A stretch of DNA of 64,000 bases from an uncultured Verrucomicrobiota bacterium (GCA_937872895.1 CALMUP010000022.1:82874-146873); one strand, 5' to 3'. Shown: positions 1 to 64,000, counted from the stretch's first letter. Notes: generated by a model from the letters alone, not told the origin. Numbers and translations: made by a program.

Positions 1-1
1 C

Positions 2-1159
2 CTGGGGATGATTATGATTGCACCGCCGGTGCTGGTGTTGGGCCTTTCCGGCATGATTGGCGCATACGGCGCCTCGTATGGTCACTTTGGCGATTTGCTT
101 TTTGCCAAGATTCGTTTCCTGAATGAAAAACCCGCCGATCCGGCATTGCTATCCTATTATCAACGTATCATGTGGGTCCCCTCGTTGCATTCGGCAACCT
201 GGGAGTTGACAACGTGGCTGTTTCCCTACAGTATTTGGATAACAGGTGCGTTCAGCATCGTCGCTTGGTTCATTTCCCGCCATCGTCAGGACCCCTTGAT
301 CCGATTCTGGCTGTTGGTATTCGGAATTTCCCTTTTGGCGTATGTACTATTCGTACGGTTTCATGTGTTTGTCGCCTTGGCCATGGCGTTCATACTCGGT
401 TGGATGTGCAGCTGGAAGGCGCTGGGTTCATGGTGGATTCGCACGGTGGCCGTGGTGCTGGTCCTGGCAGCTTGTGTTGCGGAGGGTATGCATACCAGTC
501 GGCAACGGTACGCCATGGGGCGACCCAATGTGTATTACCAGGAGATGACGGAACTGGCGCAATGGTTGGAAAAACATGTATCGCCTGAACCGGTGCTGGC
601 CAACATGGGAATCAGTGCGTCGATTGCGGCTTACGGGAAGTGTTCGATTGTGATTCATCCCAAGTTCGAGGATCCTTCGATTCGCCAGAGGCTCGAACAG
701 TACGGCAATCTTCTGTTTGGCGATGATGAGAAGGCATTGCGTGACTGGATGGACGCACTGGGAGTTCGCTTTTTCGTGTACGCGAAGGGGGAATTTGCCA
801 GGGAGAAACCGGAGTATCAGATGCGGTACTTTGTCAACCGGATGGATCCACCGGAAAGCTCACCAGCGCGGCGGTTTGAACGGGACGATGAGTCCTTGCG
901 GTACTTCCGGAAAAAATGGGGCAACCGCAAGTACACGGTTTATGAAACGCTGCGTGTTGGTGAAAGCAACCGGGCGGATGCCCTGGTTGAGCTTGCGGCG
1001 GAACACCTGGCGGCAGGACGCTTGGCTGATGCCGAGGCGCGGGCGATGCAAGCCCTGACCATCGATCAGCAACACGACCAGGCGTTGAAGATCATGCGGC
1101 ATGTCGGAAGCTTGGTGGAGCAGGGTGTGCGGGTTGAGCCGGGAGTCCCGGTCCCGTGA
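2..1159 (+). CDS. Polytopic membrane protein with a soluble C-terminal domain. The 5' end runs off the window (partial). Possibly the C-terminal part of a GT-C-type glycosyltransferase.
   Basis: The frame is open from nt 2. There are several hydrophobic helices (WLFPYSIWITGAFSIVAWFI, FWLLVFGISLLAYVLFV, VFVALAMAFILGWM, VAVVLVLAACVA), then a ~200-aa hydrophilic domain and a TPR-like tail. The stop overlaps the coaE start. Family assignment is by eye only. Confidence 0.5.
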   Translation: MGMIMIAPPVLVLGLSGMIGAYGASYGHFGDLLFAKIRFLNEKPADPALLSYYQRIMWVPSLHSATWELTTWLFPYSIWITGAFSIVAWFISRHRQDPLIRFWLLVFGISLLAYVLFVRFHVFVALAMAFILGWMCSWKALGSWWIRTVAVVLVLAACVAEGMHTSRQRYAMGRPNVYYQEMTELAQWLEKHVSPEPVLANMGISASIAAYGKCSIVIHPKFEDPSIRQRLEQYGNLLFGDDEKALRDWMDALGVRFFVYAKGEFAREKPEYQMRYFVNRMDPPESSPARRFERDDESLRYFRKKWGNRKYTVYETLRVGESNRADALVELAAEHLAAGRLADAEARAMQALTIDQQHDQALKIMRHVGSLVEQGVRVEPGVPVP

Positions 1160-1770
1160 CCAGGCCAATGGTGATCGGCCTGACCGGTGGCGTCGGGTGC
1201 GGAAAATCGAGCGCAGCGGACGTGCTGATCGCCGACGGGGTGCCCGTGTTTGATGCCGATCGCGCCGCCCATGATGCGGTGGCTTCCGGATCAGATGGGC
1301 TGCAGGCGATCGCGGAAATCTTTGGTCCCTCGTTTGTGAGGGACGGAGTGCTGGATCGCCGGGCGATGGCGGCCAAGGTATTTGGTGATACAGAAGCCCG
1401 CGAGCAGCTCAATGCCATTGTGCATCCGCGCGTGTTTGCCGCGATGCAGGATTGGTTGAAGGCAAACGGCCACGTGCGGCCGGCGGTGGTGGTCATGATC
1501 CCGCTGCTCTTCGAGAAGGGGGCGGATAAATGGTGCGATGCTACGGTGGTGGTTGCTACCGATGAGGCGATCGTGCTGGATCGGCTGGCTGACCGCGGGT
1601 GGTCGGAAGCCGATGCGCGTGCACGCATGCAGGCACAGTGGTCGCTGCCGCGTAAAATCGCGCTGGCCGACCGGGTGGTTTGGAACAATGGAACGAAACA
1701 GGAACTTGCGGCTGCGGTGCGAGAGGCATACCGGTCGTTGATGTCGGAAAGGAAGAACAGCCATGAATGA
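1156..1770 (+). CDS. coaE: Dephospho-CoA kinase
   Basis: P-loop [15 protein letters not shown] at the N-terminus and a length of ~200 aa. GTG 1156 overlaps the upstream stop; ATG 1168 is an alternative start. Confidence 0.85.
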
Positions 1771-3283
1771 AGAGAACAGCAGCAGCAACAACAAGCCGCA
1801 CCGCCGTGGTCGGCACAACCGTGGGCGTGGTCCCCGCCGTGATCACCACCACCATGAACGTCCCCGCCACCACCAGGATGACGAGCCGGACATGATGCCC
1901 CAACACGGACCCGGAGAAGCTGTCCCTTCCATGCACGACCATCCGCATCAACCGGGCCCGGTCATGTCGACGGATAACGAGGACGTAAATGGCCAGCCCC
2001 CGGCACCTCCGGTCAACCCGATTGTCGGCAAAAACCTCAAGCTGTTCGAACTGCAGGAAATGACCGTTCCACAACTTGCGACGATGGCGGACGAATACGG
2101 CCTGCGCGATCTGGGTGCCCTGCGCAAGCACGAGCTGATTTTTGAAATCATGAAGGCCAACGCCCGAGCCAACGGAACCATGTTTGGCCGAGGCATCATG
2201 GAAATCCTACCAGACGGGTTTGGATTCCTTCGTTCACCGCTCTACAACTACCTTGCCTGCCAGGAGGATATTTACGTGTCCCCGTCGCAGATCCGCCGGT
2301 TCGCCCTCCGCTCGGGTGATTATGTGGAGGGGGAAATCCGCTCGCCCAAGGAAAAAGAGCGATTCTTCGCATTGCTGAAGGTGGAGCGAATCAATGGAAC
2401 TGCTCCGGAGCACACCAGGTCGAAAATTCCATTTGGCGACCTGACCCCGTTGTTCCCGAACCGGCGTCTGGTGCTGGAGACCACGCCGGATGAGATATCG
2501 ATGCGGGTGATGGACATCCTGACGCCGATCGGCATGGGCCAACGCGGCTTGATCGTGGCCCCTCCTCGCACCGGCAAAACGGTTCTGATGCAGAAAATCG
2601 CCAACAGTATTTCCGCGAATTCGCCGGAATGCCATTTGATTGTCCTGCTGATCGATGAACGACCCGAGGAAGTCACCGACATGCAGCGCAATACCAAGGC
2701 GCAAGTGCTCAGCTCGACGTTTGATGAGCCCCCGGAGCGGCATGTACAGGTGGCTGAAATCGTCATCGAAATGGCCAAGCGCATGGTGGAATGCGGGAAG
2801 GATGTGGTGATCCTGCTCGATAGCATCACCCGTCTGGCCCGCGCCTACAACACGGTCCAGCCGCACAGCGGCAAGATCCTCTCGGGCGGTGTTGATGCCA
2901 ACGCCCTGCACAAACCCAAGCGGTTCTTCGGCGCGGCGCGCAACATCGAGGGTGGCGGCAGCCTGACCATCCTCGCCACCGCGCTGGTTGATACCGGCAG
3001 CCGTATGGATGAGGTCATCTTCGAGGAGTTCAAGGGAACCGGCAACATGGAGATCTGCCTTGATCGCCACCTGGTGGACAAGCGCATCTTCCCGGCCATC
3101 AATGTGGAGAAATCCGGCACCCGCAAGGAGGAACTCTTGCTGCATCCGGATGAATTGAACAAGATCTGGATACTTCGCAAGGCCCTTAACGGAGTACCTG
3201 CGGTGGAGGCGATGGAGCTCATGGTGAACCGGCTCAAGAAGACCAAGAGCAACATCGAGTTCCTGATGGCCCTGCAGGGTTGA
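1763..3283 (+). CDS. rho: Transcription termination factor Rho with a ~95-aa His/Arg/Pro-rich N-terminal extension
   Basis: Rho_N-like [44 protein letters not shown]-binding [15 protein letters not shown], Walker A APPRTGKT, and RecA-like C-terminal half. Confidence 0.95.
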
Positions 3284-3295
3284 TAGGACGAAACC

Positions 3296-5077
3296 ATGAC
3301 GGCAGCCAAGTCGAGGCAACAGGGTTGGTCAGGGCTACGCCCCCATGTGGCGGCGATGATCGCCCTGTTGCTGTCGGCTGGTCTGCATGCGACGTTGTTA
3401 TCCCGGGTGGATCAATTGACCATCCTGCGATTACCCAACACGGTGGATCAGCCACGTTACTCCCCGATGGAATTGGTGGAGGTGCGGATGCAGCCACCTC
3501 CGGAAACGGTAAAGCTGGAGCCGGCCTCACCGGAGACGACGGATGCGGGATTGCCTCCGGCCGGCGTTCCCGATGCCGAGGCGGTAGCCGCGTTGCGTCC
3601 ACCGGAACCGGTTCGACTACCCTTGCCGGAAGCACCTCCGATCCCGGTTGTGTCTGCACCGGCACAGCCGGATGGGCGGATCGACCCAGTGATCCGCCAG
3701 GATGTCATGGCCATCCAGGATCGCGTGGTACCGGATGATGAAGCGGCGTTACCGCGGCGGTGGGTGGAGGCTGATATCCCGCGTATCGACCAGGCACCGG
3801 ATATCCAGTTGCCGGTGGCGGCTACGCCGGTCGTGGAGCAGGCCCGTGGGTTCACCCCAGCTTCTGCAGCCGTCTTCATCGAAGACATGGAAGCTGGCAC
3901 GCCAGATTGGTCAGCGGTCATGGCGCAACGAGGTGTGACGGATTCCGGCGGGCAACCGATCCGGCCGGTACAAGGGAGAACCGGCGGCACGGGCACGTTG
4001 GATGAGCGACCGGAGGAGGTCAGTAGCCTGACCGCGATTGAAAACCTGTTGCAGATTCGCGTTGATTCGTTTACCGAGCCGGATGGTTCCTACCTCTACG
4101 TTGCGGTGCATATCGAGCCGGCCCGCGATGGTATCCTCTCCATCCAGCCGCGAGATATCCTGTTCATTCAGGACAGTTCGGAAAGCATGACTCCGTGGAA
4201 GCTGGATGAATGCCGACGCGGCTTGAAACGCTGGCTGGACTTCCTGAATCCCGGTGACCGGTTTGAAGTGATGGGTTTCCGTAACGAGACGTATTCCTGT
4301 TTCGGGCAGTGGACGGCGTATGATGCGGCCAGCCGTGAGCAGGCGGTTCGATTCATTGACGGTATGCGTGCGGTAGGGGATACCGATGTGTACCGCTCCC
4401 TCGAGACCGCCTTGACCATGCCGATCGAGCCGGGTCGCACGCCGTTGCTCATACTGGTCACCGACGGTCGCCCGACCGTTGGTGTTATCGGTAGTACGGA
4501 TATCATCGAGGGTATCACGCGGTACAACCGGGGGCGCGTTTCCATGTTTTCCGTCGGCGGGGGGAAGAAGGTGAATAGTTTCTTCCTCGATCTAATCAGT
4601 TACCGCAACCGTGGAGAGGCGGTAGTGGCGAAGGGTGAAGAGGAAATTCCAGCGGCCATGGAGGCCTGGGCACGCCAGTTGCGTCGCCCGGTGCTGACGG
4701 ATCTTTCCTATGTGTTTTCGCGCGTGGATACGACCGATATTTATCCCAAGCAATTGACGCATCTGTTCCTGGACCGTCCGTTGACGATACACGGTCGGTT
4801 TGCTGGTGATACGGACCGGATCACCTTCCAGGTGGTCGGTCGCTCCGGTGGTTCATGGCATGACATGGTGTTTGATCTGGACCGTAGTCAAATGAACCCT
4901 GCCGGAACGGCTGTGCGGCAGCAGTGGGCCTGGCAGAAAGCGTACCACATGATCGGTGATTACCTTGGCGATCCGACCGAAGCCCGGATGGCCAGCATCC
5001 ATGAATTTGTCGCCAGGTACGGGTTGCTGGTGCCTTACGGATTCAGTCGGGCCATGCCCCGAACGGGGAGTCGCTGA
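3296..5077 (+). CDS. Membrane-anchored von Willebrand factor A (VWA) domain protein with a Pro-rich spacer
   Basis: N-terminal TM ([18 protein letters not shown]), a Pro-rich ~150 aa region, a MIDAS-like DxSxS (FIQDSSESM), and VTDGRPT typical of VWA. Confidence 0.7.
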
Positions 5078-5078
5078 T

Positions 5079-6092
5079 ATGCATGGCGCACGTTGGTCCC
5101 TGGCGATTGTAGCCGGCTTGATCCTGTTATCCGCTTGCCGTGCGCCGCAACCGGTAAGCTCGACGACCAATGCCGAAACGCCCGGTTCACGAAAGAAACC
5201 TCCCGCAGCTGCATCCGCCGCTCCGGTTGGCTTGAGTACGCACCGAATGTACGAGGATGGTCGTGAGCGCAGCGTCTTGCTGTACCGGCCAGCGAACCTG
5301 CCCGCGAAGAAACCCGTTCCGCTGGTTCTGGCGTTGCATGGCGGAGGAGGACTTCCGGAAAACATGATGGACGTCTCGGGATTCAATGCCTTGGCCGATG
5401 CCCACGGTTTCGTGGTGGCCTATCCATCCGGGACGGGAAGCACGCCGCGGCGTCTGTTCTGGAACATCCTGAAGTCCGGTACCTATGCCACGGTCAATGA
5501 AATCGACGATCTCGATTTTCTCCAGCAGGCTCTGGATGCTGTTTCCGATATGGTGCGCGTGGACACCAACCGGATCTATGCGGCTGGGTTCTCGCAAGGA
5601 GGCATGATGTGTTATCGATTGGCCTGTGATCCGGCATGGTCGAAGCGTTTGGCGGCAATCGCCGTGGTGGGAGGGACCATGACGGTGGACCCGGAGTCCT
5701 GCAAGGCGGAACGCGCTGTTCCGGTCATTTCATTCCATGGGCGACTTGATCCCTTCAGCAACTTTGCCGGAGGCATTGCCGAAAAGGCGCCGCGGAACGA
5801 CCAGGTTGCCCGCCCGGGGGTGGAAGAGTCCATCCGCTTTTGGGTCTCGCGCGGCGGATTGGATCAGCAACCATCGGCGTCGGGTACCATGGGCACCGCT
5901 GTCATGCATCAATACGGTCCGGATTCGAATGGATTCGAGGTCGTGTCGTGGGTGCTTGAGGATGGTGGACACACCTGGCCGGGTAGCAACGGGAACCTGC
6001 CGGAGTGGATGATGGGCAAGGTGAACCGCGACATTGTGGCCAGTGTCCTGATCTGGGATTTCTTTTCCCGCCATCCGCTTGGCACGCGGTAG
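5079..6092 (+). CDS. Secreted/lipoprotein alpha/beta-hydrolase, PHB-depolymerase/LpqC-like esterase family
   Basis: Lipobox-like signal (LAIVAGLILLSAC), PLVLALHGGGG, and nucleophile elbow GFSQGG. ATG 5079 lies 1 nt after the upstream stop. The ORF-track start at 4956 would overlap the VWA gene. Confidence 0.6.
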   Translation: MHGARWSLAIVAGLILLSACRAPQPVSSTTNAETPGSRKKPPAAASAAPVGLSTHRMYEDGRERSVLLYRPANLPAKKPVPLVLALHGGGGLPENMMDVSGFNALADAHGFVVAYPSGTGSTPRRLFWNILKSGTYATVNEIDDLDFLQQALDAVSDMVRVDTNRIYAAGFSQGGMMCYRLACDPAWSKRLAAIAVVGGTMTVDPESCKAERAVPVISFHGRLDPFSNFAGGIAEKAPRNDQVARPGVEESIRFWVSRGGLDQQPSASGTMGTAVMHQYGPDSNGFEVVSWVLEDGGHTWPGSNGNLPEWMMGKVNRDIVASVLIWDFFSRHPLGTR

Positions 6093-6108
6093 TCTTCCGA
6101 GCACACGC

Positions 6109-7587
6109 CTATGGTTCGGGAAGGCGGGCGACTTCGGTGATCTGTCCGGTCGATTTCAGCCATTTGATGCGGACGATTTCGTGGTTGAAGATGGCTTCCA
6201 GCAGCTTGTATTCGGCCTGGGCCAGATCCACTTCGGCGGATAGCAGGTCGATGCGCTTGCCGGTTCCGGCGGTCACCTTGTCTTCGAGGTACTGCCGATT
6301 CTCCGTCAAGTAGTCCACGGATTGCTGCAGCACTTCCACGGTGGATACCGCGTAATTCAATTCATCGCGCAGGAGATCGAGTTCCGATTGAACGGCCTTG
6401 ACCAGGTCCTCGCTTTGGAACCGTTCCTGCTGGTACTGGCTTTCCTTTACCTCGATCTTGCCACGCCGTTCATAGGAGTCCCAGATGGGCACGGAGGCCA
6501 TGATGCCGATCATCCAGGCGTCGACCGTATCATCCGGGGTATTCCCCTGGCGACCATAAGAGCCCATGCCGCGAAGGTCGGGGTAGCGTGAATGCCGGGC
6601 CGCATCGCGCTGGAGACCGGCAATACGCTCCCGGTATTGCTGCAGCTGGATGTCGAGCCGTTCTGCCAGGGCGGTCTTGAGGGTGGATTCCGGATCGCTC
6701 AGGTCCACTTCGCGCAGGAACAGGTCGCCGACGATCTCGACTTCATCCTCGGATGGGATATCAAGCTGTCGTTTCAGTTCACGCAAGGCGGCGGCTCGGC
6801 GTTTGGTTGCCTCGAGCAGGCTATTGCGTGCTCCGGCAAGGGCGACTTCCTCCTTTTTCACGTCGAGCGGACGGGCGGTTCCGGTGGTCAGCAGGTCCTT
6901 GATTTCCGCCACCTTGTCCAGGTGAAGGTCCACCTTGCCCTGCAGGGCTTCCACCGACTTCTGCTGCACCAGAACGGCATGGAATAGCTGGGCCGCGACG
7001 GCCATGGCCTCTTCCCGGTAGTAGTCCACTTCGAGGTCACTTCGCCGAAGCGCCTCACGGGAAGCCTTGAAGCGCGTGTACAGCTCGCGTTCGTAGATTG
7101 GCAGACCGAGGCGCAGGCTGGCATCGAAGAAGTCATAGGCGCCGGTCGTATCGGAGTAATCGTAGATGATTTCGGTCGGTTCGGTGACCTGGGTGAAGCC
7201 CTCGGTGGGCAGGTTGAACCGTCGAATCAGGTCGCTGGAGAGGCCGGGGTACTTGATGTCGAAAGGAATCGGCTCGGGGATCGAAGCGGTGCTTGATTCA
7301 GGGAGGCCGTAGCCGGCGGTGCTGCGATCCTGGCGTTTCTGGGAGGCCGTGCCGTACAACTTGGGCAGGAGTTTGGAACGATCCACCTTGTAGGTGCCTT
7401 CCTGTTCCCGCTTGCGTTCAACCGCCTGGCGGACGGTGATGCTGGATTCCGCCGCACGGAGCATGACCGCCTGCAGATCAAGCGACCACGACGCGGGTTG
7501 AGCGGATGAGTCGCCATCCGCGAGCACGGTCATGGCGCCCCAGCAGAGCAGCGCGGTTATCGTTGCTGATCGAAAGCCTGTCCTCAT
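6109..7587 (-). CDS. TolC-family outer membrane efflux protein
   Basis: ~490 aa with a signal peptide from Met at 7587 ([23 protein letters not shown]). It has helix-rich two-repeat OEP-like sequence (…[28 protein letters not shown]…). An upstream Met at 7626 is possible. Confidence 0.7.
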
Positions 7588-7694
7588 CGGCCTGGTATCG
7601 TGGGGCAATGCCGCCGCCGGCGACAAGCAGAAATAATAGGAGCCACCTCAGCCGTCGGCTTGACCTGTCTGCGGTCCGGCGGCATGCTTCACCC

Positions 7695-8501
7695 ATGAGC
7701 AACAAGCGTTCACGACCCGTGGTGATGACGATAGCCGGTTCCGACTCGAGTGGCGGTGCGGGTATCCAGGCCGACTTGAAGACCTTTTCAGCGCTGGACG
7801 TGTTCGGCACGTCGGCCATCACCTGCATCACGGCCCAGCATCCCGGCCGTGTGGATGGTATCAGTGCCATTTCGCCCGACATGGTTACGCGCCAGATCCA
7901 GATGATCTGCGAGGCGTTTCCGGTTACAGCGGCAAAGACGGGCATGTTGTATTCGGCGGATATCATCCGGGCGGTGGCGGCGGCTGATGTTAGCCAGGGC
8001 ATTCCGATCCTCGTGGTCGATCCCGTCATGGTGGCATCATCCGGGGCCCGCCTGCTTCAGGGCGATGCGATTGCCGCGTTGTGTGCCGATCTCCTGCCGC
8101 AGGCGCGGGTGATCACGCCCAACCTGCATGAAGCGGAAATCCTGGTCGGGCATAGCATTTCCAATGTTGATGAGTTGCGCAAGGCGGCCCGGGAGATCGG
8201 TCAGAAGTACGATGTGGCCTGTGTGGCCAAGGGCGGCAACCTCGGTGGCAGCGAGGTGGTTGACGTCCTGTACGATGAAGGCGAGGAACACGTATTTACC
8301 AGCCCTCGGGTGTCGGCCAAGCAGAGCCACGGCGCCGGCTGTACCTTTTCCGCGGCGTTGACGGCCTATTTGGGGATGGGCCATCTGATGACCGACGCCA
8401 CACAGAAAGCCAAGGACTTCGTCCGTTTGGCCTTGGAAAACGCACTGACCCTGGGGGATCACCATCCATTGAGCTTCCCCCATGGCGCGCGATCTTCCTG
8501 A
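7695..8501 (+). CDS. thiD: Hydroxymethylpyrimidine/phosphomethylpyrimidine kinase
   Basis: [39 protein letters not shown] and a C-terminal [10 protein letters not shown] motif. ATG 7695 was chosen because the longer ORF overlaps the divergent TolC gene. Confidence 0.85.
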
Positions 8502-10890
8502 TTTCCCGGCCGCCCGAACGCCCGGGCATGTAGCGGCCGCACTGGCCGCCAAGGTAGTGCAGTATCGTCCTCGCCGCATCCTGCCGGTCATCGCTCTTGT
8601 GTATGCTGCGGGCATCTGGTCGGGCGCGTGGTTGATCGTGCCTGTATGGGCCTGCCTGCTTGCGTTGGCGTTGTTGTTGATCTTCGCGGTGATCACGCGG
8701 TTTGCGTCATGGTCTTCCATTCCTTTACTTCTGGCTGTTGGACTCGCGGGTATGGCGGCCGCCACGTTTTCCTCGGGACGTCATGATGCGCGGTCACTGG
8801 ATCAACGGCTTGTCCGCGAGCGGGAATCGGCCGTATTGACCGGTCGGGTGGTGGACCTGCCGGTGCGGGTTGATCTCGATCAACGCGGAGTACCGCATTG
8901 GTCGATGACATGCGAGGTGGAATGGCTGGGGGAGCAACCGGTTCGCGGAATGGTGCGGATGTATATGCTCGATGGCGAGGATGGAGGGGCACCGAGGTAT
9001 GGGGATCGGTGGCGCTGGCATGGAACAATCCGGGCGGACCGGCGGCCGCTGGCGGAGCGTCGGGGTGTGTTGGCCGTCATGCATGCCGATCCGCAGCGTT
9101 CCGAGCGGATTTCCGAGGGCACGGGTTCACGATTCGCCGCCTGGTGTCATGCGCGACGCGCCGACGCGCACGATCGGCTGGGGTGGGGGCTGCCCGAGGA
9201 CTCGGAATCCGTGGCACTGGCTCGGGCGATGTTGCTTGGTTTTCGGCAAGAGATCGACCGCACAGTGCATGACGCATTTCTGCGCACCGGCACCTTGCAT
9301 ATCATTGCCTTGTCAGGCATGCATGTCGGAATACTGGTTTTCCTGCTGGGTCTGATCCTGAAATCGGCCGGCGTAACCCGCGAGCGCTGGATTTTCTGGG
9401 TCGCGCCACTGCTGGTTTGTTACACGGTCGGAACGGGAGCTGCACCCAGCATGGTCCGTTCCACCATCATGGCGGTGGTGTTTTTTTCAGCGTACCTGTT
9501 CCGGCGCAAACCGGATGCGTTGAGTGCGCTGGCAGGCGCGGCGCTGCTGATCCTCGCCGTCGATCCGATGCAACTATTTGATGCCGGCTTTGTCCTTTCC
9601 TTTGTTTCGGTCGGAGGGCTGGTGTCCTTGTATCCCATGATCGTTGGCTGGCTGGACCGGATGATGGCCGGCGATCCGTGGGAGGTGGATGATCCTTCGT
9701 CGCACCGATGGTGGCGAAGCGTGAAAGAGGGTATCACGGCGGCGTTCTCGGTATCGCTGGCCGCCTGGTTGGCGACGCTTCCCCTCATCATCGGCTTGTC
9801 GAACATCCTTAGTCCGGTTTCGCTGGTGGTCAACCTGTTCATGGGTCCAGCGTCCTTCCTGCTGCTATTAACCGAGTGCCTGGCGGCCTTGTCCGGATTT
9901 TTCTCGTACCAACTGGCGGTTACCTTCAATCACGCCCACGATGTGTTTGCCTCGGTGCTGCTGGGGGGAATCCTGTGGACTGCGCGTTTGCCGGGAGGTT
10001 GCTGGTATGTCGCGACCTGGCCGCTGGCACTGGTCGCATTGTGGTACCTGATGGTGATCATGGCGGCGGTTGGCCAACGATGGCGACGAGGCGTTGCCGT
10101 GGCCTGCTTGTCGGCGATGGTGATCGGGTCGATGGGGTGGCGTAGTTGGTCGGATACGATCGAGCTGGTATCGGTACCGGCGGGTGAGGGGGAAGTGGTC
10201 GTTCTCGACGGGCCGGGTGATCAGGTGGTTGTGTTTGATGCGGGCCCGTACTACCAGCATCGCCGCGTCATCAGGGCGTTGCGGGCCCGGGGCATTCACC
10301 GGATCGATGCGGTCTGGATTACCCGGGCCAACAGCGAGGCCTATGGCGGGCTTACCGCACTGATTGATGCGATGGATGTACGGGCGATCCGGCATCCGCA
10401 ACCGGTGATTCGGCAATCTACGTTCGAGACACACCGCCAGCGATGGGCGGAACGGATGGGCAGTGACCGGGTTCAGCCATGGTCAACCAATGCATGCATT
10501 GCCGAAGCGGGCGATCTTTTGGTCGAGCGGTTGTGGCCGCAGGGTATTCCGGTGTACCGCTCGGCGGGTCAATCGACGTTGATCATCCGGGCCAGTCGCG
10601 GGCATCACGCAGTCGTGGTTGCCGGTAAGCTGGACGCAAGTCTGGAGCAGGTCCTGCTTGAATGCCCGGTGGATTGGGCGGCGACAGGACTGGTGGTCGG
10701 GGGGTGCAATTCGGATCAGGCGTGTGGCGAACCATGGCTTGATGCCGTCGAGCCGGCATGGATTCGGATCAATCTCGAGTCTTTCCGGCGCCAGCCATGG
10801 GGGGACCGGCCCATCCGCGACCGCATCGCCAGCAAATCGGCCATGCAGTTGATTGAAAACGAGGGTGACCCTTTCGTCTGGCGATTCTGA
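8482..10890 (+). CDS. comEC: ComEC/Rec2-family DNA internalisation channel protein (with a degenerate C-terminal metallo-beta-lactamase-like domain)
   Basis: Competence-domain signature LRTGTLHIIALSGMHVGIL and many TM helices. The C-terminal VSVPAGEGEVVVLDGPG…VWITRANSEAYGG resembles the MBL fold. Confidence 0.8.
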   Translation: MARDLPDFPAARTPGHVAAALAAKVVQYRPRRILPVIALVYAAGIWSGAWLIVPVWACLLALALLLIFAVITRFASWSSIPLLLAVGLAGMAAATFSSGRHDARSLDQRLVRERESAVLTGRVVDLPVRVDLDQRGVPHWSMTCEVEWLGEQPVRGMVRMYMLDGEDGGAPRYGDRWRWHGTIRADRRPLAERRGVLAVMHADPQRSERISEGTGSRFAAWCHARRADAHDRLGWGLPEDSESVALARAMLLGFRQEIDRTVHDAFLRTGTLHIIALSGMHVGILVFLLGLILKSAGVTRERWIFWVAPLLVCYTVGTGAAPSMVRSTIMAVVFFSAYLFRRKPDALSALAGAALLILAVDPMQLFDAGFVLSFVSVGGLVSLYPMIVGWLDRMMAGDPWEVDDPSSHRWWRSVKEGITAAFSVSLAAWLATLPLIIGLSNILSPVSLVVNLFMGPASFLLLLTECLAALSGFFSYQLAVTFNHAHDVFASVLLGGILWTARLPGGCWYVATWPLALVALWYLMVIMAAVGQRWRRGVAVACLSAMVIGSMGWRSWSDTIELVSVPAGEGEVVVLDGPGDQVVVFDAGPYYQHRRVIRALRARGIHRIDAVWITRANSEAYGGLTALIDAMDVRAIRHPQPVIRQSTFETHRQRWAERMGSDRVQPWSTNACIAEAGDLLVERLWPQGIPVYRSAGQSTLIIRASRGHHAVVVAGKLDASLEQVLLECPVDWAATGLVVGGCNSDQACGEPWLDAVEPAWIRINLESFRRQPWGDRPIRDRIASKSAMQLIENEGDPFVWRF

Positions 10891-10956
10891 TCGCCGTTGG
10901 CGTTCGCCCAGGTATGTTGTACGGTTCTTCGCGTCAACAAGCCGGGAGTAGTTACC

Positions 10957-11616
10957 ATGCCGACCAGCACGGTGGAAGATTACATCAAACAGGTATATCT
11001 GATCCAGCAGGATGCACGTGGCGGAGTTGCCCCGATGGGGCGGATATCCGAAGCGCTGGGCATAACGCCCGGGACAACCACGACCATGATCAAGGCGTTG
11101 GCCGATGATCACTTGGTGGTGTATGAACCGCGGGTAGGAGTGCGTCTTACCGATACAGGCGAACAGCTCGCCTTGAAAGTCTTGCGACGTCACCGTATCG
11201 CGGAAGCATTTCTGGTGAAGGTTCTGGGCATGGATTGGTCTGAAGTGCATGAGGATGCGGAACGGCTGGAACATGCGATCTCGGACAAGGTGCTTGATCG
11301 AATGGATGCCTTGCTCAACCGGCCAACCCATGATCCGCATGGCGACCCGATTCCAGCGAATGACGGGGCCATGTCACCGGTGTCCACCACCTGTCTGGCC
11401 ACTGCGACCGAAGGTGCCAGAATCACCATCGCGCGCATCAACGACCAGTCCCCACGGTTCCTTTCCTATGCACGTTCGGTTGGATTGATCCCCGGTGCGG
11501 TGCTCCAGGTGATGGAGCGGTGCGACCCGGCCGAATCGATCACGGTACGGTTCGATGGAAGCCGAAAGACCCTCAGCCTGAGTGCGCGCGTGGCGGGCAA
11601 GATCGACGTACGATAA
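10957..11616 (+). CDS. DtxR/SloR/TroR-family metal-dependent transcriptional repressor (wHTH + dimerisation + SH3/FeoA-like domain)
   Basis: MPTSTVEDYIKQVYLI, RRHRIAEAFLVKVLGMDWSEVHEDAERLEHAIS and HDPHGDPIP. The C-terminal FeoA-like segment is ITIARINDQSPRFLSYARSVGLIPGAVLQV. Confidence 0.85.
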   Translation: MPTSTVEDYIKQVYLIQQDARGGVAPMGRISEALGITPGTTTTMIKALADDHLVVYEPRVGVRLTDTGEQLALKVLRRHRIAEAFLVKVLGMDWSEVHEDAERLEHAISDKVLDRMDALLNRPTHDPHGDPIPANDGAMSPVSTTCLATATEGARITIARINDQSPRFLSYARSVGLIPGAVLQVMERCDPAESITVRFDGSRKTLSLSARVAGKIDVR

Positions 11617-11633
11617 TTCCAATTGGCATGTGT

Positions 11634-11651
11634 AAGGTACTGTGATACCTT
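11634..11651. promoter_or_regulatory. Candidate metalloregulator operator: inverted repeat AAGGTA-N6-TACCTT, 34 nt upstream of the SBP start
   Basis: Perfect 6-bp arms were read directly (aaggtactgtgatacctt) in the 68-nt gap between the repressor gene and the transporter genes. Confidence 0.3.
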
Positions 11652-11684
11652 CTACTTTGAATACTCAAAGTGCGGGGCAATATC

Positions 11685-12629
11685 ATGAAGTGTATCCTAA
11701 TGCTGTGGTTGGGTTTGTTTGGCTTTACGGTAGCCCGGGGGGAGCCCGTGCTCGCTGTGGCCACGGTGGGCATGGTGGCGGACCTGGTACGCATGGTTGG
11801 CGGGGACGAGGTGGATGTGGTTACGATGATCGGGGAGGGTGTTGATCCGCATGTTTACAAACCGACCCGCAACGATGTAGTGCTCTTGCAGCGGGCGGAT
11901 GTTGTTTTTTACAACGGGTTGCTGCTTGAGGGTCGCATGGCGGACGTGTTGAACCGGGTGCGGGGGCGCGGCAAGCCGGTGGTTGCGGTGGCGGAGGTAA
12001 TTGGTGAAGCACGGTTGCTCGCGGGTGAGGAGGCAGGCCATCATGACCCGCATGTGTGGATGGATGTGCGTTTATGGGCGGAGGCCTTGCCGCCGGTGGC
12101 GGATGCCCTGTCCGCGCTACGTCCGGAACACGGCGAGCGCTTCAGGGAGCGGGCTGCGATTGCGGCCCTTCAACTGGAGGCATTTGATCGGTATGTGCGT
12201 GAAGTCGCGGAGTCGATACCGTTGACCAAACGGGTATTGATCACGGCGCACGATGCTTTTCATTACTTCGGCCGGGCTTATGGGCTTGAGGTCATGGGAA
12301 TTCAAGGGCTTTCCACCGAATCGGAAGCGGGACTGCACGACATCAACCGTCTGGTCGATGTGCTGGTGGCTCGAGGAGTCGGGGCGATTTTCGTTGAAAC
12401 GAGTGTGGCCGACAAGAATGTCCGTGCACTGGTCGAGGGCGCCCGCGCCCGGGGCCACGCGGTGGTCATTGGCGGTTCACTCTTTTCGGATGCGATGGGT
12501 GCGCCGGGAACGCCGGAGGGAACCTACCTCGGCATGATCGAGCACAACATTCACGTCATCGCCGGTGCCCTCGGGGGTTCCGTTCCTGAAGGTGGATTCG
12601 CGGCATGGTCGAGGGAGGAGTTGCCATGA
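11685..12629 (+). CDS. Metal (Mn/Fe/Zn, cluster A-I) ABC transporter substrate-binding protein
   Basis: Signal peptide MKCILMLWLGLFGFTVARG, motifs DPHVYKP and HHDPHVWMD. No His-rich ZnuA loop is present. Confidence 0.85.
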   Translation: MKCILMLWLGLFGFTVARGEPVLAVATVGMVADLVRMVGGDEVDVVTMIGEGVDPHVYKPTRNDVVLLQRADVVFYNGLLLEGRMADVLNRVRGRGKPVVAVAEVIGEARLLAGEEAGHHDPHVWMDVRLWAEALPPVADALSALRPEHGERFRERAAIAALQLEAFDRYVREVAESIPLTKRVLITAHDAFHYFGRAYGLEVMGIQGLSTESEAGLHDINRLVDVLVARGVGAIFVETSVADKNVRALVEGARARGHAVVIGGSLFSDAMGAPGTPEGTYLGMIEHNIHVIAGALGGSVPEGGFAAWSREELP

Positions 12630-13423
12630 CCGGTATGCCTGCCGTTTCCCGTCATGAGCACTCCCCGGCGCATCCGCTCGCCATCCATGACATGACCGTG
12701 GCGTACCACCGAAAGCCGGTCTTGTGGGATGTCGATTTTGATATCCCGGAGGGAAACCTGGTCGGGATCATCGGCCCGAATGGTGCCGGTAAAAGCACGC
12801 TGATCAAGGCGGTGCTTGATCTCATGCCGAAGGCCTCGGGCGAAGTCATGATCTATGGACGGCCTTACCGGGAGCAGTCGCAACGGGTCGCATATGTACC
12901 GCAACGCGAAAGCGTGGACTGGGACTTTCCGGTGAGTGCGCTTGATGTGGTCACGATGGGGCGGTATGGACGGATCGGCTGGTGCCGTCCGGTTTCGCGG
13001 TTGCACCGGGAGGCCGCGCGGTCAGCTCTCGATCAAGTGGGAATGGCCGATTATGCCGAGCGGCAGATCAGGCAGTTATCGGGCGGGCAGCAGCAACGGG
13101 TATTCCTTGCGCGCGCACTGGCCCAGGAGGCGGACCTGTACTTCATGGATGAACCGTTTGCGGGGGTGGATGCCGCGACGGAAAAGGTGATTGTTGCCTT
13201 GTTGCGTCGCTTGCGCGAAGACGGCAAGACCGTTCTGGTGGTGCACCATGACCTGCAGACCGTCGCGGATTACTTCGACTGGGTGATCATGTTGAACATG
13301 CGGGTTGTGGCTGTTGGTCCCACGGGCTCGGTATTCACCCGGGACAACCTGCACAAGACCTATGGCGGTCGGTTGACCTTGCTGGATGAGGCGGCCGAAG
13401 CGGTTGCCCGATCGCCGCAATGA
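12626..13423 (+). CDS. Metal ABC transporter ATP-binding protein
   Basis: Walker A GPNGAGKST, signature LSGGQQQR, Walker B LYFMDEP. ATGA start/stop overlap at 12626; ATG 12605 is an alternative start. Confidence 0.85.
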   Translation: MTGMPAVSRHEHSPAHPLAIHDMTVAYHRKPVLWDVDFDIPEGNLVGIIGPNGAGKSTLIKAVLDLMPKASGEVMIYGRPYREQSQRVAYVPQRESVDWDFPVSALDVVTMGRYGRIGWCRPVSRLHREAARSALDQVGMADYAERQIRQLSGGQQQRVFLARALAQEADLYFMDEPFAGVDAATEKVIVALLRRLREDGKTVLVVHHDLQTVADYFDWVIMLNMRVVAVGPTGSVFTRDNLHKTYGGRLTLLDEAAEAVARSPQ

Positions 13424-13424
13424 T

Positions 13425-14819
13425 ATGATGGTGGAGTTTCCATGGGATGATCTGCGCCGCTTGACCGGGTTGGCCGACTACAACACCCGGGTGGTGTTGC
13501 TTGGTTCCCTGTTGCTCGGTCTGGTTTCAGGGGCGGTGGGGTCGTTCATGGTCTTGCGCAAACGGGCGATGATCAGCGATGTGGTCAGTCACGCCGCGTT
13601 ACCGGGCATCGTGGCCGCGTTCATGGTGCTGACCGTACTGGGAGGTGATGGTAAATCCTGGCTCGCCTTGTTGACCGGTGCCCTGATCAGCGGGTTGCTG
13701 GGCATGGCCGCGGTTCACGCGATCACCACCCATGCGCGGGTGAAGCAGGATGCGGCCCTGGGGGTCGTACTCAGTGTCTTTTTCGGCGCCGGGGTGGTGT
13801 TGCTCGGGTTCACCCAGCGGATGAAGTCCGGGTCTTCAGCCGGGCTGGAGTCCTTCATCTACGGCAAAACTGCATCGATGCTGGCATCGGATGCCTGGTT
13901 GCTCGCGGGATCCGCCCTTGCGGCCACGGTGATCTGTCTGGCCTTCTTCAAGGAGTTCCGGCTGGTTTGTTTTGACGCTGAATTCGCCCGGGCGCAAGGG
14001 TGGCCGGTGCGGCGGGTGGATGCCTTGCTTACCGGGCTGGTCGTGGTGGTGACGGTGATCGGGCTTCAAGCGGTCGGTCTTATCCTGATGATTGCCTTGT
14101 TGATCACCCCGGCGGTCACCGCGCGGTTCTGGACGGATCGATTGGGGTCGATGGTGATCATCGCGTCGGGGCTGGGTGCGCTGGCGTGCGTGACGGGTGC
14201 GGCCCTGAGCGCCTTGTACCCGCGTGTGCCGGCCGGTTCGGTCATCGTGTTGTCCTGTTCGACGCTCTTCCTGATCGGGTTGTTGTTTGGCCGGCGTCGC
14301 GGCCTGGTTCCGGAAGCATGGCGGCGCATCCGCCTGGCCGCCCGCACGGAGCGGCACCATGTCCTGCGGGCGGTCTATGAGCAATGGGAGCAGCGAGGAG
14401 TACAGGGCTTCCATGCCCATGCGGGAACGGGCTCGGTCCTCGTTTCAGCGGGGGATCTGGCTGCGGTTCGGCGTTGGTCGGAAGCGAGGTTGCAGCGGGT
14501 GTTGCGGGAGGCGGCTGCAGATGGCGACGTGGAACTGGATGCCTGGCCCTTGGTGCGATTGACCAGTCGTGGCATGAGCCATGCCCGCCAGTTGGTGCGG
14601 AATCACCGGTTGTGGGAGTGGTATCTGATCCAGCATGCGGAGGTCGATCCCCATCATGTCGACCGGGACGCCGATGAGATCGAGCATGTATTGGGAGCGG
14701 CGATGGTGCGCGAGTTGGAAGCCACGTTGCCAGGAAGGCTATCCGGGGCGGAACTGCCCTCCAGCCCGCATCCCTTGACGGATACGGAAGAGGCGGGTTG
14801 GCGAAAGGGCCCGGCATGA
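13425..14819 (+). CDS. ABC-3 family metal transporter permease fused to a C-terminal DtxR/TroR-like wHTH + metal-binding/dimerisation module
   Basis: ~300 aa of TM helices typical of TroC/MntC-type permeases. Then …HHVLRAVYEQ…LTSRGMSHARQLVRNHRLWEWYLIQHAEVDPHHVDRDADEIEHVLG, which aligns to the repressor at 10957. Confidence 0.8.
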   Translation: MMVEFPWDDLRRLTGLADYNTRVVLLGSLLLGLVSGAVGSFMVLRKRAMISDVVSHAALPGIVAAFMVLTVLGGDGKSWLALLTGALISGLLGMAAVHAITTHARVKQDAALGVVLSVFFGAGVVLLGFTQRMKSGSSAGLESFIYGKTASMLASDAWLLAGSALAATVICLAFFKEFRLVCFDAEFARAQGWPVRRVDALLTGLVVVVTVIGLQAVGLILMIALLITPAVTARFWTDRLGSMVIIASGLGALACVTGAALSALYPRVPAGSVIVLSCSTLFLIGLLFGRRRGLVPEAWRRIRLAARTERHHVLRAVYEQWEQRGVQGFHAHAGTGSVLVSAGDLAAVRRWSEARLQRVLREAAADGDVELDAWPLVRLTSRGMSHARQLVRNHRLWEWYLIQHAEVDPHHVDRDADEIEHVLGAAMVRELEATLPGRLSGAELPSSPHPLTDTEEAGWRKGPA

Positions 14820-16123
14820 GCGACTGGTCCATGATCGATACCTGGATCGTGTTGACCGGCATGGTCATTGCCATGTCCTGCGCACTTGTGGGTAACTTCC
14901 TGGTCATCCGTCGCATGAGCCTCATGGGAGATGCCATCAGCCACGCCGTGCTGCCCGGCCTGGCCGTGGCGTTCCTGCTCTCGGGCGACCGCCATCCACT
15001 GCCCATGTTCGCGGGAGCCGTTGCCGCAGGATTGTTGACGGCCTTCCTGACCGAATGGATCCGGACGAACGGGCGTATGGAAGCGGATGCGGCGATGGGT
15101 GTCATTTTCACAACCCTGTTTGCCATTGGTCTGCTCTTGATCGTACGGGCGGCGGACTCGGTCGATCTTGATCCCGGCTGTGTGTTGTATGGAGCGATTG
15201 AGCTGTCACCGCTTGATACCGTGCCCGTCGGTCCTTGGGAGTGGCCGCGGGCTTTTGCGATCGGCTTGGTCGTATTGGCGATCAACGTGGTGGTCATCGG
15301 ATTGTTCTACAAGGAATTGGTCCTGTCGTCGTTTGATCCCGAAGCGGCGGCCGCGTTGGGGTTCAAGCCGCGTCGGATCTACTACCTGCTGATGGCCTTG
15401 GTTGCGGTGACCGCCGTGGCCTCCTTCGAGAGCGTGGGCAGTATCCTTGTCATAGCGATGTTGATCGTGCCGGGGGTGTGCGGGACCTTGCTGGCACGGC
15501 GGCTGCCAGGGGTGTTGGCTGCCAGTGCCGTGGTGGCCATGCTCAGCGCGATCGGTGGGCATGTCATGGCGATTGGTATCCCGCCGATTTTCGGATTCGT
15601 GGATACCTCGACGTCCGGTTCGATGGCGGTGGCAGCTGGCATCCTGTTTGTGGGCGTTTTCCTGGTTGCGCCGGAAAACGGGGTCCTGGCGCGCTGGGCC
15701 CATCAGCGATCGTTGCGAGACCGTATCCGGTGCGAGGATGTGCTTGGAGCCTTGTACCGGTGGCACGAGGAACATGGCGAAAAGGGGCCTGTGGTGCGGT
15801 GGCCTGAACTTGCCGCGCGCATCGGACTCGGGCCCACGCAGGCGCGGCGTATCCGGCGGTTGCTGCGGCGCAACGGACTGATCGGTTATGTGGCGGATGA
15901 TGCGGTTCATCTGACCGGGGAAGGGAAACGTCAAGCGGCCATCGTGATTCGGGATCATCGGTTGTGGGAGGTTTATCTGCACCATCAAGTCCAACTGCCG
16001 GCGGATCACGTCCATGCCACCTCCGAAGCCTTGGAGCATCTGACCAGCGATGGCATGCGGCGCCGGCTGGAACGCGATGCTACCGGTGCCAGTGTTGATC
16101 CGCACGGAAAAGTGATTCCCTGA
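14816..16123 (+). CDS. Second ABC-3 family permease, also fused to a C-terminal DtxR/TroR-like module
   Basis: ATGA overlap start. TM core, then …CEDVLGALYRWHEE…LTGEGKRQAAIVIRDHRLWEVYLHHQVQLPADHVHATSEALEHLTS. Confidence 0.8.
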   Translation: MSDWSMIDTWIVLTGMVIAMSCALVGNFLVIRRMSLMGDAISHAVLPGLAVAFLLSGDRHPLPMFAGAVAAGLLTAFLTEWIRTNGRMEADAAMGVIFTTLFAIGLLLIVRAADSVDLDPGCVLYGAIELSPLDTVPVGPWEWPRAFAIGLVVLAINVVVIGLFYKELVLSSFDPEAAAALGFKPRRIYYLLMALVAVTAVASFESVGSILVIAMLIVPGVCGTLLARRLPGVLAASAVVAMLSAIGGHVMAIGIPPIFGFVDTSTSGSMAVAAGILFVGVFLVAPENGVLARWAHQRSLRDRIRCEDVLGALYRWHEEHGEKGPVVRWPELAARIGLGPTQARRIRRLLRRNGLIGYVADDAVHLTGEGKRQAAIVIRDHRLWEVYLHHQVQLPADHVHATSEALEHLTSDGMRRRLERDATGASVDPHGKVIP

Positions 16124-16195
16124 CGCGGTGGCGTTTGTTATGTCTTGGCCAGCGGATACCGGTCGTGGTTGCGCCGGATCCGCACGGAGGCGAGC

Positions 16196-17179
16196 ATGTA
16201 CGAGGCTGAACTTCAAACGGCGTTGAGTGCGGTGCGCAAGGCCATTGCGTTGGCGGAGCATGTTGCGGCGGGGCTTACCGCGGACGGTGCGATGACCAAG
16301 GCGGATGCGTCACCGGTGACGGTGGCGGACTATGGGGTGCAGGCAATCATCCACCGTGCGTTGGCCGCGGCGTATCCCGGCGATCCGATAGTGGCGGAGG
16401 AGGATGCAGATGACCTGACGAATCCCGGCAATCGCGTGCTTGCAGCCATGTTGATGCGGGCGTTGGAGGAGGCGTCCTCCGGCTGGACTGCGGCTTCCGT
16501 GGTTGAGCACATCGGTCGCGGACGTCATGCCGGGGGTGCGGAGGGCCGGTTCTGGACGTTGGATCCTATTGACGGTACCAAGGGATTCCTGCGCGGGGAT
16601 CAGTATGCGATCGCACTGGCATTGATCGAGCAGGGGCGTCCGGTGCTCGGTGTTCTCGGATGTCCGCGTCTTCGCCTATCCGTGTTGGATGGAGGAGCGG
16701 CAACCGGCTGGATCTGCCACGCCACGGCATCGGGCGCCTTCGCACAACCGATCGCAGGAGGGGACGTACATGCCCTGCGGACGTCACCGGTTCATCGCAC
16801 CGATGATCTGGTGATGTGTGAGTCCGTTGAGTCGGGGCATTCCGCGCACGATGTATCCGCCCTCATCGCCGGAGCTCTGGGTCTTCATCGTGCGCCGGTC
16901 CGGATGGATAGCCAGGCCAAATACGCCGCAGTGGCCGCCGGAGAGGCGGACGTATACCTCCGCTTGCCGACCAAGTCTTCATACCGCGAAAAGATCTGGG
17001 ACCATGCCGCCGGCGCCGTATTGGTCGAGCAGGCGGGTGGAACCGTTCGCGATGTTCGCGGCGTGCCACTCGATTTCAGCCGTGGACGCACCTTGGCGGA
17101 TAACCGTGGGGTGATTGCCAGTGCGAGCGCGGTGCATGCGTCCATCGTCAACGTGGTCGCTCCCCATTTCCCAGGCTGA
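16196..17179 (+). CDS. 3'(2'),5'-bisphosphate nucleotidase, HAL2-type (inositol monophosphatase superfamily)
   Basis: WTLDPIDGTKGFLRGDQYAIALALIE and C-terminal WDHAAG motifs. Confidence 0.7.
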   Translation: MYEAELQTALSAVRKAIALAEHVAAGLTADGAMTKADASPVTVADYGVQAIIHRALAAAYPGDPIVAEEDADDLTNPGNRVLAAMLMRALEEASSGWTAASVVEHIGRGRHAGGAEGRFWTLDPIDGTKGFLRGDQYAIALALIEQGRPVLGVLGCPRLRLSVLDGGAATGWICHATASGAFAQPIAGGDVHALRTSPVHRTDDLVMCESVESGHSAHDVSALIAGALGLHRAPVRMDSQAKYAAVAAGEADVYLRLPTKSSYREKIWDHAAGAVLVEQAGGTVRDVRGVPLDFSRGRTLADNRGVIASASAVHASIVNVVAPHFPG

Positions 17180-17243
17180 CCTCCAGGGATTGGACGAACC
17201 GTAACACAACCCATCCAGGGATTGGACAATTGGAGATGAGACC

Positions 17244-17921
17244 ATGGATATCATGCTGACACCCGAGGAAACCCGGATTCTCGGAGCCCTGCTGGAGAAG
17301 GAAGTCACGACGCCGGATTATTATCCCATGACCCTGAATGCACTGGTCAACGCCTGTAACCAGAAGTCGTGCCGCGATCCGGTTACAGCCTACGACGAGT
17401 CCACCGTGTCCTTCCACCTCGATCTCCTGCGTGAGAGTAAACGGCTGGCCGCGCTGGTATCCGGTGCGGATAACCGGGTGCCGAAATTCCGGCAACGGCT
17501 GACCGAACAGTTTTTTTTCACCCCGGCAGAACGGGCGGTGCTATGCGAACTGATGTTGCGCGGTCCACAGACGGTCGGCGAGTTGCGCAACCGTGCCGAA
17601 CGTATCCATTCCTTCACAGGTTCCGATGAGGTCCTGGCGGCACTCAAGGAACTTGAATCGCGTCAGGACGGACCCTGGGTTGTGTTGTTGCCCCGCCAGC
17701 CGGGACACAAGGAAGCGCGTTACCAGCACCTGCTCGGTGGCGCACCGGCCGCCGGTCCGGCTGATTCCGTCCTGGACGAACGGACCTCTGGAGGTTCCAT
17801 GCATGACCGGGTGGGGCCGGCCGATCGATTGGCCCGGTTGGAGGCGGAAACCACCGCGTTGCGCACAGAGCTGGATGCTGTCAAGGAAGAGCTGCGCCAG
17901 TTCCGGGCACAATTCGGATAA
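17244..17921 (+). CDS. yceH: YceH-family protein (DUF480)
   Basis: LTPEETRILGALLEKEVTTPDYYPMTLNALVNACNQKS and …ELMLRGPQTVGELRNRAERI… closely parallel E. coli YceH as I recall it. Confidence 0.75.
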   Translation: MDIMLTPEETRILGALLEKEVTTPDYYPMTLNALVNACNQKSCRDPVTAYDESTVSFHLDLLRESKRLAALVSGADNRVPKFRQRLTEQFFFTPAERAVLCELMLRGPQTVGELRNRAERIHSFTGSDEVLAALKELESRQDGPWVVLLPRQPGHKEARYQHLLGGAPAAGPADSVLDERTSGGSMHDRVGPADRLARLEAETTALRTELDAVKEELRQFRAQFG

Positions 17922-18064
17922 CCGTGCGGTGACCTGCGCCTCATCGGGGAATTGCCTAGAACGGCAACAGGTCATCTCGTCAGGCAATATCCTTGCCCGG
18001 CGTGCTTTGCGTGGTGTATCACTCGTTCACCGGTGGCGATGAGCCGTCGGACACACGAAAGGGA

Positions 18065-20104
18065 ATGAGCATGACGCAGTCGCCTGTGACCTCCACCCGC
18101 AATGTCGTGATTCTGGGCCACACCGGAAGCGGCAAAACCTCCCTGATCGATGCCATCCTGTTCCATGCCAAACAAAACGACCGGCTTGGTCTTACCGCCA
18201 ATGGAACCAGCATGGCCGACTGGACGGAAGAGGAACGCGAGCGCAAGATCTCCATTTTCGCCAAACCGTTCCATATCCGCACGACCACCAAGGAGGGGCA
18301 AACCCTTGATCTGACCCTGCTCGATACGCCGGGTTACCTTGATCTGTTTGGCCAGGCGGTGGCGGCGGCTCGCGTGGCGGATGCCGCCTTGATCGCGATT
18401 GATGCCGTGTCCGGGATCCAGGTAGGTTCGATCCGGGCCTGGCGTTTATGTGAGGCGCTCAAGCTTCCATGCGGCATCGTGATCACCGGGCTCGACAAGG
18501 AAAACGCCCGCTTCGATACGGTACTCACTGCGATACAGCAAGCCTGGGGGCGCAAGTGCGTGCCGGTAGAGTTGCCGACCCACAACCGCCAGGCCATCAT
18601 CGATATCCTGGCCGAAGGCAAGGTGCCGGATGAGTTGGCGGAGGAGGCCGAAGCCGCGATGGGTGTGCTTGAGGAGGATGCGGCGGAGGAGGACGAGGCC
18701 TTGCTCGAGAAGTATTTGAGCGGCGAGCACCTGAACCACGATGAACTCACGGCGGGCCTGCGCGTCGCGGTCAAACTGCGCCACCTGGTGCCGGTCTTCG
18801 AGACGGAAGCGCTCAAAGGGGTGGGGGTCTCCGAACTGCTTGATGAAGTGTCGCGCCTGTTTCCGTCCCCGCTCGACCGCGAGCTGCTCGATGCCGGCGG
18901 AAAGCCCGTCAAGGTTGATCCCGATGCACCCTTCTGCGGCTTGGTATGGCGTTCGGTCAACGACCCGTTCATTGGTCAATTGCAGTTTGTCCGTGTGTTT
19001 GGCGGGACCTTGCGCGCCGACTCCGAAGTGCTGAATATGGACAAGAACCAGAAGGAGCGGATCGGCCCGCTTCACCTGTTCAACGGCAAGAAGGACGAGA
19101 CGGTCGGGGTCGCCACCGCCGGCCACATAGTCGCGCTGGCCAAGTTGAAGGCCACTGGAACCAATCATACCCTCTGTGCGCCCGGGTCGGACATCCTGCT
19201 GCCGCCCATCCAGTTTCCCCAGCCGGTCATGTCCGTGGCGGTGGTGCCGAAGACCCAGGGCGATGATGACAAGATCGGTATCGGATTGCACCGGGTGGTG
19301 GAGGAGGATCCGACATTGCACCTTGAGCGCAACACCGAAACGCACGAACTGATTCTGTCGGGCATGGGCGACATCCATCTCGATATCGCGGTCAGCCGGA
19401 TGCGCAAGCGCAGCAACGTGGATGTTGACCTGCAGATTCCGAAGGTTGCCTACAAGGAGACCGTTACCGGTCGCGGCGAGGGGCACTACAAGCACAAGAA
19501 GCAATCCGGTGGACGCGGTCAATACGGCGAGGTGTACCTGAAGGTGGAAGCGCGGGATGCGGAGGATCCGGAATGGTTCGTGAACGAGGTCGTCGGCGGC
19601 GCGATTCCACGCAATTTCATACCTGCCGTGGAGAAGGGCGTGCTCGAAGGCTTGCATCGCGGTGTGCTGGCCGGGTTCCCGGTGATCAATGCCAAGGTTC
19701 GCATCACGGATGGGACCTACCATGATGTGGACTCCTCCGAGGTGGCATTCAAGATCGCCGGTTCGCGGGCGTTTTCCGATGGTGCGGTCAAGGCCCGGCC
19801 GGTTCTTCTCGAGCCGATCATGACCATGACCATCACCATTCCGGAGCAATATATGGGGGACATCACCGGGGACTTGAATCACCGGCGCGGACGCATCCTG
19901 GGCATCGACGTCAATGCCGGCATGCAGACGATCACCGCCGAAGCGCCCCAGGCGGAAATCTTCCGGTATGCCGCTGAATTGCGGAGCCTGACCCAGGGGC
20001 AAGGCGTCTTTGAGGCATCCTTCGCGCGGTATGATTCCGTTCCCGCTCAGATCGCCCAGAAGATCATTGCCTCCGCCGTCAAGCACGAGCATACCGACGA
20101 ATAG
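18065..20104 (+). CDS. Elongation factor G paralog (EF-G-like GTPase with divergent G3/G4 motifs)
   Basis: P-loop GHTGSGKTS, switch I ERKISI, G3 DTPGYLDL, and G4 position ITGLDKE. Domains II-V are clearly EF-G-like (…HLFNGKK…, GMGDIHLDI, KHKKQSGGRGQYG, …TDGTYHDVDSSE…). Confidence 0.85.
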   Translation: MSMTQSPVTSTRNVVILGHTGSGKTSLIDAILFHAKQNDRLGLTANGTSMADWTEEERERKISIFAKPFHIRTTTKEGQTLDLTLLDTPGYLDLFGQAVAAARVADAALIAIDAVSGIQVGSIRAWRLCEALKLPCGIVITGLDKENARFDTVLTAIQQAWGRKCVPVELPTHNRQAIIDILAEGKVPDELAEEAEAAMGVLEEDAAEEDEALLEKYLSGEHLNHDELTAGLRVAVKLRHLVPVFETEALKGVGVSELLDEVSRLFPSPLDRELLDAGGKPVKVDPDAPFCGLVWRSVNDPFIGQLQFVRVFGGTLRADSEVLNMDKNQKERIGPLHLFNGKKDETVGVATAGHIVALAKLKATGTNHTLCAPGSDILLPPIQFPQPVMSVAVVPKTQGDDDKIGIGLHRVVEEDPTLHLERNTETHELILSGMGDIHLDIAVSRMRKRSNVDVDLQIPKVAYKETVTGRGEGHYKHKKQSGGRGQYGEVYLKVEARDAEDPEWFVNEVVGGAIPRNFIPAVEKGVLEGLHRGVLAGFPVINAKVRITDGTYHDVDSSEVAFKIAGSRAFSDGAVKARPVLLEPIMTMTITIPEQYMGDITGDLNHRRGRILGIDVNAGMQTITAEAPQAEIFRYAAELRSLTQGQGVFEASFARYDSVPAQIAQKIIASAVKHEHTDE

Positions 20105-20235
20105 CGGTGTGCCGGGATTGCCCATCCGGACAACACACGGGAGTTGAATCCGGCGCGGACTTTGGCATAGTGGCATCTTGATCGTCGCGGTTGGAGAGCC
20201 GTGGCGCAATGGTTTCACGTACGAGGACTACCGGT

Positions 20236-20988
20236 ATGGCTGGACATAGCAAATGGGCAAACATCAAGCACCGTAAAGCGGCATCGGATGCGGTCAAGGG
20301 CAAGGTCTTCAGCAAGATCGCGAAGGAAATTACCGTGGCAGCCCGGTTGGGCGGTGGCGACCCGAACGGTAACATCACCTTGCGTTCCCTGATCACCAAG
20401 GCGCGCGGCGTGAATATGCCGAACGACAACATCGACCGTGCCATCAAGAAGGGCACCGGGGAAATTGCCGGTGATGCGATGGAGGAAGTAGTGTACGAGG
20501 GCTTTGCCGCCGGAGGCGTTTCACTGATTGTTTCCTGCCTTACCGACAACCGGAACCGTACCGCTGCGGACGTGCGCCATGTCTTCAACAAGTACGGCGG
20601 CAACCTCGGCCAGCAGGGAAGTGTATCCCGCAACTACAGCCGCAAGGGTCAGGTGTTCGTCGACGCCGCCACCATCGGGGAGGATGCGTTGATCGAGAAG
20701 GCGCTGGAGGCAGGAGCGGAGGACGTCACGCGCGAAGGCGGAACGTTCGAGATCATCACCGATTTCAGCAACTTCCACCAGGTCGTCGAAAACCTCGGCA
20801 AGGCCGGGGTCAAGGTGGGCGATAACGAACTCACGATGATCCCGTCGCTCGAGGTGAAGGTTACCGACAAGGACCAGGCGGCCGCGCTGCTTAAATTCGT
20901 CAGTGCCCTCGAGGACCTTGACGATGTGCAGAACGTGTACAGCAACTTCGATATCGAGGAGTCGATCCTCGAGGCCGTTTCGAATTGA
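20236..20988 (+). CDS. yebC: YebC/PmpR-family DNA-binding regulator
   Basis: MAGHSKWANIKHRKAASDAVKGKVFSKIAKEI. Confidence 0.9.
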   Translation: MAGHSKWANIKHRKAASDAVKGKVFSKIAKEITVAARLGGGDPNGNITLRSLITKARGVNMPNDNIDRAIKKGTGEIAGDAMEEVVYEGFAAGGVSLIVSCLTDNRNRTAADVRHVFNKYGGNLGQQGSVSRNYSRKGQVFVDAATIGEDALIEKALEAGAEDVTREGGTFEIITDFSNFHQVVENLGKAGVKVGDNELTMIPSLEVKVTDKDQAAALLKFVSALEDLDDVQNVYSNFDIEESILEAVSN

Positions 20989-20990
20989 GC

Positions 20991-21518
20991 ATGAAGGCTG
21001 CGCCGGAGGTCGGGGCGATGGCCCGGGTGCTCGGCGTGGATACGTCCCTCCGATCCTCCGGGGTGGGTGTCGTTGAGGGACCGGTCGCTACTCCGGGATT
21101 CCTCACCTGCGGGACCATCCGGAATGCCGCAGGCCTTTCCGTGAGCGAATGCCTCCGCAGGATCGATGCCGCCATCACCGAACTGATCGAGGAACACCGA
21201 CCCGACTCGGTCGCCATCGAGGGCATCTTCTTTGCCCGTAACGCCCGCACGGCGATGATTCTCGGTCAGGCCCGCGGGGTGGTGATCGCGGCATCAGCCC
21301 GGGCCGGTGTTCCCGTTTTCCAGTATGCACCGCGCGACATCAAGGCCGCGCTCTCCGGGTTCGGCGCCGCTTCCAAGGACCAGATCGGACGCATGGTCAC
21401 CGCCTTGTTGAAGCTGAAGCAGGTGCCACAAGAGGATGCTGCCGACGCCCTGGCCATTGCGCTGTGCCACCTCCACCGGTCATCCGGACTGCGCGCAGTC
21501 CCCCCCGAGCCGATCTGA
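20991..21518 (+). CDS. ruvC: Crossover junction endodeoxyribonuclease RuvC
   Basis: VLGVDTSLRSSGVGVV, SVAIEGIFFARNARTAMILGQARGV, and DAADALAIALCHL. Alternative starts are TTG 20985 and ATG 21018. Confidence 0.85.
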   Translation: MKAAPEVGAMARVLGVDTSLRSSGVGVVEGPVATPGFLTCGTIRNAAGLSVSECLRRIDAAITELIEEHRPDSVAIEGIFFARNARTAMILGQARGVVIAASARAGVPVFQYAPRDIKAALSGFGAASKDQIGRMVTALLKLKQVPQEDAADALAIALCHLHRSSGLRAVPPEPI

Positions 21519-21584
21519 GAACTACCCGACGTTTCCTTCCGCATCGGGATTGACTATCCCACTACGCGGTGCTAGTGAAATTAC

Positions 21585-22340
21585 ATGATACGGAACGTCC
21601 GATACGCACTATTTGCACGCTCGATTGTAGCGCTCTTTGCGCTGGCCCTGGTCGCCGGTTGCGGCGGGCAGGATCGTGACCCGAATATCAAGCGCGCCCG
21701 TGAACGACGGGCTGTCGGCGACTACCCGGGCGCCCTCGAGTGGTACCAGCGGGCTCTTGACAAGAAACCCGGGGTGGCCCGGGTCCATTGGGACATGGCC
21801 CAGATCTACGACCAGCACCTGACCAACGAGCTTCGGGCCATTTACCATTATGAGCGGTACCTCGAGCTCGACCCCAAAGCGGAACGCCGTCAACTGGTCG
21901 AGCAGTCGATCGGGTTGGCCAAGCTGTCGTATGCCGTCTCCCTGCCGGATCGGCCTTCCGAGGCCGTCCAGGAAATCGCCCGTCTGCGCCGCGAAATCGA
22001 CTCGCTGCGCGCCCTGCTGACCGAGGCGCGCGATGAAATGGCCCGGCTCTCCGCCGCGCAGGTCGCCCGGTCGGCCGTACCAGCGCCGGGCGCTGCCACG
22101 CCGGCGGCAGTTGGCGTTTCCCCGACGACGCCTGTTGCCATTGAACCGCTCAAGCCGGCACCGCCCCAACCGACCCGGTTTGACACCTATATTGTCCAGC
22201 CGGGCGATACGATGAGCAAGATCGCGAAGAAGATGTACAACGATGCGAACAAGTGGGAGTTGATTTTCCAGGCCAACAAGGCCTCGTTGCGACGCCCGCA
22301 GGATATCAAGGTCGGTCAAACGCTGATGATCCCGCGTTGA
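21585..22340 (+). CDS. Lipoprotein with TPR, coiled-coil, Pro/Ala linker and C-terminal LysM domain
   Basis: Lipobox LALVAGCGG, TPR-like GALEWYQRALDKKP, and LysM YIVQPGDTMSKIAKKMYNDANKWELIFQANK…VGQTLMIP. Confidence 0.7.
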   Translation: MIRNVRYALFARSIVALFALALVAGCGGQDRDPNIKRARERRAVGDYPGALEWYQRALDKKPGVARVHWDMAQIYDQHLTNELRAIYHYERYLELDPKAERRQLVEQSIGLAKLSYAVSLPDRPSEAVQEIARLRREIDSLRALLTEARDEMARLSAAQVARSAVPAPGAATPAAVGVSPTTPVAIEPLKPAPPQPTRFDTYIVQPGDTMSKIAKKMYNDANKWELIFQANKASLRRPQDIKVGQTLMIPR

Positions 22341-22355
22341 CCGCAAGGAGACACC

Positions 22356-23108
22356 ATGGCAGGCAGTGATTTTTTCGATGATGACTTGATCCGGCAGCGC
22401 GACCGTGCCAACCGTATCAAGATGGGGCCTGGAGATGAGCCGGCCGCCGCGCGCGAGGCCGCTGCGGATGAGCCGGGCGGACGCCAGGTTTCCGATCTGA
22501 ACCTGACCCGGATGGCCCGTCACAAGCAGGAAGTGGACAGCCAGACCACCCGCGCCATGCAGGAGCTGGAGCTGCTGCGCAAACGCCAGGAGCAACTGGA
22601 ATCGGAGAAGCGCGAACTCGAGGAATTCAAGCGCAAGAGCGAGGAGTTTGAACGCGGACGGCGTGATGTGATCGCCAACATCCGGCGCAGCCTCTCGTCG
22701 ATCGAGCGCGACGAACTGGAAACCCAGCGCCTGCTCGAGTTGCTGCAGGGAACCCAGACCCGGTTCAAATCTTTGCTGGTCAATGTCGAGGACATCAAGG
22801 AGCAGTCCTGGTCCGAGGAGAACATCCGCGTGGAGTTGACCCGTGCGCTGGGCATGATCGAGGATGCCCGCATGGAGTACAACCGCTCGGTCGCGAAGAT
22901 CGAGGCGGTCAAGTCGGAACGCAGCGGGGCTCCCGCTTCCACAGCGCCCACCCCGGTGCTGTTCGATGACACCTCGTCCACGTACGATCACGACAAATCG
23001 TTCAGCCACTGGCTGAAGATCGGTGCGGCATTTTCCCTCCCCTTGATCATCACCCTCGTCGTGCTGGGTGTGGTGTACATGGGATTGCTCATGTCCGGCG
23101 CCTGGTAA
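22356..23108 (+). CDS. Hypothetical tail-anchored coiled-coil protein
   Basis: Charged heptad-rich region (ELELLRKRQEQLESEKRELEEFKRKSEEFE). The single TM is at the extreme C-terminus (IGAAFSLPLIITLVVLGVVYMGLL). The gap to the upstream gene is 15 nt. Confidence 0.55.
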   Translation: MAGSDFFDDDLIRQRDRANRIKMGPGDEPAAAREAAADEPGGRQVSDLNLTRMARHKQEVDSQTTRAMQELELLRKRQEQLESEKRELEEFKRKSEEFERGRRDVIANIRRSLSSIERDELETQRLLELLQGTQTRFKSLLVNVEDIKEQSWSEENIRVELTRALGMIEDARMEYNRSVAKIEAVKSERSGAPASTAPTPVLFDDTSSTYDHDKSFSHWLKIGAAFSLPLIITLVVLGVVYMGLLMSGAW

Positions 23109-23121
23109 GGACGGGATCACC

Positions 23122-23595
23122 ATGGGTTGGCTACGTGAAGAAACTGCCTACGAGCGCCGGATGCGCGAGCTGGACGAGGAGGCTGAACGCATCCGCAAGA
23201 ACATGCAGATGCTGATGAAGCAAACAACGCGTGATCCGGTGGCCCGTCCGGTGGCATCAACCGGCTTGCGCAAACGTTCCTCGGTGACACCCTCGCAGCG
23301 TGTGAGCGCGGAGACCTGGTCGGAAACCGGGGATGATGCCCTGGACCAACCTGTTGATCCGTCCATCGAGGGGATGGGTCCTGCGGCGACCGATCCCGGC
23401 GATCGCAGCCTCGGCTTCGGCGGCGTGGCGAGTTCATCACCCAAGCCGGAAAAACTCGCGAATTACCTCGCCAGCGGGAGTTTCGGCAAAGCCGGATCCC
23501 TGAGCCGCGAACGCAAGATCCTGCGCAACAAAGCGATTTTCATGGCTGTGGTGGCTGCACTGGCCCTGTTCAGCCTGTTTACCTGGTGGCCGTGA
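23122..23595 (+). CDS. Hypothetical small tail-anchored protein
   Basis: Short N-terminal coiled coil (ERRMRELDEEAERIRKNMQML), a disordered middle, and a C-terminal TM (AIFMAVVAALALFSLFTWW). The gap is 13 nt upstream and 4 nt to ogt. Confidence 0.5.
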   Translation: MGWLREETAYERRMRELDEEAERIRKNMQMLMKQTTRDPVARPVASTGLRKRSSVTPSQRVSAETWSETGDDALDQPVDPSIEGMGPAATDPGDRSLGFGGVASSSPKPEKLANYLASGSFGKAGSLSRERKILRNKAIFMAVVAALALFSLFTWWP

Positions 23596-23599
23596 GTTC

Positions 23600-24127
23600 A
23601 TGGCGACCTCCATGTCCAGTATGACCCTCGTGACTTCCTGGGGGCAGATCACGGTTTCCTTTGCCGAGGGTTGTGTGTCGGCGTGTGACCTGCCTGCCCT
23701 GAAACAGCCGATGAAAACATTGAGCCTCGGACGTGCGGATGTTAGACGCGTCGCCCCCGCCGATCGCCACGCCGCACGTTTGTCGGAACACTATCTGCGC
23801 GGTCTCTTCACGGGTCAACCTTCGGAACGCCCACCGGTAAAACAACCGCCGGGAACGGCCCTGCAACAGGCGGTTTGGGCGGCCTTGCTGGGCATACCGC
23901 GTGGCCGGGTGGAAACCTATGGCTCCTTGGCGCGACGCATTGGCCGTCCTCGCGCCGCCCGGGCCATCGGGCAAGCCTGCGGGGCGAACCCGGTGCCGTT
24001 GTTCATACCCTGCCATCGGGTGATTGCCGCGAACGGATCGCTCGGAGGATTTTCCAGTGGACTGGCCTGGAAGGAGTATTTGCTGGATGTCGAAGCCATC
24101 CCCGTCGCTGGTGAGGTGCGGCCATGA
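23600..24127 (+). CDS. ogt: Methylated-DNA--protein-cysteine methyltransferase
   Basis: Active-site IPCHRVI, YGSLARRIGRPRAARAIGQACGANP. Confidence 0.8.
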   Translation: MATSMSSMTLVTSWGQITVSFAEGCVSACDLPALKQPMKTLSLGRADVRRVAPADRHAARLSEHYLRGLFTGQPSERPPVKQPPGTALQQAVWAALLGIPRGRVETYGSLARRIGRPRAARAIGQACGANPVPLFIPCHRVIAANGSLGGFSSGLAWKEYLLDVEAIPVAGEVRP

Positions 24128-25215
24128 CCCGAATCGCGGTTGCCTGCGGCGGAACCGGCGGCCACATCTTTCCGGGTCTGGCCACGGCGAATGAGCTGAT
24201 CCGTCGGGGCCATGATGTGACCTTGTGGCTGGCCGGAAAGGATGTCGAAAACGCCGCCGTGCGCGGTTGGTCCGGCGCAGTGGTCACCGTACCGGCCCAG
24301 GGCTTTCCCAGCGGTTTCTCCCTGGCTGCCGCCCAGGCGGCCTACCGGTTGTTCCGTGCCGTGGGTCAGGTCGCGGCCGACATGCGGAAAAATCCACCGG
24401 ATGTCGTCCTCGCCATGGGAAGTTACGCCTCGGTGGGACCGGTCGGCGCGGCGATCCGACTGGGCATCCCGTTTGTGATGCACGAATCGAATGTGATTCC
24501 CGGTCGCGCCGTGCGCTTGTTTGCACGGTGGGCCTCGATGGTCGGTGGTTGTTTCGATGAAACCCGTTTCTACCTGCGCAACCGGCCGTTCGTCGTTACC
24601 GGCATGCCTCTCCGGCAAGACCTGCTGGCGGCGTCCCAACAACCCCGCACTACCGCTGACCGTGTACGGTTGCTGGTCATGGGTGGAAGCCGCGGCGCGA
24701 AACGGGTGAACGAACTGGTCTCCGAAACCCTGGTTGCCCTGCATGTCGGTGGCCTGACTCTGGATGTCGTCCACCTTACGGGTGAACAGGACCTCGAACG
24801 TATCCGCGCCGTGTATGCCGATGCTGGCATGCCGGCAAATGTCCAGGCCTTCACCCAGTCGATCGGGGCCTTGTATGCCCGGACGGATTTCGCCATCTGC
24901 CGGGCCGGTGCCGCGACCTGCGCGGAGTTGTCCCTGTTCGGAATTCCGTCCTTGTTGATTCCCTATCCGCACGCCATCCACGACCACCAGACGTTCAACG
25001 CCCGGGCCATGGAGAAGATCGGTGCCGCCGACATGGTGCCGGAATCGGATGTCACCAGTGACTGGCTTCGTTCATACATCAGCCAGATGATCCGCCAAGC
25101 CGACCGCCGTGCTCAGATGGCGGTTAATGCCCGTTCCAGGGCCAGTGGCGACGGTGCGGCCCGGCTGGCCGATGTGGTTGAACAAACCGCCACCATGCGC
25201 CGCCATGCATCCTGA
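24124..25215 (+). CDS. murG: UDP-GlcNAc:lipid I N-acetylglucosaminyltransferase MurG
   Basis: IAVACGGTGGHIFPGLA and C-terminal GT-B half. ATGA overlap with ogt. Confidence 0.9.
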   Translation: MTRIAVACGGTGGHIFPGLATANELIRRGHDVTLWLAGKDVENAAVRGWSGAVVTVPAQGFPSGFSLAAAQAAYRLFRAVGQVAADMRKNPPDVVLAMGSYASVGPVGAAIRLGIPFVMHESNVIPGRAVRLFARWASMVGGCFDETRFYLRNRPFVVTGMPLRQDLLAASQQPRTTADRVRLLVMGGSRGAKRVNELVSETLVALHVGGLTLDVVHLTGEQDLERIRAVYADAGMPANVQAFTQSIGALYARTDFAICRAGAATCAELSLFGIPSLLIPYPHAIHDHQTFNARAMEKIGAADMVPESDVTSDWLRSYISQMIRQADRRAQMAVNARSRASGDGAARLADVVEQTATMRRHAS

Positions 25216-26647
25216 TCACCGCCAACGCAGCGAACAGACGGCGTTGACCGTGTTTTCCCGTGCACCCGAATCAGGTGCGCGTATCCACATGCTCGGAATC
25301 GGCGGAGTCGGAATGGCCGGATTGGCGCTGTTGATCAAGTCGCTCGGGTGGCAGGTGGATGGATGCGATGCCTCGACCGGCCCGCTGCTTTCCTGGTTGA
25401 ACGCGCAGGGCATCGCCACGAAGGTCGGGCACGCGCCTGCTCATCTCAACGAACGTCCGGTGGCTATCGTGCGCAGCCCGGCGGTGGCATGGACCGACCC
25501 CGAACTGGTTGCCGCCCTGGAACAGCAGATCCCGGTGATCGACCGCGGCCGCTTGCTGCCGGCCCTGTTGGGTGCGCGATCCACGGTGGCGGTCGCCGGA
25601 ACGCATGGCAAAACCACGACCGCGAGCATGATTGCCTGGTGCCTGGCCCGTGCAGGTCATCCGGTATCCTATTGCATCGGCGGGGTGTGCCCCGGCCTTG
25701 ACGCTGTGGCCCGGATCGAACCCGAAGGATGGGTGGTTGTCGAGGCGGATGAAAGCGACGGGACCCTGCGGCATTATCATCCGAAGGTGGGCGTGGTCAC
25801 CGCGCTGGATCTGGATCATGTGGACTACTATGCCGACGAGTCGGCCCTTCATTCGGTCTATCATACCTTTGTCAGGCAATCAGACCTGGCCATTGTCCCG
25901 GCGGGATCCTGCGGCGAATCCGGTTGGCCCGGCACGCGCGTCATCACCTTTGGTGAAGCGACGGCAAGCGTTCAAGCTGCGCATTGCCGGCTCGATGCCG
26001 GCGGATCGGATCTGGAGGTGGCCATCGAAGGCGGAGCGATCATTCCGGTTCGCCTCGGTGTTCCCGGTCGTCACAACATCCTCAATGCCCTGGCGGCCTG
26101 GGCGGCATTGCGCGCCTGCGGACTGCCGGCGCAGGACATCGCGGCGGGGCTTTCGACCTTCCGGTTGCCTCGTCGTAGGTTCGAGACGGTGATCGATGCG
26201 GCAGGCATCCGGATCATCTCCGACTATGCGCATCATCCGGTCGAGATCAAGGCGCTGATCGACCAGGCGAAACTGCTCGCGCCTCGCCGCCTCATCGCCG
26301 TATTCCAACCTCACCGCTACAGCCGCACACGGGCCTTTTCCTCGGCGTTCATCAATGTCCTCGCCGAATTGGACCTGGTCGTGCTGGCCCCGGTGTACAG
26401 TGCCTCCGAACCTTTCATCGAGGGCGGGACCAGCGCCGATGTGCATGCCGAAGCGGTGCGGCGCGGCTGCACCCGCATACACCTGGCGGACTCGCTGGAT
26501 GAAGCCTGGATACGTCTCCGGCGCGCCATGCAGCCGGGCGACCTGGTCCTGATCATCGGGGCCGGCGATGTGGATCGGATCGGTCCATGGGCGGCGAACC
26601 ACGTCCTGTCATGCGCAACAACGATCAACAAGGAAACCAACGTATGA
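25205..26647 (+). CDS. murC: UDP-N-acetylmuramate--L-alanine ligase
   Basis: IHMLGIGGVGMAGLA, GTHGKTTT, and Mur ligase C-terminal domain. Confidence 0.9.
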   Translation: MHPDHRQRSEQTALTVFSRAPESGARIHMLGIGGVGMAGLALLIKSLGWQVDGCDASTGPLLSWLNAQGIATKVGHAPAHLNERPVAIVRSPAVAWTDPELVAALEQQIPVIDRGRLLPALLGARSTVAVAGTHGKTTTASMIAWCLARAGHPVSYCIGGVCPGLDAVARIEPEGWVVVEADESDGTLRHYHPKVGVVTALDLDHVDYYADESALHSVYHTFVRQSDLAIVPAGSCGESGWPGTRVITFGEATASVQAAHCRLDAGGSDLEVAIEGGAIIPVRLGVPGRHNILNALAAWAALRACGLPAQDIAAGLSTFRLPRRRFETVIDAAGIRIISDYAHHPVEIKALIDQAKLLAPRRLIAVFQPHRYSRTRAFSSAFINVLAELDLVVLAPVYSASEPFIEGGTSADVHAEAVRRGCTRIHLADSLDEAWIRLRRAMQPGDLVLIIGAGDVDRIGPWAANHVLSCATTINKETNV

Positions 26648-27525
26648 AGCACATCGCTGTCTTGATGGGCGGGATCTCCGCAGAACGGGAAATCTCACTT
26701 TCTTCCGGGCGGGCTATCGCCGACGCATTGGCGAGCAAGGGCTACCGGGTGACCCCGGTGGATGTGCAACGTGAAGACTTTCCGATTCCGACAGCACTTG
26801 ATGCCGCCTTCATCGCCCTGCACGGGACCTACGGCGAGGACGGAGGCGTGCAGCAATACCTCGCCGCCAACGGGATCCGTTTCACCGGCTCGGATGCCGC
26901 GTCCAGCCGGGCCGCATTCGACAAGATCGCGAGCAAGCGGTGTTTTGAGCAATACGGTGTCAATACAGCCCGGTATGAAGTCCTGCGACGCGGACAACCG
27001 CGCACGTTACCGCTTCCGGTGGTGGTAAAACCGCCCCGGCAGGGATCCAGCATCGGCCTTGCCAAGGTCATGGAAGAAGGAGCATGGGCGACGGCCATGG
27101 AAAACGCCCTGGTACACGACGAGGAGGTGTTGGTCGAAGCCTTCATCCCGGGACGTGAACTGACCGTGGGCATCGTAGGCGACGAAGTATTGCCGATTGT
27201 CGAAATCCGGGCACCGGACGGATACTACGATTACCGCGCCAAATATACCAAGGGGGCGACGGAGTACCTATGCCCGGCGCCGATCGATGAAACGTCGACG
27301 CGCCTCGTCCAGGCGATTGCCTGGAAAACCTTCGAGGCGCTGAAAGCCAGCGGACTCGGGCGTGTCGACGTCCGCCTGACCGATGACGGCGAACCCTTCG
27401 TGCTGGAGCTCAACAGTATTCCCGGCTTCACCGAAACCAGCTTGTTGCCCAAGGCCGCGAAGGCGGTGGGCATCAGTTTTGCCGACCTCTGCGACAAGAT
27501 CATCCGGCAGGCTCTTGCACCGTAA
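26644..27525 (+). CDS. ddl: D-alanine--D-alanine ligase
   Basis: MKHIAVLMGGISAEREISLSSG, ATP-grasp core, ELNSIPGFT. ATGA overlap with murC. Confidence 0.9.
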   Translation: MKHIAVLMGGISAEREISLSSGRAIADALASKGYRVTPVDVQREDFPIPTALDAAFIALHGTYGEDGGVQQYLAANGIRFTGSDAASSRAAFDKIASKRCFEQYGVNTARYEVLRRGQPRTLPLPVVVKPPRQGSSIGLAKVMEEGAWATAMENALVHDEEVLVEAFIPGRELTVGIVGDEVLPIVEIRAPDGYYDYRAKYTKGATEYLCPAPIDETSTRLVQAIAWKTFEALKASGLGRVDVRLTDDGEPFVLELNSIPGFTETSLLPKAAKAVGISFADLCDKIIRQALAP

Positions 27526-27612
27526 TTTTTTTTCGCGTCTTCGTTGCGCCATGGCCGGGATCGTGCTACACATCGGCTCACTGATGGTGTGGTTGGAATC
27601 GGGGTCAAACGC

Positions 27613-28464
27613 ATGCTGTTTTCGTCGAAGAAAAAAGAACAACAAAACCGCTACAACCGGCGTAAAACGCTTCCTCGTGCGCCGGTGTACACGATGCACG
27701 CCAAGGCGGCGGAGCAGCGCAACGAATCGATGCACAAGGTGGGAGCCATCCTGCTCGCGCTGGTTGCCCTCGGTGGCGCGATCTGGGTGGCCGTGGCCGG
27801 CGCCGAGCGTATCCGCGCCTGGTTATTCGTGGAGAACGACCAGTTTCTGATCGAGACCATTTCCATCGCTTCGACCGGCACCTTGAGTCCTGATCACATC
27901 CGCGAATTCGGCGGGATCACCGAAGGCCAGAACCTGTTCGCGGTGGACATCAAGGGGGTGCGTGCGCGCCTGGAGGCGGGACCGCTGATCAAGAAGGCCG
28001 AAGTCACCCGGCAACTCCCCGGCACCCTGGAGGTCCGGGTGCAGGAACGCATCCCGCTCGCGCGGATTCCCCAGGCCCAGGCCGGATTCTTTTTTGCTGT
28101 GGACGTGGACGGCAAGGTGCTCGGGTTGGCCGGTCGCAAGCACGGTGCGATGCCGATGGTGAAGGGATTCAAGGACCGCGGGCTTGCTCCCGGTGACTTC
28201 CTGCGCGATGGCGGGGCGATTGATGCCTTGCAGGTGATCGGGCTGTGCGACGGTACCATGCTCGGCCAAGTCATCCAGATCAGCGCGATCGATGTGGGCC
28301 ACCCCGATTACCTGGAATTGTCGTTGGCGAACGGCGTCAAGGTCCTGCTGCCGCGCAATCCACCCCGCAGCAAACTGGAGGACCTGGTGGTCTACCTGCG
28401 CGAGTCGGGTGGTCGGCTCAACTTCATTGACCTCACCCTCGACCGCAATGTTCCCGCCTCCTGA
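27613..28464 (+). CDS. ftsQ: Cell division protein FtsQ (POTRA domain)
   Basis: Basic cytoplasmic tail, a single TM (AILLALVALGGAIWVAV), and a POTRA-like region. It lies between ddl and ftsA. Confidence 0.7.
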   Translation: MLFSSKKKEQQNRYNRRKTLPRAPVYTMHAKAAEQRNESMHKVGAILLALVALGGAIWVAVAGAERIRAWLFVENDQFLIETISIASTGTLSPDHIREFGGITEGQNLFAVDIKGVRARLEAGPLIKKAEVTRQLPGTLEVRVQERIPLARIPQAQAGFFFAVDVDGKVLGLAGRKHGAMPMVKGFKDRGLAPGDFLRDGGAIDALQVIGLCDGTMLGQVIQISAIDVGHPDYLELSLANGVKVLLPRNPPRSKLEDLVVYLRESGGRLNFIDLTLDRNVPAS

Positions 28465-28473
28465 GACCCTGTC

Positions 28474-29682
28474 ATGGATATTCCGCCCATAGCTGCCGTC
28501 GAAATCGGTACATCGCGCATCCGTGTTGCCATCGGCGAGGTGCATGATGACGACCACCTGCAGGTGATCGGTGTGGGGGAATGTCCTTCGCGTGGCATCC
28601 GCAAGGGCGAGATCATCGACATGGATGCCGCCTTGTCCTGCTTGCGCATCGCATTGCACCAGGCGGAAGAGGCATCGGATACCCAAATCAAAGCCGTCTA
28701 TGTCCCGGTTACCGGCGGCCATGTCCAGTCCATGATCAACCGGGGCAGTATCCCGATCGTAGGAGACGAGCCGGAGATTCATCAGGAGCATATCGACGAC
28801 GTGCAGGAAATCGCCAAGGCGGTCAACCTGCCCAACGACCGTGAGTTGATCCACTCCATCTGCCAGTACTACTACCTCGATGATCAGAAAGGCGTGATCA
28901 ATCCGCTCGGCATGGAGGCGTCCAAGCTCGCCGTGGATGTGATGATCGTGCATGGCCACTCCGGACGGATCCGCAATCTCAACAAGCTCATGCGTTCGCT
29001 TCACCTGGATGTCGATGACTGCGTCCTGGCTGGTCTCTGCTCCGCGCTTGCCGTACTCCAGCCCGAGGAGAAGGAAAACGGGGCGCTGGTGATCGATCTC
29101 GGCGGGGGAACCACTGATTTCCTGGGCTATGCCGACAGCACCATTGCCGTGGCCGGTTCGCTCGCCATCGGGGGCGATCACATCAGCAACGATGTGGCCC
29201 GGGGCTTGCGCATGTCGATTCCGAATGCCGAACGGGTGAAGGAAGCCTCGGGCAGTGCCATCATCCACCTGGCTTCGCGCTTGCAGAAGCTCGATCTGCC
29301 GGGAGATACCGGTCCGGATGGCCGGGTGGTTCGGCTCGGTGATGTGCAACTGATCACCAGCCTGCGCGCCGAGGAAATCCTGACCATGGTCAAGTCGCAT
29401 GTGGAGGAGGGTGACCTGCTGCAACGGTTCGGCTCGGGCATCGTCCTCACCGGTGGTGGCGCACATCTGGACCGCATCGACGAGCTGGCTTCGAAAGTGT
29501 TCGGCATGCCGTGCCGGATCGGGAAGTCCCGTGATGTCAGCGGCCTGGCCACTACCGCCAACCGCCCGGAATACGCCACGGTGATCGGTCTGCTGCGCTA
29601 TGCGGCCCGGGCGGCGCGCCGCCAGTCCGGGACCGGTCGTTGGTCGAATCTGTTGCGTCGCATCCTGTCGGGGGAGGGCTGA
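28474..29682 (+). CDS. ftsA: Cell division protein FtsA
   Basis: Actin-fold motifs AAVEIGTSRIRVAIGE, VIDLGGGTTDF, LTGGGA. Confidence 0.9.
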   Translation: MDIPPIAAVEIGTSRIRVAIGEVHDDDHLQVIGVGECPSRGIRKGEIIDMDAALSCLRIALHQAEEASDTQIKAVYVPVTGGHVQSMINRGSIPIVGDEPEIHQEHIDDVQEIAKAVNLPNDRELIHSICQYYYLDDQKGVINPLGMEASKLAVDVMIVHGHSGRIRNLNKLMRSLHLDVDDCVLAGLCSALAVLQPEEKENGALVIDLGGGTTDFLGYADSTIAVAGSLAIGGDHISNDVARGLRMSIPNAERVKEASGSAIIHLASRLQKLDLPGDTGPDGRVVRLGDVQLITSLRAEEILTMVKSHVEEGDLLQRFGSGIVLTGGGAHLDRIDELASKVFGMPCRIGKSRDVSGLATTANRPEYATVIGLLRYAARAARRQSGTGRWSNLLRRILSGEG

Positions 29683-29684
29683 TC

Positions 29685-30893
29685 ATGAACGGAGGTCCGG
29701 CCGAACGGTTGTTTCAGCATCCCGATGTGGAACCGCGCACCCGCATCCTGGTCCTCGGTCTCGGTGGGGCGGGCTGCAACATGGTGGCCAACATCGCGGC
29801 GGGTTGGGAGGAAGGGCCTCCGGTCATCGCCGTGAATACCGATGCCCAGTCCCTGGCGGGTTGCGAGGCCCCCCGGGTGTTGCAGATCGGTCAAGCCGTG
29901 ACGAAAGGCTATGGCGCGAATGGCGACACCAACCTCGGTCGGATGGCCGTCGAGGAAAGCCTCGAGGCGATCAAGGAACTGCTCAACGGGATGGATATCC
30001 TGTTTCTGGTGGTGGGCTTGGGCGGCGGCACCGGCAGCGGCGGTGCACCGTTGATTCTTCAGGTGGCCCACCAGTTGAATATCCTGACCATCTGCTTCGC
30101 AACCAAACCGTTCGACTTCGAGACGGAAACCCGCCGTTTGCAGGCTGAGGAGAGCCTCAAGACCATTCAGCGTGCGGCCGATGCCGTCGTGGTTTTGCCG
30201 AACGACAAACTGATGGACCTGGTCGATCCGAACACCGGCGTGTTGGAGACGTTCCGTTTTTCCGATTCCCAGGTCGGCATGGCCATCCAGGGTATCTGGC
30301 ACCTGCTGGGGTTCCGCGGGGTGATCAACCTGGACATGGCGGATCTCCGCAACCTCGTGCAGCGCAGCGACGGTCTCTGTCATTTCGGCTTTGGCGAAGG
30401 CAGTGGCCCATCGCGCATACCGGCCGCAGTGAAATCGCTGATGGATTCACCCTACCTGAACAAGGGGCGCTCGGTGAGCGAGGCGGCAGCCTTGCTGGTG
30501 AACATCACCGGCGGGCCGGACCTGACCCTTGCCGATATGCAGGGTATCATGGGACAGATCAAAAGCCAGGCCCAGCCCGGTGCCACCGTTTATTTCGGCG
30601 CGATGATTGATCCCTCCATGCGCAACCGCGTAGCCCTGACCGCGATCGTCACCGATTCACAATCGATGAAACCCGCCCGCAATAAGCGCGTCACGTCGAT
30701 GGAGGACGATTTGGTTTCGGCTTCCTCCGCGAAAAAAGCGAAACCCATGGCGGCGACCGACCAGGGTGATCTTCCGTTCAAGTCCGAGGACAAGGGACGC
30801 TTCAGCAACAGCACGCCGACCACGTTCCGGGGCGAGGATCTTGATATCCCTACCTTCATCCGGCGGGGCGTGAAATTGTCGTTCGAGCGCTGA
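29685..30893 (+). CDS. ftsZ: Cell division protein FtsZ
   Basis: ILVLGLGGAGCNMV, tubulin signature GLGGGTGSGGAP, a long linker, and the C-terminal peptide DLDIPTFIRR. Confidence 0.9.
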   Translation: MNGGPAERLFQHPDVEPRTRILVLGLGGAGCNMVANIAAGWEEGPPVIAVNTDAQSLAGCEAPRVLQIGQAVTKGYGANGDTNLGRMAVEESLEAIKELLNGMDILFLVVGLGGGTGSGGAPLILQVAHQLNILTICFATKPFDFETETRRLQAEESLKTIQRAADAVVVLPNDKLMDLVDPNTGVLETFRFSDSQVGMAIQGIWHLLGFRGVINLDMADLRNLVQRSDGLCHFGFGEGSGPSRIPAAVKSLMDSPYLNKGRSVSEAAALLVNITGGPDLTLADMQGIMGQIKSQAQPGATVYFGAMIDPSMRNRVALTAIVTDSQSMKPARNKRVTSMEDDLVSASSAKKAKPMAATDQGDLPFKSEDKGRFSNSTPTTFRGEDLDIPTFIRRGVKLSFER

Positions 30894-30915
30894 CCCGTCG
30901 CGGCAGCGGCCGCGA

Positions 30916-31731
30916 TCATCCGGGTAGCGGATAGGTTGTCCATCGGCGGCCTGCGTACCTCCGGGCTTCGGTGAAACCGGCTTCCCGGGCAAGCTGCAAA
31001 GCCTCCTCGAATCCATCCCCGACCCGGTCAGGGCTGTGGGCATCGGAACCGAAGACAAGGCCGATACCGCGTTCGGCCGCCCAACGCAGCACGTGCCGTG
31101 AGGGATAAGCTTCACGGATGGAGTGGATCCAACCCGACGTGTTGATCTCGATGGCCATACCGGCCCGTGCGATCCGGTCGAGGGCGGGAATCGCCACGTC
31201 GGCAATTTGATCGGGATCCGACGGCATACCGAACCGTTTGGGCAGATCCGTGTGGGTGACCACATCATATAGTCCGCTATCAGCCAGCCGTCCTGTAAGG
31301 TCATAGTATTCCCGCCACACCTGTTCGGCGGGTCCTTCCGACAAGCCCCGCCGTTGCGGGTTGTTCGACCAATAGTCGCGGAAATGGATGGAACCGAGCA
31401 CGATATCGAGCGGATACCGCGCCATGAAGTCGGAGAGGAAAGCCTCGCACCCGGGAAAGAAATCCGCCTCGATGCCGAATCGGACGGTCACGGCAGTCAC
31501 CTCCCGGCGTGCCTCCTCGACATCGGCCACATACTGATCGAACGCGTCGAGGGTCATCCGGTGTTCCTGGCCGAAGCCGACATCGGTCGGACAGTGATCC
31601 GTCGAGGCGATTTCACGCAAACCCGCCACGGCCGCCGAACGCGCATAGTCAACCGTTCGCCCGGTGGCATGGCGGCACAATTCATGGTGGGTGTGGTAGT
31701 CGGGCAGCAGAGCGGCGATTGATGGATCCAT
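30916..31731 (-). CDS. PHP-family histidinol-phosphatase-like hydrolase
   Basis: DYHTHHELCRHA N-terminal metal motif, then …GSIHF…, …THTDL…, and GSDAH at the C-terminus. Confidence 0.7.
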   Translation of the reverse strand: MDPSIAALLPDYHTHHELCRHATGRTVDYARSAAVAGLREIASTDHCPTDVGFGQEHRMTLDAFDQYVADVEEARREVTAVTVRFGIEADFFPGCEAFLSDFMARYPLDIVLGSIHFRDYWSNNPQRRGLSEGPAEQVWREYYDLTGRLADSGLYDVVTHTDLPKRFGMPSDPDQIADVAIPALDRIARAGMAIEINTSGWIHSIREAYPSRHVLRWAAERGIGLVFGSDAHSPDRVGDGFEEALQLAREAGFTEARRYAGRRWTTYPLPG

Positions 31732-31795
31732 GCCGGTACGGTAAAGTGGAGAAGATTGTTATGTCAACGCAGGGCACGTCCTGCAGGAGTTCGAG

Positions 31796-32749
31796 ATGAA
31801 GGTGATACAATGTGCGGAATACGGTGGACCTGAGGTGCTTCAGCCCGCGGAGTGGCCGGATCCCGAACCCGGACCGGGCGAGGTACGCATCCGGATTCAT
31901 GCGGCCGGCGTGAACCCGGTGGATGCGAAGATCCGCAAGGGATTGCTCAAGGCACGGATACCCAACCAGCTTCCCCTGATTCCCGGCTGGGATGCCGCCG
32001 GGGTGATCGATGCCGTGGGGGACGGTGTGACGTCCTGGAAGCCCGGCGAACCGGTATTTGCGTATGCCCGCAAGCCGGTCATCCAGTTCGGCACCTACGC
32101 CGAATACATCGTGCTTCCGGAGGGGCAGGTAGCGCGGGCCCCACGACGGTTGACGCACGAGGAGGCGGCGGCGGTACCGCTTGCCGCGCTGACCGCCTAC
32201 CAGTCACTGTTCGGGGCGGGCCACCTGTCGGCCGGGCAAACCGTATTGATCCATGCCGGAGCGGGCGGAGTCGGTGGCTACGCGATCCAATTCGCCCGGT
32301 TATCCGGCGCGCGGATCATCGCGACCGGACGCGCGGAAAACCATGCCGTTATGCGCAGGCTGGGGGCCGACCATGTGGTGGACTACACCGTGACGGATTT
32401 CCGCGATGCCGTTCGCATGTTGTATCCGGATGGCATTGATCTGGCCTACGATACCGTGGGCGGTGACGTGCAGGTGAACAGCGCCGAGGTCGTGCGCCCC
32501 GGCGGAACCCTGGTATCCATCCTGGCCTTTCCCGATGAGGCCGCCATCGCCGCCCGCGGGGTGAATCCGCGTTACGTGTTCGTAGCGCCGAATACAGAGG
32601 AGTTGGCCCGGATCGCCGGCTGGATCGATGACGGCCAGGTTGCCGTGCGCCTCGCCGGTGTTCTTCCGCTTGATCAGGCCGCCGAAGCGCACCGGCGCAT
32701 AGAAACCGGCCGCACGTCGGGCAAGCTGGTATTGCGCATCCGGGTTTGA
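31796..32749 (+). CDS. NADPH:quinone oxidoreductase / zinc-independent MDR-family oxidoreductase
   Basis: GVNPVD, Rossmann HAGAGGVGGYAIQ, and C-terminal SGKLVL. Confidence 0.8.
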   Translation: MKVIQCAEYGGPEVLQPAEWPDPEPGPGEVRIRIHAAGVNPVDAKIRKGLLKARIPNQLPLIPGWDAAGVIDAVGDGVTSWKPGEPVFAYARKPVIQFGTYAEYIVLPEGQVARAPRRLTHEEAAAVPLAALTAYQSLFGAGHLSAGQTVLIHAGAGGVGGYAIQFARLSGARIIATGRAENHAVMRRLGADHVVDYTVTDFRDAVRMLYPDGIDLAYDTVGGDVQVNSAEVVRPGGTLVSILAFPDEAAIAARGVNPRYVFVAPNTEELARIAGWIDDGQVAVRLAGVLPLDQAAEAHRRIETGRTSGKLVLRIRV

Positions 32750-32781
32750 TCCCGACCGGATTCCTTGGCATAGTGCCGCCC

Positions 32782-33939
32782 ATGAACGAAACCGCGTCGA
32801 TCGATCTCTCCATCGTCATTCCGGCGTTGGATGAGGAACGTACCATTGTCAAGGCCATCGGACTCGCCCACGAAGCGATCGCCATGTCCGGTCTGAACGG
32901 GGAAGTGGTCGTTTCCGACAATGGCTCCACCGACCGGACCGTGGCGCTGGCCACCGAGGCGGGCGCCCGGGTGGTGAATGCCCCGAAGAAGGGCTACGGG
33001 TACGCCTTGCTCCATGGTTTCAAGCAGGCGCGCGGCCGCTACCTGGTCATGGGCGACGCCGATGCCACCTACGACTTCCGTGAAGCGGTGGCTTTCCTCG
33101 ACGATCTGAAGGCGGGCGCCGATCTCGTCATGGGCAGCCGGCTGGCGGGCACTGTGCACAAGGGGGCGATGCCATTCCTCCACCGCTGGCTCGGTACACC
33201 GGTGTTGAGCTTTCTGATCAACCTGTTCTTCCGGTTGCGCATCACCGATTGCAACTGCGGCATGCGGGCGATCACCCGGGCCGCCTTCGACCGGCTGGCC
33301 CTCGTCTCGGGCGGCATGGAATTCGCCTCGGAAATGATCATCAAGGCCGGATTGTACAACCTGAAGGTGACCGAACGTCCCTGCTCTCTGCATGTTGACA
33401 CGCGCGACAAGCCACCGCATTTGCGGACGTGGCGCGATGGCTGGCGGCATCTTCGGTTCATCCTGCTCTTTGCACCTCATATCATCTTCACCATCCCGGG
33501 TTGGCTGATGCTCGGGCTCGGCCTGTTGATCACCGCGCCGGTTTTGTCCGGGCCGCTGACCGTGGGTGGCCGGTTGGTGGATTTCCACTACCTGTTCTAT
33601 TCGATCCCGCTGGTCATCATGGGGTACCAGGCACTCTGGTTCGACCGGATGGAAGAGTATTACGTGCGTTTTGCCGGCTACCTGCCGGAGGAGCTTCAAC
33701 GCACGCGTGGCGACAAATCGTTCGTGCTGGAATTGTGGCTGATCATCGGTGCGGTCCTGATGCTGATCGGGGTCGGAATCCTTGGCGGTATCATTGTACG
33801 CTGGGTCATGACCGGCTATGGCGAACTCTCCAAGATTCGCCTGGGTGCGGGGGCCATGCTGGTGCTGATCATGGGTATGCAGACCATCATGAACGCCATG
33901 GTCATCAGCATGATGGACATCAAGGTTGATCGTCGCTGA
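32782..33939 (+). CDS. Family 2 glycosyltransferase with a C-terminal 4-TM domain (polyprenyl-phosphate glycosyltransferase-like)
   Basis: LSIVIPALDEE, DNGSTD, MGDADATYD, then four hydrophobic helices. Confidence 0.75.
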   Translation: MNETASIDLSIVIPALDEERTIVKAIGLAHEAIAMSGLNGEVVVSDNGSTDRTVALATEAGARVVNAPKKGYGYALLHGFKQARGRYLVMGDADATYDFREAVAFLDDLKAGADLVMGSRLAGTVHKGAMPFLHRWLGTPVLSFLINLFFRLRITDCNCGMRAITRAAFDRLALVSGGMEFASEMIIKAGLYNLKVTERPCSLHVDTRDKPPHLRTWRDGWRHLRFILLFAPHIIFTIPGWLMLGLGLLITAPVLSGPLTVGGRLVDFHYLFYSIPLVIMGYQALWFDRMEEYYVRFAGYLPEELQRTRGDKSFVLELWLIIGAVLMLIGVGILGGIIVRWVMTGYGELSKIRLGAGAMLVLIMGMQTIMNAMVISMMDIKVDRR

Positions 33940-35409
33940 TCACGGGCGCATGGCCGGTGGCCTGGCCCGCGCGGTGAACCAGTCGGCGATCCGCTGCTCG
34001 AAGCGCTTGATGCTTCCGTACAGGTGGATGCTCTGGAGGATGCGGGAAATCCGGCGGCGCGGATTCCGGGTGATCTTGCGCTGGATCGCCATGCTGGTGG
34101 CCCGGCAGCGGGTCTGCCCGTTCACGCCATCCCACATCGACACCGGCGGGTTCGGCATGTCCGGATGCTGCGCCCATTCGACCCACTTCATCACATCCGG
34201 TGTGCCAGGGTCTCGACCGGCGCGTTCGCGGTAAAGCCGCGAATCGTGGTGCAGGGGGAAGGGGTGCAAGGCGAATCGGGGGAATGAGAGGCCCGACAAG
34301 TGGCGGTAGATGCGCTCCGCCTCGCCCTCGGCGCGCTCATCAGGCCCCTGCAACCAGTAGATGACCTGGGCTTGCACGTTGTGCTTGGCCAGCGCCGCGA
34401 TCTGGCCGGCCAACGCTTCCACGGAGATGTCCACCCCGTACCGGGCCGCAAGGTCCGGGTCACAACTTGGCATGATGAACTCGATCCGGTGGCAGGCGTT
34501 TTCCCCGAGAGCTGCGATGATCTCGCTCTCCAGCTGCCGGGGAAACAACTGGATGGCCCAAGGCTGGGTATTCCGGCAGAGGATCAGTTGGCGGCACCAA
34601 TCCCTCAGTTGCTCATCCGTCCAGAAGGAGGGTGGGTCGGAAAGGTAGATCTCCGAGATGCCCTGGCCGGCACACTTCTGGAAAGCCTGAGCCATTGCCG
34701 CCAGCGACCACACCCGCAGCGGTTCATCCGGTTTGCCATACGGCAGGCTGGCCGGCCCGGGAGCCATGCCGCGGGATAGACGCACTTCGGCCCGCAAAGC
34801 CCGGTGAACGTCCTGGCTGGCATACGCGGACCAATCGACCCGGTACCACTCCGGCAGGCTCAAGGATTGCAGGCGTTCGATCCAGTGCGGATTCTTGGCC
34901 GGATCATCGGGTGTGATCAGGCCGGGCACCAGCTTGAGCCGGTGGGGAATGGACTTGTAGTCGAGCAGGTTGCGGAGAATGGCTTCGGCATCCCCGCGCA
35001 ATCCGTAATCAACGTGGGGAATCAGTCGGACGAGTTCGGGAAAGGAATCCGCAAAGGGGCCGCACACGATGATGGTGATATCCGGATGCTGGGTGTGGAG
35101 GTAGCGGGTGATCGCCCCGACGTGGCCGAGCGCCGACGTTTCGGCATGCACCACCGCCACCGATTCCGCCTTGTCATCCAGTGGCCGTCGCAGGGGCTCC
35201 AACGCATCGGCAAGGGAATCGTTCAGCCGCGTGTCGATGATACTGCAGGTGTGACCGGTCCGCTCCAGCAGGAACGATTGCAGGCAAACCAGGCTCCAGG
35301 TCGGGACAAACCGGACGGTCGCCCCGCCCGCCGCATCCACGATGATCGCGGAGGGAGGCGGATCGTGTGGCTGGATCAGCCAGATGTGCTTGAACAGGGA
35401 GCTTCGCAT
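33940..35409 (-). CDS. B12-binding-domain/radical-SAM-like protein lacking the CxxxCxxC cluster motif (probable pseudoenzyme)
   Basis: The overall layout matches B12-rSAM enzymes by eye: an N-terminal Rossmann-like half, …VDYGLRGDAEAILRNLL…, then …AEVRLSRG-MAPGPASLPYG… where SRGCPxxCxFC is expected. Confidence 0.5.
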   Translation of the reverse strand: MRSSLFKHIWLIQPHDPPPSAIIVDAAGGATVRFVPTWSLVCLQSFLLERTGHTCSIIDTRLNDSLADALEPLRRPLDDKAESVAVVHAETSALGHVGAITRYLHTQHPDITIIVCGPFADSFPELVRLIPHVDYGLRGDAEAILRNLLDYKSIPHRLKLVPGLITPDDPAKNPHWIERLQSLSLPEWYRVDWSAYASQDVHRALRAEVRLSRGMAPGPASLPYGKPDEPLRVWSLAAMAQAFQKCAGQGISEIYLSDPPSFWTDEQLRDWCRQLILCRNTQPWAIQLFPRQLESEIIAALGENACHRIEFIMPSCDPDLAARYGVDISVEALAGQIAALAKHNVQAQVIYWLQGPDERAEGEAERIYRHLSGLSFPRFALHPFPLHHDSRLYRERAGRDPGTPDVMKWVEWAQHPDMPNPPVSMWDGVNGQTRCRATSMAIQRKITRNPRRRISRILQSIHLYGSIKRFEQRIADWFTARARPPAMRP

Positions 35410-35417
35410 GGCACAAT

Positions 35418-36140
35418 CTAGAACCGGTCAGCCGGAACATCAACGATCTTCGGTGCCGGTTGGCGCGCGGCCCAGGGCCGTTTGCGGTGGATGATGTGTT
35501 CGGCCGCCACGCCGATCATGAACAGGCTGTACAGGAGAGCCGGAACCCAGACGATGGTTTTCCAGACCAGCGAGTCGGATTTCGCCCCGGTGGGATCCAC
35601 CATGGTCACGGCAAGGATCACTTGCGCGACGAAGACGGAAAGCAGGATGTGCCAGACGGCGCGGATGACCTCGTTGACCACGTACACCATGCCTTCACCT
35701 GGTTTCTCGAGCAGGGCCCACACCAGGCGGCGGACCGGGATCATGATGCACAGCACGGTCATGACCAGGTGGGTGTAGAAGGGAACCTCGAGCGCGAGCG
35801 CCGTGATGCTGAACCACAGGAACATCACGATCAGGGAGGCGATGATGCTCTGGATGGCAATGAAGAAAAGAGGGAACCAGTCGACCGAGCGATCCACCAG
35901 GCGCTGCGACCGCGCCGTGATACCGGCCGGCTTGCGGTGAAGCGCCACCACACTGTGCAGGGTCAGGAATAGCGACAGACCGACGCCGCAACTGGCCCAC
36001 AGCCACGGATTCCACCAGCCGATCAGTACATAGAAGAGCAGGGCGCAACCCGGTGCGACCATCGCCATGATCAATGCGACCCGGAGATGCTCACGAAACC
36101 GGTAGTGGCCAACATTGTATTCTCGGTAAAGAGCCAGCAT
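35418..36140 (-). CDS. Hypothetical 6-TM membrane protein
   Basis: Six hydrophobic segments. There is an 8-nt gap to the downstream gene and a 20-nt gap to the upstream permease. No family was recognised. Confidence 0.5.
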   Translation of the reverse strand: MLALYREYNVGHYRFREHLRVALIMAMVAPGCALLFYVLIGWWNPWLWASCGVGLSLFLTLHSVVALHRKPAGITARSQRLVDRSVDWFPLFFIAIQSIIASLIVMFLWFSITALALEVPFYTHLVMTVLCIMIPVRRLVWALLEKPGEGMVYVVNEVIRAVWHILLSVFVAQVILAVTMVDPTGAKSDSLVWKTIVWVPALLYSLFMIGVAAEHIIHRKRPWAARQPAPKIVDVPADRF

Positions 36141-36160
36141 GGTCGGTTATCCGGTCCGGA

Positions 36161-37891
36161 TCATCCCTTCATGCCGGTCAGGGTAACGCCCTGGATGAAG
36201 TATTTCTGGGCGAAGAAGAAGATGATGACCACCGGCAGGGTCATCAGGAACGATCCAGCCATCATCATACCGTAGTTTCCACCTTCCTGCACGTTCAAGG
36301 CATACAGTCCGAGCGAAAGCGGATAAAGGGACTGGTCGCTGAGGTAGATGAGCGGACCCATAAAATCGTTCCAGACCCCCATGAAGGTGAAGATGCCGAT
36401 ACAGGCGAGGGTCGGCTTGATCAACGGCATGATGACGTGCCAGTACACCTGCAGGAAATTGCACCCGTCGATGCGCGCGGCGTCCTCGAGGTCGCGGGGA
36501 ATCCCCTTCATGAATTGCCGGAGCAGGAAGATGTTGAAGGCGTTTCCAAAGAAGCTGATGACCCAGAGCGGATTGAGCGTGTTGTACCAGCCCAGGTGCT
36601 TGATGATCAGGAAGTAGGGGATCATCGTCACCTGCGGCGGGATCATCATCGTCGCCATCATCAGGGCGAAGGAAAACTGCCGGCCCGGCCACTGCAACCG
36701 GGCGAACGCGAAGGCGACCAGCGAACAGGAGATAATCGTGCCGACGATGTTGAGGATGACCAGGAACGCGCTGGTCGCGACATACCTGCCGAAGGGGATA
36801 TAGTTCAGGGCGCCCCGGTAGTTCCGGTTCGCCTTGGCCCACCACGCATCGAGTTGTGAGGCCTGGGAGAACGTGGCCGTGACCCGGACCCGGTCCGGCC
36901 GCGATTCGAAGTGCGGTCCTCGATCCGTTTCCCGGCAGGCATACCAGAGACGTATCTTGCCGGAATGGCTCGCATCCTCCGGGCCGAATTCCTGAAGGGT
37001 GGCGACCAGTGCCTGGTTGTCGCCGAGGAATACCGGACGGGTGGCTTCGTACCGCACGCCGTTGCGCTCAAACGCGAAATCGATGCGGTGCCACGAATCA
37101 TCGGGCAGGATGGAGACCTGGATGCGGTGGAGCCGATCGGCCATGAAGGGCAGGGTAAGGTCGGCGGTCATGGTAAAGGTCGCACCACGGCGGTCCCGGA
37201 AATCATAGGCCAGCACCCCGGCGGGTCCGGTCGAACGGACGACGTCCTGCCAGGTGGCCGGGGCGTTTTCGGACAAGATCCAGAGGGAGGAGATCGGCCG
37301 CCCGGTGCTCAGTTCCTGTTCCTGCAGGTCGAGGCTGCGCACCCGCAAGGAGCTGAACTCCAACGGACGGAAGATGGCACGGTGTACCCCGGCGACCATG
37401 CCGGTATCGATCCGCGCGGTGAGGGCCTCCGCCAACGCGTCATCGGGAAGGGACCAGGCCTCGGCCGGGACCGTGTCGTTGAGCCGGCGGTAGATGCCGG
37501 GGAACAGCGCGGCAGCCCGCTGCTCCGGGCTCACTCCGGTTCCATCCGCTTCGGCCGGCATCGCCGCGAGGTGTTCCAGCAGCCACGGCTGGATTCGTGC
37601 CGCCTGTTCGCTGCGTGGCCCCGGGAAGTATCCGGCGTCGAGGTAGGGTGATCGTTCGGCCGGGACCGGTCGTTTTGGCAACAGGGTGATGCCCTCGCCG
37701 AACATCTCGCGGTCAACCTTGAGGCTGGTGCCGATCATCCAGATGAAGGGGATGGCGAATACCGTCGCGCCACCGAGAAGCAACCCGTAGATCACCAGCC
37801 ATCGGGCGATGGACGCACTGCGGCGGGCCAGCGGGACCGATGTCTCCGTCTTCACCGGCGGAGTGATGTCTTCCAGGGGACGCAACGCCAT
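36161..37891 (-). CDS. CUT1-type (MalG-like) ABC sugar permease with a ~330-aa insert between TM1 and TM2
   Basis: The C-terminal 270 aa are typical (…MIPYFLIIKHLGWYNTLNPLWV…, EAA loop DLEDAARIDGCNFLQVYWHVIMPLIKP). Start ATG 37891 lies 1 nt after the upstream stop. The ORF-track start at 37996 would overlap by 104 nt. Confidence 0.75.
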   Translation of the reverse strand: MALRPLEDITPPVKTETSVPLARRSASIARWLVIYGLLLGGATVFAIPFIWMIGTSLKVDREMFGEGITLLPKRPVPAERSPYLDAGYFPGPRSEQAARIQPWLLEHLAAMPAEADGTGVSPEQRAAALFPGIYRRLNDTVPAEAWSLPDDALAEALTARIDTGMVAGVHRAIFRPLEFSSLRVRSLDLQEQELSTGRPISSLWILSENAPATWQDVVRSTGPAGVLAYDFRDRRGATFTMTADLTLPFMADRLHRIQVSILPDDSWHRIDFAFERNGVRYEATRPVFLGDNQALVATLQEFGPEDASHSGKIRLWYACRETDRGPHFESRPDRVRVTATFSQASQLDAWWAKANRNYRGALNYIPFGRYVATSAFLVILNIVGTIISCSLVAFAFARLQWPGRQFSFALMMATMMIPPQVTMIPYFLIIKHLGWYNTLNPLWVISFFGNAFNIFLLRQFMKGIPRDLEDAARIDGCNFLQVYWHVIMPLIKPTLACIGIFTFMGVWNDFMGPLIYLSDQSLYPLSLGLYALNVQEGGNYGMMMAGSFLMTLPVVIIFFFAQKYFIQGVTLTGMKG

Positions 37892-37892
37892 A

Positions 37893-40520
37893 TCAGCCCT
37901 CATCCTCGTAGTGGACCCAGCGCTTGGACAACCGCATCTGGAAGGCCGTGAGCAGCAGGACGATGACGAACAGGAACCATGCCATCGCCGCCGCATACCC
38001 CATGTTCAGGTAGCGGAACGCATTGTTGAACAGGTAATAGGCGTAGAAGAGGGTCGAATTCACCGGTCCGCCCGAGGTCATGATGAAGGCCTGGGTGAAG
38101 ATCTGGAACGTGCCGATCAGTCCCATGATCAGGTTGAAGAAGATGTACGGCGTGAGCATCGGGATGGTGATGTACCGGAACTGTTGCCAGGTGTTCGCAC
38201 CATCGATGGCCGCCGCCTCGTAGTACGAGTCGCTGATGCCCTTCAAACCGGCGATCCAGATGATCATGCCGCCACCCGCCGTCCACAGCCCCATCAGGAT
38301 CAGCGCCCACTTGCTGGTGTCCTTGTCCTGCAACCATTCCGGACCGGTGATGCCGATGCTGGCCAGCAGGCCGTTGAGCAGTCCGCTCTGCGGGTTGAAG
38401 ATCCATATCCACAGGATGCTCGCCGCGACCATCGGCACGATGCTGGGCAGGTAGAACAGGGTGCGCCACACGGCGATGCCGCGGACCTTCTGGGTCAGGA
38501 GAATGGCCATGCCGAGTCCGACCGCCATGCCGAGCGGAATGCCGATGACCATGAAGAGGGTGTTGCCGAGCGATTTCCAGAAAAGGTCGTCCTGGCTGAA
38601 CATGAAGGTGTAGTTGTCGAGACCGGTGAACACCGCCGGATTCAGGATGTCGTAGCGGCAGAAGCTGATCACGATCGAGAACAACATCGGGCCGCCGGTG
38701 AAGACGATGAAGCCGATGATCCAGGGAAGGGCGCAGATCACCCCTTCCTTCCACTGGGCGCGGAAATAGGATCCCTTGCTGCCTTCGAGCACCGAGGCTG
38801 CGGCTTTCTCCCCGGTGAAGAAGGAGGCCAGTGATGATCCACGTCTCCCTGCGGTCATCCGGCTGTCGCGCCGGTAGATCCAGGTGATCGTGGCGATGAG
38901 GATCGCCCCATACAACCAGAAGAACCAGGTCCAGTCGTGGATCGGCCGTCCCTCCGCCGGGAACAGGACCATGTCGAGGTGGCGCTGCACCATGCCGGTA
39001 TGGTACGCCAACGCATCGGCCGGGGTACGCTCGTGGTTGATCGCATCATCCATGGCCGAGCGCTGGGCATTCCACAGCTTTTGTCCCACCGGGGTCACCG
39101 GCCGGCAACGCGAATGCTCCAGCATGTCGTTGAAGACGGCCATGACATCCTTGAATTTCTGCTCGAGGGCGGGATTACCGGCGATAAACGTATCGTAGAG
39201 CCACTCGTTGTGTTCGCGGTTGGACACCTGCCGCGGCACGAAGGGCCGACCCTGGGCGAGGTAGGTGTAGTGTTCCGAGCGGGTCATGATCTCGATGGCC
39301 CGGCGGCTGCTCAGGAATCGGATCAGTTCCCACGCCGCGGCTTTTTCCTGCGCCGTGGATGGAATGGCATAAGCCCAGCCGCCAATCCAGCTGATCGGAT
39401 GACGTCCCTTGTCCACTTCGGCCTGGGGCAGGGGTGGGGGGGCCGCACCGACATGGAGGTCGCGGCCGTAGCGCGCGAGCGACGACATGACCCACACGCC
39501 ATCGATCTTCATGGCCACCTTGCCCATGATGAACGGGTCGAGGGCATCCCGCTGAAAGGTACTTTGGAAGGCATCGACCTTCTGCGCACCACCCAGTTTG
39601 TCGTAGAGGCGGGTGACGAATTCGAGGGCGTAGAGGATGTTCGGGTCGTCGAGGGTGACCGTCAGTCCGTCCTCGCTCATGAACTCGCCCCCGGCCATCC
39701 AACCGTACATGTACAGGAAGGTGTTGCCGTAATTGGGAATGAAACCCACCCGCTTGAGGTTGCCGGCGGCATCCGTCTCGGTCATGGCCAGGGCCATCGC
39801 CTCGAGTTCCTCCCAGGTGCGCGGTGGACGCGCCTCGCCCTGCTCGTCAACGAATCCGTGCCGGACCAGCATGTCCTTGTTGTAGAGCAGGACCCGGTTG
39901 TCGGCGTTGTTGGGTATCCCGAAGGGGTGCGCCTCGCCGGTCAACGGGTTGCGGTACACGATCTCATCCCAGGCGCCCGGGAAGAACTGTTCGGCAGCGA
40001 TCGGACCGACATCGGCCAGCGGCCACGCGCCTTCCGCACGGGGTGGTTCCGCCAGGGCACCGGGCCAGGGCAGCCGGGACACGTCTTCCGGACGCCCCGC
40101 GGCCTCCCACGCCTGCCAGGCCTGCTGGTCGGCGGCGAGAAGACCATCCAGCGGCGTGAATGCCCCGCGCGAGGCCCACTCACTGATGGCGAACCGGTCG
40201 AAGAAAATCACATCCGGCGGATCGCCCCCGGCCAGGCTGAGCAGAAAACGGGTTGGGTCCTCGACCTGGTCGCGCGACGCATGTTGACCGGCCACCACGC
40301 GGTAGAGCGGTTGGCGGGGATCCTGGCGGTGCCGTTCGCGGTAGATGTGTTCGAATTCGCGGACCGCATCCTCCATGGCATCGCGAATCGGACCTTCCGG
40401 CGCCATGTAGCGGATGACAATGGCCTCATCGTCCACGGCACGCGTTTTCGCCGGGGCCAACCACCACAGGGCGGTGAGGAGCACCGCCGATCCCAATGCC
40501 ATTTGTAAACCACGTGTCAT
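37893..40520 (-). CDS. Fusion protein: family-1 extracellular solute-binding protein + linker TM + MalF-like CUT1 ABC permease
   Basis: Signal anchor (ALGSAVLLTALWW), a ~500-aa SBP-like region (…DVIFFDRFAISEWASRGAF…LLYNKDML…WEELEAMA…), and a TM (WTWFFWLYGAILIATITWIY). A 6-TM permease follows, with EAA loop ISDSYYEAAAIDGANTWQQFRYITIPMLTP. Confidence 0.75.
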   Translation of the reverse strand: MTRGLQMALGSAVLLTALWWLAPAKTRAVDDEAIVIRYMAPEGPIRDAMEDAVREFEHIYRERHRQDPRQPLYRVVAGQHASRDQVEDPTRFLLSLAGGDPPDVIFFDRFAISEWASRGAFTPLDGLLAADQQAWQAWEAAGRPEDVSRLPWPGALAEPPRAEGAWPLADVGPIAAEQFFPGAWDEIVYRNPLTGEAHPFGIPNNADNRVLLYNKDMLVRHGFVDEQGEARPPRTWEELEAMALAMTETDAAGNLKRVGFIPNYGNTFLYMYGWMAGGEFMSEDGLTVTLDDPNILYALEFVTRLYDKLGGAQKVDAFQSTFQRDALDPFIMGKVAMKIDGVWVMSSLARYGRDLHVGAAPPPLPQAEVDKGRHPISWIGGWAYAIPSTAQEKAAAWELIRFLSSRRAIEIMTRSEHYTYLAQGRPFVPRQVSNREHNEWLYDTFIAGNPALEQKFKDVMAVFNDMLEHSRCRPVTPVGQKLWNAQRSAMDDAINHERTPADALAYHTGMVQRHLDMVLFPAEGRPIHDWTWFFWLYGAILIATITWIYRRDSRMTAGRRGSSLASFFTGEKAAASVLEGSKGSYFRAQWKEGVICALPWIIGFIVFTGGPMLFSIVISFCRYDILNPAVFTGLDNYTFMFSQDDLFWKSLGNTLFMVIGIPLGMAVGLGMAILLTQKVRGIAVWRTLFYLPSIVPMVAASILWIWIFNPQSGLLNGLLASIGITGPEWLQDKDTSKWALILMGLWTAGGGMIIWIAGLKGISDSYYEAAAIDGANTWQQFRYITIPMLTPYIFFNLIMGLIGTFQIFTQAFIMTSGGPVNSTLFYAYYLFNNAFRYLNMGYAAAMAWFLFVIVLLLTAFQMRLSKRWVHYEDEG

Positions 40521-40607
40521 GCGTTTCAACCTTGGCGAAAACGGAGGGAAAAAGCAATGCACGAGGCGGGTCCGGACCGGAAAGGCTCCATCCGGCTAAC
40601 GGCAGGT

Positions 40608-41300
40608 TCAGCCGTGATCCTGCGCGAGCAGGTAGGTGAGCAACCGCGACCGTTCGGCAGCGAGCGCCTCGTAGGCGTCAGCGGGCGCGGCGAGCAGGCA
40701 TTCCGCGTTTTGCACGTACCGTGACGGGGTCATTTCGTGACCGGCCTGCCGGATCAGTTCAGCCGCGGTTTCCGGCGTGGTTTCGAGATGATACTGCAAG
40801 CCGACGACCCGGCCCGGCAAGGCGAAGGCCTGATGCAGGCACCCGGCACTGCGGGCGAGGTACACCGCACCCGGCGGGAGATCAAAAGTCTCGCCGTGCC
40901 AATGGAATACCGGCATCGCGGAACACCGGTAACCGGGCAGCGCATCGACCGGCTCGATCGGCCACCATCCGATCTCCCGCTCGCGGTTGGGATAAACCCT
41001 GGCGCCGCTGACCTGGGCGATCAACTGGGCCCCGAGGCAGATGCCCAGCGCCGGTTTTCCCGTGGCGAGGTACTGGTGCAGCAGTCGTTTCTCCTCGACC
41101 AGCCACGGGAATACCGCCTCGTCGTGTACACTCATCGGTCCGCCCATGATGACCAGCAGGTCCGTGCCGGACCAATCCGGACGCTGCGGCTCCGGATCAA
41201 ACCAGCGTGTCCACCGCACGGTGGCCCCGTGGTGCTCGAACCACGGTAACATCGAACCGATCCCTTCAAACGCGACGTGTTGGAAAATGTGGATGTTCAT
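40608..41300 (-). CDS. Class I glutamine amidotransferase-like protein
   Basis: LLVIMGGPMSVHDE, nucleophile elbow GICLGAQLIA, HWHGETF. The gap after nrsF is 3 nt. Confidence 0.75.
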   Translation of the reverse strand: MNIHIFQHVAFEGIGSMLPWFEHHGATVRWTRWFDPEPQRPDWSGTDLLVIMGGPMSVHDEAVFPWLVEEKRLLHQYLATGKPALGICLGAQLIAQVSGARVYPNREREIGWWPIEPVDALPGYRCSAMPVFHWHGETFDLPPGAVYLARSAGCLHQAFALPGRVVGLQYHLETTPETAAELIRQAGHEMTPSRYVQNAECLLAAPADAYEALAAERSRLLTYLLAQDHG

Positions 41301-41303
41301 GCA

Positions 41304-41930
41304 TTACCACCTCAGGAAACGCCGGGCCAGCAGGATCCCGGCAAAGGCAAAAACCACGCCCGGTAGCCAGTGCCAGACCAGCAGGTGCAGTGGATCCTGG
41401 TTGTCGCAGGCGAACTGGAGGGCGGCCGCGCCGAGGCTGTTCAAGGCGAGGCCGATCAGGATGCCCGACCCGACGAGGTTGGCGGGTGCGGCACGCTTGA
41501 GCGCCACTACGAGGACGACCGTCGGCAGGATCCCGAGCAGGAAGATGTGTACAGCGCAGGCAAGGCCGTGGCCCGGTGCACAGCCGGGCGTAGTCCCGCC
41601 CAGAAGGCCCAGCCACCCCAGCGAAATCCCGCTGGCCAGCAGCAAACTCCACCGCACCCCGGCCGGGAGGTCGCGGTCTGGCACGCTGGTGACGAACGCC
41701 GCATAGCCGGCCAGCACGCCCATCACGGTGAACAACACGGTCAGGCCAATGAAACTCGGATCGCCCACCACGGCGGCAAGGTCGCCGCGCACGCCGGACA
41801 CTGCGGTGAAGGCACCCAGGTAGGCGAGGCTGATCCCGAGCCAGACCGCCCATTGCACACCGGGAGCAGGCAAACGTCGCACCGGAGCGACCTCCGCCGC
41901 GAGACGGCTGATCACGTCATCTGTTTTCAT
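41304..41930 (-). CDS. nrsF: NrsF-family (DUF1109) membrane anti-sigma factor
   Basis: MKTDDVISRLAAEVAPVRRL N-terminus and six TM helices. Cys-containing loops (GCAPGHGLAC, FACDNQDPLHLLVWH) resemble DUF1109. Overlaps the sigma gene by 14 nt. Confidence 0.7.
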   Translation of the reverse strand: MKTDDVISRLAAEVAPVRRLPAPGVQWAVWLGISLAYLGAFTAVSGVRGDLAAVVGDPSFIGLTVLFTVMGVLAGYAAFVTSVPDRDLPAGVRWSLLLASGISLGWLGLLGGTTPGCAPGHGLACAVHIFLLGILPTVVLVVALKRAAPANLVGSGILIGLALNSLGAAALQFACDNQDPLHLLVWHWLPGVVFAFAGILLARRFLRW

Positions 41931-42489
41931 GGTGCTGTTTCCATTGTTGCCGCAACCGCGCATAGCCACGCGAAGCGATGACCTTTACATTCGATTCGCT
42001 AAGACCCAGCTGCGCGGCTACAGCTTTTACCGGAAGATCCTCGATTTTCAACAGTCGGATGACCTCGCGTTCCCGTTCGCCCAGCGAGGCCAGCTCCTGT
42101 TCCGCGACCTCGATGCCCTCGGCTTCCGGATCGCGCTCCGGGGCGGCGGCCAGCGCGACGATCGCCTCCTCCTGCAACTCCCGCTGCTGTACCCGGATCG
42201 ACCGACGCAGGTGGTCAATGCACCGCCGCCGCACGATGGTGAACAACCAGGGCGCGAAGGGTCTGGCCGGATCGTAGGTGTGGCGGATGCGGTGCAGGGT
42301 GATCAACGTATCCTGCACCACGTCCTCGCGGTCGCGGATGCCGGGATAATGACGCTGGATGAACGACCGCACCGGGCCGAGCAGGGCTTGCAGCAGCTCC
42401 CGGTAAGCCTCTGCGTCGCCCTGCTGTGCGCGGACCATCCATCCGGCCCAGACCGCACCGTCCTGTTGATCGCCCGTTGGTGTTTCCAT
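41917..42489 (-). CDS. ECF (sigma-70 family) RNA polymerase sigma factor, SigF/ECF16-like by context
   Basis: Region 2 DVVQDTLITLHRIRHTYDPARPFAPWLFTIVRRRCIDHLRR and region 4 EREVIRLLKIEDLPVKAVAAQLGLSESNVKVIASRGYARLR. Only the last 190 codons of the 795-aa ORF are credible. Confidence 0.85.
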   Translation of the reverse strand: METPTGDQQDGAVWAGWMVRAQQGDAEAYRELLQALLGPVRSFIQRHYPGIRDREDVVQDTLITLHRIRHTYDPARPFAPWLFTIVRRRCIDHLRRSIRVQQRELQEEAIVALAAAPERDPEAEGIEVAEQELASLGEREREVIRLLKIEDLPVKAVAAQLGLSESNVKVIASRGYARLRQQWKQHHENR

Positions 42490-42493
42490 GCGT

Positions 42494-42519
42494 GTAACCG
42501 AGCCGCCGGTTTCCGCGAA
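42494..42519 (+). promoter_or_regulatory. Candidate SigF-type ECF promoter GTAACC-N16-CGAA oriented toward trxB
   Basis: Read directly: gtaacc (42494-42499), a 16-nt spacer, cgaa (42516-42519). It lies ~155 nt upstream of the trxB ATG and 5 nt from the divergent sigma start codon. Confidence 0.4.
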
Positions 42520-42675
42520 CAGGATGAAGGGGCCGGGCGGGCTGCGCCAGCGAAAAATCGCCGCGGCGGTTACCCCGGGTTGGACAATCGCCCGGAATCG
42601 GGCATAGTACGGCTCGTTTCCGGGCAGGTCTTCGCACCTCCCGGTCAGGCTTGCTTTCAACGAAGAGGACGAACG

Positions 42676-43596
42676 ATGGAAAAAGTGATCATTCTCGGAA
42701 CCGGCGCGGCCGGACTGACCGCCGCGATCTACACCGCCCGTGCCAACCTGTCCCCGCTGGTGTTCGAGGGGTTGCAGCCCGGCGGCCAATTGACCACGAC
42801 GACCGAAGTGGAGAATTTTCCCGGATTTCCCGACGGGGTGGATGGCAACGAGCTGATGGCCAGGATGCGCCAGCAGGCGGAGAAGTTCGGCACGCGGTTC
42901 CAGTACGCACTGATCGAGAAGGTCGATTTCTCGAGCCAGCCGCTCAAGGTAATCGCCGACGACGGGACCGTGTTTGAATCGCAGACCGTGATCATCGCCA
43001 CCGGTGCCAGCGCGAAATACATCGGCCTGCCGAACGAGCAGAAGCTGATCGGTCGCGGCGTGACCTCCTGCGCGACCTGCGACGGCGCATTCTACCGCAA
43101 CGTGCCGGTGGCCGTAGTCGGCGGTGGCGACACCGCAATGGAGGAAGCGACCTTCCTCACCCGGTTCGCCTCGAAGGTGTACCTCATCCACCGCCGCGAC
43201 GAATTCCGCGCCTCGAAGATCATGGCCGACCGGGTGATGAACCATCCGAAGATCGAGGTGGTCTGGAATACCGTGGTCGAGGATGTGCTCGACGTGAACA
43301 GGAACGAAGTGACCGGCCTGAAGATCCGGAACGTGAAGACCGGCGCGGTTTCCGACCTCGACGTGAAGGCGCTGTTCGTGGCCATCGGTCATCAGCCCAA
43401 TACCAAACCGTTTGCCGGTCAGTTGGCCATGAACGAGGTCGGTTACCTTGTCACCGATCACACCCGCACCAGCATTCCCGGCGTGTACGCCGCGGGCGAT
43501 GTGCAGGATCCGCATTACCGCCAGGCGATTACCGCAGCGGGCTCCGGCTGCATGGCCGCGCTGGAGGCGGAACGCTTCCTGGAAGCGCAGGGCTGA
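42676..43596 (+). CDS. trxB: Thioredoxin-disulfide reductase
   Basis: GTGAAGLTAAIY, redox-active CATCDG, GGGDTAMEEA, GVYAAGDV. Confidence 0.9.
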   Translation: MEKVIILGTGAAGLTAAIYTARANLSPLVFEGLQPGGQLTTTTEVENFPGFPDGVDGNELMARMRQQAEKFGTRFQYALIEKVDFSSQPLKVIADDGTVFESQTVIIATGASAKYIGLPNEQKLIGRGVTSCATCDGAFYRNVPVAVVGGGDTAMEEATFLTRFASKVYLIHRRDEFRASKIMADRVMNHPKIEVVWNTVVEDVLDVNRNEVTGLKIRNVKTGAVSDLDVKALFVAIGHQPNTKPFAGQLAMNEVGYLVTDHTRTSIPGVYAAGDVQDPHYRQAITAAGSGCMAALEAERFLEAQG

Positions 43597-43601
43597 ACCG
43601 G

Positions 43602-46600
43602 CTACGGCGCGAGCCGCACGCGCGAGCGGTAGAGCCGGGCCGGCAGATCGTTCGATCCGGGCAGGAGCAGCCACTGGCCGTTCCCCGGCTGGTTGGATAC
43701 CACGATGCTCCACACCTCGTCGGTGAGGTTGTTGGCCTCGATGTCGTAGGTGCGTCCCGGCGATGACCAGACGGTGACGGCATCGACCGACATGCCTTCG
43801 ATCTCGAAGACCGAGTTGGCGTCGGTCGGGATCGTCCCGGCCACGTACTCGTCGAGGTTGGACAAGCCATCGCCGTCCGCATCCTGCCACGCCATGCTGA
43901 ACGCCGCGACCGAACCGGTCGGCTGGCTGAAATGGTCCTGCATCCACCAGTCCGGCGTACCGTCTGCATCGGTGTCCTGGTAGGCCGAGGTGACGAGGAA
44001 ACTTTCGTAAGGCGCATACAGGCCCAAGCCATCGGCGAGATCGACGGCGTTGGTCTCGACCCGGATGGTGTAGCGGGTCTGGGGTAGCAACCCGGCCGGC
44101 CCGGTCGGGGTGAAGGTCAACTGGGTCCGGTCGGCCGACCACGCGAGGGTGCCGCTCGCCGCGGGTTGCAGGTGGAAAGCGTTCTGCACGGCATTCGTAT
44201 CCATCGGCTTGCTGAAGGTCAGCACGAGGGAGCCGGTCGGCGAAACCGACGCGGTGCCGTGTCCGGGCGCCTGTCGCCGCACCACCGGATCGAGCGGCCG
44301 CCACTGCGTGCGCGCCACGAAGATCTTGTGCGACGTTCCCTGCACGGTGACCGGCGGGGTGGTCGTCGAGACCACGACGATGATCTCGTTGGTGTTGTAG
44401 AGGTTCACCAGTTCGGTCCCGGCCGGATAGATCGTGTTGCGGTTGGTCAACGTCTGCGCCGATCCGGCGGTGTTCAGCACGACGAGGACCTCCTGGGTGG
44501 TCGACAGCATCCGGCGCGAATAGGCAAACAGGCCTGGACCGCTGTTGTTGTTCCAGCGGTTGACATGTTCGCCGGTGCGCAGGGCAGGGTACAGGCGGCG
44601 GAAGTTGTTCAGGCGCGCGACCTGCAGGTATTCGCCCTTGGTCATGTCGAAGTTGTCACCGAGCGACGGCCCTTGCTCGTACTCGCCATCGAACATGTCC
44701 TCGCGGTTGGCCGGATCGTCCCCGCCGTTGAAGTTCTGCTCCGTGCCGTAGTAGAGGTTGGGAATGCCGCGCGCGGTGTAGAGGAATGACAGGGCGAGCT
44801 GCAGCCGGTTGGTGTTGCCGTTGGCCCCGCTGGCGTGCATGAACCGGCGCACATCGTGGTTGTCGAGGAAGTTGACCAGCCGCATCCAGGAGTCGGGGTG
44901 GTAGTTGGCGGGAATCGCGTTGTAGTGGTCCTCGATCTGTTTTGTGTTGCCGGTGGCGGTGGCGAACACGCTGCCGATCTTCCCGTAGAGGGGGAAATTG
45001 AGCACGGTGTCGTTCGCGTAGCCGCCGCCGGCCTGGGTGCCGGTGAAACGTCCGTTGCCCGCCTCGGTGGTATCGAACATCTCGCCGAACTGGATGAAGT
45101 TGGTCTTGCCCATGGCGGTGGCGAAGGCGCGGATCTCGGAGTTGAAGAAGGGCCAGAAGTCGATCTCCACATGCTTGACCGTGTCGAGGCGGAAGCCGTC
45201 GAGGTCGGCCAGCTCGATCCAGTACTTGAAGATCTCCACGAGGTTGGTGCGCACCCGCAGCGATTCGGTCTTGAGGTCGTCGAGCCCGTTCAACTCGCCC
45301 AGCACCACCTGGGTGGGATCGCTGTAGTTGCTGACGTGGCCGAAATGATGGTAGTCGTCGAGCGTATTGAACGGGGGTGGATAGGTCGTGCCGTCCGTCC
45401 AGCGCGGGGTGTACCCGGCGGCGTTGTAGGCGGGAAACCCGGCATCGGTGCTGTCGATCCGGCGGCCCTGGTGGTTGCAGACGATGTCGAGCAGGACGTA
45501 GATGCCGCGCGCGTGGGCGGCTGCCACCATGCTGCGCAGGTCGTCGATGGTGCCGAGGTTGGGCGCCAGTTCGTAGAAGTCGTGGGCGTTGTAGCCGTGG
45601 TAGGCGGCATTGCCGACGTTGAGGTGGATGGGTTTGATCCAGATGGCATTCGCCCCGAGCGCCTTGATGTAGTCCAGCTTCTGTTCGATGCCCTTGAAGT
45701 CGCCGCCGTGGATGCGGTTGCCCGCCGAGGGAACCACGTCCGCGCCGGGATGCGCGCTGTTGTTGGCAGGATCGCCGTCGAAAAAGCGATCGGTGAAGAT
45801 CTGGTAGATGTTGATGTCGCGCCAGTCCGCGGGCGAGGGGAATCCGGCCGACGGGGTGTGCCGGACCGCATAGCGGTAGGGTTGGGCGCGGGCTACTGAT
45901 TCCTCGTCGGTCTTCTGGGGCAACCCGTCCTCGGCATACAGGTAGGTCGGCAGGAAGTCGGTGTAGTTGATGCGGAGGTAGTACTCCACGGTATCGCCGG
46001 GATTGAAGAGGCCGGCAGGGATCACCCCGGAGAAGTACTTGTTGTTGCCCGCTTCGCTGTGGAAGGCCATGGCCGCCGTGGACCAGACCGTGCTGGTGGC
46101 GTGCTTGTAGTAGATGGTGCTGCCGGACACCGTCTGGTTGCCGGCGCTGCCGGAGCCCTGGAACTGGTTCCCGCTGAACAGGGTCACCGCAGTGTTGGAG
46201 TAGATCGCGGCGAACGGCGACCGCATCGCGTACTGGCCGGCCGGTTCGTCCTCGCCGGGAATGTGCCAGGCATTGCCGGTGCGCGGGCGGAAGTTCGCGT
46301 TGGTGGCGATGACGATACGGTCGATCCGCGCTCCATCCTCACGGATCCACAACTGGAACAGGTTGGTACCGGCCGCGGTGACGTTCAGGGTGGCGACCAC
46401 CCCGTCGCTGACCCGGTTGGTCCAGACCCATTGGTTGTACACCGTCCAGTTTATTCCGGCGGTCGAATTGGTCTGGCCGTTCAGGCCCCAGTGAACCGAG
46501 TCGCTGGCGCCGTCCACGCCATAGCCACGGACCCAGACGTAATGGGTGGTGGCCTGGTTGAACACCACGGGAAAGCGCAATTCCGGACTGGTGACCGCCC

Positions 46601-48902
46601 AGTTGGTGAAGGCCAGGTTGGTGTCAGGCCATGCATGCATGAACCCGTCACCGTTGAAGCCGGTGATATCGTTGGTGAAAACCCATGCGTGGTCGCTGCG
46701 TGGCGAAAGATTTTCGGCAAACCATTCCGCTTCGATCACCGCCACACTGCCGATGAGTGGGATGGCGGCAACGGCGGGTGCCGATCCGGCGATGAACGAC
46801 CGCTCGTTGCCGTAGGCCGTCCCGGTGCTATTGATCGCGTAAGCGCGCACATGGGTGACGGCGCCGGAGGTGAGGCCGGAGAGGGTGGCGGAGAAGGCGC
46901 CGAGGCCTGCGCCGGAGGCGATGCGGTTGTGGTTTGTGGTCGGACCCGGCCCGAGGCTCCACACCAGGCCGCGTTCGGTCACCGGGTCGCCGCCGTCATC
47001 CGTGACCTCGCCACCCCCGTTGGCCACGGTATTGGAAATCCCGATGATCGGAGCCGTGGTCACCACGGGGAGGGAGGGCGCGCCGGGTTCGCCGGTTGGC
47101 GCTTCACGGCTGAAGATCTGCAGGCTGTAGCGGCCCATGTTCACCCGGGCCTCGCCGTTGGAAACAACCAGAAGCGACGCGCCCACGTCCCCGAAGTCGG
47201 CCTGGTAATTCGTGGCATCGCTGTTGTAGTGCCGGTACCAGGTCCCGTTGGCCGGGAAACCGATGGCATAAGTCCCGTTGGTCCAGGCGACATTGGCGAA
47301 GTTCGCGATCACCACCACGTCGTCGGTCTGTCCGCCGACATCCCAGCGGATGAAGCCGATGACCTTGTTGTTGTTGTCCACGTGGTGGACGTTGATGCCG
47401 GTGCCCTTGAGGCCCTTGGTGCCACCGCGCAGGTCGCGGCGCAGGTGGATCAGGTCGGTGTAGGCGCGCACGATCCCGGCGAAGGTGTTGGTGCGGTTCC
47501 AGCGCAGCGGGACATTGTCGTGGAAAGCCTGGGTCTCGAGCATTTCCTGGCCCTGGAAGATCATGGGGATGGCAGGGGCGGTCATGACCAGCCCGGCGGC
47601 GAGTAGTGAACGTTTGCGGGCGAAGATGCTCTCCGGGTTGCCGATGTCGATTTCCGAGGGGAGGCGGCTGCGGCCGTGGTTCGATGCGATGTAGTCGTGC
47701 GCCTCGGAAAACAGGACGCGGTTGTGGCTCGCCCAGTCGCGCAGCAGGTTGCGCACGGTGAACATGTTGCGGTTGGCATCGGAGGCGGTCGTCACCTGCC
47801 CGTGTAGCGACCAGCGCGAAGCGACATCCCACTGACCCTGGAAATTCATGCTGTAGTCGAAGGCATTGTCCTCCGCGATGCGGTGCACATGGGGATGGTT
47901 CTGGAGCAGTTCCCAGTTGATGTCGCGCAGAAGGTGTTCGCCGGTCTGGTTGTGGCCCTGGTCGGAATTGATGATGTAGTAGGGGGCGTCCCAGCGGAAA
48001 CCGCCGATCCGGTATTCCTGCACGAACATCATGATCTGGTCGCGGATGAAGCTGCGGACTTCGGCGCGGCCGTAGTCGGGCCGGGTGCCCCCCCACGGGG
48101 TATTCGCTCGGGTATCGTTGTAGAAATAGATGCCGCCGTAGGTGCCCTGGTACCAGCCGTCGAAGCGCCACATCGAGAGGTCGGTCGGGCCGTAGTGGTT
48201 GTGGACCACATCCACGAACACCGCCATGCCGCGTTCATGGCAGGCGCGCACGAACCGCTTGAAGGCGTCCGGTCCGCCGTAGCTGCTTTCAATGGCGAAC
48301 AGGTCGGCCGGATTGTAGCCCCAGCTCTGGCTGCCGGCGAACTCGTTCACCGGCATCACCTTGATCGCATTCACGCCGAGGCTGGCCACGTGGTCGAGCA
48401 GGTTCGTCGCGTGGTCGAAGGTGCGCGGGGTGGGGGAACCGGCGAAGGTGCCGACGTGCATCTGGTAGATCACGGTATCCTTGCGGGCCGGTTTCGGGTG
48501 GGGGGTGGTGCCCCAATCGAAGGCCAGCGCATCGTACACATAGGAGACGCCGTTGGTGCCGGAGTTGGAAACCCGGCGGGCGCGGGGGTCGCGTTTGTTG
48601 GTGGTGCCGTTCAGGTAATAGCGGTAGGCATGGCCGGCGGAGGCGGCGGGAACATCCACCGACCAACGTCCTCCGCCTTCGTTGATCAGTGCGGTTTCGG
48701 TCCATCCATTGAAATCGCCGCGCACGGCCACGTTGGTTGCGAAGGGAGCCCAGACGCGGAACGTCACGCCGGTGCCAAGTGCATCAGCATACGGGATCGA
48801 ACCCAAGCCTGGCCGTGCCGATTGGCCAAATCCGGCCGGACCGACCAGGCCCAATCCGAGCATCCATCCCAAAACCCCAACCACCGTCGCCGTTCGTTTC
48901 AT
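43602..48902 (-). CDS. Giant secreted multidomain glycoside hydrolase with two GH13 (alpha-amylase family) catalytic domains
   Basis: Signal peptide MKRTATVVGVLGWMLGLGLVGPAGFG and a CBM48-like VTFRVWAPFATNVAVRGDFNGW. GH13 domain 1 has regions DVVHNH / GFRWDA / IAED / FSEAHD; GH13 domain 2 has DIVCNH / GFRLDTVKH / FGEMFD / FLDNHD. Ig-like and CBM-like modules are present. C-terminal Ca-repeat-like motifs are DTDADGTPDWW and DADGDGLSNLDEY. Confidence 0.85.
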   Translation of the reverse strand: MKRTATVVGVLGWMLGLGLVGPAGFGQSARPGLGSIPYADALGTGVTFRVWAPFATNVAVRGDFNGWTETALINEGGGRWSVDVPAASAGHAYRYYLNGTTNKRDPRARRVSNSGTNGVSYVYDALAFDWGTTPHPKPARKDTVIYQMHVGTFAGSPTPRTFDHATNLLDHVASLGVNAIKVMPVNEFAGSQSWGYNPADLFAIESSYGGPDAFKRFVRACHERGMAVFVDVVHNHYGPTDLSMWRFDGWYQGTYGGIYFYNDTRANTPWGGTRPDYGRAEVRSFIRDQIMMFVQEYRIGGFRWDAPYYIINSDQGHNQTGEHLLRDINWELLQNHPHVHRIAEDNAFDYSMNFQGQWDVASRWSLHGQVTTASDANRNMFTVRNLLRDWASHNRVLFSEAHDYIASNHGRSRLPSEIDIGNPESIFARKRSLLAAGLVMTAPAIPMIFQGQEMLETQAFHDNVPLRWNRTNTFAGIVRAYTDLIHLRRDLRGGTKGLKGTGINVHHVDNNNKVIGFIRWDVGGQTDDVVVIANFANVAWTNGTYAIGFPANGTWYRHYNSDATNYQADFGDVGASLLVVSNGEARVNMGRYSLQIFSREAPTGEPGAPSLPVVTTAPIIGISNTVANGGGEVTDDGGDPVTERGLVWSLGPGPTTNHNRIASGAGLGAFSATLSGLTSGAVTHVRAYAINSTGTAYGNERSFIAGSAPAVAAIPLIGSVAVIEAEWFAENLSPRSDHAWVFTNDITGFNGDGFMHAWPDTNLAFTNWAVTSPELRFPVVFNQATTHYVWVRGYGVDGASDSVHWGLNGQTNSTAGINWTVYNQWVWTNRVSDGVVATLNVTAAGTNLFQLWIREDGARIDRIVIATNANFRPRTGNAWHIPGEDEPAGQYAMRSPFAAIYSNTAVTLFSGNQFQGSGSAGNQTVSGSTIYYKHATSTVWSTAAMAFHSEAGNNKYFSGVIPAGLFNPGDTVEYYLRINYTDFLPTYLYAEDGLPQKTDEESVARAQPYRYAVRHTPSAGFPSPADWRDINIYQIFTDRFFDGDPANNSAHPGADVVPSAGNRIHGGDFKGIEQKLDYIKALGANAIWIKPIHLNVGNAAYHGYNAHDFYELAPNLGTIDDLRSMVAAAHARGIYVLLDIVCNHQGRRIDSTDAGFPAYNAAGYTPRWTDGTTYPPPFNTLDDYHHFGHVSNYSDPTQVVLGELNGLDDLKTESLRVRTNLVEIFKYWIELADLDGFRLDTVKHVEIDFWPFFNSEIRAFATAMGKTNFIQFGEMFDTTEAGNGRFTGTQAGGGYANDTVLNFPLYGKIGSVFATATGNTKQIEDHYNAIPANYHPDSWMRLVNFLDNHDVRRFMHASGANGNTNRLQLALSFLYTARGIPNLYYGTEQNFNGGDDPANREDMFDGEYEQGPSLGDNFDMTKGEYLQVARLNNFRRLYPALRTGEHVNRWNNNSGPGLFAYSRRMLSTTQEVLVVLNTAGSAQTLTNRNTIYPAGTELVNLYNTNEIIVVVSTTTPPVTVQGTSHKIFVARTQWRPLDPVVRRQAPGHGTASVSPTGSLVLTFSKPMDTNAVQNAFHLQPAASGTLAWSADRTQLTFTPTGPAGLLPQTRYTIRVETNAVDLADGLGLYAPYESFLVTSAYQDTDADGTPDWWMQDHFSQPTGSVAAFSMAWQDADGDGLSNLDEYVAGTIPTDANSVFEIEGMSVDAVTVWSSPGRTYDIEANNLTDEVWSIVVSNQPGNGQWLLLPGSNDLPARLYRSRVRLAP

Positions 48903-49026
48903 GCACCACCCCTTCGATCGCATCAGGTAACAATACCCCGAAGCGGCTCCGGACCTGTAGGGAAATAATCGGTCATGCACATGACAATTCCGGCCATGGG
49001 TGTGACGGGTGACAGAACGGCGGACT

Positions 49027-49530
49027 GAACAGAAGAGAACGAAGGACACGAAGGAGGGATGAGGAGCCTTCCATCTGTAGTTCCGGCGATGTTCGCCGGA
49101 AATTGAACATGCGCGGACGAATGATATGGGAAATCGGAACCGCAGAGGACGCAGAAACCGCAGATGGGAAAGGGGAACCGCGGATTACGCGGAGAGCGCG
49201 GATGGGAAAACGAGGATTGAACAGAAGATCGCGAAGGACACGAAGGAGGGATGAGGAGCCTTCCATCTGTAGTTCCGGCGATGTTCGCCGGAAATTGAAC
49301 ATGCGCGGACGAATGATATGGGAAATCGGAACCGCAGAGGACGCAGAAACCGCAGATGGGAAAGGGGAACCGCGGATTACGCGGAGAGCGCGGATGGGAA
49401 AACGAGGATTGAACAGAAGATCGCGAAGGACACGAAGGAGGGATGAGGAGCCTTCCATCTGTAGTTCCGGCAATGTTCGCCGGAAATTGAACATGCACGG
49501 ACGAATGATATGGGAAATCGGAACCGCAGA
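49027..49530. repeat. Tandem repeat, 192-bp unit, ~2.6 near-identical copies
   Basis: Unit starts (gaacagaag…) are at 49027, 49219 and 49411. Copies 1 and 2 differ only in ~6 nt near the start. Copy 3 carries 2 substitutions and is truncated after aaccgcaga. Each unit carries the hairpin ttccggcga-tgt-tcgccggaa. Confidence 0.9.
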
Positions 49531-49548
49531 TTACGGGCATGTGGTCTG

Positions 49549-49779
49549 TCAATTTGTTCGTGTAATCAGGGTGATTATTTCTTCCTCGAAGGCGGCGATA
49601 GAGGCGTAGCCCATCGCCACGATGGTGGCCTTGCCGATTTCGGTGGCGATTTTATGGATCTTCACCCGGAGCGTTTCGGGAACCTCGGTCATCGGCGTAA
49701 ATACGCCTTTGAGTAGGTACCAGATGCTCACCACCAGCTTGCGGGCGAGGGCGGCTACGGCGATGTTGGCTCCCTTAGT
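49549..49779 (-). pseudogene. C-terminal remnant of an IS110-family-like transposase (5'-truncated)
   Basis: The open frame of 76 codons reads TKGANIAVAALARKLVVSIWYLLKGVFTP…. The ARKL-x-x-I/V-W-x-x-L segment resembles the last conserved helix of IS110/IS1111 transposases. There is no start codon or catalytic domain. The frame is cut exactly at the edge of the repeat at 49778. Confidence 0.35.
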
Positions 49780-49903
49780 TTAACCGCAGAGTTCGCGGAG
49801 GGCGCAGACGGTGGCTGTGATGGGGTTGATGGAGGCCGGCGTTCTGGGGGTGACTTTTTCGCTCTGCGGATTCAGCGCAATCTGCGGTTCATTCCTTCCG
49901 GCA
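49778..49903. repeat. MITE-like ~126-bp element, copy 1 (imperfect terminal inverted repeats built on AACCGCAGA)
   Basis: 5' end gtttAACCGCAGAgttcGCggagggCGCAGA. The reverse complement of the 3' end is atgAACCGCAGAttgcGCtgaatcCGCAGA. Confidence 0.7.
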
Positions 49904-49910
49904 GTTTATC

Positions 49911-49940
49911 CACGAATGGACACGAAATAACACGAATATG
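49911..49940. repeat. Three exactly 10-bp-phased CACGAA decamers (cacgaatgga cacgaaataa cacgaatatg)
   Basis: Read directly. An inverted partial copy (attcgtggttttcgt) lies at about 50211-50225. Related cgaagga-cacgaagga occurs in each 192-bp unit. Confidence 0.7.
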
Positions 49941-49991
49941 GCAGGTGCGTTGGTGATGGGGCGTTGCTTTGCTTTGAGTATTGATTCAGAA

Positions 49992-50118
49992 GTTTAACCG
50001 CAGAATTCGCAGAGGGCGCAGAGGGTGGCTGTGATGGGGTTGATGGAGGCTGGGGTTCTCGGGGGTGAATTTTTCGCTCTGCGTATTCTGCGCAATCTGC
50101 GGTTCATTTATTCCGGCA
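49992..50118. repeat. MITE-like element, copy 2 (~90% identical to copy 1)
   Basis: gtttaaccgcagaattcgcagagggcgcagagggtggctgtgatggggttgatggagg…tctgcgcaatctgcggttcatttattccggca aligns along its full length with 49778-49903. Confidence 0.7.
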
Positions 50119-50119
50119 T

Positions 50120-50153
50120 GTTTAACCGCAGAGTCCGCGGAGGGCGCAGAGGG
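50120..50153. repeat. MITE-like element, partial copy 3 (5' arm only), abutting copy 2
   Basis: gtttaaccgcagagtccgcggagggcgcagaggg. Confidence 0.6.
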
Positions 50154-50282
50154 GGAAGGCGTTTCCCTTCGTTGGGATTAAACCATCAGCAACATCCGAC
50201 ATTGGTGTACATTCGTGGTTTTCGTTTGATGGAGGTTGGGCGTGGACGGGAGTGTCCAGGGAGTGGAAGGGGTGAACGGGTG

Positions 50283-50303
50283 GTTGTCCAGGGAATGGAC
50301 AAC
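50283..50303 (-). terminator. Stem-loop (8-bp stem gttgtcca/tggacaac, 5-nt loop) ~24 nt downstream of the DUF2203 gene stop. Possible terminator without a U-tract.
   Basis: The inverted repeat was read directly. A similar tggac-N6-gtcca lies at ~50242-50257. Confidence 0.2.
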
Positions 50304-50326
50304 GGCGAGCGGAGGGCCGGGGCGGC

Positions 50327-50698
50327 TCAACCGGAGGGCAGGGCGCGGCGGTTTTCGGGTGTCTCGTCGGCGAAGTAGAAGTGGCGCACGGCGGGTTCGT
50401 CGCTGCGCCAACTCAGTTGGGCGGCGCGGCCTTCGACTTCGGCGGGGAAATCCACGATGCCGGTCTTGAAGTCCCAATCGCGGTAGCTGCACCCGAGGTC
50501 CTCGAGTTCCTTGATGAACTGCTTCAGGGAGGCGATGTGCACCTCGAGGCGGGCGGCGTGGTCGCCGGTCATGGTCTCGCGCGCCATGGTCTTCATGATG
50601 TTGCCGGCCTGGATGATGTCGGCCACGATGCGGCGCACGAGCGGAAGCATGCGGGTCGCCTCGTCGGCGGTGAACAGTTTGACAGTGCTGATCGACAT
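50327..50698 (-). CDS. DUF2203-family protein
   Basis: KLFTADEATRMLPLVRRIV…, ELEDLGCSYRDWDFKTGIVDFPAEVEGRAAQLSWRSDEP match the DUF2203 pattern as I recall it. Confidence 0.7.
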   Translation of the reverse strand: MSISTVKLFTADEATRMLPLVRRIVADIIQAGNIMKTMARETMTGDHAARLEVHIASLKQFIKELEDLGCSYRDWDFKTGIVDFPAEVEGRAAQLSWRSDEPAVRHFYFADETPENRRALPSG

Positions 50699-50766
50699 GG
50701 GGGAAACCTAACCGTTCGCCAACGAAATGGCAATGGATGCTTTGCCGATCGTATGATTCCGGTTTC

Positions 50767-50795
50767 TTGACGTTGGTGGAGGGGGTCCGTACACT
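50767..50795 (+). promoter_or_regulatory. Sigma-70-like promoter candidate for lysS (TTGACG-17 nt-TACACT)
   Basis: ttgacg is at 50767-50772, the spacer is 17 nt, and tacact is at 50790-50795. It lies 30 nt upstream of the lysS ATG. Confidence 0.35.
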
Positions 50796-50824
50796 GGAAC
50801 CCTTTACCGCATGGATGGAATATT

Positions 50825-52267
50825 ATGGAACCTGGAGCACACGAAGACGAATTCCGCAAGCAGCGCCTGGCCAACCTGGAGGCGTTGAAAGCCCGTGGGA
50901 TTGAACCGTTTGGGAAGGCGTTCGCCCGCGATGGCCGGATTGCCGAGATCCGGGCGGGTTTTGCCGAGGGCAAGGCGGTGCGTCTGGCCGGGCGGTTGAT
51001 GACCATCCGCGAGATGGGCAAGAGCATCTTCGCCGACCTGAACGACGGGTCGGACCGGTTCCAGATCTATGTGAAGAAGAACGACCTGGGCGAGGAGGTC
51101 TTTGCCGCGTTCAAGTTGCTCGACATCGGCGACGTGATCGGCATCGAGGGAACGCTGTTCACCACGAAGATGGGCGAGCCGACGGTGCAAGTCACGTCGT
51201 GGACGCTGCTGTCGAAGTCGCTGCTGCCGCTGCCGGAGAAGTGGCACGGGTTGCAGGATGTGGACACGCGGTTCCGCAAGCGGTACCTCGACCTGATCAG
51301 CAATCCCGAGGTGCGCAAGGTGTTCGACCAGCGGGTGGCCATCGTCCGCGAGATCCGGGCCTGCCTGCACGACCGCGGTTTCCAGGAGGTGGAGACGCCG
51401 ATGATGCAGCCGATGGCGGGTGGTGCGGCGGCGAACCCGTTCAAGACCTTCTACGAGGCGCTCGATTGCAGCATGTTCCTGCGCATCGCACCGGAGTTGT
51501 ACCTCAAGCGGTTGCTGGTGGGCGGGTTCGACAAGGTGTTCGAGCTGAACCGCAACTTCCGCAACGAGGGGTTGAGCCGCTACCACAATCCCGAGTTCAC
51601 CATGCTCGAGGTGTACCAGGCGTTTGGCGATGTCCGCACGATGATGGAGATCGTCCAGGAGATGATCATCCGGTCCGCCGAGAAGGTCATGGGCACGTTG
51701 AAGGTGGGCACGGCGGAGATGCCGATCGACCTGGCGTTGCCGTGGTGCGAGGTGACCTACCATGACCTGGTGCGCCAGGCGATCGGGGCCGACTGGTTCG
51801 AGCTCGGCCTCGAGCAGGCCAGGGCGCGCGCCCACGAGCACCACCTGCACATCGATCCGGCCTGGGGGCTGGTCGAGCTGACCCAGGAGGTCTTCGAGAA
51901 GATGGTCGAGAAGACGTTGATCAACCCGACCTTCGTCACGCGGTTGCCGGCGGCGCTGGTGCCGTTGGCCAAGCCATGCCCGGATGACCCGTCGCTGGTG
52001 GACGTCTTCGAGCTGGTGATCGGCGGACGGGAGATCGCGCCGGGGTACAGCGAGCTGAACGATCCGCTGATCCAGCGGGCGCGGTTCATGGAGCAGGCGG
52101 GCGGGGACCTGTCGAAGATCGACGAGGATTTCCTCACCGCGCTCGAGCACGGCATGCCGCCGGCCGGTGGCATGGGCGTGGGCATCGACCGCCTGGTCAT
52201 GATGATCACCGGGGCCGAATCGATCCGCGACGTCATCCTGTTCCCCCAACTCAAGTTGCGAAGCTGA
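50825..52267 (+). CDS. lysS: Lysine--tRNA ligase (class II)
   Basis: N-terminal OB domain, class II motifs (FRNEG, …[12 protein letters not shown]…). Confidence 0.95.
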
Positions 52268-52271
52268 CCCG

Positions 52272-53498
52272 GTGCGCCTGCCGTTCTCCATTTATCTTGC
52301 CCTGAACTACATGCGCCCCAAGCGCACGTTCATCTCCGTGGTCACGGTCATCTCGGTGATCGGGGTGATGCTCGGTGTAGCCGTGCTGGTGATCGTGCTG
52401 TCGGTGATGAGCGGCTTCGACGACATGTGGCGCGAGAAGATCCTCAGTTTCAACGCGCACATCACGGTGCAGGACTTCGAGTACATCGAGGATCCCGAGC
52501 CGTTGCTGGAGTCGATCAGCCGGGTGCCGGGGGTGACCGGCGCGGCCCCGTATGTACAGGGGTTGGTGTTCATTTCGCGCAACGACCGGATCTTCACGCC
52601 GATCATGCGCGGATTTGATCCGTTGCACGAGGGGAAGGTCAGCCGGGTGCCGGAGCACATGGTGCGCGGCGAATACGATGTCGCGGACGGCGGGGCGCTG
52701 ATGGGGATCGACCTCGCGCGGCAGATGGGGGTGCAGGTCGGCGACCAGCTTTTGGTCTATTCGCCGCAGAGTTTCAACACCGCTGACGAGGTGTATTTGC
52801 CGGAGGAGTTGACGTTGACCGGCATCTACGATGTCGGGATGTGGGAGTTCGACTCGGGGTTCATGCTCACCTCGCTCGACACGGCGCGTTCGTTGTACCG
52901 GATGGAGGGCGGGGTGCATGCCATCCAGGTCATGACGGAAAACGCCTTGCGGGCGGGGGAATACGCCGAGGCGATCCGCGCCGAGCTGGGGCCTGGTTAC
53001 TTCATCACGACGTGGATGCAGCAGAACCGGCAGTTGTTCGCCGCGCTGCGGGTCGAGAAGAACATGATGTTCATCCTGCTGATCATCATCACGGTGGTGG
53101 CGGCCTTCGGCATCTGCAACACGCTGATCACGGTCACGGTGCAGAAGACGCGGGAGATCGGGTTGCTCAAGTCGCTCGGCTTCTCGTCCGGCCAGGTCAT
53201 GGGCGTGTTCATCTGGCAGGGGTTCATCCAGGGGATCATCGGCAACGTCAGCGGGATCCTGCTGGGGTTGACCTTCCTGCGGTACCGCAACGACCTGCTT
53301 CGTTTCCTGTCCGACCAGTTCGACCTCGAACTGCTGCCGAAGGACCTGTACCACCTGAGCGAGATCCCGGCGACGGTCTCGGGGCATGACATCCTGGTGG
53401 TCGCGTTGTCGGTGCAGGTGATCTGCACCCTGGCCGGGGTATTGCCGGCTTTCCGGGCGGCGCGGCTGGATCCGGTGAGGGCGCTGCGTTATGAATAG
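52272..53498 (+). CDS. Lipoprotein-releasing system permease, LolC/LolE family (FtsX-like)
   Basis: [50 protein letters not shown], a periplasmic domain, and a C-terminal FtsX 3-TM bundle. GTG start. Confidence 0.8.
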
Positions 53499-54186
53499 TC
53501 CGGGCGACAGGCTGGGCCTGGTGGCGCGCCAGGTGACCAAGGTGTACGAGCTGGAGAAGGCTCGGATCGAGGTATTGCGCGGGGTGGATGCGGAGGTGCA
53601 CCCGGGCGAGACGGTCTCGATCATGGGGGCGAGCGGGGCGGGCAAGAGCACGTTGCTGCATACCCTGGGCAGCCTGGACCATCCGACCTCGGGCACGGTC
53701 ACGCTGGACGGGGAGGACCTGTACAAGGCGGCGGCCTCGCGGCGGAACGAATTGCGGGCGACGGTGTTCGGTTTCGTGTTCCAGGCGTTCCACCTGTTGC
53801 CCGAGCTGGACGTGCTCGACAACGTCATCCTCCCGGCGTTGAGCCGGCGCGGGGCGTTGCGGCGCCGGGAGTCGATCCGCGAGCGGGGGCGGGAGCTGCT
53901 CACGGCGGTCGGGCTCGGCCACCGCATGAACCACCGTCCGCTCGAGTTGTCGGGCGGGGAGCAGCAACGGGCGTCGATCGCCCGCGCCCTGATGAACCGG
54001 CCACGTTATGTGCTGGCCGACGAACCGACGGGGAACCTCGATTCGGTCACGGGCCAGCACGTGCTCGATACCCTGTTCGGACTGATCGAACGGGAGAGGA
54101 TGGGCCTGGTCATCGTCACGCACAACGAGGCGGTGGCGGCGCGGTGCCGGCGGCAGTTGGTTTTACGTGATGGAAAAATGGCATAA
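53491..54186 (+). CDS. lolD: Lipoprotein-releasing system ATP-binding protein
   Basis: GASGAGKSTLLH, LSGGEQQR, VLADEPTGNLD. Overlaps the permease gene by 8 nt. Confidence 0.85.
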   Translation: MNSPGDRLGLVARQVTKVYELEKARIEVLRGVDAEVHPGETVSIMGASGAGKSTLLHTLGSLDHPTSGTVTLDGEDLYKAAASRRNELRATVFGFVFQAFHLLPELDVLDNVILPALSRRGALRRRESIRERGRELLTAVGLGHRMNHRPLELSGGEQQRASIARALMNRPRYVLADEPTGNLDSVTGQHVLDTLFGLIERERMGLVIVTHNEAVAARCRRQLVLRDGKMA

Positions 54187-54228
54187 GGTCGTGTACTGAT
54201 GTAGGTTTGTGTTCAAGAAGAGGAAGCA

Positions 54229-55098
54229 ATGAAGATCTATTTGAATGGGAAGATTGTGCCGGAGCAGGAAGCCGTGGTGTCGGTGTTTGATCACGGACTG
54301 CTCTATGGTGACGGGGTGTTCGAGGGGATCCGGGCCTACCACGGCAAGGTGTTCCGCCTGGTCGAGCACGTGGACCGGCTGTACCGGTCCGCGGCGGCGA
54401 TCGCCCTGAACATCCCGATGTCGCGCGAGGACATGTGCGCCGCGGTGGTGGCGACCTGCAAGGCCAACGGGATCAACGACGGCTACGTGCGGTTGATCGT
54501 CACCCGTGGCGTGGGCAGCCTCGGCCTGAACCCGTACCTGTGCAAGGAGCCGCAGGTCATCATCATCGCCGGGGCGATCCAGCTCTATCCCAAGGAACTC
54601 TACGAGACGGGCATGAACGTGGTCACGGTGGGGACGATCCGCAACCATGTCGAGGCGTTGAACCCGCGCATCAAGAGCCTGAACTACCTCAACAACATCC
54701 TGGCCAAGATCGAGGCGATCAATGCCGGGGTGCTGGAGTGCATCATGCTGAACCCGCAGGGGTTCGTGGCCGAGGCCTCGGGTGACAACATCTTTGTCAT
54801 CCGCGGGAAGACCCTGATCACGCCGCCGGTCTGGTGCGGTGCGCTGGAGGGCATCACCCGCGAGGTGGTCATGCAGATCGCGCCGTCGTGCGGCCTGGCC
54901 GTCAAGGAGGACGTGCTCACCCGGTACGACCTGTACACGGCGGACGAGCTGTTCCTGACCGGCACGGCGGCGGAGATCATCAGCGTGGTCAATGTCGACC
55001 GCCGGGTGATCGGCGGGGGCAAACCCGGCCCGTACACCCTTGAACTGCTCAAGGCCTTTGCCGTGGAGACGAAGAATACCGGGGTGCCGATCACCTAG
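54229..55098 (+). CDS. ilvE: Branched-chain amino acid aminotransferase (fold type IV)
   Basis: VSVFDHGLLYGDGVFEGIRAY, …EASGDNIFV…, GITR. Confidence 0.85.
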   Translation: MKIYLNGKIVPEQEAVVSVFDHGLLYGDGVFEGIRAYHGKVFRLVEHVDRLYRSAAAIALNIPMSREDMCAAVVATCKANGINDGYVRLIVTRGVGSLGLNPYLCKEPQVIIIAGAIQLYPKELYETGMNVVTVGTIRNHVEALNPRIKSLNYLNNILAKIEAINAGVLECIMLNPQGFVAEASGDNIFVIRGKTLITPPVWCGALEGITREVVMQIAPSCGLAVKEDVLTRYDLYTADELFLTGTAAEIISVVNVDRRVIGGGKPGPYTLELLKAFAVETKNTGVPIT

Positions 55099-55106
55099 AT
55101 CCCGCC

Positions 55107-55604
55107 ATGAACTGTGAACTGTGCCAGGCCCATGAAGCGACGGTCCATCTGACCCAGGTCATCGATGGCTCGATCAAGAAGCTTCATCTCTGCGAGGCCT
55201 GTGCGCAGAAGAACGGCTTCGACATGCAGGGGCCGATCTCGATCACCGATATCCTGCTCGGCATGGGCGGCAAGCGGGAGGAGGCCGCGGCGCCGACCTC
55301 CGAGCGGTCGTGTCCGCGCTGCCACATGCGTCGGTCGGACTTCAAGAAAAGCGGACGTTTCGGCTGTTCCGCCTGCTACGAGGCGTTTGCCGAGGATCTG
55401 CCTTCGCTGCTGCGGGCGATGCACCGCAACGACCGCCACATCGGGAAGGTGCCGGCCATCGCGGCGCGGCGGGTCCAGTTCATCAAGGAATTGAGCGACC
55501 TGCAGCAGGCGCTCGACCAGGCCATCGCCGAGGAGAAGTACGAGAAGGCGGCCAAGATCCGCGATCGCATCACGGCGTGCCGTGCATCCATGGAGCAGGG
55601 GTGA
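55107..55604 (+). CDS. mcsA: McsA-like protein arginine kinase activator (four CxxC zinc-finger motifs + UVR motif)
   Basis: CELC, CEAC, CPRC and CSAC pairs. UVR-like LQQALDQAIAEEKYEKAAKIRDRI. Confidence 0.7.
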   Translation: MNCELCQAHEATVHLTQVIDGSIKKLHLCEACAQKNGFDMQGPISITDILLGMGGKREEAAAPTSERSCPRCHMRRSDFKKSGRFGCSACYEAFAEDLPSLLRAMHRNDRHIGKVPAIAARRVQFIKELSDLQQALDQAIAEEKYEKAAKIRDRITACRASMEQG

Positions 55605-55608
55605 CACG

Positions 55609-56694
55609 GTGAACATCGATACCCTGCTGGACAATACCGGGGCGTGGATGTCGTCGGGCGACGACGAGCAGATCGTCATCACCAGCCGCATCCGGCTGGC
55701 CCGAAACCTGAAGAACTCGGCCTTCCCGGGCTGGGGCGGGGTCGAGGAATGTGCCCGGATCTGGTCCAGCCTGCGTCCGCGGCTGGCCGGCCTGCCGTCG
55801 ATCCAGCCGGAAATCGATGTCGGTATGGACGAGCTGGAGGAGCTCGACAAGCAGATCCTGCTGGAGCGTCACCTGATCAGCCGCGAGCAGGTCGAAAAGG
55901 GTCGCGGCAGCGGCTTGATCCTCAGCGCGGACGAGCTGGTTTCGGTCATGGTCAACGAGGAGGACCACCTCCGCATCCAGGTCCTGCAGTCCGGCCTCAA
56001 CCTCGCCACGGCGTGGGAGAAGATCGATCAGCTGGATTCCGAGATCGAGAGCCAGACCGAGTACGCATTTTCCGACGCGCTGGGCTACCTGACCTCGTGT
56101 CCGACCAATGTCGGTACGGGGATGCGGGCGAGCGTGATGATGCACCTGCCCGGCCTGGTGCTGATGGAGGAGATGAATCCGATCATCAAGGGGTTGGGCA
56201 AGATCGGGCTGACCGTGCGCGGGTTGTGGGGCGAGGGGACCGAGGCGATCGGCAACTTCTTCCAGGTTTCCAACCAGATGACACTGGGCGAACGCGAGGC
56301 GGACATCGTCTACAACATCGAACAGATCGCCCGGGAAATCGTCGAACACGAGAAAAATGCCCGGGCCCGCCTGGTCGAGAAGAAGGAACTGTTTCTGAAG
56401 GACCACATCGGCCGGGCCTACGGGATCCTGACCCATGCGCACTTGCTGACCACCAAGGAGGCGCTGGACCTCCTGTCTGATTTGCGTTTAGGGGTCGATC
56501 TGGGTATATTGAAGTCAGTGGGTCGTCAGACGGTCGATGAACTGCTGATGACGGCACAACCCGGCCATTTGCAAAAGCTGGAAGGAAAGGCGCTTAAGCC
56601 GAAAGATCGCGATCGGGTCAGGGCGAAACGGGTGCGAGAGCGGCTGTCACGGGGCGACAGCAAACCAAAAAGGCAAAGCAGAACCCATGAATAA
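55609..56694 (+). CDS. mcsB: Protein arginine kinase McsB
   Basis: SSRIRLARNL, NEEDHLRIQ, and phosphagen-kinase signature CPTNVGTGMRAS. GTG 55609 lies 5 nt after the mcsA stop; ATG 55582 is an alternative start. Confidence 0.85.
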   Translation: MNIDTLLDNTGAWMSSGDDEQIVITSRIRLARNLKNSAFPGWGGVEECARIWSSLRPRLAGLPSIQPEIDVGMDELEELDKQILLERHLISREQVEKGRGSGLILSADELVSVMVNEEDHLRIQVLQSGLNLATAWEKIDQLDSEIESQTEYAFSDALGYLTSCPTNVGTGMRASVMMHLPGLVLMEEMNPIIKGLGKIGLTVRGLWGEGTEAIGNFFQVSNQMTLGEREADIVYNIEQIAREIVEHEKNARARLVEKKELFLKDHIGRAYGILTHAHLLTTKEALDLLSDLRLGVDLGILKSVGRQTVDELLMTAQPGHLQKLEGKALKPKDRDRVRAKRVRERLSRGDSKPKRQSRTHE

Positions 56695-59188
56695 CTTTAC
56701 TCCACGTGCCCAGCAGGTCCTTCAACTGGCCCGCAAGGAAGCGGACCGGTTCAACCACAGCTACGTCGGCACGGAACACCTGCTGCTGGGCATCATCGCC
56801 CTCGGGCAGGGGGTGGCCGTGAACGTCCTGCAGCGGTTGAACGTCAACCTCGAGGCGGTGCGCATCGAGGTTGAAAAGGCGGTCGGGGTCGGGCCGGAAA
56901 CCAAGCAGGTCGGCAACCTGCCGTTCACCCCCCGGGTGAAGAAGGTGCTCGCGCTCGCCGGCAGCGAAGCCCGTTCGCTGAACCACGCGTACGTCGGCAC
57001 CGAGCACATCCTGCTCGGGCTGCTGCGCGAAGGGGAGGGTGTGGCCTCGCGGGTATTGCGCAACCTGAACGTGGACCTTGAGAAGACCCGGGTCGAGATC
57101 ATGAAGGAACTCGATCCGAACTACGAGCCGGAGGGTGACAGCCAGGGATCGACCGGTGGCGGATCGACCGGCGGGGGCAGCGGTGCGGCTCCGGCCGAGC
57201 CGTCCTCGCAGCCGGCCGCGCGAGACTCCAAGACCCCGGCGTTGAGTACGTTTGGCCGCGACCTGACCGAACTGGCCGCCAAGGGTGAGCTGGATCCGGT
57301 GATCGGCCGCGCCTCGGAAATCGAGCGGGTGATCCAGATCCTGTGCCGCCGCAGCAAGAACAATCCGGTGTTGCTCGGCGAGGCGGGGGTTGGCAAGACC
57401 GCGATTGTCGAGGGGCTCGCCCAGGCGATCTCCAAGGGCGATGTCCCCGAGTTGCTGCGCGACAAGCGGGTGGTCACCCTCGATCTCGCCCTGATGGTGG
57501 CGGGCACCAAGTACCGCGGGCAGTTCGAGGAGCGCATCAAGGCGGTCATGGACGAGATCAAGCGCGCGAAGAACATCCTGTTGTTCATCGACGAGTTGCA
57601 CACCATCGTCGGCGCCGGTTCGGCGGAGGGGGCGATGGATGCCTCGAACATCATCAAGCCCGCGCTGTCGCGTGGCGAGATGCAGTGCATCGGCGCGACC
57701 ACGTTGACCGAGTACCGCAAGTTCATCGAGAAGGACGCCGCGCTCGAGCGCCGCTTCCAGTCGGTCATGGTGCGGGAGCCCACCATCGAGGAAACGGTGG
57801 AGATCCTCAAGGGCCTGCGCCAGCGGTACGAGGTGCACCACCATGCCAAGATCCTCGACGAGGCGCTGATCGCCTCGGCCGAGTATTCGTCCCGTTACCT
57901 GAATGACCGGTTCCTGCCCGACAAGGCGATCGACGTGATGGACGAGGCGGGAGCCCGGGCGCGTATCTCGGCCATGACCCGTCCGCCGGACATCAAGGAG
58001 AAGGAACGCCAGATCGAGGAGATCCGCAAGAACAAGGAGGACGCGATCAAGGCGCAGCATTTCGAGGAGGCGGCCGCGTTCCGCGACCAGGAACGCATCG
58101 CCACCGAGGAGATGACCCGGGTGATGGACGAGTGGCGCAAGTCCCGCGACCAGGCGGTGGTCACGGTCAGCGCCGAGGACATCATGACCATCATCTCCAA
58201 GTGGACCGGTATCCCGCTCTACAAGATGGAGGAGCAGGACATGTCGCGCCTGCTGAAGATGGAGCAGGAGATCGAGAAGACGGTGATCGGCCAGCACGAG
58301 GCGGTCGTGGCCGTCTCGAAGGCGTTGCGCCGTTCGCGGGCCGACCTGCGCGATCCGAAGCGGCCGATCGGTTCGTTCATCTTCCTCGGACCCACCGGTG
58401 TCGGCAAGACCCTGCTGGCCAAGGCGCTGGCCGAGTTCATGTTCAACACGGCGGACGCGCTGATCCAGATCGACATGTCGGAATACATGGAGAAGTTCGC
58501 GGTATCGCGCCTGGTCGGTTCGCCGCCGGGCTATGTCGGGTACGATGAGGGTGGACAGTTGACCGAGAAGGTCCGCCGCCGCCCGTACTCGGTAGTGCTC
58601 TTCGACGAGATCGAGAAGGCCCATCCCGACGTGATGCACATCCTGTTGCAGATCCTCGAGGAGGGCAAGTTGACCGACAGCCTCGGGCGGGCGGTGGACT
58701 TCCGCAACACGATCATCATCATGACGTCGAACATCGGCGCGGACTCGGTCCGCAAGGGCTCGGGACTCGGCTTTGCCGAGGACACCGGGGCGGCCGACTA
58801 CGAGCGGATGAAGCGGCTGATGCTCGAGGAGTCGAAACGCGCGTTCAAGCCGGAGTTGCTCAACCGCATCGAGGACATCGTGGTGTTCCATCCGATGACC
58901 CGCGAGGCGGTCATGAACATCCTCGACCTCGAGGTGGCGAAGGTCAAATCGCGCCTGGCCACGAAGAACATCGAGTTGCACATCGCCGAATCGGCCCGCG
59001 ACTTCCTGATCGCCAAGGGTTTCGACCCGACCTACGGGGCGCGGCCGATGCGCCGCGCGGTGGAGCGGTACCTGGAGGATCCGCTGGCCGAGGAAATCCT
59101 GCGTGGCACGGTCCGCAAGGACGAGACCATTGAAGTGACCTCGGACGGCGACAAGTTGACCTTCGGCCAGCTTGCCGGGACGAACTGA
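56687..59188 (+). CDS. clpC: ATP-dependent Clp protease ATP-binding subunit ClpC
   Basis: Double Clp_N repeat, two AAA+ modules ([16 protein letters not shown]), and a UVR motif ([12 protein letters not shown]). A Gly/Ser-rich ~45-aa linker follows the N-domain. Confidence 0.9.
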
Positions 59189-59208
59189 CGCACTTGCACG
59201 TCGCGACA

Positions 59209-59247
59209 CGGTGCCGGTTTTTTCGATTGGGACATCGGCCGGCACCG
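59209..59247. other. 9-bp inverted repeat (cggtgccgg…ccggcaccg) with a T6-containing 21-nt loop, 20 nt downstream of clpC. Possible terminator/regulatory stem-loop.
   Basis: Read directly. Function is not established. Confidence 0.25.
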
Positions 59248-59261
59248 CGTAGGATCGCCCC

Positions 59262-60170
59262 GTGGTAACGTTTCTTAAAATCCTGTGCTGGTTGTTTGCC
59301 GCGGTTCCTCCCCGCGTTGCCCGTGCCTGGGGGCGGGGGATCGGTCGCCTGATGGCGCGGCTGCTCGGCCGCAAGGTGGCCTTGGCCGAGGACAGCCTGC
59401 GGCAGGCGTTTCCCGATTGGAACGAGGATCGGCTTCGCCGCACGGCCAAGGGGGTATTCATGAACCAGGGTCTGCTCCTCGCCGAGACCCTGCGGCGTCT
59501 GGGCAGGCCACGGATCAATCCGCTCGACGAGATCACCCACGATCCGGCGCAGATGGAGGCGTTCGAGGCGATCATGGCGCAGGGCCGGGGTGGCTTGGTG
59601 CTCACCGCCCACATCAACAATTATGAATTCCTGTCGGCGTGGGCGGCGCGGCGGTTCGCCATGACCATCACCGCGAAGAAGATCAAGCCCAAGGCGCTCG
59701 GTGATTTCATCCAGCAGATGCGGCGCGACGGCAACATCACCGAGGTGCCGCACCACGGTTCGTACCGGAGCCTGTTGCGGGCGGTCAAGGCGGGCGGGGG
59801 GATCGGGTTCATCATGGACCAGAACATGATCCACCGCGAAGGGGTGTTCGTGACGTTCTTCGGTCGGCCGGCCTGCACGACGGCGGGATTGGCCATGTTG
59901 TCGGCCCAGGCGCAGACTCCGGTGGTGCCGGTGTTCATCCTGCGCGATGGCGACGGCTACCGGGTCAAGATGTTGCCGCCGATCCCGCCGCCGGTGGACC
60001 GCAGCGTGGAGGCCTTGCAGGACGCGACCCAGCTTTATTCCAATGCGATCGAGTCGGTCATCCGCGAGCAGCCGGAATCCTGGATCTGGATGCACCGCCG
60101 GTGGAAGACCCAGCCGAAGGCGGGCGACCGGGTTACCCGGAACGACGGGACCTCCTACCTCCATGCCTGA
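59262..60170 (+). CDS. Lipid A biosynthesis late acyltransferase family protein (LpxL/HtrB-like)
   Basis: N-terminal TM, HX4E-type motif (LTAHINNYEF), FIMDQN, and PACTTAGLAML. GTG start. Confidence 0.7.
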   Translation: MVTFLKILCWLFAAVPPRVARAWGRGIGRLMARLLGRKVALAEDSLRQAFPDWNEDRLRRTAKGVFMNQGLLLAETLRRLGRPRINPLDEITHDPAQMEAFEAIMAQGRGGLVLTAHINNYEFLSAWAARRFAMTITAKKIKPKALGDFIQQMRRDGNITEVPHHGSYRSLLRAVKAGGGIGFIMDQNMIHREGVFVTFFGRPACTTAGLAMLSAQAQTPVVPVFILRDGDGYRVKMLPPIPPPVDRSVEALQDATQLYSNAIESVIREQPESWIWMHRRWKTQPKAGDRVTRNDGTSYLHA

Positions 60171-61133
60171 TCCGTTGCTTCAACTGGCCGAGGTGCAGGT
60201 CACGTTCGCGAGCGACCTCGGGGAGGTGTCCGCGGTGGACCGCGTTTCGTTTTCGGTGGAACGCGGCGAGGTGGTCGCGCTGGTCGGCGAGAGCGGGTCG
60301 GGAAAATCGGCCACGGCGCTGGCCATCGGGGGCTTGTTGCCCGGCCATGCGCGGGTCGGGGGCAGCATCCGGCTGGACGGTGCGGAGTTGGTCGGTCGCT
60401 CGTCAACGGCATGGCGGGGCATTCGCGGCCGCCGTATCGCGTACGTGTTCCAGGAGCCGGCTACGGCCTTGAATCCGGTGTTCACGGCGGGTTACCAGGT
60501 TTCCGAGGCCCTCAAGGTGGCGGGGCGACGTGACTCGCTGGAGGAGCGGATCGCCGCCTTGCTCGAATCGGTGGGCTTGCGTGATGCCGGTCGTATCGCC
60601 TCCTCCTACCCGCACCAGTTGAGCGGTGGCCAGCAGCAGCGGGTGGTCATGGCGATGGCCTTGGCCGGGGAGCCGGAGTTGCTGATCGCGGATGAGCCGA
60701 CCACGGCACTGGATGTCACGGTGCAGGCGCAGATCCTGGAGCTGCTCGCCGAGCTGCAGCGGTCGCGCGGCCTGGCGGTCCTGCTGATCACCCACAACCT
60801 CGCCATCGCGGCGCGGTTGGCCCGCCGCATGGTGGTCCTGTACGCCGGCCAGGTCGTGGAGGAGGGGCCGGCGGCGGAGATGGTCCATGCACCGCGGCAT
60901 CCCTACACCCACGCCTTGTTGCGGGCGGTACCCAAACTCCGGGGTGCCGGGTCGGCGGCCGATCTGGTCGGGATTCCCGGGCAGATCCCTTCGCCGATGG
61001 CTCTACCCTCGGGTTGCCGGTTCCATCCGCGGTGTGCGCGGTGCGTCGCGACGTGCCGCGGGGAGGTGCCGGAGCTTGCCGATACGGGATCGGGTTGGCG
61101 CAGCCGTTGTCCCTTCGCGCGGGAGGTGGGGAC

Positions 61134-61137
<4 letters not shown>
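60163..61137 (+). CDS. Opp/Dpp-type ABC transporter ATP-binding protein (OppD/DppD-like)
   Basis: [29 protein letters not shown], and C-terminal Cys cluster [15 protein letters not shown]. Confidence 0.8.
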
Positions 61138-63094
<1,957 letters not shown>

Positions 63095-63113
63095 CGCGGC
63101 CGAAACCTGTGAG

Positions 63114-63485
63114 ATGACGATGGATACAATGCAACTGCTGCTGGGTATGGCGCCGCCGCCGGGACAAGGCGGGGAAGCTCCTTCGGGAACCTTCTTCATG
63201 GGCTGGATCGCGATCATGATTGCGATCTTCTACGTGATGATCATCCGGCCCCAGCGCCGCCGCGAGAAGGAACGGATGGACCTCCTCAAGGCGATCAAAT
63301 CGGGTGACCGCGTGCTGTTCAGCGGGGGCATCATCGGCATTGTCACCAACGTGAAGGAGAAGACCTTCACCATCAAGGTGGGCGAAAAGACGAAACTCGA
63401 AGTGTTGCGTGGCTCGGTCACCCAGGTGCTGGGCAAGGACGACCTGCCCGCCGACCTCGATCCTGAACTCTCCTCGGTCAAGTAA
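63114..63485 (+). CDS. yajC: Preprotein translocase subunit YajC
   Basis: Single TM (FMGWIAIMIAIFYVMII), RPQRRREKE, GDRVLFSGGIIGIV. It lies between tgt and secD. Confidence 0.8.
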   Translation: MTMDTMQLLLGMAPPPGQGGEAPSGTFFMGWIAIMIAIFYVMIIRPQRRREKERMDLLKAIKSGDRVLFSGGIIGIVTNVKEKTFTIKVGEKTKLEVLRGSVTQVLGKDDLPADLDPELSSVK

Positions 63486-63506
63486 TTCACGCACGGACGG
63501 AACACA

Positions 63507-64000
63507 ATGGACAAGAATGCTGTTTGGAAATGGGCGTTTCTCGGGATCCTGATTCTCAGCTCGCTGATGCTGGTCACGCCGGTCAGCCAGAAGGTCAAGC
63601 TGGGCCTCGATCTGCAGGGCGGTATCAGTTTCATCGTCGAAGTTGACCAGGAGCAGCTGCTCCGCCAGTACCGTGAGGAAAACCGCGAGATGAGCGAGGA
63701 GCAGCTTTCCGCCGATGTGCGGGACATCATCCTCCGCTCGAAGGATGTCGCGGTCGAGGTGTTGCGCAGCCGGGTGGACACCCTCGGCATCGCCGAACCG
63801 TCGATCTACCCGAAGGGCGACAACCGGATCATCATCCAGTTGCCGGGCATTGACGAGGCCAAGCAGAACGAGGCGCGCGACTCGATCATGAGCGTGGCGT
63901 TTCTCGAGTTCCGCCTGGTGCATGAGAACAGCGAGAACTGGGTTAATGAACTGTTTACCGACAGCAAGGCCCCCCGCGGTTTCCGCATCGGCAGCGCCAG
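63507..64000 (+). CDS. secD: Protein translocase subunit SecD (3' end beyond the window)
   Basis: My own translation from ATG 63507: MDKNAVWKWAFLGILILSSLMLVTPVSQKVKLGLDLQGGISFIVEV…RVDTLGIAEPSIYPKGDNRIIIQLPGIDEAKQ…AFLEFRLVHE. This ORF is not in the ORF track because it is open-ended. Confidence 0.85.
   Translation, partial: MDKNAVWKWAFLGILILSSLMLVTPVSQKVKLGLDLQGGISFIVEVDQEQLLRQYREENREMSEEQLSADVRDIILRSKDVAVEVLRSRVDTLGIAEPSIYPKGDNRIIIQLPGIDEAKQNEARDSIMSVAFLEFRLVHENSENWVNELFTDSKAPRGFRIGSA

Follow-up and report, generated by a model that had tools for sequence, protein, structure and literature searches.

The closest described system is the YtgC-YtgR protein (CT069) of Chlamydia trachomatis, whose tail is cleaved off to give an Fe-dependent repressor that binds the operator; fusions of the YtgC-YtgR type have been reported in 11 phyla (PMC5599777, PMC6504234). 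A review likens the C-terminus of YtgC to TroR, which represses troABCDR Mn-dependently. Experimental data on homologous fusions come from Chlamydia YtgC-YtgR only. The locus described here shares with that system a single open reading frame that joins an N-terminal ABC-3/TroC-like permease to a C-terminal TroR/DtxR-like domain in which the metal ligands of DtxR are conserved, and a place in a Tro-type A-B-C-D operon (ytgABCD in Chlamydia). Here both permeases carry the DtxR-like module in the same frame. The permease-DtxR fusion is itself already known. A preliminary description of this DNA had treated prior characterization of the fusion as counting against its proposal, and this applies in part: YtgC-YtgR is known, but a description of the double fusion was not found in the accessible literature, though such double fusions are frequent among environmental bacteria. 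Newly seen are the paralogous tails, their apparently fast-evolving DNA-reading helices, the match of operator with repressor, the helical junction, and reduced tails in relatives.

Gene content and the transporter

The window, the 64,000 nt stretch of DNA that was analysed, contains five tightly coupled, co-directional genes on the + strand. A free-standing repressor, REP (10957–11616, 219 aa; Pfam PF01325, PF02742, PF04023), is followed by a TroA-like binding protein (GTG at 11670 or ATG at 11685, to 12629; PF01297), an ABC ATPase (12626–13423, 265 aa; PF00005), permease 1 (13425–14819, 464 aa) and permease 2 (14816–16123, 435 aa), the last two each showing PF00950 and PF02742. The ATPase start overlaps the binding-protein gene by ATGA at 12626, the permease 1 gene starts 1 nt past the ATPase gene, and permease 2 again overlaps permease 1 by ATGA. 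Open reading frame analysis thus agrees with the preliminary description on the coupling of the five genes and on the unusual lengths of the two permeases. The identical five-gene set is found in two syntenic relatives, L033 and L035.

The binding protein is a cluster A-I SBP with a signal peptide (PF01297 ZnuA, E-value = 6.9e-73). Its best solved relative is Treponema pallidum TroA (1toa, E-value = 2.9e-80), to which its DPH, DPH, HD and SD(A) motifs align. The ATPase matches the NCBIfam Mn/Fe ABC ATP-binding protein family (E-value = 3.4e-71), and a Pfam search shows no additional regulatory domain in it. The TroC-like membrane domain of permease 1 (residues 1–289, 13425–14291, + strand) matches PF00950 at residues 21–288 (E-value = 1.4e-57) and has a D52-x3-H56 motif, putatively for metal coordination in the channel, that is invariant in 99 sequences. 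The TroD-like membrane domain of permease 2 (residues 1–285, 14816–15670, + strand) matches PF00950 at residues 11–284 (E-value = 3.4e-48), and both residues of its D39-x3-H43 motif are invariant. In AlphaFold2 (AF2) models both membrane domains match PsaC (7kyp) by Foldseek with TM = 0.81–0.87 (permease 1, 0.86; permease 2, 0.81–0.86). Streptococcus pneumoniae PsaBC shares the membrane-domain fold and the D-x3-H motif, at about 31% identity; its PsaC chains, 258–290 residues long in the structure, match the membrane domain of the permease models only. In PsaC, Asp46 and His50 are channel metal-coordination residues (PMC8346216), and the D-x3-H residues of the permeases may be their equivalents, as judged from a shared motif at a similar place in the protein and not from a residue-level alignment. 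The profile, the PsaC-like fold, the D-x3-H motif and the operon company place the permeases in the ABC-3 Tro/Psa type II group. By these similarities the locus is a Tro/Ytg-type high-affinity divalent-metal ABC importer with a TroC/TroD-like permease heterodimer. Mn(II) is its most probable substrate, with Fe(II) or Zn(II) as possible alternatives.

Domains and ligands of the permease tails

The tails are here called T1 (permease 1 residues 294–464, 14304–14816, + strand) and T2 (permease 2 residues 290–435, 15683–16120, + strand) and were delimited by Pfam, hhalign and AF2/Foldseek, together with phmmer for T2. T1 consists of a junction helix (294–327), a winged helix-turn-helix (wHTH) domain to about residue 380 with an invariant W351, a metal/dimerisation domain (381–436) and a C-terminal P-x-S-P-H motif. 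The parts of T2 are a junction helix (290–320), a wHTH to about residue 367, a metal/dimerisation domain (368–423) and a D-P-H-G-x-x-I-P end. Both tails give significant matches to the DtxR-family profile PF02742 (T1, residues 380–435, E-value = 7.6e-12, 45.5 bits; T2, residues 367–435, E-value = 1.3e-15, 57.6 bits; gathering cut-off, 27 bits). The wHTH profile PF01325 stays below threshold in both tails in the Pfam search (best E-value = 0.13), and thus two of the three domains that had been expected on the permeases, PF00950 and PF02742, were found and PF01325 was not. A complete wHTH is nevertheless recovered in both tails by hhalign and AF2/Foldseek. Profile-profile alignment with the REP family by hhalign gives 99.2% for T1, spanning REP residues 5–122, and 99.8% for T2, spanning REP residues 3–133. 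The AF2 tails superpose on the DtxR/IdeR/DR2539 fold by Foldseek with an rmsd of about 2 Å over about 130 residues; T1 matches DtxR, SloR and DR2539, and T2 matches 8pw0 (rmsd 1.9 Å, 132 residues). T2 also finds DR2539 (8pvt) by phmmer (E-value = 2.8e-17).

The T1 ligands H312, H394, E398, D413, D417, E420 and H421 are invariant in 120 homologues and across loci, and the T2 ligands D308, H381, E385, H400, E404, E407 and H408 are likewise invariant in 120 homologues. At DtxR positions 10/79/83/98/102/105/106, T1 displays H,H,E,D,D,E,H and T2 displays D,H,E,H,E,E,H, both sets being nearly or fully invariant in the respective 120 homologues and between loci and phyla. PF02742, the wHTH and the primary and ancillary ligands assign T1 and T2, by sequence and predicted fold, to the DtxR/MntR family. 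Several statements of the preliminary description stand: both permeases are fused to two-domain TroR-like modules (PF02742, hhalign, AF2/Foldseek), both tails are without the SH3/FeoA third domain, the equivalents of H79, E83, E105 and H106 are retained in REP, T1 and T2, and position 102 is E/D/E in the three. The two tails are not equivalent, however, a point that it had missed. T1 and T2 are separate paralogous types, each with its own near-invariant set of ligands.

The AF2 models are of monomers, without the ATPase or the partner permease (permease 1, pLDDT 88, pTM 0.83; permease 2, pLDDT 92.5, pTM 0.85). In both, the last transmembrane helix is followed by a 5-residue turn and then by a helix of 31–34 residues that runs into wHTH helix 1, continuous over residues 294–327 in permease 1. 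The pLDDT of the junction helix is >90 in both models, and no disordered linker between membrane domain and tail is predicted in either. Each tail is thus predicted with confidence to be joined to the last membrane helix by a continuous helix.

A missed stop or a frameshift could in principle have fused separate troR-like genes to permease genes; no points in support of this were found. For each permease, the 120 best database homologues all have PF00950 and PF02742; median lengths are 437 and 478 aa in the two sets. The same fused frames recur in more than 100 independent homologues per permease and at dozens of loci in several phyla, and the junction is a single confident helix in both models. 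With the architecture shared by over 100 full-length homologues per permease, an assembly artefact can be ruled out, its chance being negligible.

The free repressor and its operator

REP consists, over 10957–11616, of a wHTH, a metal/dimerisation domain and a FeoA/SH3-like domain, with ligands D8, H79, E83, H98, E102, E105 and H106 plus D-P-H-G-D. The nearest solved structures are 5zr4 (E-value = 4.6e-41) and the Mn sensor DR2539 (8pvt, E-value = 7e-33), which have the same three-domain layout. The REP ligands agree with the Mn sites of DR2539 (bioRxiv 10.1101/2024.02.12.579695): the primary Asp/Glu/Glu/His and the ancillary His/Glu/His plus D-P-H-G-D are all present, and REP has a Lys at the position that prevents a binuclear primary site. 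The operator half-sites are also alike. DR2539 is the nearest relative of the T2 tail too; however, DR2539/5zr4 is a free, soluble, Mn-dependent repressor whereas T2 is membrane-fused and without the ancillary domain.

A sigma-70-type promoter for the transporter operon was inferred by eye at 11623–11651 (+ strand) from an alignment of four syntenic relatives, with a −35 hexamer TTGGCA (11623–11628), a 17-nt spacer and a −10 hexamer TACCTT (11646–11651). In all four the −35 hexamer is kept, and a TAnnnT hexamer follows at the same 17-nt spacing; a promoter scan made no call at 11623–11651. The palindrome at 11634–11651, which the preliminary description had put forward as the operator, is present inside this promoter and its right arm is the conserved −10-like hexamer. 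However, its AAGGTA/TACCTT symmetry is not conserved in the relatives in the four-genome alignment, and the proposal does not hold. The conserved palindrome is ACTTTGA-ATAC-TCAAAGT at 11654–11671 (+ strand), a putative operator directly 3′ of the −10 hexamer and 5′ of the ATG at 11685. The window and the relatives L001, L033 and L035 all have the same core, TTTGA-N4-TCAAA, and the palindrome occurs once within the window.

Palindromes of this kind (class A, TTTTGA-N4-TCAAAA) are found upstream of many related operons. Class A goes with REP-type repressors in 6/6 loci across phyla, the REP-type recognition helix TPGT.T.M.K being almost invariant across phyla, and a second class (class B, TGTAGC-N-GCTACA) pairs with short repressors with a VSHVTV.R helix, also in 6/6 loci. 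The class A box is similar to that of DR2539, ATTTTAG..CTAAAAT (bioRxiv 10.1101/2024.02.12.579695). The T1 and T2 ligand signatures are identical under the two classes, and T1 and T2 HTH sequences show no pattern by operator class between class A and class B loci. The upstream operator thus appears to follow the type of free repressor and not the tails, and the operator at 11654–11671 is probably read by REP.

Possible roles of the tails and comparison with known systems

Permease homologues number in the thousands in databases, and both permeases are fused in 32 of the 68 informative operons of a TroA-type sample drawn irrespective of tails; the architecture is not rare. A free repressor adjoins 17 of the 32 double-fusion operons and is absent within 7 kb of the other 15, where the same palindromes are often present. 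Since operons with T1 only (13 loci) and with T2 only (1 locus) exist, pairing of T1 and T2 under one transporter cannot be a general mechanism. Some relatives have reduced tails: permease 2 in Acidobacteriota loci, and both permeases in several lineages, end in a winged helix alone (about 85 aa), and 18 proteobacterial loci have tails of about 113 aa without ligands, several of these loci showing upstream TGCGAAT-N-ATTCGCA palindromes unlike classes A and B. In these reduced forms the appendage persists where metal-dependent repression is impossible.

The window was compared with L001, L033 and L035, using the same genomes for REP, T1 and T2. Identity over H2–H3 is 96/89/78% for REP, 90/76/38% for T1 and 59/56/30% for T2, and the T2 wing shows 45/36/9%, while the metal domains of the tails retain 68–91% identity. 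The DNA-reading helices of the tails thus appear to evolve far faster than that of the free repressor, although such rapid change could also mirror lineage-specific targets elsewhere in the genome. The recognition helices of the tails are Arg-rich (mean net charge +3 to +4), which is compatible with DNA binding, and the start of the T1 helix, R-S/T-W-S/T, is strongly conserved. The T1 helix therefore has some conserved partner, DNA being one candidate. Overall the tails look like sensors more than operator readers.

A serious rival to attached sensors is release as in YtgR, in which a protease would free T1 and T2, and homodimers or a T1:T2 heterodimer would bind DNA metal-dependently, repressing either the importer operon, alongside REP, or other genes. 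The homologous Chlamydia fusion gives an experimental precedent, and the complete two-domain DtxR fold including the wHTH in both tails, the Arg-rich recognition helices and the palindromes kept at many double-fusion loci without an adjacent free repressor are consistent with it; the second, lineage-specific palindrome at 11634–11651 could in principle co-evolve with a fast HTH. However, the operator class tracks the free repressor, the T2 helix and wing are scarcely conserved among close relatives in which the operator is invariant, a flexible junction linker is not predicted, some relatives have winged-helix-only or ligand-less tails, and a canonical repressor is already at the locus. Release is possible, and on balance rather unlikely.

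The dimerisation domain common to REP, T1 and T2 suggests another arrangement, in which T1 and/or T2 heterodimerise with REP and hold it at the membrane or free it, depending on metal load or the state of the transporter. REP adjoins 17 of the 32 double-fusion operons as this would have it, but nearly half of these loci are without it, and the adjacent repressors are of two unlike types (three-domain and short) beside an unchanging T1 and T2; we consider this improbable. The invariant ligand-rich sites beside the cytoplasmic exit of the permease could also bind the ion emerging from the channel and deliver it to acceptors in the cytoplasm, a hand-off or buffering role without regulation. DtxR domains as chaperones are without known precedent, however, and the retained winged-helix domain and the ligand-less tails would be left unexplained, so that the chance of this is very small.

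The reading that we prefer, tentatively and at somewhat less than an even chance, is that the tails sense cytoplasmic metal, stay attached and act on the transporter, with REP controlling transcription at 11654–11671. It is preferred because of the paralogous ligand sets, the fast HTHs, the operator that tracks REP, the helical junction and the reduced tails. Metal-loaded REP would sit on the palindrome just 3′ of the −10 of the operon and so control its transcription. T1 and T2 would remain attached, uncleaved, as cytoplasmic metal sensors, each with its own sulphur-free ligand set and with or without contact between them. A rise in cytoplasmic metal would fill their DtxR-type sites and cause the usual DtxR-type shift of the winged helix against the metal domain, which the junction helices may pass to the membrane domains or the ATPase interface. 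The result would be slower import, a form of trans-inhibition. The preliminary description had offered direct metal sensing by the transporter and DNA-binding or repressor-titrating modules as its two options, and the comparative evidence tentatively favours the former.

MetNI and ModBC have cytoplasmic substrate-binding regulatory domains that slow import when substrate accumulates. Those domains are on the ATPase and have unrelated folds, whereas the additions here are on the permeases and are transcription-factor-derived; the likeness may be one of working principle only. Membership in the MetNI/ModBC group was rejected because the 265 aa ATPase is without a C-terminal regulatory domain and the extra domains are on the permeases. 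With Treponema pallidum TroABCD-TroR the locus shares the A-B-C-D order, and its binding protein has TroA as by far its nearest solved relative. TroR, a DtxR-family repressor, is short and has no SH3 domain, which T1 and T2 also lack. However, TroR is a separate gene in troABCDR, whereas in the window C and D each carry a fused R module and a three-domain repressor is upstream. Compared by description, the Chlamydia fusion concerns YtgC only, whereas both permeases are fused here, with two paralogous tails. YtgR is called the sole iron-dependent regulator in Chlamydia, whereas at this locus a canonical repressor stands free, with a conserved operator of its own. Cleavage and DNA binding have been demonstrated for YtgR; for the tails described here, comparative data would disfavour both.

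The importer genes and the permease tails

Five open reading frames make up the locus. A free-standing repressor, REP, is encoded at positions 10957-11616 and shows PF01325, PF02742 and FeoA in Pfam. It is followed by a binding protein (11670 or 11685 to 12629, PF01297), an ATPase (12626-13423, PF00005), permease 1 with 464 aa (13425-14819) and permease 2 with 435 aa (14816-16123). These positions, together with the ATGA overlaps and the 1-nt gap, agree with a preliminary description made from the sequence alone, which proposed that both permeases are fused to DtxR-like modules. Each permease displays PF00950 and then PF02742 (E-value = 7.6e-12 in permease 1 and 1.3e-15 in permease 2), as predicted there; PF01325, predicted as well, is below the Pfam threshold in both tails. 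The fusions are genuine. For each permease, PF00950 and PF02742 are found in all 120 top database homologues, whose median length is 437 aa in one set and 478 aa in the other. Since the fused architecture recurs in these homologues and in sampled loci, a frameshift or assembly artefact is ruled out.

The same five genes are present in the syntenic contigs L033 and L035, flanked by ComEC and a gene of the inositol-phosphatase family. In the window the neighbors are a ComEC/Rec2-like competence protein (8482-10890), an inositol-monophosphatase-family protein (16145-17179), a DUF480 protein (17244-17921) and an EF-G-like GTPase (17993-20104). The first three are found in both contigs and the EF-G-like gene in L033 only; none has an evident tie to metal homeostasis. 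A GGCGAT-TCTG-ATCGCC palindrome at 10880-10895 overlaps the ComEC-like stop codon just 5′ of the repressor gene. It is mostly conserved in L033 and in a third syntenic relative, L001, and might be a terminator-like hairpin that lacks a T tract. GC skew over positions 1-64000 is positive in almost all 2-kb blocks and the cumulative skew climbs steadily, compatible with a window that lies within a single replichore and has its genes mainly on the leading strand.

Among solved structures, Treponema pallidum TroA is the nearest to the binding protein (E-value = 2.9e-80; next match 7e-42), and the two align at the DPH, DPH and HD motifs. Zn, Mn and Fe have all been linked with TroA. Each permease retains a D-x3-H motif that is like Asp46/His50 of PsaC, a pair required for Mn translocation (PMC8346216). 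The relationship to TroA and the PsaC-like motifs identify the system, as judged by sequence, as a Tro/Ytg-type divalent-metal importer. As far as sequence can tell, the imported metal is most likely Mn(II), possibly Fe(II) or Zn(II); the ligand sets of the sensors are like those described for Mn-specific regulators.

The tails comprise residues 294-464 of permease 1 (T1) and 290-435 of permease 2 (T2). NCBIfam MntR/DtxR models match them from about model position 31 onward, and in profile-profile alignment with the free-repressor family the T1 family covers repressor residues 5-122 (99.2%) and the T2 family residues 3-133 (99.8%). The AlphaFold2 models of permease 1 (pLDDT 88.2, pTM 0.83) and permease 2 (pLDDT 92.5, pTM 0.85) have membrane domains matching PsaC 7kyp in Foldseek (TM ~0.86), and tails matching DtxR, IdeR, SloR, MntR and DR2539 at ~2 A rmsd over ~130 residues. 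The whole module of wHTH and metal/dimerisation domain, previously recognized by eye, is recovered by the profile-profile alignment and the structure models. Neither tail contains an SH3/FeoA domain, as had been noted. Beyond the last membrane helix, each model shows a five-residue turn and then a single helix of 31-34 residues (pLDDT > 90) that runs into wHTH helix 1. No disordered linker between membrane domain and tail is predicted by AlphaFold2 in either permease.

Ligand positions equivalent to DtxR 10, 79, 83, 98, 102, 105 and 106 were compared in the best 120 homologues per permease. T1 carries H312, H394, E398, D413, D417, E420 and H421, with Asp at 413 and 417 in 120/120 homologues. 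T2 carries D308, H381, E385, H400, E404, E407 and H408, and its sole variable position is 404 (E in 93 homologues, D in 13, H in 5). The reported retention of DtxR H79/E83 and E105/H106 equivalents therefore holds, with position 102 being D in T1 and E in T2. Both signatures are maintained in loci of several phyla. T2 and REP have in common the ligand set of the DR2539 Mn sites, made up of an Asp/Glu/Glu/His primary site and an ancillary site of His/Glu/His plus D-P-H (bioRxiv 10.1101/2024.02.12.579695). The T1 set is its own and is sulphur-free. An invariant Trp lies in the H-R-L-W-E motif of both tails, and T1 has a second one, W351, opening the recognition helix.

Distribution of full and reduced tails

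A first set of 32 genome loci, collected with permease 1 as query, contains 14 double fusions (both permeases tailed), 10 single fusions, in the first permease every time, and several loci without a full-length tail. A tail-blind sample was collected with the binding-protein alignment as query and gave 80 loci, 68 of them informative. Full tails are found on both permeases in 32/68, on permease 1 only in 13/68 and on permease 2 only in 1/68. A ~113-aa tail lacking the metal ligands is found on permease 1 in 18/68 loci, from Alpha- and Gammaproteobacteria; 1/68 has winged-helix-only tails on both permeases and 3/68 have no tail. The double fusions occur in Verrucomicrobiota, Planctomycetota (the cultured planctomycete Maioricimonas carries one), Desulfobacterota and Spirochaetia, and a free DtxR-family gene is situated within 7 kb in 17 of these 32 loci. 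An obligate T1:T2 heterodimer is rejected as the general mechanism because T1-only and T2-only operons exist.

Acidobacteriota single-fusion loci show a winged-helix-only extension of ~85 aa on the second permease, whose ...LAH(K/R/Q)L end matches the beginning of the DtxR metal domain in alignment. Such extensions, ~85-100 aa in length, are found on the second permease (L016:7026-8378, L018, L020:7203-8381, L022, L023, L028) or on both (L019, L021, L024, L112). They display a conserved (R/G)-W-(S/K) opening helix 3, and Pfam gives no family above threshold for them except a borderline HemN_C match. In L019 (Anaerolineaceae) a separate DtxR-like open reading frame, at 7812-8309, directly follows the second permease with its winged-helix-only tail. 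Such a gene order is what one would expect immediately before the genes of a permease and a repressor fuse.

The ligand-less ~113-aa tails on the first permease (L055, L072, L073, L080, L088, L090-L092, L097, L099, L103, L104, L106-L108, L111, L114, L115) are found in TroA-type operons of Halomonas, Ruegeria, Sulfitobacter, Azospirillum and others. They keep a degenerate ...R-(L/R)-W-E... motif and have lost the metal ligands. Upstream of several of these loci are TGCGAAT-N-ATTCGCA palindromes, which look similar to Mur/Fur-type boxes.

The operator and its probable reader

A scripted search showed two 18-bp palindromes in the 68-nt spacer between the repressor and binding-protein genes. In an alignment of four syntenic relatives TTGGCA (11623-11628), a 17-nt spacing and a TAnnnT hexamer (11646-11651) are all conserved, from which we infer a sigma-70-type promoter. 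The sole site predicted by a promoter scan is not conserved and overlaps the start codon. The palindrome at 11634-11651, put forward previously as the operator, is rejected in that role: the relatives do not keep its symmetry, and the -10-like hexamer makes up its right arm. The second palindrome, at 11654-11671, contains TTTGA-N4-TCAAA, invariant across the four syntenic relatives, and related operons in other phyla are preceded by the same class (TTTTGA-N4-TCAAAA), which is similar to the DR2539 box, ATTTTAG..CTAAAAT (bioRxiv 10.1101/2024.02.12.579695). No further operator copies are found within the 64-kb window. An Rfam search of the whole window gave no match, and therefore neither a Mn riboswitch nor any other known RNA appears to be involved.

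Two operator classes are seen before operons of this kind, class A (TTTTGA-N4-TCAAAA) and class B, (A)TGTAGC-N2-4-GCTACA(T), the latter taking the place of class A upstream of the binding-protein gene in L046, L049, L053, L057, L065, L069, L070, L074, L076, L079, L087 and L097. Where a free repressor is adjacent, class A accompanies a three-domain repressor with recognition helix TPGT.T.M.K (6/6) and class B a short DtxR-family repressor of ~150-190 aa with recognition helix VSHVTV.R (6/6), with no exceptions (Fisher exact p ~0.002, calculated by hand). T1 and T2 occur with both classes, their ligand signatures unchanged, and no class-specific HTH pattern was found in them across class A and B loci.

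With the window as reference, the H2-H3 region shows identities to L001, L033 and L035 of 96, 89 and 78% in REP, 90, 76 and 38% in T1, and 59, 56 and 30% in T2; the T2 wing gives 45, 36 and 9%. For the metal/dimerisation domain the values are 91, 88 and 71% in T1, and in T2 77% (L033) and 68% (L035), the L001 open reading frame being cut by the contig end. The operator is invariant in all four. Given this invariance, the tracking of operator class with repressor type and the fast divergence of the tail HTH, the simplest reading would be recognition of the operator by the free repressor. The surfaces with which the tails might read DNA, those of T2 above all, would then not be held by a conserved DNA site.

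Possible roles of the tails, and known systems

Tentatively, we favor tails that remain attached to the permeases and signal cytoplasmic metal to the transporter, a form of trans-inhibition. This is favored because of the invariant metal sites, the unconstrained recognition surfaces, the predicted rigid junction, the reduced tails in relatives and the separate canonical repressor-operator pair. It is possible, and put forward with some reserve, that DtxR modules which are former transcription factors have become permanently attached allosteric sensors gating the importer from the cytoplasmic side, which would make them the first permease-borne trans-inhibition domain. The winged-helix domain would be a mechanical or docking element and not a DNA reader, and the difference between T1 (H/H/E/D/D/E/H) and T2 (D/H/E/H/E/E/H) might provide two set-points or two metal specificities.

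The Chlamydia model, in which tails are cleaved and released as metal-dependent repressors, is the main rival. It has real experiments on a homologue behind it (YtgR; PMC5599777, PMC6504234), and it fits the complete wHTH fold of the tails, their Arg-rich recognition helices and the palindromes at loci without an adjacent free repressor; we consider it somewhat less likely here than attached sensing. That the tails titrate the free repressor, or serve in metal hand-off, is less likely than either attached sensing or release.

Should the tails gate transport, they would represent a new post-translational control of metal uptake, in which the fold of a transcription factor has come to serve as part of a transporter. 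Should they be released, two additional metal-dependent repressors would be produced at a fixed ratio to the importer in many bacteria. Either outcome bears on the reason for the fused form of YtgR.

Permease-DtxR fusion as such is already known from Chlamydia, the only studied case, where it is regarded as a peculiarity of an obligate intracellular pathogen. Among TroA-type importers of Verrucomicrobiota, Planctomycetota, Desulfobacterota, Spirochaetia and Acidobacteriota it is the norm, and about half of the operons sampled have both permeases fused. In the open-access papers searched, no description was found of fusions in both permeases or of permease-DtxR fusions outside Chlamydia. Apparently undescribed in these papers are the double fusion with its two paralogous types of tail, how abundant it is, the decoupling of tails from the operator and the series of reduced tails. 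REP is a DR2539-like Mn sensor, also near the Mn-dependent repressor 5zr4. The gene set is shared with Treponema TroABCD-TroR, but in the window R modules are fused to the permeases. The closest known system, by its published description, is YtgABCD/YtgR of Chlamydia.
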